From the IMG/VR virus record IMGVR_UViG_3300043438_001221: DNA of 64,000 nt, one strand, 5' to 3'. Positions 1 through 64,000 of the stretch are shown in pieces. Source of the stretch: a virus. Every line of letters begins with the position of its first letter. The first letter of the stretch is position 1. The position numbers and the translations under genes are program-made. The notes beneath the pieces are model-generated. The model worked only from the letters and a program-made list of their open reading frames with translations. It was not told the DNA's origin and ran no database searches.

Positions 1-30
1 AGGATGTGGTGAATAAGATGATCATATTTA

Positions 31-37
31 CTAAATA
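31..37 (+). promoter_or_regulatory. T4-type late promoter core (C/T)TAAATA, representative copy
   Basis: CTAAATA 5 nt before ATG 43. The same motif lies 5-6 nt before starts at 886, 12455, 18694, 19109, 23058, 25775, 31855, 34783, 36220, 43318 and 47664. Resembles the T4 late promoter TATAAATA. Confidence 0.75.
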
Positions 38-42
38 ATGTC

Positions 43-480
43 ATGAGCAAATTTCTTGAGATTCTTGAACAACACGATCCTTCCAACCAATCCAAGATGG
101 ATGCAGCATTTCAGGCGAAATTCTTCCTATATGAACAGGAAGTCCCATTCAGTTCAAAGGGTTCCCAAATTATCCTTCATGCTGAACGGGGTGATATCAT
201 TTTAGAAGCTGTGGGTATGCAAGCCCGACAAGTGGCGGATGCTGAAGAGGACGAGTCTTCTTATGACATTGATTCCGAAGTTGAAAAGCTTGGTGCCAAA
301 GCGATGAAAGGGATACCGGGGTGGTTGGGTAAGCACACCACTAGCGCACAAAAAGCGAAAGCAGCAGCACGAAAACGTGAAAAGGTTGCTGGAAAAGCAG
401 TGGACGCTTATATGAAAAATACTAAAAGTTTGGAAGATTCCATTAAAAATGCTGAAACTAGAACATATAATGTCCATTAA
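43..480 (+). CDS. hypothetical protein (late-promoter gene)
   Basis: 145-aa ORF behind the late promoter motif. Confidence 0.7.
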   Translation: MSKFLEILEQHDPSNQSKMDAAFQAKFFLYEQEVPFSSKGSQIILHAERGDIILEAVGMQARQVADAEEDESSYDIDSEVEKLGAKAMKGIPGWLGKHTTSAQKAKAAARKREKVAGKAVDAYMKNTKSLEDSIKNAETRTYNVH

Positions 481-481
481 C

Positions 482-877
482 ATGAAATCAAAAACTTTAC
501 AACTTATTGAAAGATACCAACGTCTTTTTGAACAGGATAACCAAAATCCTGAAGCTGGTATGGAACAACCACAAGGTGGTGAACAAGCCCCGGAAATGGC
601 TCCAGAAGAGCCAGCAGAGACGATTCCTCTGAGTTCTCCCGCCGAAATCCGTTATATGGAGGATGTGGTTCTGGCGGCTCTCATGGAACCTCCCAGCGGC
701 ACTGATCGAATTGCTTTGGAAAACATTTTGGATTTGCTACGCAGACCCGATAATATCAAGAAAATCCAAGCATCAGGACAAACCGCCAAGGATTTATATC
801 AATCAAAAGTCCTCCCAATTATCCGTCCCGCACAACAAGGACAGGACATTCGGGATATTTCTGACCAAATGAGCTAA
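482..877 (+). CDS. hypothetical protein
   Basis: ORF, probable start ATG 482 directly after the previous stop. Confidence 0.7.
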   Translation: MKSKTLQLIERYQRLFEQDNQNPEAGMEQPQGGEQAPEMAPEEPAETIPLSSPAEIRYMEDVVLAALMEPPSGTDRIALENILDLLRRPDNIKKIQASGQTAKDLYQSKVLPIIRPAQQGQDIRDISDQMS

Positions 878-885
878 ATACTATT

Positions 886-1344
886 ATGAAATTCAAAGGA
901 GAAGAAAATGCCGTGCTTTGGGAGTCCTATACTGGAAGAAGATTCCGACAGGAGGATGCAGAAGAAGACTTCATGGGTGATGATCTTGGAGATGACTTTT
1001 CCGATGATGAGATGGACGATTTTGACGACGACATGGATTTTGGCGATGATATGAGCGATGATCTTGGGGGCGGTCAAGCGCAGGGAATGGTCATGGAAAT
1101 TGATCCCATTGCTCCCGTGGAAGCCCATGAGGTGAATGAGGTTCTGGTATCGGAACTCAAGAAGCTCTCGGAATATGGCAAGCGTCTCTATGATATGAAG
1201 GATTCCGCTGAATTTGAGGATTGGATGGTTTCCGCCATCACCATTGCCTCCACATATGTTTCCGATGTTTGGCACCGTCTGGATGCCAAGGCTGATTTTG
1301 CCAACACTGGCTTTGAGCAAGCTGACGATTTCGAACAATTTTAA
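886..1344 (+). CDS. acidic hypothetical protein, possible internal head protein
   Basis: Late promoter, LWES near the N-terminus, D/E-rich tract. Confidence 0.65.
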   Translation: MKFKGEENAVLWESYTGRRFRQEDAEEDFMGDDLGDDFSDDEMDDFDDDMDFGDDMSDDLGGGQAQGMVMEIDPIAPVEAHEVNEVLVSELKKLSEYGKRLYDMKDSAEFEDWMVSAITIASTYVSDVWHRLDAKADFANTGFEQADDFEQF

Positions 1345-1353
1345 TATAAATGA

Positions 1354-1812
1354 ATGAGAAGTTTCAAGCAATTCTTTGTGGAAAAAAACATCCTCGGTTT
1401 GGAAGAGGACATCGTAGTTGATGGTGTTGGAACCATATCCGCCAAATTGGATACGGGTAATGGTGCTTACAATGTTTTACACGGGGAAGACCTTGAGTTC
1501 GGTAAAGACAGACAAAGCAACCAACCCATAGTAAGATTTACAACCATGAATTCCATACGCCTAGAGAAACCAGTCAAAGATACCATCACCATCAATTTGG
1601 GGGCTGGTAATACGGAGGAACGTCCAATCTGTTTGTTTGATTGTGTGATCGGTGGTAAGAAATTTCCCAACACCCCATTTTCAATTGGTAATAGAGCGGA
1701 CAACGATCATAAGGTTTTAATTGGCAAGGGATTCATAAAAAATGAGCTTGATGCTCTTATAGATGTCGCATTGAGAAATGTGGCAGATCAAAATTTAACA
1801 GCAGATGTCTAA
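1354..1812 (+). CDS. retropepsin-like aspartic protease (RimK-associated protease family)
   Basis: AKLDTGNGA catalytic DTG motif, ERP motif, C-terminal LIG. Confidence 0.75.
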   Translation: MRSFKQFFVEKNILGLEEDIVVDGVGTISAKLDTGNGAYNVLHGEDLEFGKDRQSNQPIVRFTTMNSIRLEKPVKDTITINLGAGNTEERPICLFDCVIGGKKFPNTPFSIGNRADNDHKVLIGKGFIKNELDALIDVALRNVADQNLTADV

Positions 1813-2383
1813 AATCACACAGAAAGATTTGCTTCAGGAAGGTTTTTGGGATAATTTTTCAAAAACTAGCGTGGGTAGAAATGTTAATAAAGCGATTGAG
1901 GCTGGTAAACAAATTTCCAGTATTGTCGCCCCCGAAATACACGATCCGATTAAAAAAGGTGTTGATAAATTTAGAGATGTCAGAGCTTCTATCGCGGAAG
2001 CTGGTAAAACAATTGAGGAAAAAATAGAAAGATGGGTTAAGGAACAAGGAAATTTCGCAATTTCTGAACCTAAGAAAATTGCTACGTATCCTGATGGTAA
2101 AATTCATTATTCGGTTAGGATAGCCGAAAAAGGTGTTAGCGTATTGGATAATTCAGAAGTAGCTGGTCGAATTTATCGAAATCCAAGTGCTGTCGTAGGA
2201 TACAATCCCCGCGATAAGCAATTTAGCTGGGTCAACAAACCGAGAACCGATAGTTACGTCAAATATAAAGGAACTGATGGACATATGTATTATAAATATC
2301 ACGATCCAAATGCTGACGGAGTAGATGAGCGAGTTGATCCTGTGCAACAAGCACCCACCGCTCCAGCATCATCAAAACCATAA
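1805..2383 (+). CDS. hypothetical protein
   Basis: 192-aa ORF coupled to the upstream gene. Confidence 0.65.
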   Translation: MSKITQKDLLQEGFWDNFSKTSVGRNVNKAIEAGKQISSIVAPEIHDPIKKGVDKFRDVRASIAEAGKTIEEKIERWVKEQGNFAISEPKKIATYPDGKIHYSVRIAEKGVSVLDNSEVAGRIYRNPSAVVGYNPRDKQFSWVNKPRTDSYVKYKGTDGHMYYKYHDPNADGVDERVDPVQQAPTAPASSKP

Positions 2384-2422
2384 TAACTCTTGACATTTTC
2401 AAACGTTCTTATAAATCCTCTC

Positions 2423-2641
2423 ATGCAAGTTGAAATTAAAGCACAGGAGGATGAGAATTTTAAATTCACAACAACAGACGAAACGGATGATCTGAAAGAT
2501 GATTCCCATGTCAGTTCAGCAACGCCAGAACAAATTGCGGAACAACCTGTTCAACCGGAACCTCCGAAACGTAGGGAAGCAACGCTGAACAACCCATCGG
2601 GACACGAATGGTTTAATGGAACATCTTGGGGATTGAAATGA
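2423..2641 (+). CDS. hypothetical protein
   Basis: ATG 2423 downstream of TTGACA...TATAAAT. Confidence 0.55.
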   Translation: MQVEIKAQEDENFKFTTTDETDDLKDDSHVSSATPEQIAEQPVQPEPPKRREATLNNPSGHEWFNGTSWGLK

Positions 2642-3429
2642 TAACGAATATCAAAATTCTAAATGGGTTTGCTACGGAGCTTCCTAATTTTCACAAGGGA
2701 ATTGAATTCCAATTCTCGGAAGGACTGAATATATTTTCAGGTTCCAATGGTTGCGGCAAGACCAGTATCCTAAAAATGCTCAAAGCATATTGTGGCATTC
2801 CCAATGGATATGCGGGATGGTCTAGGATTTCCTCGGAACTTGCTTTGGGAGCGCAACAGAGAAGTCACTTTCCTTATGTGTATCGCGCCTATTCTCCGGG
2901 TCAATCCGATTGTATAGTGGGATGGGATGGGACTGCCACCTTCTATAATGAGGGGGATGTGAAGATTGACCAATGGGCATGGTTCACCCACAAGGAAATC
3001 TCCTCGGAAGATGGTATGACCACGGAAGAGGAACACATGGATGCCATGATTGAAAAGCCATCATCCGGTCAATATCGCATGAAAAAGCTCAACAAGCTCT
3101 TCAACATGCTCAAGAGTCCTCCCGATCTTACCAAGTATGTTTCATCTCATCCCGCTCAAGTCGGAGAAGTTGATTATATTCGTTCTCTACCACGCATGGG
3201 GAGGGTGACATTGCTTCTAGATGAGCCTGAGAGGGCATTGTCGTTGCCCAAGCAGATGGAACTGTTCGCTCTTCTGAAACGCATGTCCAAGGACTACCAG
3301 ATCATCGTTGCAACCCATTCCCCTTTTGTTTGTCTCATGGATTTGGATGCTAAGATATACGATATTGAAGCGGGGTATTCGGCGGAATGTAAAAATATCA
3401 TTGAAAATTTGGTGAATAATAGTAAATAG
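2638..3429 (+). CDS. ABC/SMC-type P-loop ATPase
   Basis: Walker A GSNGCGKT, SSGQ signature-like motif, Walker B LLLDEPE, H-loop ATHS. Confidence 0.8.
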   Translation: MITNIKILNGFATELPNFHKGIEFQFSEGLNIFSGSNGCGKTSILKMLKAYCGIPNGYAGWSRISSELALGAQQRSHFPYVYRAYSPGQSDCIVGWDGTATFYNEGDVKIDQWAWFTHKEISSEDGMTTEEEHMDAMIEKPSSGQYRMKKLNKLFNMLKSPPDLTKYVSSHPAQVGEVDYIRSLPRMGRVTLLLDEPERALSLPKQMELFALLKRMSKDYQIIVATHSPFVCLMDLDAKIYDIEAGYSAECKNIIENLVNNSK

Positions 3430-3439
3430 GGGAGAAATC

Positions 3440-3784
3440 ATGGGTGAAAATGATATAATTAAAAAATGGAAACCTCTTTTAGAATGGTCTTCACGAAAAG
3501 TTCCACCACTATCAATTGAAAAATATTTAGAGGTTGCCTTGATTTTGGAAAAATGTGAATCGGATTTTATAGAAAATGCTCTTATCTCGAAAAGATTAAT
3601 CCCCCAAATACGAAAAAATGAAGGGGAGTTGGAAACGGTTATTATAAATGATGTAGAACATTACGTTATTGACTGTTTTGAAGAAAAATATGCTATAAGT
3701 CCAGAAAATTATATGGAAATACACTCTTTTACAACTGGATATGATCTGAAGGGGTATAAGTTTGTAAATGGCGAATGGATTTAA
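3440..3784 (+). CDS. small protein resembling the N-terminal segment of gp23
   Basis: IIKKWKPLLEWSSRKVPPL..ALILEKCE..RLIPQIRK aligns by eye with gp23 VAKWRKVLDYSSDSIPAI..AMLLENQE..ILIPMIRR. Confidence 0.6.
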   Translation: MGENDIIKKWKPLLEWSSRKVPPLSIEKYLEVALILEKCESDFIENALISKRLIPQIRKNEGELETVIINDVEHYVIDCFEEKYAISPENYMEIHSFTTGYDLKGYKFVNGEWI

Positions 3785-3796
3785 TTAAATAAAAAT

Positions 3797-4027
3797 ATGA
3801 GTGGTCACTTTTCACAAAAATACGGGGGTTCTGCTGGTGCCATTTTGGACGCTTGGGGTCAGGATCGAATTAATGCAGAGATTGGGGAGCTTTATGAGCA
3901 ACATGTATTCGGTAAGAAGAGCATTGACATGAACGAACTCCTGAACGAATTTCATGGACAGAAAACTGGCGGTGCTGTGAGGCATTCCGCCGATTTGAAG
4001 ACTGCTCCTAAAGGGGGCTTACTGTAA
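3797..4027 (+). CDS. hypothetical protein
   Basis: 76-aa ORF behind TTAAATA. Confidence 0.6.
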   Translation: MSGHFSQKYGGSAGAILDAWGQDRINAEIGELYEQHVFGKKSIDMNELLNEFHGQKTGGAVRHSADLKTAPKGGLL

Positions 4028-4037
4028 GGATAATATT

Positions 4038-4421
4038 ATGAAAAAAGAAATATACGAAAGACAATATCCCATGACGGAAGATGAGAAAAAGGAAGCTACC
4101 GAAATTGCTGGGCATTTGGCAACACATTATCTAAACGCTGTTTGGAATACAATACATGGTCAAGCATCTCCAAAAGATGTGGTAAATATCCAAGATAAAT
4201 ATGATCAGGTCAAACATCAAGTTGTAAAAGATTATGAGAAATCCCTGAATGAAAAGGTTCTCAAGTTCTTCATGTTGAAGCGTAAGAAGAAAAATGAAAA
4301 GATTTCCATTGATGATGTTGTAAGCATTATCAAATATAAGTTAGTATCCAAACCAAAGAGGAAATTGGCATGTTTCATGTGGGATAAAGAATATAATATC
4401 TATCCGTTGGTGAGACGATAA
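4038..4421 (+). CDS. hypothetical protein
   Basis: 127-aa ORF. Confidence 0.6.
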   Translation: MKKEIYERQYPMTEDEKKEATEIAGHLATHYLNAVWNTIHGQASPKDVVNIQDKYDQVKHQVVKDYEKSLNEKVLKFFMLKRKKKNEKISIDDVVSIIKYKLVSKPKRKLACFMWDKEYNIYPLVRR

Positions 4422-5159
4422 TCACACGCCGAGAATTTGTGTAATATGACGCAAGATCGGTGATCTGACAATATCAGCATTATCAAATTTCAAGCAATGA
4501 ATTTCATTCTTTCTTGAGAACTCTTGATCGAATTTATCAAAAACTTCTTTAAATCCTGAGTCGTTAATGTCATTCTGCTTGGTATCTCCGATTACAAAGT
4601 AGTGGGAACCCCTACCAAATCTGGATAAGCAACTGGAAAGTTCTTTTTTTGTCGCATTTTGGCTTTCGTCTATAATAACAGCACTATTATGGAATGTTAA
4701 TCCGCGAATAAAGTTGACTGGCATAGCTTTAATGTATTCTTGTTCCATCAATGCTTTATATGTGGAAATGCTTGTCATCTCGTTCAGCTTATCAATAAGT
4801 GGCATTGAGAAGTATAAAAATTTGTCGTCTAGTTCTCCGGGTAACGCGCCCAAAGAACGAGAAGCACTTTCCACTATTGTCCTGACATAGATGATTCTAT
4901 CAACTTGTCTGTTTTTCAACAATTCCAATGCTCCGTAAACAGCTACTTGCGTTTTCGCACTACCTGCTGGACCATCTACAAAGACCATATTAGTCTTCGG
5001 GTTTTGTGTTAATTGATAAAATTTGATTTGATTATCAGTTAAATGTGGCAACTTTTTGAGGTCTATATTAGACAGATCAAAGTTCTTTTTGTAATGATCG
5101 GTGATTTCATCTGTGATATCCAACTCTTTCCTCCTGCGAGGTGCTTTTTTGGTAGCCAT
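4422..5159 (-). CDS. phoH: PhoH family ATPase
   Basis: GPAGSAKT, LGALPG, RGLTF, IIDESQN, GDTKQND and DIVRS motifs. Confidence 0.92.
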   Translation of the reverse strand: MATKKAPRRRKELDITDEITDHYKKNFDLSNIDLKKLPHLTDNQIKFYQLTQNPKTNMVFVDGPAGSAKTQVAVYGALELLKNRQVDRIIYVRTIVESASRSLGALPGELDDKFLYFSMPLIDKLNEMTSISTYKALMEQEYIKAMPVNFIRGLTFHNSAVIIDESQNATKKELSSCLSRFGRGSHYFVIGDTKQNDINDSGFKEVFDKFDQEFSRKNEIHCLKFDNADIVRSPILRHITQILGV

Positions 5160-5220
5160 GTATTATTACTTAGCCAAAATCGCTTGCAATTTGATAATAC
5201 TCTGTTAAGTTAATATCATT

Positions 5221-5955
5221 ATGAGACTAGCAATTAGCGGCACACAAAATTCTGGAAAATCCACGTTAGTAAAAGCATTCCTCCAGAAATGGCCCATGTA
5301 TGCCACACCAGCCAAAACATACAGGGATGTAATCAAGGAAAACAATCTTTCCCATTCTTCCAATACCACGGAAGAAACCCAATTATTGATTCTTGATCAT
5401 CTCACACAATCTTTGGATACACATAAGGATATAAAACACATCATCTATGACCGCTGCCCCCTTGATTGTCTTGCTTACACATTACATGCCGCTGAAAAAG
5501 ATTTGGTATCCGAAGATGTTTTGGGCGTGACGGTGGATATTGTTCGTCGTTCTCTGAAAAATCTTGATATCATCTTCTGGCTGAAATACGATCCAGCTAT
5601 CAAGATCGTTGATGATGGGACACGTGACACCAACCTTAATTACATTCGGGAAATTGATGATATCTTCGCGGGACTTTTCGAGCAATATTCCGATCATTTG
5701 GGCAATACACCGTTCTTCATTGCGGAAGATTGTCCCGCCATCATCCCCGTTGACATGACAAATCTCGATGATAGGATTGCATGGATTGGAGAGTTCCTTG
5801 ACCAGAAAGGCGATCTGATTGAGACGGGAGAAAGCGTTCTTGATCCCAAGAATCTGGAGATGATGGAACAAATGCTGAAAGACCAAGGACTTTGGATTGA
5901 GAAGGATCAGCAATACAAGAATCTGAAGGATCAGATCAAGAATTTTAAAATATGA
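5221..5955 (+). CDS. P-loop nucleotide kinase-like protein (AAA_28 type)
   Basis: N-terminal ISGTQNSGKST and YDRCPLD motifs. Confidence 0.7.
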   Translation: MRLAISGTQNSGKSTLVKAFLQKWPMYATPAKTYRDVIKENNLSHSSNTTEETQLLILDHLTQSLDTHKDIKHIIYDRCPLDCLAYTLHAAEKDLVSEDVLGVTVDIVRRSLKNLDIIFWLKYDPAIKIVDDGTRDTNLNYIREIDDIFAGLFEQYSDHLGNTPFFIAEDCPAIIPVDMTNLDDRIAWIGEFLDQKGDLIETGESVLDPKNLEMMEQMLKDQGLWIEKDQQYKNLKDQIKNFKI

Positions 5956-6794
5956 GTGAAAAAATCGGATTAGCAATCATAACCAAACAACCACGGGACA
6001 CGTTTCCAGAGGCTTTTGATTTTTGGCATCACATGGTAGATCATGTTGTTGTTGTGAACGATGGGGATGAATTTACATACGATTGGAGTGCAGGATTTAG
6101 AAATAAATATGTTGGTAGATTTCCTGAAACCACTTTAACATATCTCAAAAATCCTGAGAACTTGGGAGTCGCCACCTCAAAAAACAACGCGATGCGACAT
6201 CTTTTGAATCAAGGATGTGATCATATCTTTATCATGGAAGATGATATGCGAATAATTGATAATGGGATTTTTGATGCTTATATCAATGCTTCCAAGAAGA
6301 GTGGCATCCAACATCTGATGTTTGGCTACCATGGACCAGCCAACAAAAACGGCATCTCCCACGGTAAACCATGTCCCCGATTGGTGGTGGATTATGGGGA
6401 TTTCTCCCTAGCATTCAACCAACATTGTGTGGGAGCGTTTTGTTATTATTCCCGCAAATGTCTGGAAGATGTTGGTCTAATTGACGAGAAATTTCGAAAC
6501 GCTTTTGATCATGTTTCCCATAGCTACGAGCTTGCCCTGAAAGGATATTCCACTCCTTATTGGTGGTGGGCAGACTTGGCAAATTCCTTGGATTATATTG
6601 AAGAGCAAGCGTGTTCGGAGGAAAATTCGTCCATCAAGACCCCAGAATCCATGCAGAAATGGGAGAGTAATATTCGTGGTTCCATGGATTATTTCAAGGA
6701 GAAATTCGGTGTTTATCCTTTTGGAAGTGATGGTGTTCGGGATACGGATGAAAAAGATGTATTGACTTTCTTAAAAACTAAGCGACAATCCTGA
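5952..6794 (+). CDS. glycosyltransferase family 2
   Basis: VVVNDG, NLGVATSKN, IFIMEDD, VGLIDEKF. Confidence 0.85.
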   Translation: MSEKIGLAIITKQPRDTFPEAFDFWHHMVDHVVVVNDGDEFTYDWSAGFRNKYVGRFPETTLTYLKNPENLGVATSKNNAMRHLLNQGCDHIFIMEDDMRIIDNGIFDAYINASKKSGIQHLMFGYHGPANKNGISHGKPCPRLVVDYGDFSLAFNQHCVGAFCYYSRKCLEDVGLIDEKFRNAFDHVSHSYELALKGYSTPYWWWADLANSLDYIEEQACSEENSSIKTPESMQKWESNIRGSMDYFKEKFGVYPFGSDGVRDTDEKDVLTFLKTKRQS

Positions 6795-6796
6795 AT

Positions 6797-7009
6797 ATGA
6801 AAGAAAAAATCTATCCGATCAGAACGGTCGAAGAATTTAAAGAATCAGCAGCGAATTGGGAATTTGCCACGATGGTATCAACAAGCTCTGACAACAGAGA
6901 AGAAATTGAAAAGGCTGATGTTATTTGTAGTATTGAAGAAAAAAGGTGGGATGAGTGTAGGCATCTTTTTGAATTTAGTGAAGATGGTGATTTAGTAGGA
7001 TTAAAATGA
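6797..7009 (+). CDS. hypothetical protein
   Basis: 70-aa ORF coupled within the operon. Confidence 0.55.
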   Translation: MKEKIYPIRTVEEFKESAANWEFATMVSTSSDNREEIEKADVICSIEEKRWDECRHLFEFSEDGDLVGLK

Positions 7010-7815
7010 AAACAGATTTAAGTAACATTGGCTTAATGATCCACTTCCGTAGGGATGTGGATGACCGCTTTCGCAATCTGGAAATGGTTGTGAAATTTTA
7101 TAGAGAAAATTCTGACAATCTCCAGATCGCCATTCTGAATGACGATAAGGAATTGGATAAGGACTTCAAGAGACTCTGCAAGCAATACGATTGTAAGGGT
7201 CTGTTCATGGAAAATTCTGATGTCTATTGGAGAACCAAGGCATTCAATGAGATGTCCAAGATTCTGGATGTGGATTATCTGATTGCAGGAGATACCGATG
7301 TGATCGTTGATCCGAAATTTATTTTGGAATCGAAACAATTGTTTGATAGTAATGTCGGGATTGTATATCCTTACAACGGAATGTTCATCCATTTGAAGCA
7401 ACCAATGTTTGAAATGTTCGCCGTAGATCAATCCTTAGTTGACCTATTGGACAAATCTCAAACACTCAAACCAATTCCTTATGATCAGGATGAGAACTTT
7501 TTAGTCGCCCATCCGCAAAGCAAGGGGGGAATGGTGATGTTCAAAAAGGATGTATTTGTTGAATGCAATGGATACAATCCCAATTTCAAAGGATGGGGGT
7601 ATGAGGATGACGAGATTCTGGCTAGATTTCAGAAGATGGGTTGGGGTATTCTACGGGTTAATAATGCGGAAGCGATTGCATGGCATTTGCCACATGAGAA
7701 TACCGTGAGAGAGAAGCATCCATATTACGATAACAATCGGAGACATTCTGATTTTGTTTGTGGGGATACGAAGTGGGAGGATTTGGAACGATATATTTGG
7801 AGTTGGACGATATAA
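7006..7815 (+). CDS. GT2/GT7-type (galactosyltransferase-like) glycosyltransferase
   Basis: DxD motif (DTD) and GYNPNFKGWGYEDDE (GT7 C-terminal motif). Confidence 0.85.
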   Translation: MKTDLSNIGLMIHFRRDVDDRFRNLEMVVKFYRENSDNLQIAILNDDKELDKDFKRLCKQYDCKGLFMENSDVYWRTKAFNEMSKILDVDYLIAGDTDVIVDPKFILESKQLFDSNVGIVYPYNGMFIHLKQPMFEMFAVDQSLVDLLDKSQTLKPIPYDQDENFLVAHPQSKGGMVMFKKDVFVECNGYNPNFKGWGYEDDEILARFQKMGWGILRVNNAEAIAWHLPHENTVREKHPYYDNNRRHSDFVCGDTKWEDLERYIWSWTI

Positions 7816-7824
7816 TTAAATAAT

Positions 7825-8601
7825 ATGGAAGATGAATTAATCATTAGCCACAATGCTGGTTTTTTTTCGTGTAGTTCAGTGGCGTTGAATCAAATAGTTG
7901 ATTATGTGAATATTCACAATCGCTTACCGAGTAATATAAATAGATCATGCCAATACAGTGAATATAAAATAAACATGAATGATAATTTAATTCAATTATT
8001 ATTTGATGACGAAAACACTGAATATAATTTTGAATCAATTATTGATTATCAGCATAATCGACAGTTTACTCCGTATAAAAATTTGGAATATGAGAAAATT
8101 TTTCCATTGGTTGCTAAGTATTTCACCCCATCCAAATCAATTTATAATATTATTGATAAAATTGAAAATTCTCTCAATATAAATTATGATGATACTATCG
8201 CGGTTTGTTATAGGGGAAATGATAAATGGACGGAAACTTCCATTGCAACATATGAAGAATTTATTGATAAATGTGAAAGCCTGAACGCTGAAAATAAAAC
8301 ATTTTGTTTACAAACAGATGTGAAAGAATTTTTTGATTTATTTGTGAGTCGGTTTCCAAATACCATATATAATCCTAATTTGGATATGATTAACCACAAT
8401 CCATCCACCAGCATTCATTACACATATCCCAAAAATTCCGAAGAAAGATTGAATCACGGTATGAATTTATTTGCAAATGTATATGTATTATCTAAGTGTT
8501 CGCAGATCGTAACTTACAGTGGCAATGTTGGAATCTGGATATGTTTATATAGAAATAAATCAAAGGGTATTCATCAGTATTTAAACGGGGAGTGGGTGTA
8601 A
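7825..8601 (+). CDS. putative fucosyltransferase (NodZ/GT23-like)
   Basis: AGFFS, VCYRGNDK (HxRxxDK-like), LQTD and LSKC...SGNV motifs. Confidence 0.65.
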   Translation: MEDELIISHNAGFFSCSSVALNQIVDYVNIHNRLPSNINRSCQYSEYKINMNDNLIQLLFDDENTEYNFESIIDYQHNRQFTPYKNLEYEKIFPLVAKYFTPSKSIYNIIDKIENSLNINYDDTIAVCYRGNDKWTETSIATYEEFIDKCESLNAENKTFCLQTDVKEFFDLFVSRFPNTIYNPNLDMINHNPSTSIHYTYPKNSEERLNHGMNLFANVYVLSKCSQIVTYSGNVGIWICLYRNKSKGIHQYLNGEWV

Positions 8602-8609
8602 TTTTGTAT

Positions 8610-9296
8610 ATGAAACCTAAATTTTCAATATGTATCCCCGTGTGGGAACAGCACGGATTCGGTCTTCAATATTTAAAATACCTTATTCATTCCATACAAA
8701 TTCAGTCGTTTCAAGATTATGAATTGGTTATTTCGGATCATAGTCAAAACAGAGAAATTTTTGAATATTTAGACTCAGAGACATTTGATTTAATATATTT
8801 AAAATATGATGAAAATTATGGAAATGGTGTAGCCAATCTCAACAATGCGCTAAAAATGGTGAATGGGAAAATCATTAAGATCATGTTTCAAGATGACTTC
8901 ATGTTTGACCGTAGATGTCTGGAAAAATTTGATAAAACATTTCAGGATGAAAATACCAAATGGGCTGTTTGTGGATGTAATCATACCAGAGATGGTGTGA
9001 ATTTTGAAAGACCCATGGTTCCGTCTTGGAATGACAAATTGTTGGAAGGTGTGAACACGATCAGTTCACCATCCGTTCTGGCGTTTCGTAATGAAAACGT
9101 GGAATTGTTTGATGAGAACTTGACAATGCTCATGGATACGGCATACTACTACCGATTGGGAGAACGATACGGATTACCTACAGTAATTGATGATTGCTTG
9201 GTGTCGAATCGTTGTCATGAGAATCAGATCAGCAGTAGGTATAGTGGAAATTTGGAAGAAGAGATCAAATATTGTAAAGAAAAATATGGAAAATGA
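8610..9296 (+). CDS. glycosyltransferase family 2
   Basis: FSICIP, ELVISD, NLNNAL, MFQDD. Confidence 0.85.
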   Translation: MKPKFSICIPVWEQHGFGLQYLKYLIHSIQIQSFQDYELVISDHSQNREIFEYLDSETFDLIYLKYDENYGNGVANLNNALKMVNGKIIKIMFQDDFMFDRRCLEKFDKTFQDENTKWAVCGCNHTRDGVNFERPMVPSWNDKLLEGVNTISSPSVLAFRNENVELFDENLTMLMDTAYYYRLGERYGLPTVIDDCLVSNRCHENQISSRYSGNLEEEIKYCKEKYGK

Positions 9297-9528
9297 TTTA
9301 AATATTAGTGATTGTAGGGAATACCTTGCAATGAATTTAATACACTTGGAAAATTTGGTAGTGGAAATGAACCACTTAACCAGTAAAATCGAAAATGATG
9401 ACTTAAAAAGTGTGTGTGAAGAATTGAAGAGAAGATTGAAAATTGTTCGCAAAAATAGCGTTCAAGCGTTGAACGCATCATTGGGTTACACATATACAGT
9501 GCCACATTATCGTTATGATAGTAACTGA
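9286..9528 (+). CDS. hypothetical protein
   Basis: Short ORF overlapping both neighbours in the operon. Confidence 0.45.
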   Translation: MENDLNISDCREYLAMNLIHLENLVVEMNHLTSKIENDDLKSVCEELKRRLKIVRKNSVQALNASLGYTYTVPHYRYDSN

Positions 9529-10417
9529 AATCTACAACGGCCAAGGGCTAGGCAATCAGCTTGCTTGTTACGTAACAACGCGAGTGGTTGCCAAGGATAA
9601 GGGATTTGATTTTGGTATTATGAATCCCCACAAGTTCAAGTGTTTGGACTTCATGGATTTGGATTTCGGATTGCCCGTCACGGGTGGTTCGGGAGGAGAG
9701 GGGGGACCACCCGATACGCTTCCAGATGGTATTCAATATTACTTTAAGGAGAAATGGTTATATCTTCCCAACGGTTCCAATGTGACGATTGATGATCCCA
9801 ATCTGGAACTGATTCAAGACAACACCAAAATTGATGGTATCTTCCAATCAGAAGATCGAATCATTCATCGCAAGGACGAGATTCGTCAATGGTTGAAAAT
9901 CAAACCAGAAAAAGATTGTTGGGATTATTCCGATCCGAATATTTGCATTATCAATTATCGGGGAGGGGAATACGCAAGCGTTCGTGATTTCCATCTTCAT
10001 GATCAATATTGGAAAGATGCTGTTCAGGACATGTTGGCGATAAATCCTAATTTTAGATTTGTGGTGATCACTGATGATGTGGAACGAGCGTCCAAACAAT
10101 TTCCTTTTTATGAGGTGAAACATTTTGATATTGCAAAGGATTTTACCATCATCAAGAATGCTCATTATCTGATCCTATCCAATTCCAGCTTCCCATATTT
10201 CGCTACTCTGTTGAGCGATACAGTGAAATATATTTTAGCTCCCAAGTATTGGGGGCGATACAATATTTCAGATGGTTATTGGTCGTGTGGTTATAACATT
10301 TTTAGAAATCATAATTATATAGATCGGGGAGGAAATCTATTTACATGGGAAGAATGTGTGGTAGAATATGAGGGATACAAAAAACGAACGGGGATTTATG
10401 ACAATACAAGAAATTAA
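9515..10417 (+). CDS. alpha-1,2-fucosyltransferase-like (GT11)
   Basis: GQGLGNQL, GIFQSE, INYRGGEY, VITDD, ILSNSSF. Confidence 0.82.
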   Translation: MIVTEIYNGQGLGNQLACYVTTRVVAKDKGFDFGIMNPHKFKCLDFMDLDFGLPVTGGSGGEGGPPDTLPDGIQYYFKEKWLYLPNGSNVTIDDPNLELIQDNTKIDGIFQSEDRIIHRKDEIRQWLKIKPEKDCWDYSDPNICIINYRGGEYASVRDFHLHDQYWKDAVQDMLAINPNFRFVVITDDVERASKQFPFYEVKHFDIAKDFTIIKNAHYLILSNSSFPYFATLLSDTVKYILAPKYWGRYNISDGYWSCGYNIFRNHNYIDRGGNLFTWEECVVEYEGYKKRTGIYDNTRN

Positions 10418-11063
10418 GGATAGGATATTAAGTTTGGATAATACTAATGTTAGATTAACAATGGTTCCACCCAAAGTTTTAGATAACGTCGAAAACGCGA
10501 TTTTGGATTGTGTTGAAAACAATGTAGATGGTGATTTTGTAGAGACTGGTGTATGGAAAGGGGGTTGTTCTATACTTGCATACAACATGTATAAACAATT
10601 AAATTTAAATAAAAAAGTTTATTTATATGATTCTTTTGAAGGGCTTCCAAAACCAGACCCGACAAAATATCCAGTAGATAAAGGAGATGATCATTGGACA
10701 CTTCCAGAGCTTTCAATTTCTTTGGAAGATGTTAAAGAGAATTTTAAAAAATTCGGAGAATTGGATGAAAATGTAATTTTTATTAAAGGATGGTTTAGAG
10801 ATACAATACCTTTAAATGAAATTGACAAAATTTCAATATTGAGGCTTGATGGTGATATGTATGAGAGTACTATCGATCCATTACAATATCTATATCCAAA
10901 ATTAGCTATTGGTGGTTATTGCATTGTTGATGATTATGGACACGCTGGAGCTAAAGCAGCGGTAGAAGATTATAGAAAGTTGTACAATATCACAGAAGAT
11001 ATCATTATTATTGATGAATCGATTGGTGCATATCCATCCGCTTATTGGAAAAAAGAACGATGA
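10398..11063 (+). CDS. TylF/MycF/NovP-family sugar O-methyltransferase
   Basis: GDFVETGVWKGG, YDSFEGLP, KGWFRDT, LRLDGDMYEST, VDDY. Confidence 0.9.
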   Translation: MTIQEIKDRILSLDNTNVRLTMVPPKVLDNVENAILDCVENNVDGDFVETGVWKGGCSILAYNMYKQLNLNKKVYLYDSFEGLPKPDPTKYPVDKGDDHWTLPELSISLEDVKENFKKFGELDENVIFIKGWFRDTIPLNEIDKISILRLDGDMYESTIDPLQYLYPKLAIGGYCIVDDYGHAGAKAAVEDYRKLYNITEDIIIIDESIGAYPSAYWKKER

Positions 11064-11836
11064 AAAAGGTATTTGATGTATTCTCATTTTTCAATGAGTT
11101 GGATTTGTTGGAAGTTCGTCTGAACATTCTGGACAAATATGTGGATTATTTTGTGATTGTGGAATCGCGGCAGACCTTCACAGGAGTTGATAAGCCGTTG
11201 TATTACGAAGAAAATAAGGAGCGTTTCAAACAATGGCATTCCAAAATTATCCACCATGTGATGCATGATTTTCCTCAAGACGAAGATCACTATCAGCGAG
11301 CATTGAGAAGCCCAAATGTTGGAGATGGTGCTGAAAATTGGTTGAGAGAATTCTATCAAAAGGAAGCTCCAATCCGCGCACTGGAAAATATTTGTGTCGA
11401 TGATGACATCATTTTTCTTTCTGATTTGGACGAGATTTGGAATCCTGAAAATCCAGATATTTGCTACAATTTACAACATGGGCAAGTATATCGCCCAATT
11501 CAAACAGCTTATCCATATTATCTAAATAACCGTTCCAATCAGGATATTGGGCATTGGACAGGAACAAGAGTTGGGACATACAAGACTCTGAAACATTATG
11601 GATGTAATCATTTTAGAACGGAGCGAGAAGCTGAGAGTATTCCCATCTCAAACGGGGGGTGGCATTTCTCTTGGACAAATAAAGATGCAAAATATGAAGC
11701 ATTTAAATACAATGATGTTCAAGCTCGCTATGAAATCGTTTCCAGAGAAAAGACTTGGAAGGACGAATCGGAATTACCAAAATATATTATGAAAAACAAA
11801 GAAGAATTAGTGAAGAAAGGGTTGATGTTACCATGA
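11060..11836 (+). CDS. GT17 beta-1,4-N-acetylglucosaminyltransferase-like
   Basis: FFNELDLLEVRL, FVIVES..TFTG..KPL, SDLDEI, GGWHFS. Confidence 0.85.
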   Translation: MKKVFDVFSFFNELDLLEVRLNILDKYVDYFVIVESRQTFTGVDKPLYYEENKERFKQWHSKIIHHVMHDFPQDEDHYQRALRSPNVGDGAENWLREFYQKEAPIRALENICVDDDIIFLSDLDEIWNPENPDICYNLQHGQVYRPIQTAYPYYLNNRSNQDIGHWTGTRVGTYKTLKHYGCNHFRTEREAESIPISNGGWHFSWTNKDAKYEAFKYNDVQARYEIVSREKTWKDESELPKYIMKNKEELVKKGLMLP

Positions 11837-12432
11837 CACGGACGGAAATTATTAATGCGCTTATTGATAAGCATGGATACGAAGATTATCTGGAGATTGG
11901 CGTGAATACTCCATCACAACCGGGATATAATTGGGTCGGAGTAAAAGCACAAACGAAAACGGGAGTTGATCCCAATGTTGATACCACATTTAAGATGACA
12001 TCCGATGAATTCTTTGAAAAGATGTCGCAACATTACTATGACATTGTGTTTGTGGATGGGCTACATATCTTTGAACAGGCTTATCGTGATATCGTAAATT
12101 CTTTGAAATGGTTATCTCCCAACGGAACCATTGTGGTTCATGATTGTAATCCTGTTACGGAAATCACACAACGTCGGGAACGGGCTTCCGATGCGTGGCA
12201 TGGTGATGTCTGGAAGGCTATTGTGAAGCTTCGTATGGAGGAAATCGGACTCACTATTCACACGGTTGATACGGATGAAGGATGTGCTATTATTCGTCGT
12301 GGAAGTCAAATTCTACTCCCCGTTTCTACTGATGAAGACCCCTATGATTATTCATTTTTGGAAAGACGCAGAGTGGAAGCTTTGAATTTGATCAGTGTTG
12401 AGGAATTTAAAAGAATTTATCTTGATTTATGA
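11833..12432 (+). CDS. class I SAM-dependent methyltransferase
   Basis: YLEIGV, GVDP, DIVFVDGLH, IVVHD. Confidence 0.85.
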   Translation: MTRTEIINALIDKHGYEDYLEIGVNTPSQPGYNWVGVKAQTKTGVDPNVDTTFKMTSDEFFEKMSQHYYDIVFVDGLHIFEQAYRDIVNSLKWLSPNGTIVVHDCNPVTEITQRRERASDAWHGDVWKAIVKLRMEEIGLTIHTVDTDEGCAIIRRGSQILLPVSTDEDPYDYSFLERRRVEALNLISVEEFKRIYLDL

Positions 12433-12454
12433 TTTTGGTCGCTAAATAATCATA

Positions 12455-15400
12455 ATGAGATTGTTTAGCGAAGAGGTGAAAACCACCTCGTCTAATTCAC
12501 CTCTGAATATCATCCAAGTTGCAAATTTCTCAGAAATTTTCTTCGGTGTTCTAGAGATTGAAATAAACGAGAAAAAATATCCGGTTGAAGAAGTTGTGAA
12601 GCACGGGGGAAATCCCGTGGTGTTGCTTCCTATCGTGATTGAGGGGGTTGAAAAAGAATATCCATTCCTTCTGTTGAAAGGCAAGCAGGAGATTTTCTTC
12701 AACGAAAATAATACGGAGATTCCTGTTTCCGATGAGGAAATTCTTGAGGAATCCACGGAAATCGATAGGGAGCAGATTCTCCTTGATATTGAAAAATTGA
12801 AAAAGGATTCCGTTAGAAAGGCACAGGAAGAGCTTTCTCGTCATTTGGAAATCGTCAAGGAAAAAACCAAACGGGAAAAACAAAAGAAAGAAAAAGCTCT
12901 CAGGTTGTATCTGGAGTCCGCAAGGGAAAATCTTGTTGATGAATTTACAACAATCTCCCAGCGGATCAAAAAAGAGGTTTTCGATAAGAATGATGAGAAA
13001 TATTCGGAAATTCGGGAAACGATTGATAACAGGATTGAGGAGATACGCAATTCCCTTGGGGAATCCTTGAGCAAGAATTTCCAGAAATCTTCCCAAATAA
13101 TTGATAAGTCCATCAAGCAATTGGTCAAGGAATTATGGGAAAAGAATATCAATCCAAGGGTTGATAAAGAACTTCATAATATTGCAACCGAAATCCATGA
13201 GAAGGTTTCGGAGATCGACAAGAATCTCAATTCCAAGCTGGATAAAAAAGCTGATCGTTCTTTGGTTGAAGGTGTTAGCAAGGAAATCGATATCATTCGG
13301 GATGCCAACATTGAGCTTAACAATTCCCTGAACAAAGGCGTTCAGAAAGCATTGTCCCGCGTGGGGAACGTTGATAAGAAGATCGTGGAAATTTCCGAGA
13401 AATTTGATAGGAAAATCTCGGAAACGGAACAAGAAGTCACAGAATATTTCAATGAAAAGTTGACCTTGATTAAGGAAGAAACCATTGATATCACAGATGA
13501 AGCTAGAAAATATTTCCAAAATCTGATTCAAGAAAGCAGGGATGGATTGCTTTCTGAAATCCGCACGATCAAGAATGAGAAACCCGTTGAATACATTCTG
13601 GAAACCAAAAAATCCGGCAAGGTTGTCAAGGATTGGGATTCGATTGAGAAAGAATGGAACACCAAAATCCACGACAAGATTGAAAATGTAAAGACCGATC
13701 TTAGGAAATATGTGACGGTCTATGCCTCTGGTGGTGGAACCAATGCCACTCAATACCAAGATGGGGGAACGATGAATGGCGACCTGAACGTGACGGGTGC
13801 GTATCTTTCCGCTGGTGTCAATTTATTGGATATCTTTGGTGGTGGAGGTGGTGGATTGACAAATCCTGTGGAAGTGTTGGAATTTGACACCGCCTATGTA
13901 TCAACTGGTAGCGAACCCGCTGGTAGCATGTATTGGAACCCAACGGATGAAACGGTTGATTTGGTTCATGATGGGGCTGTCCAACAAATAGGGCAGGAAA
14001 TGTTCATCAAAGTCCGCAATGCTTCGGGATCAACTATTCAAAATGGAACGCCCGTTTATTTTGATGGGAGGCAAGGGAACCGCCCCAAAATCTATCCCGC
14101 GCAATCCGATTTGCATTCGACTTCTGCCGTAATGGGGATAACCACCCAAGACATATCCGATGGAGACGATGGATTTATCACCTCTTTTGGTTATGTGCGC
14201 CAAATCAAAACCAATTATTCGGGGGCTGGAGATTGGGGAACCACTTGGAATGAAGGGGACAACCTTTATGTATCAAAAACCATTACTGGCCAATTAACGA
14301 ATGTTGAGCCTTCCGCCCCCCATCATTCAGATGTGGTTGGCCAAGTTGGGATCGTTGGAGCTTTGGGGGTTGGTTCTATTTTCGTAAGCATTCGTCACCA
14401 TCAAGCTCTGGAAGATTTATCCGATGTTAATGGCACAGCTTTAACAACAACGGGACAAGTCCCAACATGGAACAATTCGTTAAGTGCTTTTGATTTCAAT
14501 TACAATATCACGGATTATCTCCCTTTAAGTGGTGGCACATTATCTGGTAATCTTTCAGCAAATTCCGTTACGGTTACGGCGGCAGAGATTGGGCGCGATT
14601 TGGTTGATGCTGATGCCGTGGTATTGAATGGTGGTAGAAGCCTTTTATCAAGATTCTGGACTTATGTAAAATCCAAACTTGATCTTGGACAAACAGTTGG
14701 CGGCTCGTGGGCGTTTAGTTCCACCACCAGACCTACAAGCAGCGGGACAGGAACACCCGACGCCAATAGCTTGATTACTTTTGCGGATGCTTTAACTCAA
14801 CTTGATAGTGTTATTGGATGGAATCTTATACCATTTATCAACTCTATACAGTCCACTTTCAACGTCGGTGGTTCAAATTCTCTTACACTAAATGCTGTCC
14901 ATATCCAACTTACATCTGGTGGGACTTCTGTAAGTGCTACTGCTGGATATTCATTCAACAGCGCAAATGCTCAAGGTATTTTACCATATAAAGGTAGTGA
15001 AACATTGATTCATTGGTCAAAAAGATTAAAAGTTCGACTCGGTATTGCAATGGCTTCTTTTGATGGTGATGCAATTGGATGGTTTTGGGTTGGTTGTGAT
15101 TCTACCGCTCCTGTTGGTAATGCACCCCCAAATACTTTGCGAGGTTATGGATTAAGGTTTGATAACAGCGGCGGAACGGTTCGTATCACCCCTGTTACCC
15201 ATGATGGAACAAATTACATTTACGGAACCCCTGTTACCCATACTCAAACCGTATATACGATGGATATGTATAATGGCACAATGAATGTTTTTAATGCTGA
15301 TAATACATTGGTGGCTACTGTTTCTGGTGGTAGGTCAATTGATTCCGCAACCAATAGATCGGTTCAACTTCATTGCCAAACCACATTAAATAATGGTGTT

Positions 15401-15460
15401 GGCAACAACTATTTCCGTTTTCGAGTAAACCGTATGGAATTTAAATTCCTAGAATCTTAA
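12455..15460 (+). CDS. large virion fibre-like protein (N-terminal coiled coil, C-terminal G/S/T-rich beta region)
   Basis: Late promoter, E/K-rich helical first ~420 aa, SGGG hinge, GGTMNGDL and YLPLSGGTLSGNL fibre motifs. Confidence 0.65.
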   Translation: MRLFSEEVKTTSSNSPLNIIQVANFSEIFFGVLEIEINEKKYPVEEVVKHGGNPVVLLPIVIEGVEKEYPFLLLKGKQEIFFNENNTEIPVSDEEILEESTEIDREQILLDIEKLKKDSVRKAQEELSRHLEIVKEKTKREKQKKEKALRLYLESARENLVDEFTTISQRIKKEVFDKNDEKYSEIRETIDNRIEEIRNSLGESLSKNFQKSSQIIDKSIKQLVKELWEKNINPRVDKELHNIATEIHEKVSEIDKNLNSKLDKKADRSLVEGVSKEIDIIRDANIELNNSLNKGVQKALSRVGNVDKKIVEISEKFDRKISETEQEVTEYFNEKLTLIKEETIDITDEARKYFQNLIQESRDGLLSEIRTIKNEKPVEYILETKKSGKVVKDWDSIEKEWNTKIHDKIENVKTDLRKYVTVYASGGGTNATQYQDGGTMNGDLNVTGAYLSAGVNLLDIFGGGGGGLTNPVEVLEFDTAYVSTGSEPAGSMYWNPTDETVDLVHDGAVQQIGQEMFIKVRNASGSTIQNGTPVYFDGRQGNRPKIYPAQSDLHSTSAVMGITTQDISDGDDGFITSFGYVRQIKTNYSGAGDWGTTWNEGDNLYVSKTITGQLTNVEPSAPHHSDVVGQVGIVGALGVGSIFVSIRHHQALEDLSDVNGTALTTTGQVPTWNNSLSAFDFNYNITDYLPLSGGTLSGNLSANSVTVTAAEIGRDLVDADAVVLNGGRSLLSRFWTYVKSKLDLGQTVGGSWAFSSTTRPTSSGTGTPDANSLITFADALTQLDSVIGWNLIPFINSIQSTFNVGGSNSLTLNAVHIQLTSGGTSVSATAGYSFNSANAQGILPYKGSETLIHWSKRLKVRLGIAMASFDGDAIGWFWVGCDSTAPVGNAPPNTLRGYGLRFDNSGGTVRITPVTHDGTNYIYGTPVTHTQTVYTMDMYNGTMNVFNADNTLVATVSGGRSIDSATNRSVQLHCQTTLNNGVGNNYFRFRVNRMEFKFLES

Positions 15461-15472
15461 ATATTATAAAAT

Positions 15473-15853
15473 ATGGCACTAATCACACCAAAAACACAAG
15501 TAGAAGAGGATGTATCTGAAAAGGATGCTGGTGTTCTTCGTTCCGCAGAGGCATTACATCATGCCGCAACTGTCATAAAGCATGAAAATATGCGTTTCTG
15601 GTCGTTGCCCACTGATCGTTTATTAGCAGTTCTTAACTATAATATCCCCCAAACCTTATCGGTTTTCGCCGCCAATGCGCAAGCTGCTGTAGCGATCAAT
15701 GCCCTATTGGATGCAGTTGATTCACCGCGCTTTTCCAATCGTTTGCCTACAGAAATGGGTAGGAGCGATGTGATGTTTGATGGGAATCAATTTGTGGTAA
15801 TCCCTCCAGAACCACCAGAGGAACAGGAACCAGAAGAAGAATTACCCGAATAA
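15473..15853 (+). CDS. hypothetical protein
   Basis: 126-aa ORF directly after the fibre gene. Confidence 0.6.
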   Translation: MALITPKTQVEEDVSEKDAGVLRSAEALHHAATVIKHENMRFWSLPTDRLLAVLNYNIPQTLSVFAANAQAAVAINALLDAVDSPRFSNRLPTEMGRSDVMFDGNQFVVIPPEPPEEQEPEEELPE

Positions 15854-15855
15854 TC

Positions 15856-16320
15856 ATGGGTTCTTTGGGATTATCAAAACGGAACAAGAAGTTCCACCAA
15901 GGATTTTATGTTCCAAAAAATATTCAAAAATATGTCGGTAAAATTGATAACATCATATACCGATCTGGTTTGGAATTGAAGTTCTTCCGCTTCTGTGATA
16001 ATAATCCAAATGTGGTGGAGTGGGGAAGTGAGGAAATCGCCGTGCCTTATTTTGACACGTTGCAGCGCAAGCAGCGTAAATATTTTATTGATGCTTATGT
16101 GAAGATACAGGAGGGCGATATTATAAAAAAATATCTGGTGGAAGTCAAGCCTTGGAAGCAGACGCAAGAGCCGAAAGCTGGAAAGGGTAAGAAGAAAGCC
16201 AATCTGTTGTATGAACAGGTCGCTTTCCAGAACTTACAAGACAAGATAAAATTTGCAAAAGAATTTGCAAAAAAACATAATATGGATTTTATTATAATCA
16301 CTGAAAAAGAATTAAATTAA
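15856..16320 (+). CDS. head completion nuclease (T4 gp4-like)
   Basis: KY.G....IIYRSGLE, WGSEEIAVPY, YFID, VEVKP, ITEKEL. Confidence 0.88.
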   Translation: MGSLGLSKRNKKFHQGFYVPKNIQKYVGKIDNIIYRSGLELKFFRFCDNNPNVVEWGSEEIAVPYFDTLQRKQRKYFIDAYVKIQEGDIIKKYLVEVKPWKQTQEPKAGKGKKKANLLYEQVAFQNLQDKIKFAKEFAKKHNMDFIIITEKELN

Positions 16321-16353
16321 TGTATTTATGAGGATGTGGCATTAAGTAATAAT

Positions 16354-17973
16354 ATGCCGAACAAAATAAATACCGAAATTTTCATAGAAAGGTCGAAAAA
16401 TATACACGGCGATAGATATCAATATAATTGTTCGGAATATATAAATAGCCAAACGAAAATAAGCGTGCGATGCCCGATCCATGGTATTTTCACTCAAAAA
16501 CCACAAGACCATATGAATGGGAGGGGTTGTGAAAAATGTGGGAAATTGATATGGGAAAATAAAGATAATCTCGAAAAAAGGTTTAATATTTTTGCTGAAA
16601 ATGCGAATAGAATACACAATTTTAGATATAAATATATTTTAGAGTCGTATAATGGTACGCATAGAAAGGGTGATATTATTTGTCCAATACATGGAAAATT
16701 TACTCAATTATTAACAAATCATCTTAGCGGATCAGGTTGTGTTAAGTGTAGTAAAGAATCCTATAGAAATAAAAGAACATTCACCGATAAAATTTTTACA
16801 GAAAAAGCCATTGAAAAACACGGCAATTTTTATAATTATTCTTTAATTAATTACACAGATTCCCAATCTAAATTAGAAATTATTTGTCCAATACATGGCA
16901 AATTTACACAGAAAGCAAATGCACATTTAAACGGTGCTGGGTGTGGGAAATGTGGAAAAATTAAAAAATCTAACAATAAAAGTAAAAATTATGATTGGTA
17001 TGCCAAATGTGTCAAATCACATGGAAATAAATATAATTATTCTATGGTGGATTATGTGAAAAACACGTCCCCCGTTAAAATTATTTGCCATAAACATGGA
17101 ATGTTTATGCAGACTTTACATAGTCATATAAAAGGTCGGGGGTGTCCTTCATGCGGAGTGACAAATTCCGATATGGAAAACTTTGTGGAAGAAGTGTTGA
17201 AAGATAATTCAATTGATTATGTTAAAAATGATTGGAGCGTTCTCAAAAATTTGGAGTTAGATTTTTATATACCAAGTATGAAAATTGCGATTGAGTGTAA
17301 TGGTAATTACTGGCATTCTGAGACATCTGGTAATAAAGATAAAGATTATCATCTTGATAAAACAGAAAAATGCCTAGGTGTCGGTATTAAATTATTACAC
17401 ATTTTTGAAGATGAGTATATAGAGAAAAGGGAAATAATTAAATGTAAAATATTAAACGTTTTAAATTTAACCAAATATAAAATTTGGGCTGAAGAATGTT
17501 CTATTGAACGGATATCTGAAGATATTAAAGATAAATTTTTAAACAAATATCATATACAAGGAAGTGATAAATCTGATTACATGTATGGACTATTCTATCG
17601 AGATAGAATCGTTGCGGTTATGACGTTTTGTGGTGCAAGTAATTCAAAAAATAGAGTATTTGATTTTTCTAGATATTCATCATTGGGGAATTTTGATATT
17701 GTTGGTGGTGTTGATAAGTTATTAACATTTTTTAAAGTGGTGACAAACCCATCAAAAATTATTTTGAGTGTGGATAGGAGATTTTCAGACGGTGATCTTT
17801 ATGAAAAAATTGGATTTGAAAGAGTTTCCACCACACCACCCGATTATTGGTATCTAATTAGAAATGGTAATTACTTCACTAGAAAATATAAATCGGAATT
17901 GGATAATATGAAAACCTACAATTTTGATAGAATATGGGACTGTGGTATGATTAATTATGAGATGTTTTGTTGA
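16354..17973 (+). CDS. free-standing homing endonuclease (four CPxHG zinc-binding repeats, PD-(D/E)xK core, Hef-like C-terminus)
   Basis: Four C.xHG.F.Q...H..G.GC..C repeats, ELDFYIP..KIAIECNGNYWH, RIWDCG. Start ATG 16354 follows TTAAGTA. Confidence 0.78.
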   Translation: MPNKINTEIFIERSKNIHGDRYQYNCSEYINSQTKISVRCPIHGIFTQKPQDHMNGRGCEKCGKLIWENKDNLEKRFNIFAENANRIHNFRYKYILESYNGTHRKGDIICPIHGKFTQLLTNHLSGSGCVKCSKESYRNKRTFTDKIFTEKAIEKHGNFYNYSLINYTDSQSKLEIICPIHGKFTQKANAHLNGAGCGKCGKIKKSNNKSKNYDWYAKCVKSHGNKYNYSMVDYVKNTSPVKIICHKHGMFMQTLHSHIKGRGCPSCGVTNSDMENFVEEVLKDNSIDYVKNDWSVLKNLELDFYIPSMKIAIECNGNYWHSETSGNKDKDYHLDKTEKCLGVGIKLLHIFEDEYIEKREIIKCKILNVLNLTKYKIWAEECSIERISEDIKDKFLNKYHIQGSDKSDYMYGLFYRDRIVAVMTFCGASNSKNRVFDFSRYSSLGNFDIVGGVDKLLTFFKVVTNPSKIILSVDRRFSDGDLYEKIGFERVSTTPPDYWYLIRNGNYFTRKYKSELDNMKTYNFDRIWDCGMINYEMFC

Positions 17974-18022
17974 AAAAGGAGTTAAATTAGTAGATTTTAC
18001 ATTATTAAGCATAAATACAAAT

Positions 18023-18685
18023 ATGCTTAAATTAAAGTTGATTGCTGAAAATCCTGATGTGTTTGATAACTTTGAAGTTATTGAAGAACAATCAAACAGA
18101 AACAGTGCATCCAACCTATATGTGAAAGGTCCGTTTATAGGCTGCAACGCCGTTAATAAAAATAGGCGTATGTATAAATTGGACGACACTAGAACAGAAG
18201 TCCAACGATATGTTAATGAAATGGTCATGCCGGGACGCGCCATGGGAGAACTCAATCACCCATCCAGTGCTGATGTAAATCTTGAAAGGGCTTGCCATTT
18301 GGTTACGGAACTATCGGAAGTTGATGATTATTTCATCGGTAAAGCAAAAGTTCTTTCAACACCAACGGGTCAAATCCTCCGTTCTCTCATCAACGATGGG
18401 GTCAAGATCGGAATGTCCACCCGTGCGCTTGGTCAATTGATGGAAAATCGTGATTACAACGTTGTTCAGAATATGCACTTGGTAGCCATTGATGCTGTTG
18501 CTGATCCATCCTATCCAAAGGCTTTCGTTAATGGGATTTTGGAAAGCAAGACTTTTGTTCTGGATCAGGACGGTTCATTTGAAGAGATGTATGAAAATTT
18601 TGGAAACGCTCTCAAAACCCTACCCAAACATGACACCGATAATTATCTTCGCGCACAGATCATAAAATTTATCAATTCAATCTAA
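18023..18685 (+). CDS. prohead core protease (T4 gp21-like)
   Basis: NKNRRMY, AMGELNHP, GMSTRALG, DAVADPS; syntenic with gp22 and gp23. Confidence 0.93.
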   Translation: MLKLKLIAENPDVFDNFEVIEEQSNRNSASNLYVKGPFIGCNAVNKNRRMYKLDDTRTEVQRYVNEMVMPGRAMGELNHPSSADVNLERACHLVTELSEVDDYFIGKAKVLSTPTGQILRSLINDGVKIGMSTRALGQLMENRDYNVVQNMHLVAIDAVADPSYPKAFVNGILESKTFVLDQDGSFEEMYENFGNALKTLPKHDTDNYLRAQIIKFINSI

Positions 18686-18693
18686 ATAATATC

Positions 18694-19071
18694 ATGGGTA
18701 AAACATATAAAGATTTGAAGAAACAGGGTAAGCATGTTTTTGATGGACCGAAGGTGAAGCAGCGCAAGCATTTCGCCCCGGCAACCAAAACGGAAAGGCC
18801 AAAAAAAGGCAAGGGATCGTATGATCGTGGGGAAGCTTTTGATGAGGATGAAGAAAAAAAGGATTGTTGGGATGGTTATGAAAAGAAAGGCACCAAGAAG
18901 AAGGGTGGAAAGACCGTCAACAATTGTGTGAAGGAATCCACCAATCTATCCAAATTCATTGAGGCTATCATGACCAATAATCATGCGGAAGCCCACAAAC
19001 ATCTCAAACAGGCGGTGAACGACAAAATCCAGAACCGAATTGCCCAAGAAATCGACAATCCTTTGTTCTGA
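18694..19071 (+). CDS. prohead core-associated protein with an N-terminal ArfA-like motif
   Basis: Lies between gp21 and gp22; contains KKGKGSYDR, CWDGY..GTKKKGGKTVNNCVKE and a helical C-terminus. Confidence 0.55.
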   Translation: MGKTYKDLKKQGKHVFDGPKVKQRKHFAPATKTERPKKGKGSYDRGEAFDEDEEKKDCWDGYEKKGTKKKGGKTVNNCVKESTNLSKFIEAIMTNNHAEAHKHLKQAVNDKIQNRIAQEIDNPLF

Positions 19072-19108
19072 TTTTCAAAAAATTCATACTGAATCTCTAA
19101 ATAATAAT

Positions 19109-19996
19109 ATGAAGAAAAAAAGCACGAACCTTTTCTCGGAAGACATCCAAAAAAGCCTTGGACTCAGCGACGAATCCGTAAAAGCGATTCAAGAATCCCT
19201 TGAATCCAAGATTGATCTAGCAGTAGAAGCAGCCCTTTTGGAACAGGATGAAGTATATGCATCCAAGCTCCAAGCTGCGTTTGTATCCGTTGACAAGGAT
19301 CGCACTCTCAAGATGAAGAAGATCATGGAAGCATTTGACAAGAACGCCACCGCAAAGCTCGCCAAGGTCATCAAGAAATATGAGCGCGAGCAAAACGGCG
19401 ATCTTCTCAAGTTCAAGAAACAACTTACGGAATCCGTTAGTGCTTTCCTCGATGAGTTCATTGAAGAATCCGTTCCAACCAAGGATATCAAGGAAGCGGT
19501 TAGAAACAAAACCGCCATGAATGTTCTGGAAAATCTTAAAAAGGTTTTTGCAATCGATCTCGCTGTGATGAAGGAATCCGTTTCCGGTGCAATCGTGGAA
19601 GGCAAGAGCGAAATCGACAAGCTCCGCAAGAAAAACGAAGAGCTTGAAAAGAGCATGAAGATTCTTACTGAATCCAAGAACAAGTCGGAAGTCAAGCTTT
19701 TCCTTGAAGGAAAGACTTCCAAATATCCTGAAACAAAGAAGAACTTCGTCAAGAAGGCTCTGGGAGACAAGTCCCTTCAATTCATTCAGGAAAACTTCGA
19801 TTACACCGTGCGTCTCTTTGAAAAACAAGAGAAAAAGCAACTGGAAACCATCAAGGAAGATGCGATCCAAAACCGCAAGCACAAGCCCGATTTTGTAAAA
19901 GAACAAAAAATTGTCACGGAAAAGGTAAATACTAATACGGATGAAGAATCTGATCCTTATGTGTCTGTTATGGATTCCATGACATTCCGTAAGTAA
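19109..19996 (+). CDS. prohead core scaffold protein (T4 gp22-like)
   Basis: Highly helical E/K-rich protein directly upstream of gp23, late promoter. Confidence 0.8.
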   Translation: MKKKSTNLFSEDIQKSLGLSDESVKAIQESLESKIDLAVEAALLEQDEVYASKLQAAFVSVDKDRTLKMKKIMEAFDKNATAKLAKVIKKYEREQNGDLLKFKKQLTESVSAFLDEFIEESVPTKDIKEAVRNKTAMNVLENLKKVFAIDLAVMKESVSGAIVEGKSEIDKLRKKNEELEKSMKILTESKNKSEVKLFLEGKTSKYPETKKNFVKKALGDKSLQFIQENFDYTVRLFEKQEKKQLETIKEDAIQNRKHKPDFVKEQKIVTEKVNTNTDEESDPYVSVMDSMTFRK

Positions 19997-20059
19997 ACAA
20001 TTTCCACCCCGCACTATGAGGAAGTAATTCCTGAACAATGTGAATAGAAAGTCAAATAT

Positions 20060-21511
20060 ATGAATAATCTACCATCTACTGATATCCAAGGCTCCAAGAT
20101 GCAACAAGCAGTTGCCAAGTGGCGTAAGGTTCTCGACTATAGCTCGGACTCGATCCCAGCTATTCGGAACGAACACGTTTACAAGACGACTGCCATGCTT
20201 CTGGAAAACCAAGAACAGTGGTGCTACCAAGAATCGAATACTGCTGCCTCCGGTGGTGTGTTCGGTGCAACGACTTCCATTGGCAACGGTATCGCTAACA
20301 GCGACTCCTATGCTACTGGCGATGCTCGTCTGCCAAAGATTCTGATTCCTATGATTCGGCGTACTTTCCCAGAACTGATCTCTAACGAAATCGTGGGTGT
20401 TCAACCCATGGGTGGTCCAGTCGGACTTGCCTTCGCTCTCCGTTATGCTTATCAAGGTGATACCCTTGGTACTGATGGAATCGACGGTAAATCCTTCACC
20501 TCCACCTCTCGTGGTAATGGAACCCAAAACTACTCCGGTGGTGATGGACTCCCCGCCGACGAACTTGGTTATCAGCTTCTTGACACACGTTTCACTGGCA
20601 CATCTGCTGCGTTCCTTTCCGGTCATGCCGAATGGACGTTTGCAGACCAAGACAAAGGTATTGCAGAACTCCTGAGTAACTACGAACTGACGGGTAAAAT
20701 CCCTCAGATCGAACTCAAGTTCGAAAAGACCGCTGTTGAGGCCGGAACACGTAGGCTCGCTACCCGCTGGTCGGTTGAGTTGGAACAAGACATCAAAAAC
20801 ATGAACGGTATCGATATCGATGGAGAACTTACGAATGCTATGTCGTATGAAATCCAAGCCGAAATCGACCGCGAAGTTGTGATGCGTATGATCCAAACCG
20901 CCTTCAATGCTGGTGCTGGCGCAGGTTTCTCCATCTGGAGTCCTGTTAGTGCGGATGGACGTTGGACTGCTGAAAGGAATCTTACCTTCTATCAACGCCT
21001 TATTATCGAAAGTGGTCGTATGGCTGCTCGTAACCGTAGAGGTGCCGCTAACTTTGTTATCGCCACTCCCCGCGTTTGCAGCATCCTCGAAATGCTTCCC
21101 GACTTTAAGGTTTACGAAATCAACGGAACCGTTTCGACGGCTGGTGTTGGTATCGCTAAAGTTGGTACTGTTGGTAGCCGCTGGACTGTGTATCGTGATA
21201 CTAGGACTGAAGTTCAGAACTCCTCTCTCTACTCGCCTAACTACTACACTGGCCAAACCAGTGGAGTTGAATACGCGCTGTTGGGTTACAAGGGTTCTGA
21301 ATACTATGATACAGGAATAATTTACTGTCCGTATATCCCAATTATGGTGCAACGGACGATTGGCCCAAATGATTTCGCGCCCCGTGTTGGTCTTATGACC
21401 CGCTACGGAATTGTGAATAACATCTTTGGTGCAAATCTTTATTATCACCTTATCATTGTTAAAGGTCTTGGAACCGCGTTTACGCCCGGATCGGTCAGCA
21501 CATATTTATAA
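20060..21511 (+). CDS. major capsid protein (T4 gp23-like)
   Basis: LLENQ, IVGVQPMGGPVG, EIQAEIDRE, YCPYIP, PRVGLMTRYG. Confidence 0.97.
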   Translation: MNNLPSTDIQGSKMQQAVAKWRKVLDYSSDSIPAIRNEHVYKTTAMLLENQEQWCYQESNTAASGGVFGATTSIGNGIANSDSYATGDARLPKILIPMIRRTFPELISNEIVGVQPMGGPVGLAFALRYAYQGDTLGTDGIDGKSFTSTSRGNGTQNYSGGDGLPADELGYQLLDTRFTGTSAAFLSGHAEWTFADQDKGIAELLSNYELTGKIPQIELKFEKTAVEAGTRRLATRWSVELEQDIKNMNGIDIDGELTNAMSYEIQAEIDREVVMRMIQTAFNAGAGAGFSIWSPVSADGRWTAERNLTFYQRLIIESGRMAARNRRGAANFVIATPRVCSILEMLPDFKVYEINGTVSTAGVGIAKVGTVGSRWTVYRDTRTEVQNSSLYSPNYYTGQTSGVEYALLGYKGSEYYDTGIIYCPYIPIMVQRTIGPNDFAPRVGLMTRYGIVNNIFGANLYYHLIIVKGLGTAFTPGSVSTYL

Positions 21512-21557
21512 TTTATTGTAAATAGCTGACTGCCAAGCAGTTACGTCAAATCAATCT

Positions 21558-21597
21558 GAAACCGGAGGTGCCGAAGACCCTCCGGTTTCCTCGTTTT
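21558..21597 (+). terminator. intrinsic terminator after gp23
   Basis: GAAACCGGAGG/CCTCCGGTTTC 11-bp stem between convergent genes. Confidence 0.7.
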
Positions 21598-22270
21598 AAA
21601 AGGAAAACCCAAATCCAGATTCTTGCCGATCATCAAATTCCATTTTTGTAAATTTTCTTAACATCTTCCTACAATCATCGCAATAATCGAACATATCAGC
21701 GTCAGCTAAATAATCAGCTAGACTTTCTAATTGAGGATACCCGCAATCTTTCGGTATAACATAAGAAAAATCTTTGGATTTCTCGTGAAACACCATAGAA
21801 CGAGTTATATCTACATATACACTATTCCATTTTTCCGCCAAATATCTCATAATAGCTACAAATCTATCCATCCCTCTTTTACTGAAATATGCGGGTGTTT
21901 TAGCTTTTGAGTCGATAAAACCATGAGGATAAATTAATGGAAGTTCTTCTGGATATTCAAATCCGAAAAACATTCTAAATGTATAATTATCAAGTTGGAT
22001 GAAATATGGGATTCGAACAGACGTTGTTTTATCCATTTTCCAAATAGCTTGATCCTTTTTAATATCCCTATCCATCACAGCAATATCAGTGAAATGTGAA
22101 TCACCATCAAATTCTACCCTATATGTCCGGTCGTTATGAGTAAATTTGAAATCTGATTTAAATCTTGTCCCCTCTATATTCACTTCAGATTCAACATCAA
22201 AATGTTTCGCCAGAATTTCCCCTAATTTTTGTTGTGTGAGATAATTTTTATTATTTATTTTCTTTTTCAT
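21596..22270 (-). CDS. putative PD-(D/E)xK endonuclease
   Basis: FKSDF...VEFDGDSHF...RDIKKD..VRIPY resembles DUF559/Vsr-like nucleases. Confidence 0.6.
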   Translation of the reverse strand: MKKKINNKNYLTQQKLGEILAKHFDVESEVNIEGTRFKSDFKFTHNDRTYRVEFDGDSHFTDIAVMDRDIKKDQAIWKMDKTTSVRIPYFIQLDNYTFRMFFGFEYPEELPLIYPHGFIDSKAKTPAYFSKRGMDRFVAIMRYLAEKWNSVYVDITRSMVFHEKSKDFSYVIPKDCGYPQLESLADYLADADMFDYCDDCRKMLRKFTKMEFDDRQESGFGFSF

Positions 22271-22276
22271 GTTTTA

Positions 22277-22304
22277 ATCATACCATATCATTATTATTTG
22301 TCAA
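22277..22304 (-). promoter_or_regulatory. sigma70-type promoter, leaderless start
   Basis: TTGACA-16 nt-TATGAT, 6 nt before ATG 22270. Confidence 0.7.
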
Positions 22305-23009
22305 CCTCTCCCCACAAATCTCCCAATACTCCCGTTCCTTCTCAATCCTGATATATCCCCGCCCAAGGTTCTTCGCAGCAACCAAAGTTGAACCAACCCC
22401 TGCCACGCAATCCAGAACAACATCCCCTTCATCCGAGTAAGTGCTTACCAAATATTCCAATAGATCAACTGGTTTTTGGGCGGAATGTTTGCGGGAATAG
22501 TTATCCACACATTTGAAATCCAGAATATTATCGGGAAATCTAGTGGTCTTACCCCCTTCATAATCCCTAATATTAACACCGTGATAAGCGTTGCCATTGC
22601 TACAACCCTTGGCGGAATTGGTAGGAACATGCCCATCCGTGATTTGGGGGTTGTATTTCTTACCACCAAAGATGCAGATTTCCTCCACCTTTCTAATTGG
22701 CATTCTCTTGGCGTGGAAGAAATTCGTGCCTTGGTTCTTCCGCCAATACCAACAATATTTGAATTTTCTGATATTGGAATTGATGAGCATGGTGGTGAAT
22801 GGTTGGCTACCGAAAATCGCCGCCACATAATCCTTTTTTCCGATTCTATCAAATTCTTTCCACAACAGATCAAATGATATAATGGAATCCCATTTTGGGG
22901 CTGTCATCCCATACGGCGGGTCAATGCATATGAAATCCACGCTCTTATCAGCAATATTTCCCATCAGTTCCAAACAATCCCCATACCAAATTTCTTGAAT
23001 CATACCCAA
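22278..23009 (-). CDS. N6-adenine/N4-cytosine DNA methyltransferase (beta class)
   Basis: GDCLE, IDPPY, HSAQKP, VLDCVAGVGST. Confidence 0.88.
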   Translation of the reverse strand: MGMIQEIWYGDCLELMGNIADKSVDFICIDPPYGMTAPKWDSIISFDLLWKEFDRIGKKDYVAAIFGSQPFTTMLINSNIRKFKYCWYWRKNQGTNFFHAKRMPIRKVEEICIFGGKKYNPQITDGHVPTNSAKGCSNGNAYHGVNIRDYEGGKTTRFPDNILDFKCVDNYSRKHSAQKPVDLLEYLVSTYSDEGDVVLDCVAGVGSTLVAAKNLGRGYIRIEKEREYWEICGERLTNNNDMV

Positions 23010-23057
23010 TCATATCATCTCCTCTAGATTTTTCAACCCATTTCACTAAATAATACC

Positions 23058-23495
23058 ATGAGCATCTATTCGTTCCAAACCGTCCTCCTTTCCGCCCAAA
23101 AAACCGGAACTCCTAACCTTATCAACACTTCCCTATCCGCTACGGGTGTCACCTATCTCTCCGGTGCAAACGTTCTGCTTGCCACACGCCAAACAGGTGT
23201 CGTATCCCTTTCCACCACGGACGTAGGGCTTGCCTACACCCCCACGGAATTCTTCGTCACATCCCCATCTTTCTCCCTTGCCGCTTACCCAAACGTCACC
23301 GTGAATGTCCTTGGATCAGTGTTTAACATTCCAGCATCTCTCAATGGTGCGGAGATGGCAGTCGTCAACACGAACAATTCCTACTCAGTCTTTAAATTCC
23401 TTAGCTCTGTGACTACGGTTCCCGCTTCCGCATTCTCTGAGACTTTCTCGGTGTCCACGGCTGATACCCGTCGCAAGAGATTGCTCGGATATTAA
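23058..23495 (+). CDS. Ser/Thr-rich putative virion protein
   Basis: Late promoter CTAAATA and beta-rich composition. Confidence 0.6.
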   Translation: MSIYSFQTVLLSAQKTGTPNLINTSLSATGVTYLSGANVLLATRQTGVVSLSTTDVGLAYTPTEFFVTSPSFSLAAYPNVTVNVLGSVFNIPASLNGAEMAVVNTNNSYSVFKFLSSVTTVPASAFSETFSVSTADTRRKRLLGY

Positions 23496-23522
23496 AAAAT
23501 GGACGGAAAGTGTCCGTTTTTG
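23496..23522 (+). terminator. putative intrinsic terminator
   Basis: AAAATGGAC/GTCCGTTTT hairpin followed by a T tract. Confidence 0.5.
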
Positions 23523-23537
23523 TATTTTTCAGCACAC

Positions 23538-23565
23538 TTGACATTTGTTTTATGTGTGGTATCAT
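23538..23565 (+). promoter_or_regulatory. sigma70-type promoter, leaderless start
   Basis: TTGACA-16 nt-TATCAT, 6 nt before ATG 23572. Confidence 0.7.
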
Positions 23566-23571
23566 GGTGAC

Positions 23572-23982
23572 ATGAAATGTCCATTATGTGATAAGAGCGA
23601 TGAAGTGATGTCATACCCATCAGGAAAAACATATTGCCATGATTGTGGGGAATGGTTCATAGCCAAACACCCCACAATTAAAGATGAAAGTATAGGTGCA
23701 TATAAATATATAAAACCAGAATTTTTGGAAAGAATCAGATCGCTGGTGGAATCTCATCCTCGAACAAAACTTCCTAAAACGCCTCCAGATGGTTTGCTCC
23801 ACAGCATGGCGATCCGTTATGACCATGGTTTGGGACTTCCCGGATATTACGACACTATTCCAGATACGGACGAAGGGGCGCATGAACGCAAGTATCAAGC
23901 CACCATTAGAATTATGAGTCAGCTTTATGAAGAAGTTTCCGGTCATGGATTTTATAAATGGGAGGAATTTACAAATGAATAA
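23572..23982 (+). CDS. hypothetical protein with N-terminal Zn ribbon
   Basis: CPLC...CHDC. Confidence 0.65.
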   Translation: MKCPLCDKSDEVMSYPSGKTYCHDCGEWFIAKHPTIKDESIGAYKYIKPEFLERIRSLVESHPRTKLPKTPPDGLLHSMAIRYDHGLGLPGYYDTIPDTDEGAHERKYQATIRIMSQLYEEVSGHGFYKWEEFTNE

Positions 23983-24742
23983 TTGCTACGTTCATCCGAT
24001 TGGTGGTTTGGGAAACCAGCTATTCATCATTGCTGCTGGATACGCCTATGCCAAGAAGCATAACAAGAAGCTGATCATCGTTCCCGATAATTGGTTTGCT
24101 GGGCAAGGTAATAGTGTGTTATCCTATAAAGATACGATCTTTTGCAATTTTGAGTATGGTTCCTTACCATTTACCAGAGATGTCATTCCCGTGCATGAGC
24201 AAAGATTTAATTACAATGAATTACCTTTTGTCCATGGGAGTGTTTCCCTTCATGGGTATTTCCAATCCCTGAAATATTTCGAGGATGTTAAGGATGAATT
24301 TATATCTTTGTTAAATTTACCCGATATTGATAATACTTCTTTTAGGACTCAGAAGGGTTCCCATATTCCATTGATTGGTGTTCATATCAGACGAGGAGAT
24401 TACATGCTTCATAGGAACATCCATCACGTTTGCAACACTGAATATTTTAATCATCTTTTACACGAATTTGAAAATTACAATCTTGTAGGGTTTACAGATT
24501 CCCCTGCTCATGTGTTGGAGGAATTTTCCAATTTTAAATTACAAATACCGATTTTCAATTCCGATCTGGATTCATTTACATCAATGAGTAAATGTGATAT
24601 TATAGTAGGAAGCAATTCCACTTTCTCTTGGTGGGCATCTTTGATTGGTAGAAAAACCTGTCACTTTCCATCCAAATGGTTTGCCGATGGGAGGGAACAT
24701 GGGGATATTTACAGAAAGGATATGATATTACACGATGTTTGA
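23975..24742 (+). CDS. alpha-1,2-fucosyltransferase (GT11)
   Basis: GGLGNQLF, GYFQSLKYF, GVHIRRGDY, NSTFSWW. Confidence 0.9.
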   Translation: MNNCYVHPIGGLGNQLFIIAAGYAYAKKHNKKLIIVPDNWFAGQGNSVLSYKDTIFCNFEYGSLPFTRDVIPVHEQRFNYNELPFVHGSVSLHGYFQSLKYFEDVKDEFISLLNLPDIDNTSFRTQKGSHIPLIGVHIRRGDYMLHRNIHHVCNTEYFNHLLHEFENYNLVGFTDSPAHVLEEFSNFKLQIPIFNSDLDSFTSMSKCDIIVGSNSTFSWWASLIGRKTCHFPSKWFADGREHGDIYRKDMILHDV

Positions 24743-24998
24743 TTCAATCAATCACATGCTATTTGATAAGAAAGGGGAGATGACCAACGAATTGTTGGAA
24801 GAGTTCTCCCCCTACATGGTGACTCGATATCTGAGTTTCTATGACGATGACCTGTTGAATTATGCCAACGAGACTGTAAATAAATATAATAGTATTTTTG
24901 AAAATGATGAAGAGCGGTTTCGGTTCTTTGAGAATGTGATCCCCAAGCTGAAACGGAAAAGAATTAATTATATTTCTAGAAAAAGAAAAGTGGGATGA
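24735..24998 (+). CDS. clamp loader small subunit-like (T4 gp62-like)
   Basis: FD.IN...K, FSPYMVTRYLS..D....ANE.N, IPK.KR pattern. Confidence 0.6.
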   Translation: MFDSINHMLFDKKGEMTNELLEEFSPYMVTRYLSFYDDDLLNYANETVNKYNSIFENDEERFRFFENVIPKLKRKRINYISRKRKVG

Positions 24999-25759
24999 AA
25001 GCTCTTGTAGTATGCCCAACTTATGGGCGAATCCCATACTTGGGAAGAATGTTGGCATCTTTTTTATCACAAGATTATGATGATAAAGAATTGGTAATTA
25101 TCAATGATGATAAAAACGTCGAGTTGTGTTGTGATTATAAAAATGTAAGAGTTATCAATTGTGATGCGAGATTGACAGTTGCACATAAAAGAAATATTGG
25201 AGTGTCCATTGGAAATCATGATATCATATTTCCAATGGACGATGATGATATATTTCTATCAAATAGAATGAGTAATCACATCTCCAAATATGGTAATATA
25301 ACAGCATATAGAAATGCCGCTTGTTATGTAATTTATGGGAATCAATTTATTACAGGAGGATCGTCTCCAAATGCGGTATCTTATTTAAAAAAATCTTGGC
25401 TTAAAATTGGAGGGTATAAAATGTTGGATGATATTAGGGCAGACGATACACATCTATACTTCGAATTGCGAGATAATGGAGGGTTACACGAGGTAAATGA
25501 TGTGGATGATATTGATTTTGTTTATCATTTCGGGGGTGTAAATTATCATTTGTCATCCACCACTCAAGAAAATATCGAAAAAATAGCATACCAACAGTTG
25601 CAGCGCATGGATTTGGTTGATGGAAAATATTGGATAGAGCCAAACTACCATCAGTTGAAAAAGATCACAGATTTGGTAGATTTGTTTAAAACGAATAAAG
25701 AAAATATAAAAATTATTCATGGGGGGGATTGTGAATTTACAGTTGACAATGAAAAATAA
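24995..25759 (+). CDS. glycosyltransferase family 2
   Basis: CPTYGR, SFLSQDY, ELVIINDD, MDDDD. Confidence 0.85.
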   Translation: MKALVVCPTYGRIPYLGRMLASFLSQDYDDKELVIINDDKNVELCCDYKNVRVINCDARLTVAHKRNIGVSIGNHDIIFPMDDDDIFLSNRMSNHISKYGNITAYRNAACYVIYGNQFITGGSSPNAVSYLKKSWLKIGGYKMLDDIRADDTHLYFELRDNGGLHEVNDVDDIDFVYHFGGVNYHLSSTTQENIEKIAYQQLQRMDLVDGKYWIEPNYHQLKKITDLVDLFKTNKENIKIIHGGDCEFTVDNEK

Positions 25760-25774
25760 TATCTAAATATTCCC

Positions 25775-26200
25775 ATGACAGTATCCATTGATAAGTTAGC
25801 ACCCCAAAAATCCCACATTGATCTAAACGATCCCAACCTTCCCACTGACTTCGGAATGGATGATTATATCCTATCCCGTCTGATGGACGATGTGATGCTC
25901 GTTGAGTATTGTGACCTCGCCCAAGGAACCCAAGAATCGGGAGATTTCGTCCAGCGTGGTAGTCTTCTCATTCCAGTGGCAAACGTTGATAAGATGTGGC
26001 GCAAGGGGAAGGTGATTCTCAAGGGGCCGAATGTTCTCTTTACGGAGGTTGGGGAGATTGTGGTGTTCCCCAGCGGTATGGGAAGCGGTGTGAGTAATCT
26101 GGAAGTCAAAGGCTACGGAAAAGTGAAGAACGGACTGTTCTTGAATGAGCAACGCATGTTTGGCGTTTGTGAATTAAATGAGACTGATAAAACGAACTGA
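25775..26200 (+). CDS. GroES/Cpn10-like co-chaperonin
   Basis: L.D..LVE, GSLLIP, GKVILKGP, VGEIVVF, LNEQR.FG pattern. Confidence 0.7.
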   Translation: MTVSIDKLAPQKSHIDLNDPNLPTDFGMDDYILSRLMDDVMLVEYCDLAQGTQESGDFVQRGSLLIPVANVDKMWRKGKVILKGPNVLFTEVGEIVVFPSGMGSGVSNLEVKGYGKVKNGLFLNEQRMFGVCELNETDKTN

Positions 26201-26591
26201 GTTACAGCGTTTGCTGAAAAGCAATATTTGTGACCTGATGATTATCCGTAGAAGACCGGAACGCGCCCCCGGAAGACCGGACATTCGCCAGATGTTATGC
26301 ACGAATAGCTACGAGATTCTGCGTTCTGAAAACGGATTGAGAACCCTCCAATATCAAGGTTCTCTGGAACCCAAAAAGATCAATGAACGTAAACATAATA
26401 TCGTAGTAGCGTGGGATATTTTTATGCAATCATATAGAAATATATCAATGGACATGTGCTACCTTGTTCAACAAATGCCAGCAGATGATACGTTCTGGCC
26501 GTTCTTTAATGAAAAAATATACCCCATGAGTGCCAATGAAAAAATGCGATACATGGACATTGAACTCAATCTTGACCCCTTTCCAAAATGA
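26178..26591 (+). CDS. hypothetical protein, possible WYL-like/SH3 fold
   Basis: R.MLCT...VVAWDIFMQSYRNI pattern. Confidence 0.55.
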   Translation: MRLIKRTELQRLLKSNICDLMIIRRRPERAPGRPDIRQMLCTNSYEILRSENGLRTLQYQGSLEPKKINERKHNIVVAWDIFMQSYRNISMDMCYLVQQMPADDTFWPFFNEKIYPMSANEKMRYMDIELNLDPFPK

Positions 26592-26917
26592 TTAGAATTG
26601 AAGAACACCTAAAACAACTGATTTTCCGTGATGTGAAATTCGTATTAAATTCCCGAACAATTCGGGAGGGAAAAATACAAATGTTCAACACCAAGCAGAA
26701 TTTTGTAAAATTCAAGATTGAGGAAAGCGGGGAAATCAAGGAGTGGGAAATCTCCTATCCCTATGACATCAAGATCACGGACGGAGGATTTATTTTCGAT
26801 TATGCCTTGAGTGCATTCTGTCCCCGAACGGAAGAGGTGTATTGGAAAATGCGGATGTTGAACAAATCGGAAGCGTCCAAATTCTTTGACAATCACCTTT
26901 ACGTGATCACGGGTTGA
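26588..26917 (+). CDS. hypothetical protein
   Basis: 109-aa ORF coupled to the upstream gene. Confidence 0.6.
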   Translation: MIRIEEHLKQLIFRDVKFVLNSRTIREGKIQMFNTKQNFVKFKIEESGEIKEWEISYPYDIKITDGGFIFDYALSAFCPRTEEVYWKMRMLNKSEASKFFDNHLYVITG

Positions 26918-26941
26918 CTTCTGAATTTTGTCTGGTATCAT
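26914..26941 (+). promoter_or_regulatory. sigma70-type promoter, leaderless start
   Basis: TTGACT-16 nt-TATCAT, 6 nt before ATG 26948. Confidence 0.65.
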
Positions 26942-26947
26942 CCAGTT

Positions 26948-27205
26948 ATGACATTCAATATTAACGATTACGTTAAAGTTAGACTAACTGATGTTGGAAG
27001 ACAATTACATAGAAAAAATTGGGAGGATATAATTCCTGAAACACCACTCAAAATTGAATTTTTAAATAAATACCAACCTCCGTCAGAAGATAATAATGGA
27101 TGGTCTGAATGGCAAATGTGGGATTTGATGTCAGAATTTGGGAGGTATATGTACCTCAATTGCAATCCGCCCTTTGAGACTGAAATTGAAATTGTTGAAA
27201 AATGA
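26948..27205 (+). CDS. hypothetical protein
   Basis: 85-aa ORF behind a promoter. Confidence 0.65.
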   Translation: MTFNINDYVKVRLTDVGRQLHRKNWEDIIPETPLKIEFLNKYQPPSEDNNGWSEWQMWDLMSEFGRYMYLNCNPPFETEIEIVEK

Positions 27206-28827
27206 ATAATCTAATCTTAAACTTTCCAGAGGGATTCAATCCCCGTGATAAACAAGCCAAAGCTCTCAATGCCATTGAAAAAGCATTTGAGAATGGTAAG
27301 AAATTCGTAATCGTCCATGCGGATACTGGCGTGGGAAAAACACATTTAGCCAAAACATTGGGGAATGTATCCAAAGATGTTCCCGCCGAATTTGAACGGA
27401 TTGTCAGAAACTACAGTGTTTTCAGTGATGAGGGGGCTGATATGGTTGCCGATTTCCAACCCTTTGGTTGTTATGCCCTGACAATCACGAAATCCCTACA
27501 AGACCAATATCAGATGACCTTTGATGATACGGGAATGCTGAAAGGTAAAAGTAATTACCAATGCGATGTGGATGATACCCTATCGGTTGATGTTGCTCCC
27601 TGTATCTACGTGGCAAACCAGAAGAATGAATGTTGGAAAGCAAATCGCTGCCCTTATTACAATTCCCGTAATGACATGCTGACTGCTAAATTCTCCACTC
27701 TGAATTACAGTATGTTTTTCTCCTTGCCGAATCATCTCAAGACAAGACAGGTGATGGTGTGTGACGAAGGATCGGAATTGGAAGAGCAATTGGTGAGCCA
27801 ATTCACATGTGAGGTGGACATTCCATTCCTGATGAAGACGCAGACGTTGGTGACACCGTTTCCCAATGATGATAAGAACAAGCCCAAGGTTCTCTCATGG
27901 GTGAACTCCCTGATTGAGAAAGTGGAAACATCTTGCGCGGATTACAAGGAATGGTTCTCATCCAATACCGTCAAGAAAGACATCATCACGTTCAACAAGA
28001 AGAAACAGGAATACACGAAACTGACAAATCTTTTTAATTCTCTTGGATTACTTTCCGAATCTTTCTATGACAGTGATTATATCATTGAGCGAGTGGAATA
28101 CGGCATCCGTTTCATTCCCCTGAAAGTTGATGTGCTTTCCAAGCATCTGTTCTCCCATGCGGAGAAGGTGGTTATTATGTCGGCAACGATTATTGATCCC
28201 GATGCGTATTGCAAATCTCTGGGAATCAAGGATTATGAATACATCCATGTGGGAACTGATTTTGAGCCTGAGAAATCCCCCATTCATATTATGGCGAAAC
28301 AAAAGCTGAATTTTAATAATTTAAAGACCATGCTTCCAACGCTGATGAAACAGATTGAAGGAATTCTGGAACATCATAAGGATGAGAAAGGGATCATTCA
28401 CACCCACACACATTTCCTGACTGAATATATTCAGAATAATGTTAAAACAAATCGTTTTCTGTGTAGGGAAAAGGGGGTGAATAATGAGCAGCTTTTGGAA
28501 ATGCATGAGGAATCCGAGGAACCCACTGTTCTGGTGTCTCCATCCATGACCTACGGAGTTGACCTGAAAGGCGATCTGGCGCGGTTCCAGATCATCCTGA
28601 AGGCACCGTGGCTACCAACCAAGGATGTGCGGGTGGAGAAGCTGATGAAGCTTGACAAGGATTGGTATGGTAATCAGATGTTGAAGACACTGGTACAAGC
28701 TTGTGGGCGCGGTGTCCGTTCGGAAGATGATTATTGTGAAACATATATTCTTGACGGGAGCATTTTTGATGCTATAAACAGGAACAAGAAGAAGTTGCCG
28801 AAGTTCTTTCTGGATAGATTTAATTGA
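27202..28827 (+). CDS. DinG/XPD-like SF2 helicase
   Basis: Q motif, ADTGVGKT, KGKSNY.C with Cys cluster, DE, MSAT, GVDL, QACGRGVRSEDD. Confidence 0.88.
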   Translation: MNNLILNFPEGFNPRDKQAKALNAIEKAFENGKKFVIVHADTGVGKTHLAKTLGNVSKDVPAEFERIVRNYSVFSDEGADMVADFQPFGCYALTITKSLQDQYQMTFDDTGMLKGKSNYQCDVDDTLSVDVAPCIYVANQKNECWKANRCPYYNSRNDMLTAKFSTLNYSMFFSLPNHLKTRQVMVCDEGSELEEQLVSQFTCEVDIPFLMKTQTLVTPFPNDDKNKPKVLSWVNSLIEKVETSCADYKEWFSSNTVKKDIITFNKKKQEYTKLTNLFNSLGLLSESFYDSDYIIERVEYGIRFIPLKVDVLSKHLFSHAEKVVIMSATIIDPDAYCKSLGIKDYEYIHVGTDFEPEKSPIHIMAKQKLNFNNLKTMLPTLMKQIEGILEHHKDEKGIIHTHTHFLTEYIQNNVKTNRFLCREKGVNNEQLLEMHEESEEPTVLVSPSMTYGVDLKGDLARFQIILKAPWLPTKDVRVEKLMKLDKDWYGNQMLKTLVQACGRGVRSEDDYCETYILDGSIFDAINRNKKKLPKFFLDRFN

Positions 28828-30056
28828 TACAATTTTTAGTGAAAAAAATAGTAAAACATGGCAAATTTAGAATATTCATTTCAGATAAAGTAGAAACGCG
28901 AAAATATAATAGTGTGAGTAAAATAAAAACAATAATCGACAAATCGTTGGAAAACGTGTTCTGGGTTTCCCATCAGGGTAAATTCCTTGGCTCTTCCGAC
29001 TACCCCCAAGAATTTGAGCAGAAATATGGGAACATCTCCTATGCGTCTCTGGCAATAGATGACTATCTTTTTGACAAGCAGCAGCTTGAGAGAATCCATG
29101 ATTTCCTGAGAAAATGGAATTTTGATGTTGCACAGCAATACAAGATCAACGAATACAACACAGGATATTATTACTGCGATGATCTGACGCTTATGGTTCG
29201 GGCAACATTCGGTATGCCGGAAGATAAGATTGATAAAGATGATGATGAAGATGCGTTCACACCAAATAACGGGGGAATTACAATTAGTTTTTCTCCGCTG
29301 ATTAAGAATCGGAAGATGATCGAGGACTTTTTGAAGGAATTTGTGGATGGGGAATTTTGGTTTTTACCTGCTTCGGAGAAGAATTTTTATATGATTGCTC
29401 AAACTCAGCATGGGTTGACGAAAAGAAAAACAAATTTTGCGAATATTGAAATTAAAGATGATAGATACGATTTATATTACGGTGAGGATTTCCCGAAAGA
29501 TAAGATCATGAGCTTTGTTAAGGATAAACATCCTGAAAGTTTGTTACTTTTTCACGGGGTTCCCGGTAGCGGAAAATCAAATTTGATTAAAAATCTGATT
29601 ACTGAATGTGAAGATGATGTCATTTACATCCCACCTTCCATGGTATCAGTTATTTCCCAACCATCCTTCATATCATTCATGTTAGACAATCGCGGATGCG
29701 TCCTGCTGATTGAAGATGCTGAAGAGATATTATCCGTTGATAGAAATTCAGGAACACAAAACATTTTGGGTATGACCGATGGTTTCCTCCGCGACTGCAT
29801 GGGAATGCGTATAATTTGCACATTTAATTGCGATTTGAAAAAGGTTGATCCCGCCCTTTTGAGGAAGGGGAGGCTTTACCTAGAATACCGTTTTGGTGAA
29901 CTTTCCATCAAAGATGGTCAGAGATTGGCTGATTATTGTGAGCTTGACATTACAATCGATAAGGAAATGACGCTTGCGGATATTTTCAATTACCATAAGG
30001 ATAACACATCTACCAAGTCGTTTGAGGATCGTCTAATGGGATTTGGGAATTTTTAA
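28824..30056 (+). CDS. AAA+ ATPase (start uncertain, possibly GTG 28914)
   Basis: HGVPGSGKS, LLIEDAE, TFN..DPALLRKGRL. Confidence 0.85.
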   Translation: MIQFLVKKIVKHGKFRIFISDKVETRKYNSVSKIKTIIDKSLENVFWVSHQGKFLGSSDYPQEFEQKYGNISYASLAIDDYLFDKQQLERIHDFLRKWNFDVAQQYKINEYNTGYYYCDDLTLMVRATFGMPEDKIDKDDDEDAFTPNNGGITISFSPLIKNRKMIEDFLKEFVDGEFWFLPASEKNFYMIAQTQHGLTKRKTNFANIEIKDDRYDLYYGEDFPKDKIMSFVKDKHPESLLLFHGVPGSGKSNLIKNLITECEDDVIYIPPSMVSVISQPSFISFMLDNRGCVLLIEDAEEILSVDRNSGTQNILGMTDGFLRDCMGMRIICTFNCDLKKVDPALLRKGRLYLEYRFGELSIKDGQRLADYCELDITIDKEMTLADIFNYHKDNTSTKSFEDRLMGFGNF

Positions 30057-30057
30057 T

Positions 30058-30288
30058 ATGAATGTTGTCATAGATGGTATCAAATATGTTCCCGAATACA
30101 CCATTCCACCATTGGATGATGTAAGATTGGAACGTTGTATCCAAGAATTGTTATCAATTCAAAGATTTCCAGAATACACTAATAAGCACCGAGCTTGGGC
30201 TTGGGACGCTCTAAACGCCATTGCGCCTGATATAGCAAAGCTACCACCTGAAAAAGTTTGGAATCTGTTTTTTGGGGATGATGAATAA
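30058..30288 (+). CDS. hypothetical protein
   Basis: 76-aa ORF starting VVIDGIKYVPE. Confidence 0.6.
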   Translation: MNVVIDGIKYVPEYTIPPLDDVRLERCIQELLSIQRFPEYTNKHRAWAWDALNAIAPDIAKLPPEKVWNLFFGDDE

Positions 30289-30318
30289 TGTATAATGATT
30301 AAGTAATCCTATAACGAT

Positions 30319-31398
30319 ATGCTGGATTACAATTATTTCTTTGAAAATTCCCAACTCCTCAACCTGTTCGTAGCAGCGTTTGATGACGCTTTTGTATATC
30401 GTTATGACGCTCGCACAAGGCAAGCCAAGGAAAAGATTGAGGTTCGCTATGTCAATGGGTCGAAACATCGCGTTCTCCATGATCTGAGCGACCGAGCCAA
30501 GACGCTCACCTTACCAGTGGTGACGATTGAACAGACCGGACTGGCGCGTGATCCATCCCGTATTCACAACAAAGACCAGTTCATTTATAGGAAACAGTTG
30601 GATTCCACCAACCGATTGGCTAAAATCCCCCAGCCAATCCCCGTCAATATTACGGTGGATGTGAATATCATCTGCTATTTCAAGGAGGATTTGGATCAGA
30701 TCATCCAGAACATTGTCACCCAATGCAACCCATACATCATGGTTTCTTGGAAAATTCCTGAGAAATTCAATCTCCCCTTCATTGATGAGATTCGTTCGGA
30801 GATACAGATGACGGGAGATTTCTCCTATGAAAATCCCAAAGACTTGTCTCCTGATGTGAAATGGCGCATTTCCGCTTCCAATACTTTCGTAATCAAGGGT
30901 TGGTTGTTCAAGGATCATAATCAAAATCAGAAGCCAATCTATGTCATTAATGCTGATTTTCACGCTCTTCCTGTTAGCAATCGATTCTGTGATTACAATC
31001 TCTTTGATGTGATCAGCGCAGAAGGAGTTCAGACAGATAGTGTATCAATCAGCGCATACCCCGAATTCACCAATTATTTCGTCAATGGCATTCACCAAGG
31101 GGATTCTCTGGTTGTCACGGAACTGAACGACAGGAACTTCCAATTCTATGGAAAGCGATTTAATTATAATAATACGTGGTATCTGTCCGGTGCTTATGAT
31201 ATTCCTGAATTGGTATATACGGAGATTGACACTGATAAATTTCCCACGATTTCCGCCTATCTGTTGCCAGAGAATGTGATTACCACGGTGAATGATAATA
31301 TTGTCACGGTGTCACTAAGTTCCAATTATTTTGCTGATTTGTCGGGTAATATGGTTTTTGTGACGGCAAATGAAGCTGGGTGGGTTGCTTCCTATTAA
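30319..31398 (+). CDS. tail sheath stabilizer / tail terminator (T4 gp15-like)
   Basis: YF......VAAF, TLP, RDPSR, P.P.NI, DLDQIIQNI, F.IKGWLF. Confidence 0.75.
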   Translation: MLDYNYFFENSQLLNLFVAAFDDAFVYRYDARTRQAKEKIEVRYVNGSKHRVLHDLSDRAKTLTLPVVTIEQTGLARDPSRIHNKDQFIYRKQLDSTNRLAKIPQPIPVNITVDVNIICYFKEDLDQIIQNIVTQCNPYIMVSWKIPEKFNLPFIDEIRSEIQMTGDFSYENPKDLSPDVKWRISASNTFVIKGWLFKDHNQNQKPIYVINADFHALPVSNRFCDYNLFDVISAEGVQTDSVSISAYPEFTNYFVNGIHQGDSLVVTELNDRNFQFYGKRFNYNNTWYLSGAYDIPELVYTEIDTDKFPTISAYLLPENVITTVNDNIVTVSLSSNYFADLSGNMVFVTANEAGWVASY

Positions 31399-31406
31399 AT
31401 ATTTTA

Positions 31407-31820
31407 ATGTCTAATTGTTTCAAAGATTTGGGATTGATTTATGAAAGCATGGGTAATGATACCATGTCCTTAAATGATATTTATGGAGATATTGAATATG
31501 ATATACCTGAAAGTGAGGCACTTTATAGTGCTATTGATCCTGAGATGGGGGATATTCAAATTCCAATTAAAACGTTATCACCAGATCAATTGTTGAAATT
31601 GACGACATATCAAGATGATACTACGGTATTCCAAGCATATAAAGATTTTGCCGATAGAGAACAGAAACAAATCGTGAACCATTACAAGAAAAATCGTAAT
31701 GAATTACACGAAAATCCAATAGTCATTGATAATAATACCGCTTTGGATGGATATCATCGAATCATTGCGGCGATTTTGACCCAACAATCTTTGAAAGTAT
31801 TAGATGTGTCGGATATTTAA
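31407..31820 (+). CDS. ParB/Srx-like small protein, copy 1
   Basis: PIVID...LDGYHRIIAA; late promoter. Confidence 0.65.
   Translation: MSNCFKDLGLIYESMGNDTMSLNDIYGDIEYDIPESEALYSAIDPEMGDIQIPIKTLSPDQLLKLTTYQDDTTVFQAYKDFADREQKQIVNHYKKNRNELHENPIVIDNNTALDGYHRIIAAILTQQSLKVLDVSDI
31440..31818 (+). repeat. direct repeat copy 1 (duplicated gene body)
   Basis: Near-identical to 34819-35197. Confidence 0.9.
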
Positions 31821-31854
31821 TTGAATTAATGAAGATTCCCCCTAAATAATAAAT

Positions 31855-33669
31855 ATGGCGGGAATAGGAAGTTCAACAACACCATCTTCAAACAAACAAT
31901 ATCAAGGGAGCGATGGTAAGGGTTCCACTTTTGATAGGAACATGCAATCCTATTTGAAGAATCGTGGGAATTTCATTGAGAAAACTCCTGACGAAGCGAA
32001 GAATACAAAATATAAATATTTCCAAAAAATTGGGTTACGCAGACCTGAAGCGATTGCTCGCAATTCCGTAGCTCTCAATAACGACTGGAACAACACGGCA
32101 TTTTCCGCCATCTACCAAGACAAGTCCTTTACGGATTTGATGTATTCCCAAGCTTCGGAGGAAAAACCCGGACGTTTGCGGGACTATCGCATGATTGCCG
32201 CTTACTCCGAAGTTGCGGATGCTCTGGATGAGATTTGTGATGAGACAATCAATGTTGATGAGAACGGAGAGATTGTAACTCTGGAAATCCGCAACACCGA
32301 TCTGGAATCGGAAAAGAAGGAAGAGATTGAGAAGGAATTCTCCCGTTTCGTCGCTATGATGGAACTGGAAGACAATGGTTGGAATTATTTTCGCCAACTC
32401 ATGATCGAGGGGGAACTGTTTTTCGAATTGATTTTAAAAGAGGATTATATTAAACAAGGGGTTGTCGCCATCAAGAACCTTCCTGCTGAACAATTTGATC
32501 CTGTATATGACAATATACAAACGATGCAGATCAAAGCGTTCATTTACAAAAAGCCGATTTTCTCCACTGTTGATAATAAAAAGGTGGAACGCTACGAATA
32601 CATTCCCTTTGAGCAAAACCAAGTCCTCTATGTGAATAGTGGGCAATACAACGAAACCAAGGATTTCATCATCCCTTTCATTGAGAATTGCCGCAGAGCT
32701 TACAGACAGCTTTCCATGATTGAGGATTCTGTGGTGATCCACAGAATGGTTCACGCTCCCCTACGCTTCCTCTTCAATGTGGATGTGGGTAGATTACCTG
32801 TTCCTCAAGCTGAAGCCTATCTACGCAAGCTACAGAGCCAATACTGGTCAACCAAAACCTTTGACATCGACCAAGGGGATATTGTCAAGAAATACGCACC
32901 CCAATCAACTCTTGATTCGTTCTGGTTCGCCAAGAGACAGGGAATGGAAGCAACGACTGTCGAAACATTCGGGGGTCAAATGTCTGATGGTAACATGGAT
33001 GTTCTAGATTGGTTCATCAAGAAACTCTATCGCTCCCTCAAAACACCAACTTCCCGTTTGAATGATGAGACGGGTTATAACGATGGAACGGAGATGCTTC
33101 GGGAAGAACTGAAGTTCGCCAAGATGATCATCCGTCAGCAACAACGTTTTGCCCAAGGTATCAAGAGAGCGTTTATCACACATCTCAAGTTCAAGGACAT
33201 GTTTGATGAATGGGATTTGTTCGATGACAATATCCGTGTGGAATTCAATGTTCCCACGAATTTCTATGACATGCGGGAGAGTCAGAAGCTCAACCTCAAG
33301 ATCGAGACTTTCAATAATATTACGGGCAATGAAATGGTTTCCACGATCTATGCCATGAAGAAATATCTGGATTGGAAGGATTCCGATATCCTTGCCAACC
33401 TACACTTCAAGAAGGTGGAAGCGGAACATATGTTTGAAATTGAGCAAATTCGGTCATCAGGCCCCGAGTGGCGCAATCTTTTAGCTCAACAAGCTGAAGG
33501 TGGAGAAGGTGGTGATATGGGTGGTCTTGGTGGCGGTTCCAGTGGAAGCGGCGGCGTGCCAGATTTCGGAGGAGGCCCAGCCGCTATTGGAGGTGATGAC
33601 ATTGGGGTGGAACCCGATCAAGCAGAAACCCCGGAAGCTCCGTCCAATGAACCAGAGATGGGTGTCTAA
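31855..33669 (+). CDS. portal protein (T4 gp20-like)
   Basis: YR.IA..SEV.DA.DEI, QLSMIEDS.VI.R...AP, DVG.LP...AE.YL, LY.SL..P.SRL, REELKF. Confidence 0.95.
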   Translation: MAGIGSSTTPSSNKQYQGSDGKGSTFDRNMQSYLKNRGNFIEKTPDEAKNTKYKYFQKIGLRRPEAIARNSVALNNDWNNTAFSAIYQDKSFTDLMYSQASEEKPGRLRDYRMIAAYSEVADALDEICDETINVDENGEIVTLEIRNTDLESEKKEEIEKEFSRFVAMMELEDNGWNYFRQLMIEGELFFELILKEDYIKQGVVAIKNLPAEQFDPVYDNIQTMQIKAFIYKKPIFSTVDNKKVERYEYIPFEQNQVLYVNSGQYNETKDFIIPFIENCRRAYRQLSMIEDSVVIHRMVHAPLRFLFNVDVGRLPVPQAEAYLRKLQSQYWSTKTFDIDQGDIVKKYAPQSTLDSFWFAKRQGMEATTVETFGGQMSDGNMDVLDWFIKKLYRSLKTPTSRLNDETGYNDGTEMLREELKFAKMIIRQQQRFAQGIKRAFITHLKFKDMFDEWDLFDDNIRVEFNVPTNFYDMRESQKLNLKIETFNNITGNEMVSTIYAMKKYLDWKDSDILANLHFKKVEAEHMFEIEQIRSSGPEWRNLLAQQAEGGEGGDMGGLGGGSSGSGGVPDFGGGPAAIGGDDIGVEPDQAETPEAPSNEPEMGV

Positions 33670-34708
33670 ATTTTAGATTAGCTCTCTTGCTATCATTAAT
33701 AGATTCCGGTATTGTTTGGAGATTTCCATGGTGATGATAACCACCTTTGGTTAGAGGTAAGATATGATCAACATTATATTTGATACCTAAACAATTTTCC
33801 AATCTTATTCGCATATCAACATATGTTTTTTCAATGTTCTGATCATGGTCTGGATGAGTTGCATTTTTCTTCAACGCTCTCCTTTTACTACTATGTAAAT
33901 TAACTTTATTTCTATTATTGATACAATAATTTTTCTGTCTTTGCTTTCTTTTTTCCGGGTATTGTAGTGAATAATTTTTGTAATTTTCAGAAGAACATTT
34001 ATCACAATATGATGACCTGTTTTTATATTTTTTATTTAAAATGTAAAAATTTTCAATTGGTAAGACGCTACAACACGAATAACATTTCTTAGTATCATTC
34101 ATTTCCATTTTAACCTCTTCAATGTCTAATGCTCGTGTATGTAGAAAGGTTGGAACGTCTCTCCACGATTTTAATATTGGTTGATCAGTTTTACACAATT
34201 TATTTGCAATAGCTTCTAATGATTTGGGAATAACCTGAATATTTTGATGGTGATGATATCCACCTTTGGTCATAGGTATTATTTTATGTAATAGAAATTT
34301 AATACCTAAACATTTTTGAAGTCTTAATCTCATTTCTATCAAAACCGCTTCAATTTTTGGATCGTGATCTTTGTGATATGAATTAACTTTACTGGCCGAT
34401 CTTTTATTACTACTCAATTGTCTAATCACTGGATTGTTTAATTTATAATTTTTAGATCGTAACAATTCTTTTTCTAAATTCTTTTCCCTATATTTTTTAC
34501 CTCTTTCATTGCAGATATCACGATTATTTTCTCTATATTTTTTCATATAAGCATCGTGACGATCTTTATTTTTTAATCTCCATTCCTTGTTTAATATTCT
34601 AGAACATGATATGCAATTTGTTTGCAACCCATCTGTAATTTTTTTACACCTGTTGAATGATTCTTTTGGTAATTCCAACTCACATCTTTTGCACTTCTTT
34701 GTTTTCAC
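33584..34708 (-). CDS. HNH homing endonuclease with internal duplication
   Basis: Two CxxC zinc-finger + HNH units; second unit VDHILPL..GG.H...NLQ.....N intact. GTG start follows TTAAATA. Confidence 0.82.
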   Translation of the reverse strand: MKTKKCKRCELELPKESFNRCKKITDGLQTNCISCSRILNKEWRLKNKDRHDAYMKKYRENNRDICNERGKKYREKNLEKELLRSKNYKLNNPVIRQLSSNKRSASKVNSYHKDHDPKIEAVLIEMRLRLQKCLGIKFLLHKIIPMTKGGYHHHQNIQVIPKSLEAIANKLCKTDQPILKSWRDVPTFLHTRALDIEEVKMEMNDTKKCYSCCSVLPIENFYILNKKYKNRSSYCDKCSSENYKNYSLQYPEKRKQRQKNYCINNRNKVNLHSSKRRALKKNATHPDHDQNIEKTYVDMRIRLENCLGIKYNVDHILPLTKGGYHHHGNLQTIPESINDSKRANLKFRHPSLVHWTELPGFLLDRVPPQCHHLQ

Positions 34709-34782
34709 ATTAGTATTTAACTAAAACGGATCGAATTGGAAAGAAAAAATTGTAATAAATCACTATCAAATTAAATAATATC

Positions 34783-35202
34783 ATGACTTCCCACGACTTT
34801 AAAAATATCACAATGCTTTATGAAAGCATGGGTAATAATACCATGTCCCTAAACGATATTTACGGTGATATTGAATATGATATACCCGAAAGTGAGGCAC
34901 TTTACAATGCTGTTGATCCTGAAATGGGAGACATTCAAATTCCGATCAAAACATTATCGCCAGATCAATTGTTGAAATTGACAACATACAAAGATGATAC
35001 CACGGTATTCCAAGCATATAAAGATTTTGCCGGTAGAGATCAAAAGCAAATTGTGAACCATTACAAGAAAAATCGTAATGAATTACATGAGAACCCAATT
35101 GTAATTGATAATAATACTGCTTTGGATGGTTATCATCGAATTGTTGCTGCAATTTTGACCAAGCAATCCTTGAAGGTTTTAGATATTTCTGATATAGAAT
35201 AA
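34783..35202 (+). CDS. ParB/Srx-like small protein, copy 2
   Basis: Paralog of 31407-31820; LDGYHR. Confidence 0.65.
   Translation: MTSHDFKNITMLYESMGNNTMSLNDIYGDIEYDIPESEALYNAVDPEMGDIQIPIKTLSPDQLLKLTTYKDDTTVFQAYKDFAGRDQKQIVNHYKKNRNELHENPIVIDNNTALDGYHRIVAAILTKQSLKVLDISDIE
34819..35197 (+). repeat. direct repeat copy 2
   Basis: Near-identical to 31440-31818. Confidence 0.9.
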
Positions 35203-35877
35203 TTAACTCAAAGGAATACCATAAGTCTTGGCATATTCCTTTGATTTCTGATCAAAGGGGTAAATCGTCCCATGCCACAAATAATCGTTACCATTATCGA
35301 TTGGTCCCAGAGGACGAACCCGAACAATCCATTCTCCCATAAATTCTTCTTTGGCATTTTTAAATTTTAATTTACCAGAGAATTGAGAAAAAACATCAAT
35401 TGAATCCTCCCATCTACGAACATAATCATCAAGTTGATGTTCGTCTTCCACGAAATTTTTCCAATTCAGACGAAGTAACTCTTCGGATGATGTCCCACAC
35501 AGATTACAATAAGCCTCATTTACCATGATATTCAAACCCTTTGAAGTGGTTCGAAATGATGGTTTGGGATTGAGCCAGAACATTGCTTCTATTTCCGCTT
35601 TGATTATTTTCACGGAATCTTTCATGGAACCCCCACCATTTGGGGAGATTTCATACTCAACATTTTTCAATCGGATGTCGATATCCGACACAGTTCCTTG
35701 AATATTTTTTAAAGATTCTGGTATGGAATTCCGAGATTTAATATATTCCTTGTGTGCCTTGTATTTTTTAATTATAAAAGTTGTGACCTGTTTCCAAGTC
35801 AAGCCAAGCATACCCAACGCACCAATGATAATGGTGACGAAATTGGCATGTTTTTGTAATAAATCGTAAAAATCCAT
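35203..35877 (-). CDS. single-TM, PAS-domain protein (holin candidate)
   Basis: TM FVTIIIGALGMLGLTW, PNGGGSMKD, PAS-like VNEAYCNLCG...EL....W..FV; late promoter. Confidence 0.6.
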   Translation of the reverse strand: MDFYDLLQKHANFVTIIIGALGMLGLTWKQVTTFIIKKYKAHKEYIKSRNSIPESLKNIQGTVSDIDIRLKNVEYEISPNGGGSMKDSVKIIKAEIEAMFWLNPKPSFRTTSKGLNIMVNEAYCNLCGTSSEELLRLNWKNFVEDEHQLDDYVRRWEDSIDVFSQFSGKLKFKNAKEEFMGEWIVRVRPLGPIDNGNDYLWHGTIYPFDQKSKEYAKTYGIPLS

Positions 35878-35894
35878 AACATTATTTAGGATAA

Positions 35895-36191
35895 TTAATC
35901 ACAAAAGCTCACACAGTTGAACGCCGAATTATAATAATATTTTGTCCCATTGTTTTCTTCGGCATCCCAACCAATAACAGTGGGAACTTCACATTCATAG
36001 AAGTAGAATTGGCTACCATTATTAGACGATGGGTGGATATATGTCGTGTCTTGACCCCAAAGAATGAAATCGTTGGCTGATAGGTGATAATACTTAGAAC
36101 CGTTGTTTGTATTAACATTCCAACCCGAAACGGTGGGGACACCGCAGGATAATTCGTAATAAACGGAACCATTGTTTGATTCAAAGGACAT
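35895..36191 (-). CDS. small NNG(S/T)-repeat protein
   Basis: Four NNG[ST]xxY units; TTAAGTA 5 nt before ATG. Confidence 0.6.
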   Translation of the reverse strand: MSFESNNGSVYYELSCGVPTVSGWNVNTNNGSKYYHLSANDFILWGQDTTYIHPSSNNGSQFYFYECEVPTVIGWDAEENNGTKYYYNSAFNCVSFCD

Positions 36192-36219
36192 GATAATACT
36201 TAACACATTAAATAAGAAT

Positions 36220-37362
36220 ATGAGTCTTTGCCAAGTTGAACCGATTTCCGCTTTCATGTCCACCAACCTCAATTCCAAGATTGAGTGTTACCAACGTTTG
36301 GGGGAGCGAATTTTAAGAACTTTGGGGCATCCGATGATTAATGTGGAATTGCATTACGATCAGTTATATGAAGCCATATCAATGGCGGTTGATTTTTTCA
36401 CCGTATATAGTGGTTATACCAAAGAATATCTCCTTTTTGACAGCCGATTATACGAGGGTAATAAAGGATTGCGCTTAGATCACCTTTTCACCGTAGCAAA
36501 TTCGGGATATACACCATCGGAAAAGCTTAATGATAAAAGGACTGGTCCACAACCGGATTACGAAGTAACACTCCCCACCCCCTTATATGTTTCCCTTTCA
36601 ACGATTCCAAGCTCATATTTCACATCATCGTCAGCGTTGAGTGGCGTGGTTCCTTCTGATGGTATCACATCCATGCAAATCATCGATCAAACCACATATG
36701 ATCTGTTGGTGGGATTCAATGCTGGTTTGGGCGTTCTCTTCCAACAATCTTACCGAAAGCCGTTCACGATACAGTGTGAACAACAGGATGATGTGAACAC
36801 ATTCAATAATATGTTTGATTACGATGTTATGGATTACCGAAAGGTGGTTGATGTGATTGCCTTTGAGGAGGGTTCTTCCACAGGTGTCAACACATTGTTC
36901 TCCGTCGAGCAAACCATGGCTCAACAAAGTTACCATGCTTATTCTCTGGGTAACTATGGATTTGATATCCTTTCTTGGCACACGGTCAAGGATTGGATCG
37001 ATACCCGTGAAAAGGTATTTGCCACTCGCAGGGATATTTATTTTGATGCAAGAACGCAATATCTCCGTTTAATTCCCCAACCGAAGAACACACAATTCTA
37101 TGGATTACTCACATGTTATGTGGAAAGACCATTGAGGGATTTGGTGAAGGAGAAATGGATTCTGGAATACGCAACCGCCATGTCCAAGATTATGTGGGGT
37201 CGGATACTTACTAAGATAAACGGAATTAATTTACCGGGGGGTGGAACCATCAACGGCGATTCGGTCTTGTCGGAAGGTTTGGAAGAGAAGAAAGAACTTG
37301 AAAATTTCCTGATTGAAGGTGGTTTCGGAAATATGGACCCTCCCTTGATGTTGGTCATGTAA
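36220..37362 (+). CDS. neck protein (T4 gp13-like)
   Basis: LRTLGHPMINVEL..DQ, WI.EYA.A..K..WG..L.K.....LPGG.TING. Confidence 0.85.
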   Translation: MSLCQVEPISAFMSTNLNSKIECYQRLGERILRTLGHPMINVELHYDQLYEAISMAVDFFTVYSGYTKEYLLFDSRLYEGNKGLRLDHLFTVANSGYTPSEKLNDKRTGPQPDYEVTLPTPLYVSLSTIPSSYFTSSSALSGVVPSDGITSMQIIDQTTYDLLVGFNAGLGVLFQQSYRKPFTIQCEQQDDVNTFNNMFDYDVMDYRKVVDVIAFEEGSSTGVNTLFSVEQTMAQQSYHAYSLGNYGFDILSWHTVKDWIDTREKVFATRRDIYFDARTQYLRLIPQPKNTQFYGLLTCYVERPLRDLVKEKWILEYATAMSKIMWGRILTKINGINLPGGGTINGDSVLSEGLEEKKELENFLIEGGFGNMDPPLMLVM

Positions 37363-37384
37363 GATGCTTCATTAAGTATTATAA

Positions 37385-38110
37385 ATGTTCATCAGAGGCA
37401 GCGGACAAGGTAATGAAGCGAGAAGGAACGACGAATCGTTCTACCGTGGAATCGTGGTCAAGAACAACGATCCCCTCAAGATGAATCGGGTTAAGATATT
37501 CATCCCCGAATTATCAAACCAACCCTTTGACGAATGGTTTGAGAAATATGAGGAAATGAATATCCAAAGACCCGGACTCAATAATCCCGAGGATACTTGG
37601 GTTGATATAAAGATTTATGAGGAGATTGCGAAACATATTCCATGGGCAGAACCATGTTACCCTCTGATGGGGGAATCCGGCAATGGGCGATACTTCAAAC
37701 AGGATGGGGATGGTTTGGCTGTTATAACGGACAGTAATTATTCTGAGACATATGAAGATAATAATACAGAAGTCCCAACTCTGAGTGGAGGATCGTTCTC
37801 CCCCTCATTTTTATATGAAAACAAATCCACCATGGTATCCGATGCGTTTGCAACCCCTCTGGATGTTTTTTCCGTCAAATGCAATCCATATGCGTTTGGA
37901 TATAAATCAAATAATTTTACCAACAAATCCAAAGGAATGTTCGGCATACCGGAAGTGGGTTCCAAGGTTTGGGTGTTCCATTATCTGGGAGATTTGAATT
38001 TTCCCATTTACTTTGGAGTGTCACAGGATTTCCGAAGCCTGACACTGATAAATAGAACCGATAATGATAACAAGGTTTCCCCTTATTATCCAAATGATTT
38101 TGAAAACTGA
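37385..38110 (+). CDS. baseplate hub gp5/VgrG-like N-terminal OB domain
   Basis: YRGIVV.NNDPL...RVK..IP, PWA, IPEVGS.VWVF...GD..FP.YFG. Confidence 0.8.
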   Translation: MFIRGSGQGNEARRNDESFYRGIVVKNNDPLKMNRVKIFIPELSNQPFDEWFEKYEEMNIQRPGLNNPEDTWVDIKIYEEIAKHIPWAEPCYPLMGESGNGRYFKQDGDGLAVITDSNYSETYEDNNTEVPTLSGGSFSPSFLYENKSTMVSDAFATPLDVFSVKCNPYAFGYKSNNFTNKSKGMFGIPEVGSKVWVFHYLGDLNFPIYFGVSQDFRSLTLINRTDNDNKVSPYYPNDFEN

Positions 38111-39699
38111 TGAGTAAGATTTATAGAAATAGAACGGTTTTTAATCAAAGGGGTGGCTCTTTGGTGATCACAAACACAACCGATCAGGAGAGTGTTCAGC
38201 TTTCCCAAAGATCGGGTAGTAATATATTATTAAACAATCTGGTTAATTCAGAGCTTGCCACCAACAATAAGCAAACCCATGTTATCAATGATAATTTTGA
38301 GACTGTTCTCAACGACGATAATAAATTCGTAAAAGGTGTCCAAACCAATCGTGTGGGAAATACCCGATATGATTTCAAAGGATTCCTGAAGGATGATGAG
38401 ATTGAAGCGTTCCAGCAATGGAAAGACACTTTTAATTCGGTTGCGTTAGTAAATTCCAAATTCAAGATCAAGCGGGGAGGAGTATCTGGGCCAAATGGTG
38501 TCAATACTGATTTGAAGGGAGAACGCGCCGACAATCCAGTAATCGGTTCCAAGGTCTATGTGGTGGAGAACAAGTTCAATGGATATGTTAAATTACCCAA
38601 AAGATTATCATCCATTGATGAAGTAACCGATTACTCACCCGTTCCCGATCACGGTAAGACCAAACCCGCGAGCAATAAAGATATAAAGGAAGAGGATATT
38701 TCCAAGAGTGCGGGTCAACAAGGATCAAAAGCTCCCGGTGTTTTGGAATTTGGTGTGAAGAAATCGGCAGCTACTGAAAACGGGGAATGGGAGTCGGAAG
38801 AGGAAGCACAGAATATTGCTGATGCTGTATTGGAAATTCAGGAACAACTCACCCCCATTGAGGAGAAGATGGGAGATGGGGGAGATGAACATATCATCGT
38901 CAAGAGAAACAAGATTGAAACGGTGGGGGCTGTTTTTAACGATTATCCATCGGTTCGTATTGATGAGAAAGGGAGAAGCCAACCTTTTGAGATGCTTGTG
39001 GGGGATACTGGTGTGTATAAGAACCATGATTATATCCCCCATGTGGAGGAGATAGATAATTCTTCCAATTTCCCATGTGGGCAGGACACCAAGATCGTGG
39101 GTAATTCTTACAATCGGATCGTGGGTTCGGGCGGCATTTCCCTGAAGACCACCGGAGCCACGGAATTGGGGGGAGCAACCCTAAAAGCCGGATTCAAAAA
39201 AATAAATATCAATGCTTCCCATGGCGTTCACATTGGATCAGAAAATGCAATTGAGTTGCAATCCATGAAAACCATCGTTCTCCGCACGAACAGACAGGTT
39301 TACGTGGAATCATCCCTTGGTGTTAAAAATAATTTAATTGTAGGAGGGGGTCTTGCCGTGGAGGGTCAGACCTACCTACAAGGTGTTACAGCCCCTCTGG
39401 AGGTGCAACAGACGGAAAATACACTGGTGTCCGGTAGGTTCGCCACAACAACGAATCGCAGCCTGTTTATCGGGGAGTGTGAGATAGCGGGAGCCTTTTA
39501 TCCAGTGTATGCCAGAGCCGCTGATGATCTGATTGTAACATATCCCCATAGCCACCACTTCAACAACTTACCGCTGAAGCTCATGGAAGCCAATGAGGAT
39601 GTTCGCAAGGATGCCCATAAGAATGGTATCAATGTCCACAACTCGGTTGCCCAAGCGTATCCTCAGATGCATGAGAAGAAGGAACCGCAGAAGGGTTGA
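38110..39699 (+). CDS. putative baseplate central spike (gp5 C-terminal part)
   Basis: TGATG-coupled to the OB-domain gene, beta-repeat composition, HSHH near the C-terminus. Confidence 0.6.
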   Translation: MSKIYRNRTVFNQRGGSLVITNTTDQESVQLSQRSGSNILLNNLVNSELATNNKQTHVINDNFETVLNDDNKFVKGVQTNRVGNTRYDFKGFLKDDEIEAFQQWKDTFNSVALVNSKFKIKRGGVSGPNGVNTDLKGERADNPVIGSKVYVVENKFNGYVKLPKRLSSIDEVTDYSPVPDHGKTKPASNKDIKEEDISKSAGQQGSKAPGVLEFGVKKSAATENGEWESEEEAQNIADAVLEIQEQLTPIEEKMGDGGDEHIIVKRNKIETVGAVFNDYPSVRIDEKGRSQPFEMLVGDTGVYKNHDYIPHVEEIDNSSNFPCGQDTKIVGNSYNRIVGSGGISLKTTGATELGGATLKAGFKKININASHGVHIGSENAIELQSMKTIVLRTNRQVYVESSLGVKNNLIVGGGLAVEGQTYLQGVTAPLEVQQTENTLVSGRFATTTNRSLFIGECEIAGAFYPVYARAADDLIVTYPHSHHFNNLPLKLMEANEDVRKDAHKNGINVHNSVAQAYPQMHEKKEPQKG

Positions 39700-39892
39700 T
39701 CCAGAAAAATAAAGACTTTTCCCAAAATTCTTGAATTGTTTGAAATCTCCCTAATTGGATATCCCACACTTTCCGAAAATATTCTTCATCTGTATATTTT
39801 TGATTATGTGATGTTGGTATAATCATACACAATTCGCTACCTTCGTAAAACCATCCCATGTGGTTGTTTTTTCCACTTCTATATAATTTCAT
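39629..39892 (-). CDS. hypothetical protein
   Basis: 87-aa ORF downstream of nrdA. Confidence 0.4.
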   Translation of the reverse strand: MKLYRSGKNNHMGWFYEGSELCMIIPTSHNQKYTDEEYFRKVWDIQLGRFQTIQEFWEKSLFFWINPSAVPSSHASEDTLGQPSCGH

Positions 39893-39897
39893 CGTGA

Positions 39898-41550
39898 TTA
39901 TCCCTCACAGGATTTACAATTCATAATTGATCTTGCCAAATCTTGGGAAGGATTGGAACTTCTCTGATAGTAGAGAGATTTGATCCCTTGCTCCCAAGCG
40001 AAAATCATAAGCTGATTAATTTCCTTTGGTTTGGTTCCCGCTGGAATCATGACATTTAAGGATTGTCCCTGATCAATATAATTGCCCCGCTGTGCTGCTT
40101 GGACTATGATTTCTTTCTGAGAAATCTCAGCAAATGTCTTGAATATATCTCTCTCTTCTTGAGTTAAGAAATCCAGATGTTGAACACTTCCACCGTGAGA
40201 TAAAATATCTTTCCAAACATCTTTTGTATTTTTATCTTTGGATTTCAACAATTCGATGAGATGGGGATTCTTGTATGTGAACTTGCCTTTAGCCAAATTC
40301 TTCACGAAGTAATTGGAATTGAGAGGTTCAATGGATGGGGAAACTTGTCCAAGAATAAATGCTGAACTTGTTGTCGGAGCAACTGCTAATGTGGTGGTAT
40401 TCCGACGACCATAACCTTTTAGGACTTCCGGCTCTCCAAACATTTGAGCCAATTCTTCGGTTGCCTTGTCAGCACGTTTACGAATCTCTGAGAAAATTTC
40501 AAGATTCTCAAAATGAGCATCCATGCTTTCCCAAGCGATCATTTTGGATTGAAGATAACTATGGTATCCAAGAACACCCATTCCCAATGCTCTATGATTT
40601 TTTGCGAAATTATATGCAGCTTTCATCAGATTGCTATCAGCATTTTTTTCAATGAATTCGCTCATCACCGCATCAAGAAACATCACCATAGTCTCAACAG
40701 CATCCGTATCTTTAATTTCTTCCCACCAAAGCAAATTTAGGGATGAGAGACAACAAACAAAAGATTCATCGGCGGATGATGGGAGAAAGATTTCAGAACA
40801 AAGATTACTTGATTTGATATCATAGCCCTTATCCTTGTAAACTTGTGGTTTATTATTATTCGCGTTATCTGTGAAAAACACATATGGATAACCCGTTTCC
40901 GTGCGCTTCTTGATAATTGCTCCCCACCTACGTCTTTTTTCCTTATCTCCCTCAAGCATGGATTTCATCCATTCATCGGATACACAGACACCAATCGACA
41001 TATCTTGAATTGGGTGTCCTTCCGAACGAATTTTCATAAATTCATCGAAGTCATCATGATCAATGGGAAGATATGCGGCAAAGCTTCCCCTACGTGCGCT
41101 ACCCTGACTCACAATGCTTGTAACAGTATCAAACAATTCCATACAGCGAACGGCACCTTCCGCAACACCCCCCGTTGAAATCTTGGAACCACGGGGACGA
41201 ATATCACCAAAGTATCCAGAGGTTCCCCCTCCCACTTTTGTCATCATACCAACTTCAGCCTGTTTGATCAGGAAATTTTCAATACTATCCCCAACATAAC
41301 TATTGAAACAGGAGATGGGATTACCACGCTTGTTTCCGAAATTCATCCAAACAGGAGTGGCAAGGCTGTAATAACCTTTTGCCATATAACCTTGGAATTT
41401 CTTAGCGAATCCTTTGATACCAAGTATCTTTTCCGCTGTTTTTGAAATTTCCTCAATCCTTTCAAGAGCGGTTTGCCCTTCTTTTAAATATCCTCTCTCC
41501 AAAAATTTGATGGAGTCCTCGTTCAACCAGTAATAATCTTCTCTTGTCAT
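39898..41550 (-). CDS. nrdA: ribonucleotide reductase class Ia alpha subunit
   Basis: ISCF, GGGTS, SNLCSEI, LAVAPT, IDQGQS, SLYY, C-terminal CKSCEG; no obvious ATP cone. Confidence 0.95.
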   Translation of the reverse strand: MTREDYYWLNEDSIKFLERGYLKEGQTALERIEEISKTAEKILGIKGFAKKFQGYMAKGYYSLATPVWMNFGNKRGNPISCFNSYVGDSIENFLIKQAEVGMMTKVGGGTSGYFGDIRPRGSKISTGGVAEGAVRCMELFDTVTSIVSQGSARRGSFAAYLPIDHDDFDEFMKIRSEGHPIQDMSIGVCVSDEWMKSMLEGDKEKRRRWGAIIKKRTETGYPYVFFTDNANNNKPQVYKDKGYDIKSSNLCSEIFLPSSADESFVCCLSSLNLLWWEEIKDTDAVETMVMFLDAVMSEFIEKNADSNLMKAAYNFAKNHRALGMGVLGYHSYLQSKMIAWESMDAHFENLEIFSEIRKRADKATEELAQMFGEPEVLKGYGRRNTTTLAVAPTTSSAFILGQVSPSIEPLNSNYFVKNLAKGKFTYKNPHLIELLKSKDKNTKDVWKDILSHGGSVQHLDFLTQEERDIFKTFAEISQKEIIVQAAQRGNYIDQGQSLNVMIPAGTKPKEINQLMIFAWEQGIKSLYYQRSSNPSQDLARSIMNCKSCEG

Positions 41551-41554
41551 ATAA

Positions 41555-42529
41555 TTAAAATAATTCGTCTTCTTCGTAACATTGGCTATTTTTAGAATAC
41601 TCAACACTTTTTGCGTGAAAAAAATCTGTCATATTTGATCCCATCAATTCTTCTTCAAACCACATAGTTTTTTCAATCAACTCTTGGTCTATAGTAAATA
41701 CTTTTTTAAATCCTATTTGTTCAGCACAATCATTTAGGGTGGATTTAACCAATTCTTTTAAAATTGGTGCGGAGAGATTTTCCTCTTCCATACCATTCAC
41801 AGCCCAATCAATGATTTTACTTTCTGATATAAAAGATTGTTCCATTTCATGTGCAATTCTCTCTTCCAATTCTTCATCAAATAGTTCTGGCATTTCTTCC
41901 CTGATGGTGTTAATCAACTTGATTCCGACAAGTGCGTGTATGAGTTCTTCATTTCTCGTGTAACGCACTTGTTGATCGGTATCTTTTAAAACATTTTTAA
42001 ATCTTCCAAACCAATTAATAATATAAAATTGAGAAAATAATGAAACTCTCTCTACGAATAATGTAAAAAGAATCAACGCATAAAGATATTGTTTCTTGGA
42101 ATCCTTGTAGAAACGATGGGTATATTTTTTAAGATACTTCACGCGCCCCTGAATCCAATCCAATTTGAGGTTTTCTTCAAATACATCGTTTAGTCCCAAC
42201 ACATCTAACAGACGTTCATATGCATTGTTATGGATCACCTCCACGTTAGCCATTACAAATCCCAAATCAGATAGGGATGGGTGGGGAAGGTTATCCCCGA
42301 GCTTTGCCCAAAATGTTTTTACAGCAACCTCAATCTGTCCGATAGCAGATAATGTTCTCACGATGATTTCCCGCTCCTGATCCGTGAGTTGAGTCTTGAA
42401 CTGATGTAGATCACTCTTAAAAGAGAACTCCTTATCAGTCCAAAAGCCATTGTGCATGGCTTCAATGAATTGTTCTGTCCAAGGGTATTTGTTTGGTTTC
42501 CTGCTTATCTGTTCGTCAAAAATGCTCAT
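41555..42529 (-). CDS. nrdB: ribonucleotide reductase class Ia beta subunit
   Basis: W...E.....D, EVIH..AY, E..SLFSQF, EELIH, DFF. Confidence 0.95.
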   Translation of the reverse strand: MSIFDEQISRKPNKYPWTEQFIEAMHNGFWTDKEFSFKSDLHQFKTQLTDQEREIIVRTLSAIGQIEVAVKTFWAKLGDNLPHPSLSDLGFVMANVEVIHNNAYERLLDVLGLNDVFEENLKLDWIQGRVKYLKKYTHRFYKDSKKQYLYALILFTLFVERVSLFSQFYIINWFGRFKNVLKDTDQQVRYTRNEELIHALVGIKLINTIREEMPELFDEELEERIAHEMEQSFISESKIIDWAVNGMEEENLSAPILKELVKSTLNDCAEQIGFKKVFTIDQELIEKTMWFEEELMGSNMTDFFHAKSVEYSKNSQCYEEDELF

Positions 42530-42628
42530 AGTGCCTGATTATTTATCTCTCGTTTTCGCTGATTATCGTTTTGAATTTTGGTTGTTCGCTGTGCTAAATA
42601 ATGGCACGGAGATTCCAAAAATCAAGCT

Positions 42629-43270
42629 TTAAATGATCTCATCAACGATTCCGTATTGTAGGCATTCCTCCGCATTGAGCCAGATGTCCCTCTTCAAAAG
42701 CTCGTCCAATTTTTTCATTGGTAATTTCGTATTCTTTTTATAGAAATCTTTTAAGAGTTTCATCAGGTTGGTGCAATTGAAAATCTCATCCTCCATTTCC
42801 GAGAACTTTCCATATACACCGGAACTCAATTGATGAATCAGAAGATGGGCATGTTGCCCCATATATCTCTTATGACCAATGGCGGAAACCAAAGTTCCCG
42901 CACTTGCTACACTCCCATCAATGTGGGTATAGACCTTGGATTTCAACCTACGGATGGTATCCACGGTGGAGAACGCGGCAAATATGCTACCGCCGAAGGT
43001 ATTCAAATGAAGATTGATAATCGGATCGTATGCACCATCTAAACCAAGGGCAACACTCTGGAGCTTCAAATCCGTTTCCAAAAGAACCCGATTCAGTTCC
43101 AACATCGCCCCTTCTTCAACATCAGCATAAAATAAAATTTTATTATTGATAACCCGAATACCTTGTGGTGATTGATTTTCCTCATTATCTGAAGAATTGA
43201 TGATAATTTGAGGCATTTGAAATGCATTTGTATTTTCTTTCTCTTCTTCATTTCGGTAACGCCACTTCAT
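42629..43270 (-). CDS. ClpP-like protease
   Basis: LNTFGG, VASAGT (Ser), LIHQ (His), RDIWL.AEECL.YGIVDEI. Confidence 0.85.
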   Translation of the reverse strand: MKWRYRNEEEKENTNAFQMPQIIINSSDNEENQSPQGIRVINNKILFYADVEEGAMLELNRVLLETDLKLQSVALGLDGAYDPIINLHLNTFGGSIFAAFSTVDTIRRLKSKVYTHIDGSVASAGTLVSAIGHKRYMGQHAHLLIHQLSSGVYGKFSEMEDEIFNCTNLMKLLKDFYKKNTKLPMKKLDELLKRDIWLNAEECLQYGIVDEII

Positions 43271-43317
43271 GAATAATACTTAACACGGAAATCTGGGTTC
43301 GCAAATTAAATAAGAAT

Positions 43318-43623
43318 GTGGATAAAGAATTAACAAACATCTATTCCGATATTATTTTGGAATACCAATCGGGTTTCAACCCTCCTCAAAGGGTTCCCAA
43401 ACAAACGATTCCCGATGAAGCAGGAACAAAATTATCTTATAATAAGCAGACAATCGGAATGGCACCACCTCTGATGACTACCAATGTCTATGGGGAACAG
43501 GAGGAGGAAGCCGTGGGAATTTTTAAAATTATTCAAGAATTGGAATCGGAATATGTCGGGGATTCTCCGATAAATAATGCCGTGAGATTGGCATTTGGTA
43601 AATTAAAGGAAAAATTGGCATGA
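43318..43623 (+). CDS. hypothetical protein
   Basis: GTG start 5 nt after TTAAATA. Confidence 0.6.
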   Translation: MDKELTNIYSDIILEYQSGFNPPQRVPKQTIPDEAGTKLSYNKQTIGMAPPLMTTNVYGEQEEEAVGIFKIIQELESEYVGDSPINNAVRLAFGKLKEKLA

Positions 43624-43871
43624 ACAAGGATCGGGAAATTTTGGAAGAGATGGTGGGAGAAATCATCGAAGAGATTGCCAAACACGGGAAAACTCGCCGT
43701 TTGTTTGAACTTTTGGACGATGCTGTGAAAAAAGGATTTGTAAAATACGTTGAAAAAAACGGGAAAGTTATGGTGAAATCCCTGAAAGATGATCGCCAAT
43801 ATCTGGCGCATTTGGGGGAGGTTGCGGTTGATCCCGTGTCGCGGTTTCTGAAAAAGCTGGGATACGAATAA
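43620..43871 (+). CDS. hypothetical protein
   Basis: 83-aa coupled ORF. Confidence 0.6.
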   Translation: MNKDREILEEMVGEIIEEIAKHGKTRRLFELLDDAVKKGFVKYVEKNGKVMVKSLKDDRQYLAHLGEVAVDPVSRFLKKLGYE

Positions 43872-44450
43872 TTATCGGTTCACCGCTTCGTGGTGCATGG
43901 CATCGTATCCCCAAAAAGCACCAGCAGAAACCCATCCTTCTTTTGCAAATTCTTCCATAATCTCCAATGGCATGTCGGCTTTCATCGGCCAGCTATCACG
44001 GAAAGTATTATCATCCGCATCCAAATCAATGGCGGCACCATAGGCATGTAGGGAATAGGACGAACCACCACGTTTCAGGCGGAAATTAAACACCCCGCCA
44101 TAATCTTCAGCTTCGTCTTTAATATCTGGATATTTTGGAATTATATTTTTAATATTGTTAAGCACTCTCAACAAAGAATCAGCACATTTTTTATTGACGC
44201 GGGTTTTAGTAACCAATTTACCATCGTAATACATGGGATATGGGAAGTTGATCATCACAAGATTTGATTCATCTCCAGCTTTTCCGTAAAATTTAGTTAG
44301 GGATGCTTGATCACTTTTCGGCCATGGGTTATTCTTTGGCATAAGAGAACGCAAATATGTTTTACAAGCGGCTTGTGATTTCGGCCCCCAAAATCCATCA
44401 ACAGTGGTTCCGATTTTTTTCTGCATTTTTTTAATTTCATCGCTATTCAT
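43872..44450 (-). CDS. endolysin, M15 peptidase with N-terminal peptidoglycan-binding motif
   Basis: VDGFWGPKS, FNFR..RG...SLHAYGAAIDL, DAMHHE. Confidence 0.85.
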   Translation of the reverse strand: MNSDEIKKMQKKIGTTVDGFWGPKSQAACKTYLRSLMPKNNPWPKSDQASLTKFYGKAGDESNLVMINFPYPMYYDGKLVTKTRVNKKCADSLLRVLNNIKNIIPKYPDIKDEAEDYGGVFNFRLKRGGSSYSLHAYGAAIDLDADDNTFRDSWPMKADMPLEIMEEFAKEGWVSAGAFWGYDAMHHEAVNR

Positions 44451-44458
44451 AAAAATAC

Positions 44459-44866
44459 TTAGTCCAGACCATATTTTTCAAATCTCTTTTTCCAAATTGG
44501 GTAAGAACCCAAAGCAACGGCGGAATAGATTGTCCATCTCATGGGGAGGGAGACTCCCGCCTCTTTCATCAATTCCAAAAACATCCAATTGGATTCCTTC
44601 CAAGTGAATTTATGATTGAAGGGGGAGAAACACCAATCATGCACCAATGCTGCTGGAAATGCTCCTCCGAATGGTCCAACGATAGGCCAAGCAAATTTTG
44701 GGGAACTGATTCCATCCGTAATGAATCCTTTTTTGACTGTGATTAGATGATTTTTGTAAAAACAGCGAAAGTTATCCCCCAACTCAAATTTTCGAGTCCC
44801 TTTATGGATACCCAAATCTTTAAGATATATTGTGTCGGGAAAGGTGTTTTTATTAACGGTGGTCAC
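44459..44866 (-). CDS. DUF1353-like protein
   Basis: V..GFITDG.S.P, AALVHDW, F.E.M. Confidence 0.75.
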   Translation of the reverse strand: MTTVNKNTFPDTIYLKDLGIHKGTRKFELGDNFRCFYKNHLITVKKGFITDGISSPKFAWPIVGPFGGAFPAALVHDWCFSPFNHKFTWKESNWMFLELMKEAGVSLPMRWTIYSAVALGSYPIWKKRFEKYGLD

Positions 44867-44879
44867 AATAATATTTATC

Positions 44880-44907
44880 TTGACATTTGGAAATATTTTA
44901 TTATACT
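44880..44907 (+). promoter_or_regulatory. sigma70-type promoter, leaderless start
   Basis: TTGACA-16 nt-TATACT, 6 nt before ATG 44914. Confidence 0.7.
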
Positions 44908-44913
44908 AATGGA

Positions 44914-45549
44914 ATGAAAGCAGAACTTATTTCACACTTTGGGGACGATTTAATGATCGTCAATGCAGCTAGAGTTTCTTTTGGGAAAAATAAAGATATT
45001 TTGGATGATAAAGATGAAAAGCTGATCAAGTATTTAGTGGAGCATAAACACACCGCACCTTTTCGACATCCCCAATTACAATTCAGAATTGAATGTCCTA
45101 TCTTTGTGGAACGACAGCTTTTCAAACATCAGGTAGGGTTATCAGCCAATAGCATTAGTGGAAGATATGTGGATTTCTCCGATAATTATTATCATGTCAA
45201 GGAACTTAGACAGCAATCGTCTTCATCTAAACAAGGGAGTGATGGGTTGTTGGACAGACCCGATCTGATTGATAAAATGGATGCTCATATTGAATGGGGG
45301 AAGAAATTGTATGCGGAATTGTGTGATGCTGGAGTCGCCAAAGAACAAGCCAGAGTCATTCTTCCTCTTTGTTTGGAGACACAATTTATCTGGACTGGAT
45401 CGTTGTTGGCATTCATTCATATGTGGAAATTGCGACTGAAAAGCGATACTCAACAAGAAACAAGGGAAATCAGTCAACAAATGCTTGATCTGGTTGAAAA
45501 CATTGAAGGTAATCCGTTTGAGCATACACTGAAAGCTTGGGGATATTGA
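44914..45549 (+). CDS. thyX: flavin-dependent thymidylate synthase
   Basis: NAARVSF, H..PF, RQLFKH......SGRY, EQAR..LP, LR....Q.E. Confidence 0.93.
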   Translation: MKAELISHFGDDLMIVNAARVSFGKNKDILDDKDEKLIKYLVEHKHTAPFRHPQLQFRIECPIFVERQLFKHQVGLSANSISGRYVDFSDNYYHVKELRQQSSSSKQGSDGLLDRPDLIDKMDAHIEWGKKLYAELCDAGVAKEQARVILPLCLETQFIWTGSLLAFIHMWKLRLKSDTQQETREISQQMLDLVENIEGNPFEHTLKAWGY

Positions 45550-45550
45550 T

Positions 45551-45925
45551 ATGAGAACGATAATGGCTGGGAGCCGCGAAGGTATCCATTACGATGATGT
45601 GCTTAAAGCCATGGAAACATGTCCATGGACACCCATAGAAATCGTATCCGGCAAAGCCCGTGGTGTGGATACCATGGGGGAACAATGGGCAAGGGAGAAC
45701 GATATCCCGATCAAGGAATTTCCAGCTAATTGGAAACGATATGGTATTGTTGCTGGTATCATAAGAAATGAGGAAATGGGTGACTATGCTGATGCTCTCG
45801 TAGCTGTATGGGATGGGGAGTCCAAGGGTAGTAAACACATGATAGATTATGCTAAGAAAAAAGGTTTGAAAATCCACATTCATATTCCAAGAGAAAAGAC
45901 TAGACTTGAAGAATTGTTTGAATAA
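45551..45925 (+). CDS. SLOG/YspA (DUF2493-like) protein
   Basis: AGSR, IVSGKARGVD, AG.IRN..M, WDGESKGS..MI. Confidence 0.8.
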   Translation: MRTIMAGSREGIHYDDVLKAMETCPWTPIEIVSGKARGVDTMGEQWARENDIPIKEFPANWKRYGIVAGIIRNEEMGDYADALVAVWDGESKGSKHMIDYAKKKGLKIHIHIPREKTRLEELFE

Positions 45926-45936
45926 GTAATAAAGTT

Positions 45937-46134
45937 ATGATTAAAATTCTGAAAAATAATAGTGTGAAATTGTGCTGCAAGGGTCGTAACTGCCCCATCG
46001 TCACCGAGCTTGCCGATGGAATGGTGGAGATTGTGGATGATAACGGGAACCGTATTGTAGTCCGCAAGGAAGAAGCCCTTCTTATTTCCGATGGGGTGAA
46101 AACGATTGATGCCCAAAAATTGATCCTCGGATGA
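45937..46134 (+). CDS. hypothetical protein
   Basis: 65-aa ORF with CC...CP. Confidence 0.6.
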   Translation: MIKILKNNSVKLCCKGRNCPIVTELADGMVEIVDDNGNRIVVRKEEALLISDGVKTIDAQKLILG

Positions 46135-46424
46135 GCCTCTGGTTTCAATCATTCGTTTTGATTGGCTGTTGTTTGATCCTGAAATACGGATCAATCCTTG
46201 AGCCTATCCGTGTCTTTCTCAGACAGTGGGATTTCTTTGAAAAGCTCCTCAAATGCTGCATGTGCATGGGATTTTGGGTTGGGTGTTTCTTCGGATCGGT
46301 TTGGTCTGAGCATGTTTGGGAGATTCCGCTTTGGGGATTCTATGCATCCGCGATCTGCTGGTTTGCAGATTATCTGACGATGGCACTTGACAAATATCTG
46401 GATTATGGTAATGTGGGGGAGTGA
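46131..46424 (+). CDS. small membrane protein (DUF1360-like)
   Basis: Hydrophobic; LLKCCMCMGFWVG. Confidence 0.6.
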   Translation: MSLWFQSFVLIGCCLILKYGSILEPIRVFLRQWDFFEKLLKCCMCMGFWVGCFFGSVWSEHVWEIPLWGFYASAICWFADYLTMALDKYLDYGNVGE

Positions 46425-46612
46425 AAACAAAGGAAGAACTTCTTGGAGAATGGAAAGATGATCGTAAAGTATCCGACCCATCATATCCAGAACTTTTCAG
46501 ATGGCGACGGGCGATCCTAATGGAAGGATACAACACATGTTCCCTGTGGAGAGGTGGTAGTAAAGAAAGGACTCTGTATCAATGGACTCTACCTTTCTCC
46601 AAAAGAGAATAA
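46421..46612 (+). CDS. hypothetical protein
   Basis: GTG start 6 nt after TTGACA...TAATGT. Confidence 0.55.
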   Translation: MKTKEELLGEWKDDRKVSDPSYPELFRWRRAILMEGYNTCSLWRGGSKERTLYQWTLPFSKRE

Positions 46613-46613
46613 T

Positions 46614-46868
46614 ATGACACTTGAAGAATTATCAAAAAATCTACCCAAAGATTGGTGGGAGAAATTGGAACGTGCTGCCTTTAGAGAGAGGGGTCGTAGG
46701 CACTTTTATGAAAAGAATTACGCTGATAAAATGACATATGATCGTTTCATCTATTTCCAATATTTGGAAAGTGAGATATTATGGGGTCGTTCTTGTGATG
46801 AACGAGCAATTGAATTGTTAAATAAATATGATGAGAACCATCCCACAGAAAGATTTGATAAATCTTGA
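46614..46868 (+). CDS. hypothetical protein
   Basis: ORF following the previous stop. Confidence 0.5.
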   Translation: MTLEELSKNLPKDWWEKLERAAFRERGRRHFYEKNYADKMTYDRFIYFQYLESEILWGRSCDERAIELLNKYDENHPTERFDKS

Positions 46869-47655
46869 AAATTTTCTAAAAATAATTTATGAAAAACAAA
46901 CACAATACACTCCTGACAGAATCCCATCTGGAGCGGAACAAGGCTATTCTGGAAGAGGTGGAAAGAAACTCAAAGCTGCCACCGCTGTCGCTTACAGAAG
47001 CCATGAATCAATACGAGATGATTCGATCCCAGAGTTCACAGCGGAGAAAGAATACAAGAAAAAGGTCGCTGGTAGAAATGTAATGGCGAAACGGGTCAAA
47101 CCCGTGGAAGAGAAATGGTTGACACATTGGGCCGAGAAAGTTGGTCTGATGATGGATAACAACGAATTTGACAGCAAGTGGAATGAACAGGGTCGAAAAG
47201 GGGAAGCGGAAAACAATGTTTATTTTGATGAGGAATCCCAGAGATGGTTCAAGAGAAATAACTTATCTTACCACACCACCTATTTGGAATTCTTTTACAG
47301 ACTTGTCTTGCACAATGCTTCATTCCCTGAATCGCCGTATAGTCTGGAAGGGTTTGTGATCAATGATGGGGAACTCCAGCCGATCATCTCCCAACCTCAT
47401 GTCCGTGCCACTAAAGGAGCAACGGAAGTGGATGTGGAGGAGTTAATGAATAAATTGGGATACACCAAGATAAAGGGAACCCAGCATGATTATTATAATG
47501 CGGAGAAGGGAATTCGTGTGGAAGATATGCACGATGAGAATGTGCTGATGGATGACGATGGGAATATCTTCGTGGTTGATCCCGTTATCTATTTGGATGA
47601 TGAGGGTAAGAAACACCGGATCACATCCGATCAACCCCTACAACACGAAATATAA
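46828..47655 (+). CDS. protein kinase-like domain (polyvalent-protein type)
   Basis: GEAENNVY, K.N, LHN..FPE..Y.L.GF, SQP.V, EDMHDENV, VVDP. Confidence 0.7.
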   Translation: MMRTIPQKDLINLENFLKIIYEKQTQYTPDRIPSGAEQGYSGRGGKKLKAATAVAYRSHESIRDDSIPEFTAEKEYKKKVAGRNVMAKRVKPVEEKWLTHWAEKVGLMMDNNEFDSKWNEQGRKGEAENNVYFDEESQRWFKRNNLSYHTTYLEFFYRLVLHNASFPESPYSLEGFVINDGELQPIISQPHVRATKGATEVDVEELMNKLGYTKIKGTQHDYYNAEKGIRVEDMHDENVLMDDDGNIFVVDPVIYLDDEGKKHRITSDQPLQHEI

Positions 47656-47663
47656 ATAATATT

Positions 47664-47888
47664 ATGAAAAAGTTCACAGATTTTTTCGATGACTATCTCA
47701 AGAAAGTTGAGAAATCCGATCAATCAAAATCGGAGATGTCCAAAGGTGAGAAAGTGGAACAAGAGCATGTGACACCATCCAAACGTAAAACCAAATTAGG
47801 TAAGAAGTTGGTTAAAAGAATCGTCGGAAATCATTTGGACGAAGACCCTGTTTATTACTCCAAGTTGGAAAAGATACACAAGGATTAA
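47664..47888 (+). CDS. small late protein (DUF5661-like)
   Basis: G.KVE.EH ... HL.EDP.YYSKL; TATAAATA promoter. Confidence 0.65.
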   Translation: MKKFTDFFDDYLKKVEKSDQSKSEMSKGEKVEQEHVTPSKRKTKLGKKLVKRIVGNHLDEDPVYYSKLEKIHKD

Positions 47889-48562
47889 CTTCGTCTGTAA
47901 TAATCATACCACACACTTCGGGATAATCCGAAATCCACCAATACGATGGATGGTTGATCATCTCTAAGAACTTCTCCATAGGAATTCACCCGACCAAAAT
48001 CTCCGGGATATTCCATATCATAATCCATAATCAAAGAATTTAAATCTTGGAACCATTCGTTCTCTTGAACCTTTTCTTTTAATTCATCGGATATACTGTG
48101 TCCCCACCCTCTCCTCCCTTGATTTTCCGATTTCCACCATGTCAGGTAATCCTGAACTTCGGTATGGGATAATCCAGTCAATGCTTGGAATCTTTTTGGG
48201 GATACTTTATTAGCCAATTCCATTTCAACCCAGAATGGCCCCTCATCCTTGATCCATTCCGCGACTTCAAACACCTTGGCAACCACCCCATAATTCTGTA
48301 GATAGCGATCTGCCTCCACGCTGTTCTGTCCCAAACCTTTGATGTTTTTGGCAACCTTGAGAACTTTTTCATTATCAACTTGGAATATGACACGGGATGA
48401 GCCGGAACCCAATCGTTTCAAATGTTGCGTGGCATATTTCAATTTTCCAGCATAGGAAGAAATGGAATTGAATTCGTTGAATGAAAATGCTTCGGGATAA
48501 TCTTCCTCTTCGGGTAAGATACTCTCCATCAATTCATGATATAATTTATGAAATCTAACCAT
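47885..48562 (-). CDS. Ser/Thr protein kinase-like protein
   Basis: LGSGSSRVIF, VLKVAK, EME, GD....SYG, VLVDFGL; start 48562 follows TTAAATA. Confidence 0.72.
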   Translation of the reverse strand: MVRFHKLYHELMESILPEEEDYPEAFSFNEFNSISSYAGKLKYATQHLKRLGSGSSRVIFQVDNEKVLKVAKNIKGLGQNSVEADRYLQNYGVVAKVFEVAEWIKDEGPFWVEMELANKVSPKRFQALTGLSHTEVQDYLTWWKSENQGRRGWGHSISDELKEKVQENEWFQDLNSLIMDYDMEYPGDFGRVNSYGEVLRDDQPSIVLVDFGLSRSVWYDYYRRS

Positions 48563-48566
48563 GTTA

Positions 48567-50627
48567 TTATTTAAGATATTTGGAATACACTCGATATAAA
48601 TTGGTGTAATTGTGTTTTTTGGATAGAACTTCAAAATTACTTTTTTCCGTGGAAGGTGTATCGCGGAAAGAATTTTCTCTCGCTTCATAGTGTTCAATCT
48701 CCATGAGGCAATATAAGCGCAAAGCGTTTAAGATGTGGGGAAAGAATTCATCCAGAAATTGCACGAATTGGAAATTCTTATTATCCATATTTTTAAAATT
48801 TATCTTGAAATTGTCAGTTACTAACACATTGTTGTAATTATATACCGTGGTGACACCCATCATTAAAAAGTCTATACCTTCCATGGGATTGGTATATGAT
48901 TCAAAAAATTTATCAAATTGTAGCTGTGCTGGATCATCTCCAGCTTTGGGTTTGAAATTTTCCATTGCCAAATTGGTGATAATTTTTTCGGTAATATCGG
49001 TTAAATTTCTCAGGTTGGTTGTTGGATAATCAACACCAGTATTGGTCGCCCACAACAATAATTTAGCTGGAGCATCTACATTAAATGCTTTCATGGGTTT
49101 ATTTCCCTTCAGTGCAAAATTTTCAAACCATTCCTCTTCATCCGCCAGATACTCGGTGATCATGGAATAATTTGGATCACCATCTGGTGCTTCTTTTATA
49201 AAACCAGCTTCCACGAATATTTCCAATAATTCATCCTCATCATCCAACATATCCTCGATCTTATCGTCAAAATTCTTTAGATAATGACAATAAGTACCAA
49301 ATTTATCGGAATCGTTATGATATTCCTCGTCTGAAAAATGGATTTCCAAGCTGGTGTTGGTTAGGATCATTCGATATATGTTTATGTCAGCGGCATCATA
49401 TATGTATTGGAACAATTGGGAATATTCATAATCTTCATCATATTCCCCGTCACGCGCCTTACTAACATCGTAATCTTCAACTTCCAATTCAACATCATCC
49501 GGTAAATTGAACTTGGTTAAATCAATGGTGGATGTTCCATTGGCTTGGAACATGGGTTGTTCATCATTATCATACCAATAATCAACACTGCTATATGTCA
49601 ATCTGTTGTTATACCGCTCTTTTATTTCCTCAAGCTCATCTTTCAGACCCAATTGGGAATGTCTGTTTTCAGTGTTTTCATCATCCCAATCATGTTCAAT
49701 CCTTTTAAAATCGGATGAATCTTGTTGGTTCTCTTCATCCGAAAAATAATTGGCAACCAGATCACGGATTTCATCGTCGTAATATGTCCCCCCTTTTTTA
49801 GTATAAGAATTGCCCCGGAAATCTTCAGGTGTGGTTGATTGCTTCCCTTTTAGGTAATTCACCAAGGATTTGTAGAAATTGGGAATCGTAGTATCCCCAT
49901 ATATCTTGGTATCGGGAATGGCAATCTCATCCCCATTATCATCTACCAGACGGCGAACGCGCAAACGGGACATGGGGCGCAATCCATAAGCACCGGATAT
50001 TCCCCTATCGGAATCCACGAATATTTCCCTCTTCTGAAAATCCTCTTCCGTAAGCTCGTTGAAATCCTCTTCTCGCACTACATAGGCAACAGCACCCCCC
50101 GAAATGGCTTCTTGGATGGCGCATTGAAAATATCCCCCACCTTGGGAGTGACAGGATGATATGTTGCGGTGATCGGACATGCGAACCACATCAATGGGAG
50201 CGCGGGAGAGAATGACTATGAATTCCGGCTTCTCAAAAGCTGCTTCCAGATTGTCCTTATACATCGCAAACCAATCCAGATATTTTTTCTTTTTGTTTTC
50301 CGATACTTTCAGGGCAGCAATCGCTTTGCCAATGTTGATCTTCTGTTCCTTGTGTTCTCCCTGTCCATACTTTGGATCAAGCTTGATTTTCCTAATGACT
50401 TCCCCTTTCTTCAAATCCACCTTGTCAAAATGCTGGATTCTTTTCATGTCATCCATGATACTCTGAGCCGTAATGTCCGTTCCAATGGGAAATGCCACGC
50501 GCATCTTGTCTCCAAAAATATGATCAAAAGGTAGGTCATCTGAATGTTGGTTGAGATAATCCACGACCTTTTGGTTCATCTCTGTGATGAGGACGGATTC
50601 GTAGAGTTCTTGGAGTTGGAAAATCAT
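48567..50627 (-). CDS. large acidic hypothetical protein (late, possible internal head protein)
   Basis: 686-aa ORF with LYES..ITE leader and late promoter. Confidence 0.7.
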   Translation of the reverse strand: MIFQLQELYESVLITEMNQKVVDYLNQHSDDLPFDHIFGDKMRVAFPIGTDITAQSIMDDMKRIQHFDKVDLKKGEVIRKIKLDPKYGQGEHKEQKINIGKAIAALKVSENKKKKYLDWFAMYKDNLEAAFEKPEFIVILSRAPIDVVRMSDHRNISSCHSQGGGYFQCAIQEAISGGAVAYVVREEDFNELTEEDFQKREIFVDSDRGISGAYGLRPMSRLRVRRLVDDNGDEIAIPDTKIYGDTTIPNFYKSLVNYLKGKQSTTPEDFRGNSYTKKGGTYYDDEIRDLVANYFSDEENQQDSSDFKRIEHDWDDENTENRHSQLGLKDELEEIKERYNNRLTYSSVDYWYDNDEQPMFQANGTSTIDLTKFNLPDDVELEVEDYDVSKARDGEYDEDYEYSQLFQYIYDAADINIYRMILTNTSLEIHFSDEEYHNDSDKFGTYCHYLKNFDDKIEDMLDDEDELLEIFVEAGFIKEAPDGDPNYSMITEYLADEEEWFENFALKGNKPMKAFNVDAPAKLLLWATNTGVDYPTTNLRNLTDITEKIITNLAMENFKPKAGDDPAQLQFDKFFESYTNPMEGIDFLMMGVTTVYNYNNVLVTDNFKINFKNMDNKNFQFVQFLDEFFPHILNALRLYCLMEIEHYEARENSFRDTPSTEKSNFEVLSKKHNYTNLYRVYSKYLK

Positions 50628-50655
50628 ATTATTATTTAAGGGATAATGTGAAAAA

Positions 50656-50729
50656 TGGTAGCCCCACCGAATTTCGAGTTCGGAACCTACAGAGTCAAAA
50701 TCTGTTGCTCTACTTTGAGCTATGGGGCG
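50656..50729 (-). tRNA. tRNA-Gln(TTG)
   Basis: Cloverleaf, anticodon arm ACAGA-TTTTGAC-TCTGT, CCA encoded. Confidence 0.85.
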
Positions 50730-50731
50730 AT

Positions 50732-50821
50732 TGGTGGGTGCCGCTGGAGTCGAACCAGCACAGACTTATTGATGTTGCCGCTAATTTACAGTCAGCTTTG
50801 CTCTCCAATGCTAGGACACCC
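50732..50821 (-). tRNA. tRNA-Tyr(GTA)
   Basis: GCTGA-CTGTAAA-TTAGC, long variable arm, GGTTCGACTCC, CCA. Confidence 0.85.
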
Positions 50822-50822
50822 G

Positions 50823-50900
50823 TGGTCAAGTGGGAGGAATTTGAATCCCCAATCTCTCCCGTCCAAAGGGAGCGCGATAGCCAGATTACGCCACCACTTG
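50823..50900 (-). tRNA. tRNA-Pro(TGG)
   Basis: CTCCC-TTTGGAC-GGGAG, CCA. Confidence 0.88.
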
Positions 50901-50910
50901 ATGAAAAATA

Positions 50911-50984
50911 AGCCTCTGGTCGGAATCGAACCGAAAACATAACCTGATTACAAATCAGACATTCTACCGTTGAATTACAGAGGC
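50911..50984 (-). tRNA. tRNA-Thr(TGT)
   Basis: TCTGA-TTTGTAA-TCAGG, GGTTCGATTCC; CCA not encoded. Confidence 0.85.
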
Positions 50985-50989
50985 GATAG

Positions 50990-51063
50990 CACACCAGAAG
51001 GGACTTGAACCCTCAGAATTACCGCGTGAAAGGCGGTTGGCTTTACCATTTGCCTACTGGTGC
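50990..51063 (-). tRNA. tRNA-Glu(TTC)
   Basis: ACCGC-CTTTCAC-GCGGT, GGTTCAAGTCC. Confidence 0.85.
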
Positions 51064-51072
51064 ATTGAAAAT

Positions 51073-51165
51073 TGGCTCTTAGGGGTGGGGTCGAACCACC
51101 ATACCGCTCGGAGACGGATTACAACAAATTAACAGTTTGCCCTCTTGCCATTAGAGTACCTAAGA
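51073..51165 (-). tRNA. tRNA-Asn(GTT) with atypical long variable arm
   Basis: GCAAA-CTGTTAA-TTTGT, ~23-nt variable region, CCA. Confidence 0.8.
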
Positions 51166-51167
51166 TT

Positions 51168-51254
51168 TGGTGGGTTCGGCAGAATTCGAATCTGCGATGT
51201 CCTTGCGGAGACGGATTAAAAGTCCGTTGGTTTCAGCCACTTACCTACAAACCC
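51168..51254 (-). tRNA. tRNA-Lys(TTT) with atypical long variable arm
   Basis: ACGGA-CTTTTAA-TCCGT, variable hairpin TCC-GCAA-GGA, CCA. Confidence 0.82.
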
Positions 51255-51331
51255 ATAAAATATATTTCAACATTTATATTAGTCTTTCACCACTCTCTAG
51301 CTTTTCTGGCAGCTTGGTTCACCCTCAAAAC

Positions 51332-51360
51332 AAAAAACCCCATCTCGTTAAAGATGGGGC
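51332..51360 (-). terminator. intrinsic terminator (attenuator) upstream of the tRNA operon
   Basis: GCCCCATCT-TTAACG-AGATGGGGT followed by TTTTTGTTTT on the minus strand. Confidence 0.85.
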
Positions 51361-51388
51361 GCGAAAAACAGTAGCAATTACCATATAA

Positions 51389-51451
51389 TCATTCACGCCG
51401 CCACCCATATGGTGTCGGTTTCTCCTGATTATAATTTTGGTCGTTGCTCAT
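51389..51451 (-). CDS. putative attenuator leader peptide MSNDQNYNQEKPTPYGWRRE
   Basis: 20-codon ORF between CTAAATA and the terminator; codons 5-15 are all cognate to the downstream tRNAs. Confidence 0.7.
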   Translation of the reverse strand: MSNDQNYNQEKPTPYGWRRE

Positions 51452-51461
51452 GTCGTTATTC

Positions 51462-51629
51462 TTATTTAGCAGATTGGTTCGTTTTTTCAAGCGATTTTTT
51501 TAATTCTAGTGAAATTTGTATCAAATGTTCAGAATTGAATGGTGAATTGTAGCCTGTTGGTTTTGGATTGCTTGCCAAATATTCCAAAGCTTTGATGGCT
51601 TGTTGGTCACAGTTATTAATGAATTTCAT
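51462..51629 (-). CDS. hypothetical protein (55 aa, MKFINNCDQQAIKALEYL...)
   Basis: Read manually; ATGA overlap with the upstream gene. Confidence 0.55.
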   Translation of the reverse strand: MKFINNCDQQAIKALEYLASNPKPTGYNSPFNSEHLIQISLELKKSLEKTNQSAK

Positions 51630-52069
51630 TTGTTTGTTTTTTCAAGGAAAATTTTGTCAATAATTCCAATTTGTTGTTTTAGGTCTTCTCTTTTATCTTG
51701 CAATGTTCTTACGATCCCATCTTTATTTTTATCATTATAAGATTCAATTTCAATGATTTCGTCTATGGTGAACACGGAATCATCAGCTTTTTTGATATTA
51801 TACCAAGTTCCCCAATAATCCCAATCGTATTCAAATTCAAGACCATTCCATTGAAAATCTTTATATGTGGGAATATGATCACTGTTCAATCTGAATTGGG
51901 TGATCCTAGTCCTCACAATTCTATCAACAATCTCACCGGAAATCCAACCTTTGGATAAAATCTCCTTTGCCCATGTTTCGGCTTGGTTATCAATTTCCTG
52001 TTTCTCCAATTCTTTCTTTCGTTGTTCCAATTGCCAGATTTGCAATTCGATGTCGCTTATCGTTTTCAT
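51626..52069 (-). CDS. hypothetical protein
   Basis: Preceded by TAAAAACTAG-AA-TACAAT. Confidence 0.65.
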   Translation of the reverse strand: MKTISDIELQIWQLEQRKKELEKQEIDNQAETWAKEILSKGWISGEIVDRIVRTRITQFRLNSDHIPTYKDFQWNGLEFEYDWDYWGTWYNIKKADDSVFTIDEIIEIESYNDKNKDGIVRTLQDKREDLKQQIGIIDKIFLEKTNK

Positions 52070-52090
52070 GTCTCTATTGTATTCTAGTTT

Positions 52091-52315
52091 TTAAGGCACT
52101 CCAGCCCGCAATCGTTTTGATCTTCCGGTGTGATAGGAATTACTGGCAGCGAACAGCTTACCCTTCTCTTCGTAGATTGGAACCCTACCAAAGCTGATCA
52201 TATACCAGAGAAAGTGGATGTCAATCCTTTTGTCCATGCAGATGTGGATACCAAACGAAATATCGGGGTATCCGAAATCGGTGATCCAGAATCTTTTAAT
52301 CTTGTGGAATTTCAT
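52091..52315 (-). CDS. hypothetical protein
   Basis: Coupled ORF whose stop lies in the TAAAAACTAG motif. Confidence 0.55.
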   Translation of the reverse strand: MKFHKIKRFWITDFGYPDISFGIHICMDKRIDIHFLWYMISFGRVPIYEEKGKLFAASNSYHTGRSKRLRAGVP

Positions 52316-52659
52316 GATAAATTGTAATGTGCCTTCTTCACCAGATCGAGAATCCCCTTATGTTCCACGCAACAGTTCAGGAATTTCAACCAGTCCCCAA
52401 CACCAAAATTCTCAAGAAACGCAGCCTTGAATTCGGGATTCCAATCAAGGTATTCGTATTCATTCCCGTGGAAGGTTTCTTTTTTATTGATTACCGCTGG
52501 TATGATGTTGTTTGGTAATCCCTCCCACCCAATCGTTGGTTTTTGTTCGGGGTCTGATAGCAATTCCGCTTCGGTTGTAATACCATCCCCCGTGGCAAAG
52601 TATTCAAAAACCGCTAGGGAATAATTCTCAAGGTGTTTCGGTAGTCCTGTTATTGTCAT
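52312..52659 (-). CDS. hypothetical protein
   Basis: 115-aa ORF. Confidence 0.6.
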   Translation of the reverse strand: MTITGLPKHLENYSLAVFEYFATGDGITTEAELLSDPEQKPTIGWEGLPNNIIPAVINKKETFHGNEYEYLDWNPEFKAAFLENFGVGDWLKFLNCCVEHKGILDLVKKAHYNLS

Positions 52660-52882
52660 ATTTTAAAATTTCATTTGATAATTCGTCGTATATCCAATTC
52701 TTCCTACCCTTTCCAAAGATATTCAGAATCCGATTCCAAATTCTTTCCCATAGGGTAGGATAGTAATACATGATGATCGGCTCTGGATCAATCTCAACAG
52801 TCCAATTACCTTCCAATTTTCGGATTCCCTGTTTCACTTCAACTTTTTCAAATTGTATTTCAACGGTCTTCTTCATGTTCAT
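52628..52882 (-). CDS. small protein resembling an internal segment of gp23
   Basis: VEIQFEKVEVKQGIRKLEGNWTVEID vs gp23 IELKFEKTAVEAGTRRLATRWSVELE. Confidence 0.6.
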   Translation of the reverse strand: MNMKKTVEIQFEKVEVKQGIRKLEGNWTVEIDPEPIIMYYYPTLWERIWNRILNIFGKGRKNWIYDELSNEILKYDNNRTTETP

Positions 52883-52979
52883 TCTTATCCTTACACGTTC
52901 TTTTCCACTTGAACCATTTCAACCACTTACAGGTTGAGGTTTCGGTTTTGATTTTCTTTCGTAGCTTTTTGTATTTCAT

Positions 52980-53324
52980 TTAATAGATGGATCTGGAGTC
53001 ATCATTGAAAAAACTTTGAATCTTTTCCATCGCTTCTCGAATCTTTGCGTTTTTAAGTTCAATATCTCCCATACCCCTAGCATCCCCCAAGCTATTCAAT
53101 AGGATTCTCATGAAATCATGTAGCCCCATGTTTTTATTCGTCAATCTCCAATGAATTTCATTTTTAGCTGACTCAATCGCTAATTTTTCATTACCGTCAA
53201 ACGTCTTAGCTAAATTCAGTCTTTGGACATCATCCATCATATTTGGGGTGATTTTCAGGGAAGAATTAACCAATGATACAATTGTATCATCCCCATCTTT
53301 TTCTACTTTATATTTCAGTTTCAT
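52980..53324 (-). CDS. hypothetical protein
   Basis: ATGA-coupled ORF. Confidence 0.55.
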   Translation of the reverse strand: MKLKYKVEKDGDDTIVSLVNSSLKITPNMMDDVQRLNLAKTFDGNEKLAIESAKNEIHWRLTNKNMGLHDFMRILLNSLGDARGMGDIELKNAKIREAMEKIQSFFNDDSRSIY

Positions 53325-53602
53325 GACATTCGGGATGCTTCCCAATTCGTTAAAGGTGTCGAATTGTAATGGCAATCAATGTCATGGACTTCCCGCCAAT
53401 TTGCGAGACGGGATAGCTCGATGGCTAGATCATCTGCCAATTTCCTTTCAGCGGCAAGCTTATCAATATTATCGTTTAACATATTGATAATATTCTGTAA
53501 GGAATCACGAGAACCGATATATAGTTCCCCACATTCCGCGATTTCCAGCTTGCCGTTTTTCCTTCGATGAAGGACTACTTGACTTGGTTCTCCTGTGTTC
53601 AT
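53321..53602 (-). CDS. hypothetical protein
   Basis: ATGA-coupled ORF. Confidence 0.55.
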   Translation of the reverse strand: MNTGEPSQVVLHRRKNGKLEIAECGELYIGSRDSLQNIINMLNDNIDKLAAERKLADDLAIELSRLANWREVHDIDCHYNSTPLTNWEASRMS

Positions 53603-53919
53603 AATTCTATTTTTAAATTTTTAACTTTGGAATGAACTCCGTATATTTTACAACACTTGTTACATATGGTTGAAGAACACCACACCCCCGTTGACCTTCC
53701 AATTTTCAGGGTTCCACAATGGGGACATTTTAGAAGAAACGTCCAAATGGTTTCTTTGATTGGATTTCCCCAAGAATCTATTCCCTTGAATGGATCACCA
53801 TACAAATCTGTGTTTGCGTCCCATATTTCTTCGGGTAGGGAATATGCATACACAATATGTTCTTCAGGAATCATTGTTGGTGATCTGAAATCCGTCCCCA
53901 TTTCTTTACCTATGTTCAT
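53599..53919 (-). CDS. hypothetical Zn-ribbon protein
   Basis: CPHC...CNKC. Confidence 0.55.
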   Translation of the reverse strand: MNIGKEMGTDFRSPTMIPEEHIVYAYSLPEEIWDANTDLYGDPFKGIDSWGNPIKETIWTFLLKCPHCGTLKIGRSTGVWCSSTICNKCCKIYGVHSKVKNLKIEL

Positions 53920-53922
53920 AAT

Positions 53923-54213
53923 TTAATCTGTAATATAACACAAATCCCATCTTTCGCAAACAAAATTGAGACTATCCTTGATAAATTCCCGCATTGTTTT
54001 ATCATTGTTTGGTTCAATAGCTTCAAACCAAACCCCTCTAAGTTCTGATAGGAATGAAAAATCTTTTATAAATTCCTGTTTCAACGAATCATCGGGTAGC
54101 AGTAGCAATCCCTTTGAGTAATTTTCAATGTCTATTGCGACCTGAAAATCATATTTTCCTTCTTCAAGATCGACAATGGTTGCATTGTTTTTAGTTCTTA
54201 TGTAATGTGTCAT
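53923..54213 (-). CDS. hypothetical protein
   Basis: 96-aa ORF. Confidence 0.6.
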   Translation of the reverse strand: MTHYIRTKNNATIVDLEEGKYDFQVAIDIENYSKGLLLLPDDSLKQEFIKDFSFLSELRGVWFEAIEPNNDKTMREFIKDSLNFVCERWDLCYITD

Positions 54214-54223
54214 ATTTTGAAAG

Positions 54224-54297
54224 TGGCACAGGGAGAGGGTTTCGAACCCCCACCAACCGATTTGGAATCGGACATACTGCCGTTATACTATCCCTGA
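54224..54297 (-). tRNA. tRNA-Trp(CCA)
   Basis: CCGA-TTCCAAA-TCGG, GGTTCGAAACC, CCA. Confidence 0.85.
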
Positions 54298-54299
54298 AT

Positions 54300-54373
54300 T
54301 GGAGCGGGTGGAGGTAGTCGAAACCTCGTCTTCTGAGTGGAAGTCAGTTGCTCTACCGTTGAGCTACACCCGC
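54300..54373 (-). tRNA. tRNA-Gly(TCC)
   Basis: GCGGGTG acceptor, CTGA-CTTCCAC-TCAG, TCCA end. Confidence 0.9.
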
Positions 54374-54375
54374 TT

Positions 54376-54453
54376 TGGTAGGAGGAGTCAGATTTGAACT
54401 GACGATCTTTGGAGCATGAATCCAATGCTTTAACCTGACTAAGCTATCCTCCA
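54376..54453 (-). tRNA. tRNA-Met/Ile2(CAT)
   Basis: TTGGA-TTCATGC-TCCAA, CCA. Confidence 0.8.
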
Positions 54454-54470
54454 ATTGTTTTTTTGTTGAC

Positions 54471-54564
54471 TGGTTACGGAGGCAGGATTTGAACCATTTA
54501 TGCGCGTTTTTGTAGCCTTCGCCTTATGAGGACGACGAGATCGACCAGACTTCTCTACTCCGTG
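54471..54564 (-). tRNA. initiator-like tRNA-Met(CAT) with an insertion disrupting the variable loop and T stem (possibly pseudo)
   Basis: C1:A72 mismatch, CTCATAA loop, GGTTCAAATCC, about 17 extra nt. Confidence 0.6.
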
Positions 54565-54577
54565 TTTGAAGTTATAT

Positions 54578-54805
54578 TTAATCATGATATTCCGGTTTGT
54601 CAATGGGAAACCACATCCACTTCGGCATTTTTTGTAAATCGAGATACGTTCTCCCGATTCCGGGGCAGTCCCATATCTCAACACTCCGTTCATCGTCTTT
54701 GTAATTTTTGGAATGTGTGAAATATTTCAATTCTGGATTTTCGGATTTTTTCTTTATCACCCAATAATACCCAAAGGTTTCCGGTAGGTTTGGTTCAAAT
54801 TTCAT
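54578..54805 (-). CDS. hypothetical protein
   Basis: Preceded by TAAAAACTAG-AA-TACAAT. Confidence 0.6.
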   Translation of the reverse strand: MKFEPNLPETFGYYWVIKKKSENPELKYFTHSKNYKDDERSVEIWDCPGIGRTYLDLQKMPKWMWFPIDKPEYHD

Positions 54806-54826
54806 GTTCCGATTGTATTCTAGTTT

Positions 54827-55195
54827 TTAAAGACAATTTGCAGCCATCCTTGCCATGTTCCATCCTTCCGTGGTCGGCTCAAACCGCGCACATACGATAT
54901 GTCCGTCTCCCAGAATGTGGGGATCAAGCTTTCCAAAGTATTTCAAATCGATGTGGCAACGCAATAATAATAATTTATCGCCCTTGAAAGTGGTGCATCC
55001 CTCGTAATTCACCAGAAGGATCATTCCCCTTTCCAACTTTTCCTCTTTCAGAACCTTAAACTTGAAAGGGTTTGGATTGGGGGCATAAACCTTTTCCTTT
55101 GGAATCCTTAGAAAATTATTGATCGTTGAACTCGATGCCGTTTGGGGCGTTGAGTTGCTGTCACTGCTTTTTGATAATCCGATTGCCAATCCCAC
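54827..55195 (-). CDS. hypothetical protein
   Basis: Preceded by TAAAAACTAG-GC-TAAGAT. Confidence 0.6.
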   Translation of the reverse strand: MGLAIGLSKSSDSNSTPQTASSSTINNFLRIPKEKVYAPNPNPFKFKVLKEEKLERGMILLVNYEGCTTFKGDKLLLLRCHIDLKYFGKLDPHILGDGHIVCARFEPTTEGWNMARMAANCL

Positions 55196-55228
55196 GATGG
55201 CTTTATCTTAGCCTAGTTTTTAAACAAG

Positions 55229-55705
55229 TCAAGCATACAATTCGTCCTGCATTCCCGCAAGATATTCCCCATCCAATTCGCGGATCATCTTGGATTGCGC
55301 CACGATGTCGGGATTGATGATGATCACGGAAAGGTTCTCGTTCCGAATGTCCCCCTCTCCCGTGTTCTTGTAGAAAGCCAAATCGTATTGATCCAACCCT
55401 TTCACGAAACCGTAGCCATGATCGGAACCGTCATCGGGCAAAAGCTTGGGGAAAACGCTTCCCATTCGTAAAACCAATTCATACAAATAATATTTATTAT
55501 ATTTTCCCTCGTCATTTATCATGAAATCAGCACGGATCAAAGCCTGTTGTTCCGTGCCGCAATGGGAACCAGATTGGTAATCGTTCTTGGACGCTCTGGC
55601 GGATGATCGGAAAACCTTGATGTATTCCATTCCTACAATATCTTTCAATTTCGTGGTGGGGGTCAATTCCTGAATGTCATAGAAGGATTCCAAAAGTGTT
55701 CTCAT
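55229..55705 (-). CDS. putative ADP-ribosyltransferase-like protein
   Basis: VFR, GSHCGT..QA..R, Y...L, YD..FYKNTGEG...S.III.P pattern; late promoter. Confidence 0.45.
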   Translation of the reverse strand: MRTLLESFYDIQELTPTTKLKDIVGMEYIKVFRSSARASKNDYQSGSHCGTEQQALIRADFMINDEGKYNKYYLYELVLRMGSVFPKLLPDDGSDHGYGFVKGLDQYDLAFYKNTGEGDIRNENLSVIIINPDIVAQSKMIRELDGEYLAGMQDELYA

Positions 55706-55720
55706 GGAATTATTTAATGG

Positions 55721-55748
55721 TTGACATCCTTAAAAACTAAGGTATGAT
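55721..55748 (+). promoter_or_regulatory. sigma70-type promoter with TAAAAACTAA in the spacer
   Basis: TTGACA-TCCT-TAAAAACTAA-GG-TATGAT. Confidence 0.75.
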
Positions 55749-55757
55749 GGGGGAAAC

Positions 55758-56435
55758 ATGGAACGAATCATAGCAATATCCGATGTGCATGGGTGCTTGG
55801 CAAAGCTTAAGAACCTTTTCAAGAAAATCAAACCCACGGAGGAAGACACCATCATCTTTCTGGGGGATTACATTGATCGGGGGGAGGACTCCAAGGGTGT
55901 AATTGATTTCATCATCAAATTGCAAAAGAAATACAATGTAATTACCCTCAAGGGAAACCACGAACTCTTTGCAATTGATTCCTACAAAGCCATGCAAGGG
56001 CAAATGTCCAAGATGGACATGAGAAGGTCTTGGATGTTGAACGGAGGTAAGGAATGTCTCCAATCTTATGATAAGGAATCTTTCAACAGCGGTTATGAAA
56101 ACGCTGCCTTGGAAAAGATGTTCAGGATTCATGGCAAGTTCTTCAACGATCTTCAATTAACCTATGAGACGGAGAATCATATCTTTGTGCATGGTTTTCT
56201 GGCGCATGAACAGGATGTTGAGGATCAGGAGGAATGGTTGTGTCTCTGGGGTAGGTTTGGGGACATATACCCCCACAAGTCGGGAAAGATTGTCGTCTGT
56301 GGTCATACGACACACGAAGAACCCGTAGATCAGGGATTCAAGGTATGTATTGATACCGGATCGTTCAAGAGGGATGGTTGTATCACCGCGATGGTGATTG
56401 AAGGAAACAAAACACAATTTTTAAATAGTAACTAA
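55758..56435 (+). CDS. calcineurin-like Ser/Thr protein phosphatase
   Basis: SDVHG, GDYIDRG, GNHE, FVHG, GHT, IDTG. Confidence 0.9.
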   Translation: MERIIAISDVHGCLAKLKNLFKKIKPTEEDTIIFLGDYIDRGEDSKGVIDFIIKLQKKYNVITLKGNHELFAIDSYKAMQGQMSKMDMRRSWMLNGGKECLQSYDKESFNSGYENAALEKMFRIHGKFFNDLQLTYETENHIFVHGFLAHEQDVEDQEEWLCLWGRFGDIYPHKSGKIVVCGHTTHEEPVDQGFKVCIDTGSFKRDGCITAMVIEGNKTQFLNSN

Positions 56436-56436
56436 T

Positions 56437-56961
56437 ATGATAAACAATATAATGATCGATTTGGACGAATGTATGCTGCACACGCTTTTAAGCGATCCTG
56501 ATCAAGAACACATTCAATTCACCATACCGGATGATCCCACAACCTATTACACGATCATTAGACCCTGCGCCCAAGGGCTGATTGATTATGCTCGGGAACT
56601 TGTGGGAAAGGACAATGTGTATATCCTCACTGCTGCAACAACCGATTACGCCAACACGATCAACGAGAAAGCCGGATGGGGGTTTGACGAGGAACACATC
56701 ATTGCAAGGGAGGAAATCCAGAGACATCTGATACCCACGGCTTATGGCGGAAGCGCATATGTGGAAAAGCAAGGGGTTGCCCACAAGGACAACGTTCTCA
56801 TTGACAATCTCCCCTACAAACAGAACATGGGAAAAGTGAACTTGATTGGAATCCTCCAAGACCGTTATCTCAAGGTGGACGATTATTACGGGGTGAACGG
56901 AACGGAATGGGATACGTTTGAGGAGGATGTGAAGGAATTTCTAAAGGAGAAAATGCTATGA
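56437..56961 (+). CDS. HAD-family (FCP/NIF-like) phosphatase
   Basis: IDLDECMLH, RP, ILTAA...YA, VLIDN. Confidence 0.7.
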   Translation: MINNIMIDLDECMLHTLLSDPDQEHIQFTIPDDPTTYYTIIRPCAQGLIDYARELVGKDNVYILTAATTDYANTINEKAGWGFDEEHIIAREEIQRHLIPTAYGGSAYVEKQGVAHKDNVLIDNLPYKQNMGKVNLIGILQDRYLKVDDYYGVNGTEWDTFEEDVKEFLKEKML

Positions 56962-57170
56962 CAAACGACGAATTAATTAAAAAGTGGAAAACGTTGCTGG
57001 ACTATACGGATGACGAAGTTCTGGAATTGAACGAATTCCAAAGATTATACAGAGCCACATTGATGGAAAATTGTGAGATAAATTATTTCAAATATAATGG
57101 TATCCAATCCGATTCAATAGCTCCCAAAGAATTGTGTGAGATGATCTGTGAAATACGGGGAAGTGGATAA
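56958..57170 (+). CDS. small protein resembling the N-terminal segment of gp23
   Basis: LIKKWKTLLDYTDD..ATLMENCE vs gp23 VAKWRKVLDYSSD..AMLLENQE. Confidence 0.6.
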   Translation: MTNDELIKKWKTLLDYTDDEVLELNEFQRLYRATLMENCEINYFKYNGIQSDSIAPKELCEMICEIRGSG

Positions 57171-57171
57171 T

Positions 57172-57414
57172 ATGAAAAATATGATGGGAGAACCCAAACC
57201 ATGTCCCAAATGTGGGAGTGAAAATGTGGAAGTTGATGCAGGGGGTTTGACAACATCCATGAAAGGAATCGATTATCAAGCCATATGGGTGGAATGTTTG
57301 GATTGTGAATTTTCCCATGATATCAACGTATGTGATTATCCCGACGAAAACCACCCTTCACAATTGTGTATCAGACAATGGAATGATATTCCGGCAGATG
57401 GCGGAAGCGTATAG
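57172..57414 (+). CDS. Lar-like (restriction alleviation family) Zn-ribbon protein
   Basis: KPCPKCGS...VECLDC...IRQWN. Confidence 0.6.
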   Translation: MKNMMGEPKPCPKCGSENVEVDAGGLTTSMKGIDYQAIWVECLDCEFSHDINVCDYPDENHPSQLCIRQWNDIPADGGSV

Positions 57415-57577
57415 GGAAAAATTGGGAATTTTGGTAAAAAAAATATTTTTTCATATGGGAGAATTTGAAAATCCATAGCAAAAAAATATAAAAATTTGGG
57501 TGTGGAAAGGTCATGGCACCTCCCCCCACCCCACCCCCACCCTAGTTTTTAAGCTATTCTGTGCAGCCCCCCCCCGA

Positions 57578-57602
57578 CTGTTAGATATGCCATATCTAAC
57601 AG
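57578..57602. repeat. perfect 12-bp inverted repeat
   Basis: CTGTTAGATATG-C-CATATCTAACAG; the right arm is repeated near 57634. Confidence 0.85.
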
Positions 57603-57662
57603 AAAGCAATTGTATATATGTCAAACACTATGCCATATCTAACAGATCATATATCATGACAC

Positions 57663-57706
57663 AAAAAAAGCCCCTTGGCATACCTTCAAGAGATATGCCA
57701 AGGGGC
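57663..57706 (-). terminator. intrinsic terminator ending the cassette array
   Basis: GCCCCTTGGCATA/TATGCCAAGGGGC stem followed by T7 on the minus strand. Confidence 0.85.
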
Positions 57707-57715
57707 GATGAGATA

Positions 57716-58858
57716 CTATGCCAACTTGCAACGTGTAAGCTCCGTTTCCTTCACTCCGTTCCACTCGCCATGCTTTTTAACACTACCAACAAGCTTGACC
57801 ATCGGTGCGAAGTCGAAGCTGTTGTTTGTCTTCCACTTCACAATGTTTCCCTTCGCATCTTTGAAGCTGTAGAGATTGGAGCAGCCATACCCATAGTCAG
57901 GAAGCACCTTGCAGCCCACATATGCAAGAATGAACGTCTCACGCTTGCCAACGATTCCCACATGGTTGGAAGGGGAAGCGATGGCTTGTGCTTTGCGATC
58001 CATCTCACGATCATATGCGGTGATCGCGCTGGCAAGGATACCAATGTTCCTTGAGGAAACACGGGACGCGGCGGAAAGGTCGATCAGCTTTTGTAGGTAT
58101 TCGCTTTGTGTTCCTTCGTGGTTGACCAACCAAGCGCGAACGCTTTCGGCTTTCACTTCATCGGCTTCCGTGATGTTTGGAACGAAACGCTTTGGATTGC
58201 GAACGTCGATCAGGAAGCTCTCGACACGGGACGCGGTGGGAGTGGTTCCGCTGTAAATGTCATGGCCCGTCTTCTTCACGAAGCCGTGTTCACGAACCGT
58301 GGCCGCAGATGCGATCAGCGCACCGATCACGCTCACGCTGTCGATCTTGGCATTGGCGAAGCTCTCAAACTCCCCCAGCGTTTCCCGTGCGTTGCTCAGG
58401 AAGGTGAAGACCGGAAGGTGATTCCCTCCAAGGAAATCATTAATGCAGGTGCTTCCCACTTGCTTGAAATCGCCGCTGTCATGCGACAGGATGAAAGAGG
58501 AATTGCGTTTGCGATTCTGGTTGCAATGCTCGCAAGCGTGCCCACTCGCGGAGAAGCGAGCAGGGAAGGAAGCGGAGGAAATACCATGGAAGATGTTTTT
58601 GCCGCTGTCCAGAGCCTCCACAGAGGCAGCGAAAGTCCAACCTGCGAAAGTTGGGGTGGTTCCGGTGATCTCCAACGTGATGGCTGGAAATTTGATGCCG
58701 TCAATTTCGACGGTGTGTGCCTCATGGGAGGCAATGGCAAGGGGAGCGCAACCCAGACGGGCAGCGCGCTTGTTCAGCTTTGCGATTGCCACTGCGAAAG
58801 CGGCGAAGGAGGAAGCAGGGATGGTGGCGGTCATGGTGGTGTTGGTGGTGTTGGTCAC
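57716..58858 (-). CDS. hypothetical early protein (Cys/His motif, OB-like C-terminus)
   Basis: 380 aa; CEHC..R.R...QVGSTC; motif promoter with GTG start. Confidence 0.75.
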   Translation of the reverse strand: MTNTTNTTMTATIPASSFAAFAVAIAKLNKRAARLGCAPLAIASHEAHTVEIDGIKFPAITLEITGTTPTFAGWTFAASVEALDSGKNIFHGISSASFPARFSASGHACEHCNQNRKRNSSFILSHDSGDFKQVGSTCINDFLGGNHLPVFTFLSNARETLGEFESFANAKIDSVSVIGALIASAATVREHGFVKKTGHDIYSGTTPTASRVESFLIDVRNPKRFVPNITEADEVKAESVRAWLVNHEGTQSEYLQKLIDLSAASRVSSRNIGILASAITAYDREMDRKAQAIASPSNHVGIVGKRETFILAYVGCKVLPDYGYGCSNLYSFKDAKGNIVKWKTNNSFDFAPMVKLVGSVKKHGEWNGVKETELTRCKLA

Positions 58859-58906
58859 AAGGGCATCTTACCCTAGTTTTTAAGGGGATCGAACCCTTCC
58901 GGTGGA

Positions 58907-59347
58907 TCAGGCAGGAACCTGCCAAAACCCGTTATTCCAGAAGAGTTCGCCATCAGGATTTATCGAACGCTCATGCGCGTCCACCTCTGCGTTGTAAGCG
59001 TCCTCCGCTTTAAACCATGCGTCCCGCTCCTCCTCCGCTCTCGCTTCCATCTCAGCCGCTTGAGATAGGGACTCAATCTCACGCTGGAGTTCATCCATGC
59101 TGGACTCCATCAGACCCTTCCAGCTAGGCTTGTAACCGTAAATGGACTTGGTGGATTCATACACCTCTGTCGCCAGAAGGTATTTGTCGAGTTCCTGCGC
59201 GGTATGGATGCCGTATCCTTCCCAATGGGAAAGGTCTTCGGTCAGCATACCCGCAAAGCGGTTGGAGTCTTCCGCCATCCACGCACGGGCAGCGGAGTTG
59301 ATTTCGGCGAGACGGGTGGCAAGGCAGGTGTTGTTGGTGGTGGTCAT
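58907..59347 (-). CDS. hypothetical protein
   Basis: Cassette gene behind the motif at 59362. Confidence 0.7.
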   Translation of the reverse strand: MTTTNNTCLATRLAEINSAARAWMAEDSNRFAGMLTEDLSHWEGYGIHTAQELDKYLLATEVYESTKSIYGYKPSWKGLMESSMDELQREIESLSQAAEMEARAEEERDAWFKAEDAYNAEVDAHERSINPDGELFWNNGFWQVPA

Positions 59348-59368
59348 GGGATGATCTTCCTCTAGTTT

Positions 59369-59533
59369 TTAAACCACAACAGCAATCAGATCATAGCAAG
59401 CCGGAAGTGTGGCAGCTATGTCATCGAATTGCATGGCATAATGATGAGATGCCTGATTGATATCAGATGTGAATGATCCCCCGTATTGATGATACATTCC
59501 GGTGATCCTGTCCTGTATGATTATGTTTTTCAT
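59369..59533 (-). CDS. hypothetical protein (54 aa, MKNIIIQDRITG...)
   Basis: Read manually; motif upstream, stop lies in the next motif. Confidence 0.6.
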   Translation of the reverse strand: MKNIIIQDRITGMYHQYGGSFTSDINQASHHYAMQFDDIAATLPACYDLIAVVV

Positions 59534-59597
59534 GGTGCAGCTATCTTAGGTTAGTTTTTAAAAGCTTGAGCGTGTAGGATGCGCTCCCCCCGTTTTA

Positions 59598-59885
59598 TCA
59601 GATCAACCCATAGACCAGCAACCAGCTTGGGCTACCGTCTGAGCCATGTCCATCCGGCTCGACCCGCTTGCCCGTGGGAGTCTTGCAGATGGAGTCGTAA
59701 GACCAGCGTTCAAGCAAGGACATGGAGGGGGCTTTGAATGCGCTTGTGATCCGCACTTGCAGAGGCTCCGCATGAGCGGGGGAATGGACAAGGCAACGGC
59801 TGTCTTTGCCTTCAATGAACGAGACGGGAAGACCCTTGGGAAGAGTGTTGCCGTCTTTGAGTAGGATGTCTTTTTGTGTTTTCAT
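59598..59885 (-). CDS. hypothetical protein
   Basis: Cassette gene; VEPDG..DG.PSWL. Confidence 0.7.
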   Translation of the reverse strand: MKTQKDILLKDGNTLPKGLPVSFIEGKDSRCLVHSPAHAEPLQVRITSAFKAPSMSLLERWSYDSICKTPTGKRVEPDGHGSDGSPSWLLVYGLI

Positions 59886-59917
59886 GGTAGTAGGATTCTA
59901 GGCTAGTTTTTATACGA

Positions 59918-60091
59918 TCAGGCTTCTCCGCAAGCTTTCAGGAAAGTGTCACGGTTGAAGCGGGGAAATTCCGCTTGGAATCTATCGGCAAAGGCCAGAG
60001 CGCATGAACGCTTCTGGGTGCGAAGCGTTGGAGCATGGGAAGGCATTGCGGCGATGGTGGATGCGACGATCTCGAAGTGTTTCTTGGTCAT
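59918..60091 (-). CDS. hypothetical protein (57 aa, MTKKHFEIVA...PRFNRDTFLKAC)
   Basis: Read manually; motif upstream. Confidence 0.65.
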   Translation of the reverse strand: MTKKHFEIVASTIAAMPSHAPTLRTQKRSCALAFADRFQAEFPRFNRDTFLKACGEA

Positions 60092-60145
60092 GGTGCAGCT
60101 ATCTTAGGCTAGTTTTTATGAGGGGGATTGAACCCCTTTCGTTTC

Positions 60146-60367
60146 TTACCATCCCTTGCAACGTTCGGGGATTGGATTGCCGAAATGCAAGGCATGGAAA
60201 GCATCCCCTGCAAAATTGACAGGGAACCCGATTCCGTTGGATTCGATATGTCCCCGTCCGTTCCCGTAGGATTCGAACGTTGTTCCGTTCTCCCATACGG
60301 CTTTGCAATGGGATACCCAGCGGTAAGAGATTTCGGGAAGGGTGAATTGTAGTGGTTGGTATTTCAT
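60146..60367 (-). CDS. hypothetical protein
   Basis: Cassette gene behind the motif at 60385. Confidence 0.65.
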   Translation of the reverse strand: MKYQPLQFTLPEISYRWVSHCKAVWENGTTFESYGNGRGHIESNGIGFPVNFAGDAFHALHFGNPIPERCKGW

Positions 60368-60384
60368 GGTGCAGCTATCTTAGG

Positions 60385-60699
60385 CTAGTTTTTATTTGCG
60401 TTTTCCCAGATGGTTCTGATGTCCCACTTGTCCCAGATGATCTGGTCGTCGTCGGTGACATCGTTCCCCACGTAGAGAACGGTTTTGAGGAGTTTCGCGG
60501 GACGGGTTCCGGTTCCGGGTCGTCCGTACAAACCGGACGTTTCCCCACAGTAAAGCGTGTGTGTTGCCCCTTGTGCTTTCGACCATTCACATGGCGCACC
60601 TTCATAGACTTCATGAAGTTTGCCATAACTCTTTTCACGGACTCCCGTGATGGTTGTCTTACGGGCGCGGAGGATATCTTCCAGTGGGTAGTTGCTCAT
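60385..60699 (-). CDS. hypothetical protein
   Basis: Cassette gene; stop is the TAG of the next motif. Confidence 0.65.
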   Translation of the reverse strand: MSNYPLEDILRARKTTITGVREKSYGKLHEVYEGAPCEWSKAQGATHTLYCGETSGLYGRPGTGTRPAKLLKTVLYVGNDVTDDDQIIWDKWDIRTIWENANKN

Positions 60700-60782
60700 G
60701 GTGTAATCAGTCTAGGCTAGTTTTTAAAAGGAGAAAGCCTTTTATCGTCATGCTCAGGACGCTGTACCACGTGTGCTATTTT

Positions 60783-60881
60783 TTAAAACCACGTATAAAG
60801 GATGATCAGGAGAAGGGCGAGCGGCCACAAGCCAGAGGCAAGCAAGCCGACAGCGGCGAGGATTATGATGAGTTCTTTCAT
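60783..60881 (-). CDS. 32-aa hydrophobic membrane peptide
   Basis: MKELIIILAAVGLLASGLWPLALLLIILYTWF, ATGA-coupled. Confidence 0.55.
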   Translation of the reverse strand: MKELIIILAAVGLLASGLWPLALLLIILYTWF

Positions 60882-61120
60882 TTAAAGGGGATATTAAGCT
60901 TCACCATGCACTCAATGGCAATCTCATTGCATTCATCCTCGGAATTGGATTGCCAAACGATTTCCCGAAGAGTTGTCGCCATTGCAAGGATTTTCTCCGC
61001 ACCTTCAAGCCAAAGGGCTTGTAAAGGAGTTGGATCAAATCCACTTTCAATTCCAGCTTTTTGGAAAGCAATCTGCTTTTTAAGGATTTCGATATCGGTT
61101 GTGAATTGGAGTTCTTTCAT
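60878..61120 (-). CDS. hypothetical protein
   Basis: Cassette gene behind the motif at 61137. Confidence 0.65.
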   Translation of the reverse strand: MKELQFTTDIEILKKQIAFQKAGIESGFDPTPLQALWLEGAEKILAMATTLREIVWQSNSEDECNEIAIECMVKLNIPFK

Positions 61121-61219
61121 GGGTAGCTATCTTGTTCTAGTTTTTAAAAGGAGGAATCTGATTTTAGAAAAGGGTTGCCCCTCTCTCCGAACCACCAGAG
61201 AGAGGGGACTTTCACCATG

Positions 61220-61513
61220 TTACCCTACGAAAACCCAGCCATTGGAAGGGATGGCGACCCCGTTGAGATATGCTTGTCCCTGCTTGGTGTTGACAGAGAC
61301 GTTGGGAAGACCGTTGAGACGTTCCCGCGTTGTGGGAGTGTTCCACCCACAGAGATTGATTGAAAGCCCCGTGATGTCCTTCCTAGCGATGGCATTGCCA
61401 TGAAGAAGGAGAGTGGCGGCGAGATTGTCATCCACTTGGACTTCGGTTGCGCCGTCCTTAAAGTTGCGGGCGGAATTGAATGCTTGGATTGCGTTTGATG
61501 TGATCTTTCTCAT
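61220..61513 (-). CDS. hypothetical protein
   Basis: Cassette gene; LHGNAIA, GWNTPTTRERLN. Confidence 0.7.
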   Translation of the reverse strand: MRKITSNAIQAFNSARNFKDGATEVQVDDNLAATLLLHGNAIARKDITGLSINLCGWNTPTTRERLNGLPNVSVNTKQGQAYLNGVAIPSNGWVFVG

Positions 61514-61552
61514 GGTGTTGTTTGTTGGTGTTGGTTACGTTATCAGTCTAGG

Positions 61553-61702
61553 CTAGTTTTTAAGATAGACAGCGGTGGGGATTCTCTTCATGCAACGGAT
61601 GAAGATTTCGTTGGCTTCCGTGATGCTGTTCGCGGGAACATCCATCGAACAGGTTCCTTGGTGGGAGTCATACCACTCGCAGACGTATGTGTTTTGATTC
61701 AT
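61553..61702 (-). CDS. hypothetical protein (49 aa, MNQNTYVCEWYD...)
   Basis: Read manually; bounded by motifs on both sides. Confidence 0.6.
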   Translation of the reverse strand: MNQNTYVCEWYDSHQGTCSMDVPANSITEANEIFIRCMKRIPTAVYLKN

Positions 61703-61733
61703 GGTGCAGCTATCTTAGGCTAGTTTTTAAGGG

Positions 61734-61814
61734 TTATCGGATGCCATACAGGGCGATTGCCATGACGGCGACTGATAGTGTGATGATGAACAGGGCGACT
61801 TGGTTGATGGTCAT
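61734..61814 (-). CDS. 26-aa membrane peptide, copy 1
   Basis: MTINQVALFIITLSVAVMAIALYGIR; own motif promoter. Confidence 0.6.
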   Translation of the reverse strand: MTINQVALFIITLSVAVMAIALYGIR

Positions 61815-61828
61815 GGTGTTAGTCTATG

Positions 61829-62059
61829 CTAGTTTTTAAAGGTGAAGCCTTGAATATCCTCTTCTGAAATCTCTTCAAACCCTTCAACAATGAAAACATC
61901 CACATCCCCCAATTTCATCACAGACCACTCGTTTCTGGCAATGACTTTTCCCCTGCAATACTTCCCATCGCTCTCCATCAACTCAATGACATATTGCCTT
62001 TTGATTGGGGTTGGCAATCTCTTCCCACTAAGATTATATGCGAATCGTAAGTATTTCAT
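61829..62059 (-). CDS. hypothetical protein
   Basis: Cassette gene; stop lies in the next motif. Confidence 0.65.
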   Translation of the reverse strand: MKYLRFAYNLSGKRLPTPIKRQYVIELMESDGKYCRGKVIARNEWSVMKLGDVDVFIVEGFEEISEEDIQGFTFKN

Positions 62060-62083
62060 GGTGAGGATAGCTTACGCTAGTTT

Positions 62084-62257
62084 TTATTCCTCCTCGTCCT
62101 CTTCGTCGTCCTCCTCATACAGAAATTCGTTGCATTTCATCATGTCCCCCACCTCGTCCTCCGACATGTATTTGACACATGCCATGATCACGTTGTCCTT
62201 GTCAAGCAGACCCTCTTCGATCATTTCCAGCAGTCGGTTTGTATATTGTCTCGTCAT
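62084..62257 (-). CDS. acidic hypothetical protein (57 aa, MTRQYTNRLLEMIEEG...)
   Basis: Read manually; bounded by motifs on both sides. Confidence 0.65.
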   Translation of the reverse strand: MTRQYTNRLLEMIEEGLLDKDNVIMACVKYMSEDEVGDMMKCNEFLYEEDDEEDEEE

Positions 62258-62323
62258 GGTGTTATTTTGGTCTAGTTTTTAAATCCGCGAGCCTTTTTGT
62301 GTCATGCTCAGGACGTTTTGACT

Positions 62324-62404
62324 TTATCGGATACCATACAGGGCGATTGCCATGATTGCGACTGACAGGGTGATGATGAACAGGGCGACTTGGTTGATGG
62401 TCAT
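62324..62404 (-). CDS. 26-aa membrane peptide, copy 2
   Basis: MTINQVALFIITLSVAIMAIALYGIR. Confidence 0.6.
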   Translation of the reverse strand: MTINQVALFIITLSVAIMAIALYGIR

Positions 62405-62425
62405 GGGATGATCTTACGCTAGTTT

Positions 62426-62635
62426 TTAATAATCGGTGATTCTGTCCCGCACCTTGTCGAGATTGTCAGTGGTGAGAAATTTGTTCACATAGTCCTCTAC
62501 CAATCCATCCACATAAATCTCATCACAATTGCAATCAGGCTCGCAGAAATCACATCTCCATCCATCTCCCATGTGCATGTAATACCTATGCCCCAATTCC
62601 TGAATGAAGTTGATTTGTTCGTCGGTCAGTTCCAT
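62426..62635 (-). CDS. hypothetical protein
   Basis: Cassette gene, Cys-rich. Confidence 0.65.
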   Translation of the reverse strand: MELTDEQINFIQELGHRYYMHMGDGWRCDFCEPDCNCDEIYVDGLVEDYVNKFLTTDNLDKVRDRITDY

Positions 62636-62656
62636 GTCCTGAGTCTAGGCTAGTTT

Positions 62657-62872
62657 TTAAACCTCATCGGGGAGGGAATAGGCATGATTTCCCGTGGTTT
62701 CGTCCATACAATCTTCCAGAAAAGAGATATCGACAGAATCAGAGAATTTGATGGGTTTGTGATTGTCATCCACAAACAACCATTTCCCATCGGAAAAGAA
62801 AGCCACTTTGGTTGTTTCGGGATGGAATTGCCTAACGTGTTGCAGGGCTTTGTGGAGCGAATTGTTGGTCAT
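62657..62872 (-). CDS. hypothetical protein
   Basis: Cassette gene. Confidence 0.65.
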   Translation of the reverse strand: MTNNSLHKALQHVRQFHPETTKVAFFSDGKWLFVDDNHKPIKFSDSVDISFLEDCMDETTGNHAYSLPDEV

Positions 62873-62886
62873 GATGTTATTATGGT

Positions 62887-63036
62887 TTAGTTTTTATTAC
62901 CAATGATGATCGCGCTTGAAATGGCGAAACATCCAATAATTGTGAGAATTTCATTGGCGGTGAATGATTTGTCACCGATCCACGCTGCGATTCTAAGAGA
63001 TATACAAAGAAGTCCAAATAATGAGGCGATTTTCAT
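62887..63036 (-). CDS. 49-aa membrane peptide with two hydrophobic segments
   Basis: MKIASLFGLLCISLRIAAWIG...; bounded by motifs. Confidence 0.55.
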   Translation of the reverse strand: MKIASLFGLLCISLRIAAWIGDKSFTANEILTIIGCFAISSAIIIGNKN

Positions 63037-63066
63037 GATGTTATTTTGGTTTAGTTTTTAAGAAAG

Positions 63067-63240
63067 TGGCCAGAGGAGGGTTTCGAACCCTCCGCTTTCG
63101 TCTTGTCCAAGGATAGCTAGTCCTCTTACTCTATCCCGTATGCATCCTCTTACTCTATCCCGTATGCATCCGAGAATCAAACGACAAAAGCTTTTTTATA
63201 TGTCCCTTTGCGGGGGACTCCGCTCCGCAGCGGCTCCGGC
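63067..63240 (-). ncRNA. tRNA-like structured RNA with a ~100-nt insert
   Basis: 7-bp acceptor stem, canonical T arm, 9-bp internal helix, own motif promoter. Confidence 0.7.
63121..63171. repeat. 24-bp perfect tandem repeat, two copies
   Basis: TCCTCTTACTCTATCCCGTATGCA twice. Confidence 0.95.
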
Positions 63241-63266
63241 GTTGTATTGGTAGCTTAATCTAGTTT

Positions 63267-63467
63267 TTATACTCGGTTCTGTCCTACCGATACTCCGGTG
63301 TATCCGTAGTGGAAAATCATTTTGTTTTTCTTGTCCTCGATTGAGATTGTATAAACGTCCCCGTTCATCTTGGCAAGCGCATGGGCTTTGGCTTCCAGAA
63401 CTGTTCCCTTAAATTTTTCGTCGGGCATTGCCTTGTATCCCATCTTGGTGGAGTATCGTATGGTCAT
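63267..63467 (-). CDS. hypothetical protein
   Basis: Cassette gene; stop lies in the next motif. Confidence 0.65.
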   Translation of the reverse strand: MTIRYSTKMGYKAMPDEKFKGTVLEAKAHALAKMNGDVYTISIEDKKNKMIFHYGYTGVSVGQNRV

Positions 63468-63484
63468 GGTAGCTAAATCTTAAT

Positions 63485-63622
63485 CTAGTTTTTAAACACC
63501 TCAATATCGGCTATCGATTGGGCATCGGATGTGTCGCATCCCTCTTCCTCCATTTGAGCGACGATGGCGAGCCATTTGTCATGGAGGGGCGAATCTTTGT
63601 GGCACGGTGGTATTTCTTTCAT
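63485..63622 (-). CDS. hypothetical protein (45 aa, MKEIPPCHKD...)
   Basis: Read manually; bounded by motifs on both sides. Confidence 0.6.
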   Translation of the reverse strand: MKEIPPCHKDSPLHDKWLAIVAQMEEEGCDTSDAQSIADIEVFKN

Positions 63623-63643
63623 GTGATCAGTCTAGGCTAGTTT

Positions 63644-64000
63644 TTATCTCACCTCTTTCTTGGGGCAATCGTTCCCTCTCAATTCCCACGATTCCGACCA
63701 TTTGGAAAGTGCTTGGGAAAACGCTTTCTCTTCCGCATCCATGCCTTTCTTCCAAGACCAATCAGCCACGGTTTCGCTTGGAGAATTGCCAAGCACGATA
63801 TAAAGGCTGTATGATTCGTCTCCTTTCACCATCCGCAACCATCCTTCGTCACATTCGCACGCTTTATCCGCCATTTGCTTTGTTGTGCCAAGCTTGATCG
63901 AATCCTCGCCATTTGAGGCGATCACGGTATCATATCCCGCTTTTTTCATGTGTGAAATGAGCGAGCGAACCACTTTTTCCCAATCGTTGATGTATTTTTT
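63644..64000 (-). CDS. hypothetical protein (start probably beyond the window edge)
   Basis: ORF ending in the motif at 63637-63646. Confidence 0.6.
   Translation of the reverse strand, partial: KKYINDWEKVVRSLISHMKKAGYDTVIASNGEDSIKLGTTKQMADKACECDEGWLRMVKGDESYSLYIVLGNSPSETVADWSWKKGMDAEEKAFSQALSKWSESWELRGNDCPKKEVR

Follow-up and report, generated by a model that had tools for sequence, protein, structure and literature searches.

The tRNA array and its leader

The window analysed here, the whole 64,000 nucleotides of IMG/VR record IMGVR_UViG_3300043438_001221, is part of the genome of a T4-like phage known from uncultured material only, and among its products are a portal protein, a ribonucleotide reductase, a helicase and a tail-sheath stabiliser. 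A blastn search against the phages of GenBank returned tRNA-sized matches only, and no close relative of the window. The minus strand carries, in this order, a 55-codon ORF with its end at 51463, then a promoter-like site, the 20-codon ORF, an intrinsic terminator, a spacer of 75 nt and seven tRNA genes. ARAGORN calls six of these (Lys, Asn, Glu, Thr, Pro and Tyr); tRNA-Gln, with anticodon TTG (50729–50659, minus strand), was found by Rfam only, at 54 bits. The first two genes of the array, tRNA-Lys and tRNA-Asn (51254–51073, minus strand), are 87 and 93 nt long and have long variable arms; their homologues at the related locus L002 measure 77 and 75 nt. Neither PHROGs nor Pfam contains a family for the neighbouring products of 686, 147 and 55 residues, and the 147-residue protein has no match in IMG/VR. 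The features to which we refer below, all on the minus strand, are the following.

51485–51490, minus: −35-like hexamer TTGAAA, inside the conserved CTTGAAAA; invariant in all 12 leader versions, upstream of which the sequence differs
51463–51471, minus: −10-like element TG-C-TAAATA, conserved in relatives
51389–51451, minus: 20-codon leader ORF, stop counted, from ATG (51451) to TGA (51389); kept in 12 versions with five peptide types
51426–51433, minus: P0, 5′ strand, at codons 7–9, also a perfect TATAAT hexamer; from minimum free energy folds
51399–51417, minus: P1 hairpin, at codons 12–18; six pairs invariant in 12 sequences, with a loop (codon 15) that varies freely
51392–51399, minus: region 2, the 5′ strand of P2, ending directly at the stop codon; from the alignment fold and covariation
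51384–51391, minus: P0, 3′ strand, starting with the stop codon; from minimum free energy folds
51358–51365, minus: region 3, the 3′ strand of P2, whose last 3 nt (51360–51358) are the base of the terminator stem; from covariation
51327–51360, minus: intrinsic terminator, with a 10-bp stem and 4-nt loop (stem-loop 51360–51337) and a T-tract; from terminator prediction and a compensatory change
51277–51301, minus: 25-nt block after the terminator, invariant across leader families, with TTGCTA-like and TAATA boxes
50659–51254, minus: tRNA array Lys(UUU), Asn(GUU), Glu(UUC), Thr(UGU), Pro(UGG), Tyr(GUA), Gln(UUG); from ARAGORN and Rfam

Where would transcription of this module begin? The initial annotation had remarked on a CTAAATA ahead of the 20-codon ORF. 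The motif is indeed there (51469–51463, minus strand), and it belongs to a larger promoter-like site, TTGAAA-16-TG-C-TAAATA, in which 16 nt separate the −35-like hexamer from TAAATA. A consensus promoter scan omits this site because its position 6 is A. The leader ATG lies 11 nt after the −10-like motif, the predicted start of transcription about 4–6 nt before the ATG, and the 5′ untranslated region would thus be some 5 nt long. The leader at the 5′ end of the transcript is a short ORF with a start and a stop codon, a placement that rests on the predicted start site.

There is no Shine–Dalgarno site at the leader ATG, and the phage's own genes are generally without one too. Instead, the motif [CT]TAA[AG]TA stands exactly 5 nt before the ATG in about 25 genes of the window (for example 12442, 19097, 31842, 50639 on the minus strand and 48574 on the minus strand). 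It looks like a promoter of the T4 late type that would give rise to leaderless mRNAs, and its spacing suggests that the mRNAs of this phage are leaderless or nearly so. A leader AUG within a few nucleotides of the 5′ end would plausibly fit the phage's usual mode of starting translation, and we regard translation of the leader ORF as plausible. The invariant TATAAT within the ORF (inside 51426–51433, minus strand) was flagged as promoter-like and could be an additional promoter.

The window contains a second tRNA cluster (Met, Met, Gly and Trp; 54564–54224, minus strand). Its promoter, TTGACA-17-TAAATA (54575–54597, minus strand), stands immediately before the first tRNA, with neither leader nor terminator. 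This cluster, with its similar promoter, is a useful internal contrast to the leader-bearing array.

Conservation of the module

Relatives of the locus were sought in three ways: the 686-residue product of the gene downstream of the array served as query in a protein search, IMG/VR and metagenomes were scanned with DNA patterns, and the leader alignment was turned into a covariance model. Twelve distinct versions of the module were found, all on related uncultured freshwater-type viral contigs of up to 194 kb. The conserved stretch starts precisely at the −35 box and stops at the T-tract; the flanking genes are swapped among relatives. Upstream the genes vary from phage to phage, with a tRNA-Gly directly upstream in one family. 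Downstream, the post-terminator spacer is of two unrelated types that have been shuffled among the leader types.

The more distant relatives of the 686-residue neighbour, at 43–47% identity, have no tRNAs nearby. Two relatives of intermediate distance, L044 and L045, carry smaller tRNA clusters behind plain promoters and lack the module. The metagenome scan for the element returned the same phage group and chance matches only. A pattern scan of bacterial and archaeal genomes gave two matches, which we read as chance because their flanks lack a promoter, a leader ORF and a terminator; the element was not found in these genomes.

Within the group, the ATG, the TGA and the length of 20 codons are kept in 12 of 12 versions, which encode five peptide types. 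In the second leader family the invariant motif TATAATCA is closer to the ATG by 3 nt, with the distance from P1 to the ATG unchanged, a pattern that fits two 3-nt indels inside the ORF. The sole 1-nt indel, in L048, sits outside the ORF, in the 5′ untranslated region. The amino-acid sequence of the peptide is not conserved: between the L016 and L048 leader types six codons differ, none of them synonymously, and the replacements still fall within the set of codons read by the tRNAs. In one relative (L043, 2722–3258) an upstream ORF of 178 codons has lost its own stop; its reading frame stays open across the promoter, joins that of the leader ORF and closes at the leader stop.

The post-terminator spacer holds little structured RNA, the consensus fold amounting to only −2.5 kcal/mol. 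The invariant 25-nt block, itself almost without RNA structure, is absent from the other spacer type (the L002 group); it is possibly a promoter, a processing site or a binding site. We also considered TATAAATG, which follows the terminator in the window, as a conserved promoter and rejected it, the relatives differing at that place.

Codons of the leader ORF

The leader peptide is MSNDQNYNQEKPTPYGWRRE. The initial annotation had drawn attention to its codons 5–15 (51439–51407), and our count agrees: all 11 are among the 14 codons read by the seven anticodons of the array, and all seven tRNAs are sampled. The naive chance of about 1e-7 attached to this run was too optimistic. The 14 codons make up 33% of the codons in the phage's genes, which raises the figure to 5.6e-6 per position. 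A six-frame scan of the window yielded three runs of at least 11 such codons, of which only the one in the leader includes all seven amino acids. In frame, 13 of the 19 leader codons belong to the set, as against 4 and 5 of 19 in the other two frames. In dinucleotide shuffles of the ORF a count of 13 of 19 had a probability of 4e-4 and a run of 11 a probability of less than 5e-5, at a site that was picked post hoc. We conclude that the codon match is real and confined to one frame, and that base composition does not explain it. The module contains a promoter, a terminator and conserved structure, and the frame-specific codon signal argues for coding constraint as well.

Do the leader codons follow the tRNA genes when these change? 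For 13 loci we compared the leader with the tRNAs listed downstream of its terminator. Over codons 2–15, 154 of 182 codons (85%) are cognate to tRNAs behind the terminator, and three loci score 14 of 14. Codons 16–20, which form P1 and P2, contribute 0–2 cognate codons out of five per locus. Every downstream tRNA is sampled at least once in 10 of the 13 loci. Matched pairings of leader and array exceed permuted ones (154 against a mean of 148.5, P ~0.001), a small effect in a test that ignores phylogeny. Particular gains are mirrored as well. A tRNA-Ala(UGC) occurs only in phages that have GCA or GCG in the leader; L051 has a tRNA-Ile(GAU) inside the array and ATT at leader codon 15; L048 has a tRNA-Arg(ACG) and CGA at leader codon 5. 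The initial annotation had proposed testing whether leader codons and tRNA content vary together among related phages, and such tracking is what we find. There are counter-examples. The leaders of L016 and L017 hold Ala codons without a tRNA-Ala, and a reverse-strand ORF occupies that place. In L031 the Asn and Lys codons of the leader are unchanged beside a chimeric Asn/Lys tRNA, and in L048 a tRNA-Ile lies further downstream with no Ile codon in the leader.

Several tRNA genes of the relatives are unusual in themselves. The chimera of L031 (3640–3712, minus strand) starts as tRNA-Asn and carries the anticodon and 3′ portion of tRNA-Lys, the two being joined at their identical D arms; it is either a deletion or an assembly collapse. 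In L035 (651–726) and L030 (5189–5264) a tRNA body of the Thr type carries the anticodon TGA rather than TGT, and ARAGORN calls it Ser; these genes may be anticodon-switched. On the record of L016 there are, in addition, a tRNA-Arg(UCU)-like gene with a long insertion (L039, 646–737) and, far from the main array, a tRNA-like gene with an aberrant anticodon loop (L040, 568–643). ORFs that resemble homing endonucleases by eye lie between tRNA genes in L001 (5294–5803), L031 (3450–2950, minus strand) and L042 (2060–2620, minus strand). These insertions coincide with the gain or loss of neighbouring tRNAs (Ala, and a second Tyr).

Competing RNA structures

Single-sequence folds of the leader RNA show a long helix P0, P1 at its tip, and the full terminator, with z-scores of −3.1 to −5.1. 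The terminator that had been noted ahead of the tRNAs is present, as a stem-loop of 10 pairs (51360–51337) followed by a T-tract. RNAalifold, applied to the alignment, gives instead P1, a shortened terminator and a helix P2, in which 7–8 nt ending at the stop codon pair with 7–8 nt ending in the base of the terminator.

What is the evidence for P2? Three of its seven pairs change on both sides among the relatives, and 94% of the cells of the alignment are paired, compared with 35–59% in slid controls; P2 is mismatched in L036. A helix between the leader's 3′ end and the terminator, GGCGTGAA with TTCGCGCC, formed part of the initial annotation and is borne out by this covariation. The additional pairing of ATGG with CCAT proposed there fares less well: both L031 and the second leader family break it, with no compensating change. 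Only about 3 nt are shared between P2 and the terminator; P2 covaries and shares columns with the terminator base. One such column has its partner in region 2 when P2 forms and in the 3′ arm when the terminator does, and neither pairing is lost as the column changes. Three relatives show a compensatory change in the terminator as well, from C-G to U-A, and L050 has the U-G intermediate. As the 12 versions come from one narrow phage group, all of these covariation counts rest on few independent events.

For the other two helices covariation is of little help. P1 never varies, so that covariation says nothing about it, and P0 is uninformative because the relatives show U-A to U-G changes only. 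P1 is a candidate pause hairpin or anti-antiterminator. The apparently conserved positions of the peptide coincide with P0, P1 and P2, and constraint at the nucleotide level therefore explains much of the conservation of the ORF. An Rfam cmscan of 49500–55500 at E values up to 1 returned tRNAs and chance matches only, with no family in the leader and no T-box.

Folding in the presence of a ribosome

How would a translating ribosome alter this balance? We took its footprint to reach from 15 nt ahead of the first A-site base to 12 nt beyond it, forced this stretch to be single-stranded and folded the remainder of the leader, as had been proposed in the initial annotation. In the free RNA the base of the terminator is formed with a probability of 0.9–1.0. 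With the A site at codons 2–10 (window) or 2–14 (L016), region 3 moves onto region 2, and the probability of the basal terminator pairs falls mostly to 0.03–0.2, the exceptions being codon 7 in the window and several codons of L016 at 0.3–0.9. With the ribosome at codon 15 or later, the stop codon included, the terminator is restored. This is a profile of the trp type, the terminator being on in the free RNA and with a ribosome at the stop, and its base being off upon stalling.

The same three-state profile arose in none of 200 dinucleotide shuffles of the window leader, in none of 200 of L016 and in one of 200 of L048, a leader whose free RNA already favours P2. The zone of codons at which stalling would be effective coincides with the zone of codons matched to the tRNAs. 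Mask folding is an equilibrium model of a decision that is in reality kinetic, and its stall state keeps a shortened hairpin of 7 bp, 3 nt from the T-tract. We assume that opening the three basal pairs would abolish termination.

The proposed mechanism and its alternatives

We read the module as a ribosome-mediated (leader-peptide) attenuator of transcription that lies between the tRNA array of a T4-like phage and its promoter, and give this reading a probability of roughly 0.65. Transcription would begin a few nucleotides before the ATG of the 20-codon ORF. If the RNA were not translated, P0 and P1 would form and the terminator would halt transcription before the tRNAs. A ribosome delayed within codons 2–15 would open P0 and P1 and leave region 2 free. 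Region 2 would then pair with region 3 to form P2, the basal terminator pairs next to the T-tract would be lost, and the polymerase would enter the tRNA genes. A fast ribosome that arrived at the stop codon would cover region 2, which ends there, and the terminator would form again. Translation and transcription would presumably be coupled in the leader. Nearly all of codons 2–15 are read by the downstream tRNAs, so that the module would adjust the production of tRNAs to how far the supply of just these species meets demand, in a negative feedback.

The ribosome-dependent reading of the initial annotation is supported by the anatomy of the module, the conserved ORF, the codon match, the covariation of P2 and the mask folding, and all the computational checks that the annotation had suggested turned out in its favour. 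Among the points against it are that a single codon per tRNA should cause only small delays, and that L044 and L045 have tRNA clusters behind plain promoters, with no such module. As for what is sensed, we would lay even odds on the translated leader being a test track that gauges the decoding speed of the codons served, a control with many inputs that turns the array on when host tRNAs are depleted or cleaved (for example by anticodon nucleases acting on tRNA-Lys or tRNA-Tyr). The link to host anticodon nucleases and host tRNA destruction is conjecture.

Might the module be an independent small RNA gene instead, of about 120 nt, whose product acts in trans or as a decoy, with an incidental ORF and a constitutive terminator? 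It is a self-contained unit from promoter to terminator and far better conserved than its flanks; it folds strongly, P1 is invariant at the nucleotide level and the variation lies in loops. Attenuator RNAs may also double as small RNAs, as does rnTrpL of Sinorhizobium (PMC7968998). We nevertheless find a small RNA gene unlikely. It leaves unexplained why codons cognate to the tRNAs behind the terminator are in excess in one frame, the 3-nt indels inside the ORF as against the 1-nt indel outside it, the appearance of new Ala, Ile and Arg codons alongside matching tRNA genes, and a helix that covaries and is in competition with the terminator base. Moreover, the module always stands directly upstream of the same tRNA array and matches no Rfam family. 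A peptide with a function of its own, 20 residues long, would account for the conserved length, start and stop of the ORF; the changes between leader types are nearly all non-synonymous and the residues retained coincide with RNA helices, so that we find a micropeptide scarcely credible.

The terminator could, alternatively, merely insulate the array from upstream transcription, the tRNAs being transcribed from a separate promoter in the spacer. The invariant block at 51301–51277, with its promoter-like boxes and near lack of RNA structure, would suit such a promoter, and in the window TATAAATG lies nearby. Most relatives, however, have a candidate −10 without the conserved final T, and conservation does not extend to TATAAATG; spacers of the L002 type have no such block and yet the leader and terminator are kept there. 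A spacer promoter would also leave the leader's own promoter, the ORF and P2 without explanation, and we hold it to be quite improbable. Could a factor other than the ribosome flip the switch, be it a phage or host RNA-binding protein on P1 or a tRNA that binds directly? P1 is more invariant in the 12 versions than pairing alone demands, alternative structures exist, and the lack of a Shine–Dalgarno site together with a 5′ untranslated region of a few nucleotides would be at home in such a scheme. Yet the Rfam search, at E values up to 1, revealed neither a T-box nor any other known riboswitch, T-box leaders are far longer than this one, the freely varying loop of P1 would make a poor specifier, and the codon match in one frame is again unexplained. 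A non-ribosomal switch is in our view very improbable. We retain the leader-peptide attenuator as the likeliest reading, and with it the view that the phage probably makes more of the array tRNAs when ribosomes read the leader codons slowly.

Comparison with known systems

The tRNA genes of phages are usually seen as constitutive helpers in codon usage or as spares against host anticodon nucleases. Short ORFs were reportedly noted among the tRNA genes of phage T5 in the 1980s. The tRNA regions of T4- and T5-like phages resemble the present one in their clustered tRNA genes, inserted homing-endonuclease genes and dedicated promoters. If our reading is true, textbook attenuation extends from amino-acid operons to the tRNA genes themselves, and phages gain a direct feedback sensor of decoding capacity. 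The simple signature of promoter, codon-matched mini-ORF and terminator would then serve to find regulated tRNA operons in metagenomes. A full-text literature search that covered few subscription journals brought up no description of a leader-peptide attenuator before tRNA genes, in phage or cell.

T-box riboswitches are likewise tRNA-responsive switches between terminator and antiterminator in a 5′ leader. Unlike the module, they recognise uncharged tRNA by direct contact, for which they have a specifier loop and the T-box motif. They control aminoacyl-tRNA synthetase and amino-acid genes and measure 200–300 nt, against about 115 nt for the leader here. The rnTrpL RNA and peTrpL peptide of Sinorhizobium illustrate that a terminated attenuator RNA and a leader peptide can have functions of their own; that system (PMC7968998) controls trp genes, and a trans function of the phage module finds no support in our data.

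The closest likeness is to the attenuators of amino-acid operons. Leader-peptide attenuators control biosynthetic operons through trpL, hisL, pheL and leuL and through the multivalent thrL and ilvL, and the classical ones use runs of one codon. The pheL attenuator has been described in PMC3082878. In common with these, the module has a short ORF close to where the transcript would start. Its regulatory codons precede a hairpin, its stop codon is so placed that a terminating ribosome would block the antiterminator, and an intrinsic terminator stands before the regulated genes. It would also share their three-state logic of free RNA, stalled ribosome and ribosome at the stop, and it samples several amino acids, as the thr and ilv attenuators do. 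It differs from them in being a phage element whose regulated genes are tRNAs rather than enzymes, so that the signal would be the supply of the tRNA species itself, in direct negative feedback. Seven to nine tRNAs are sampled by one to four codons each, with no run of a single codon. There is no Shine–Dalgarno site, the 5′ untranslated region would be about 5 nt, and antiterminator and terminator overlap by about 3 nt. Most likely, then, the module puts a known mechanism to use in a setting that is new, and its multi-tRNA design is new as well.
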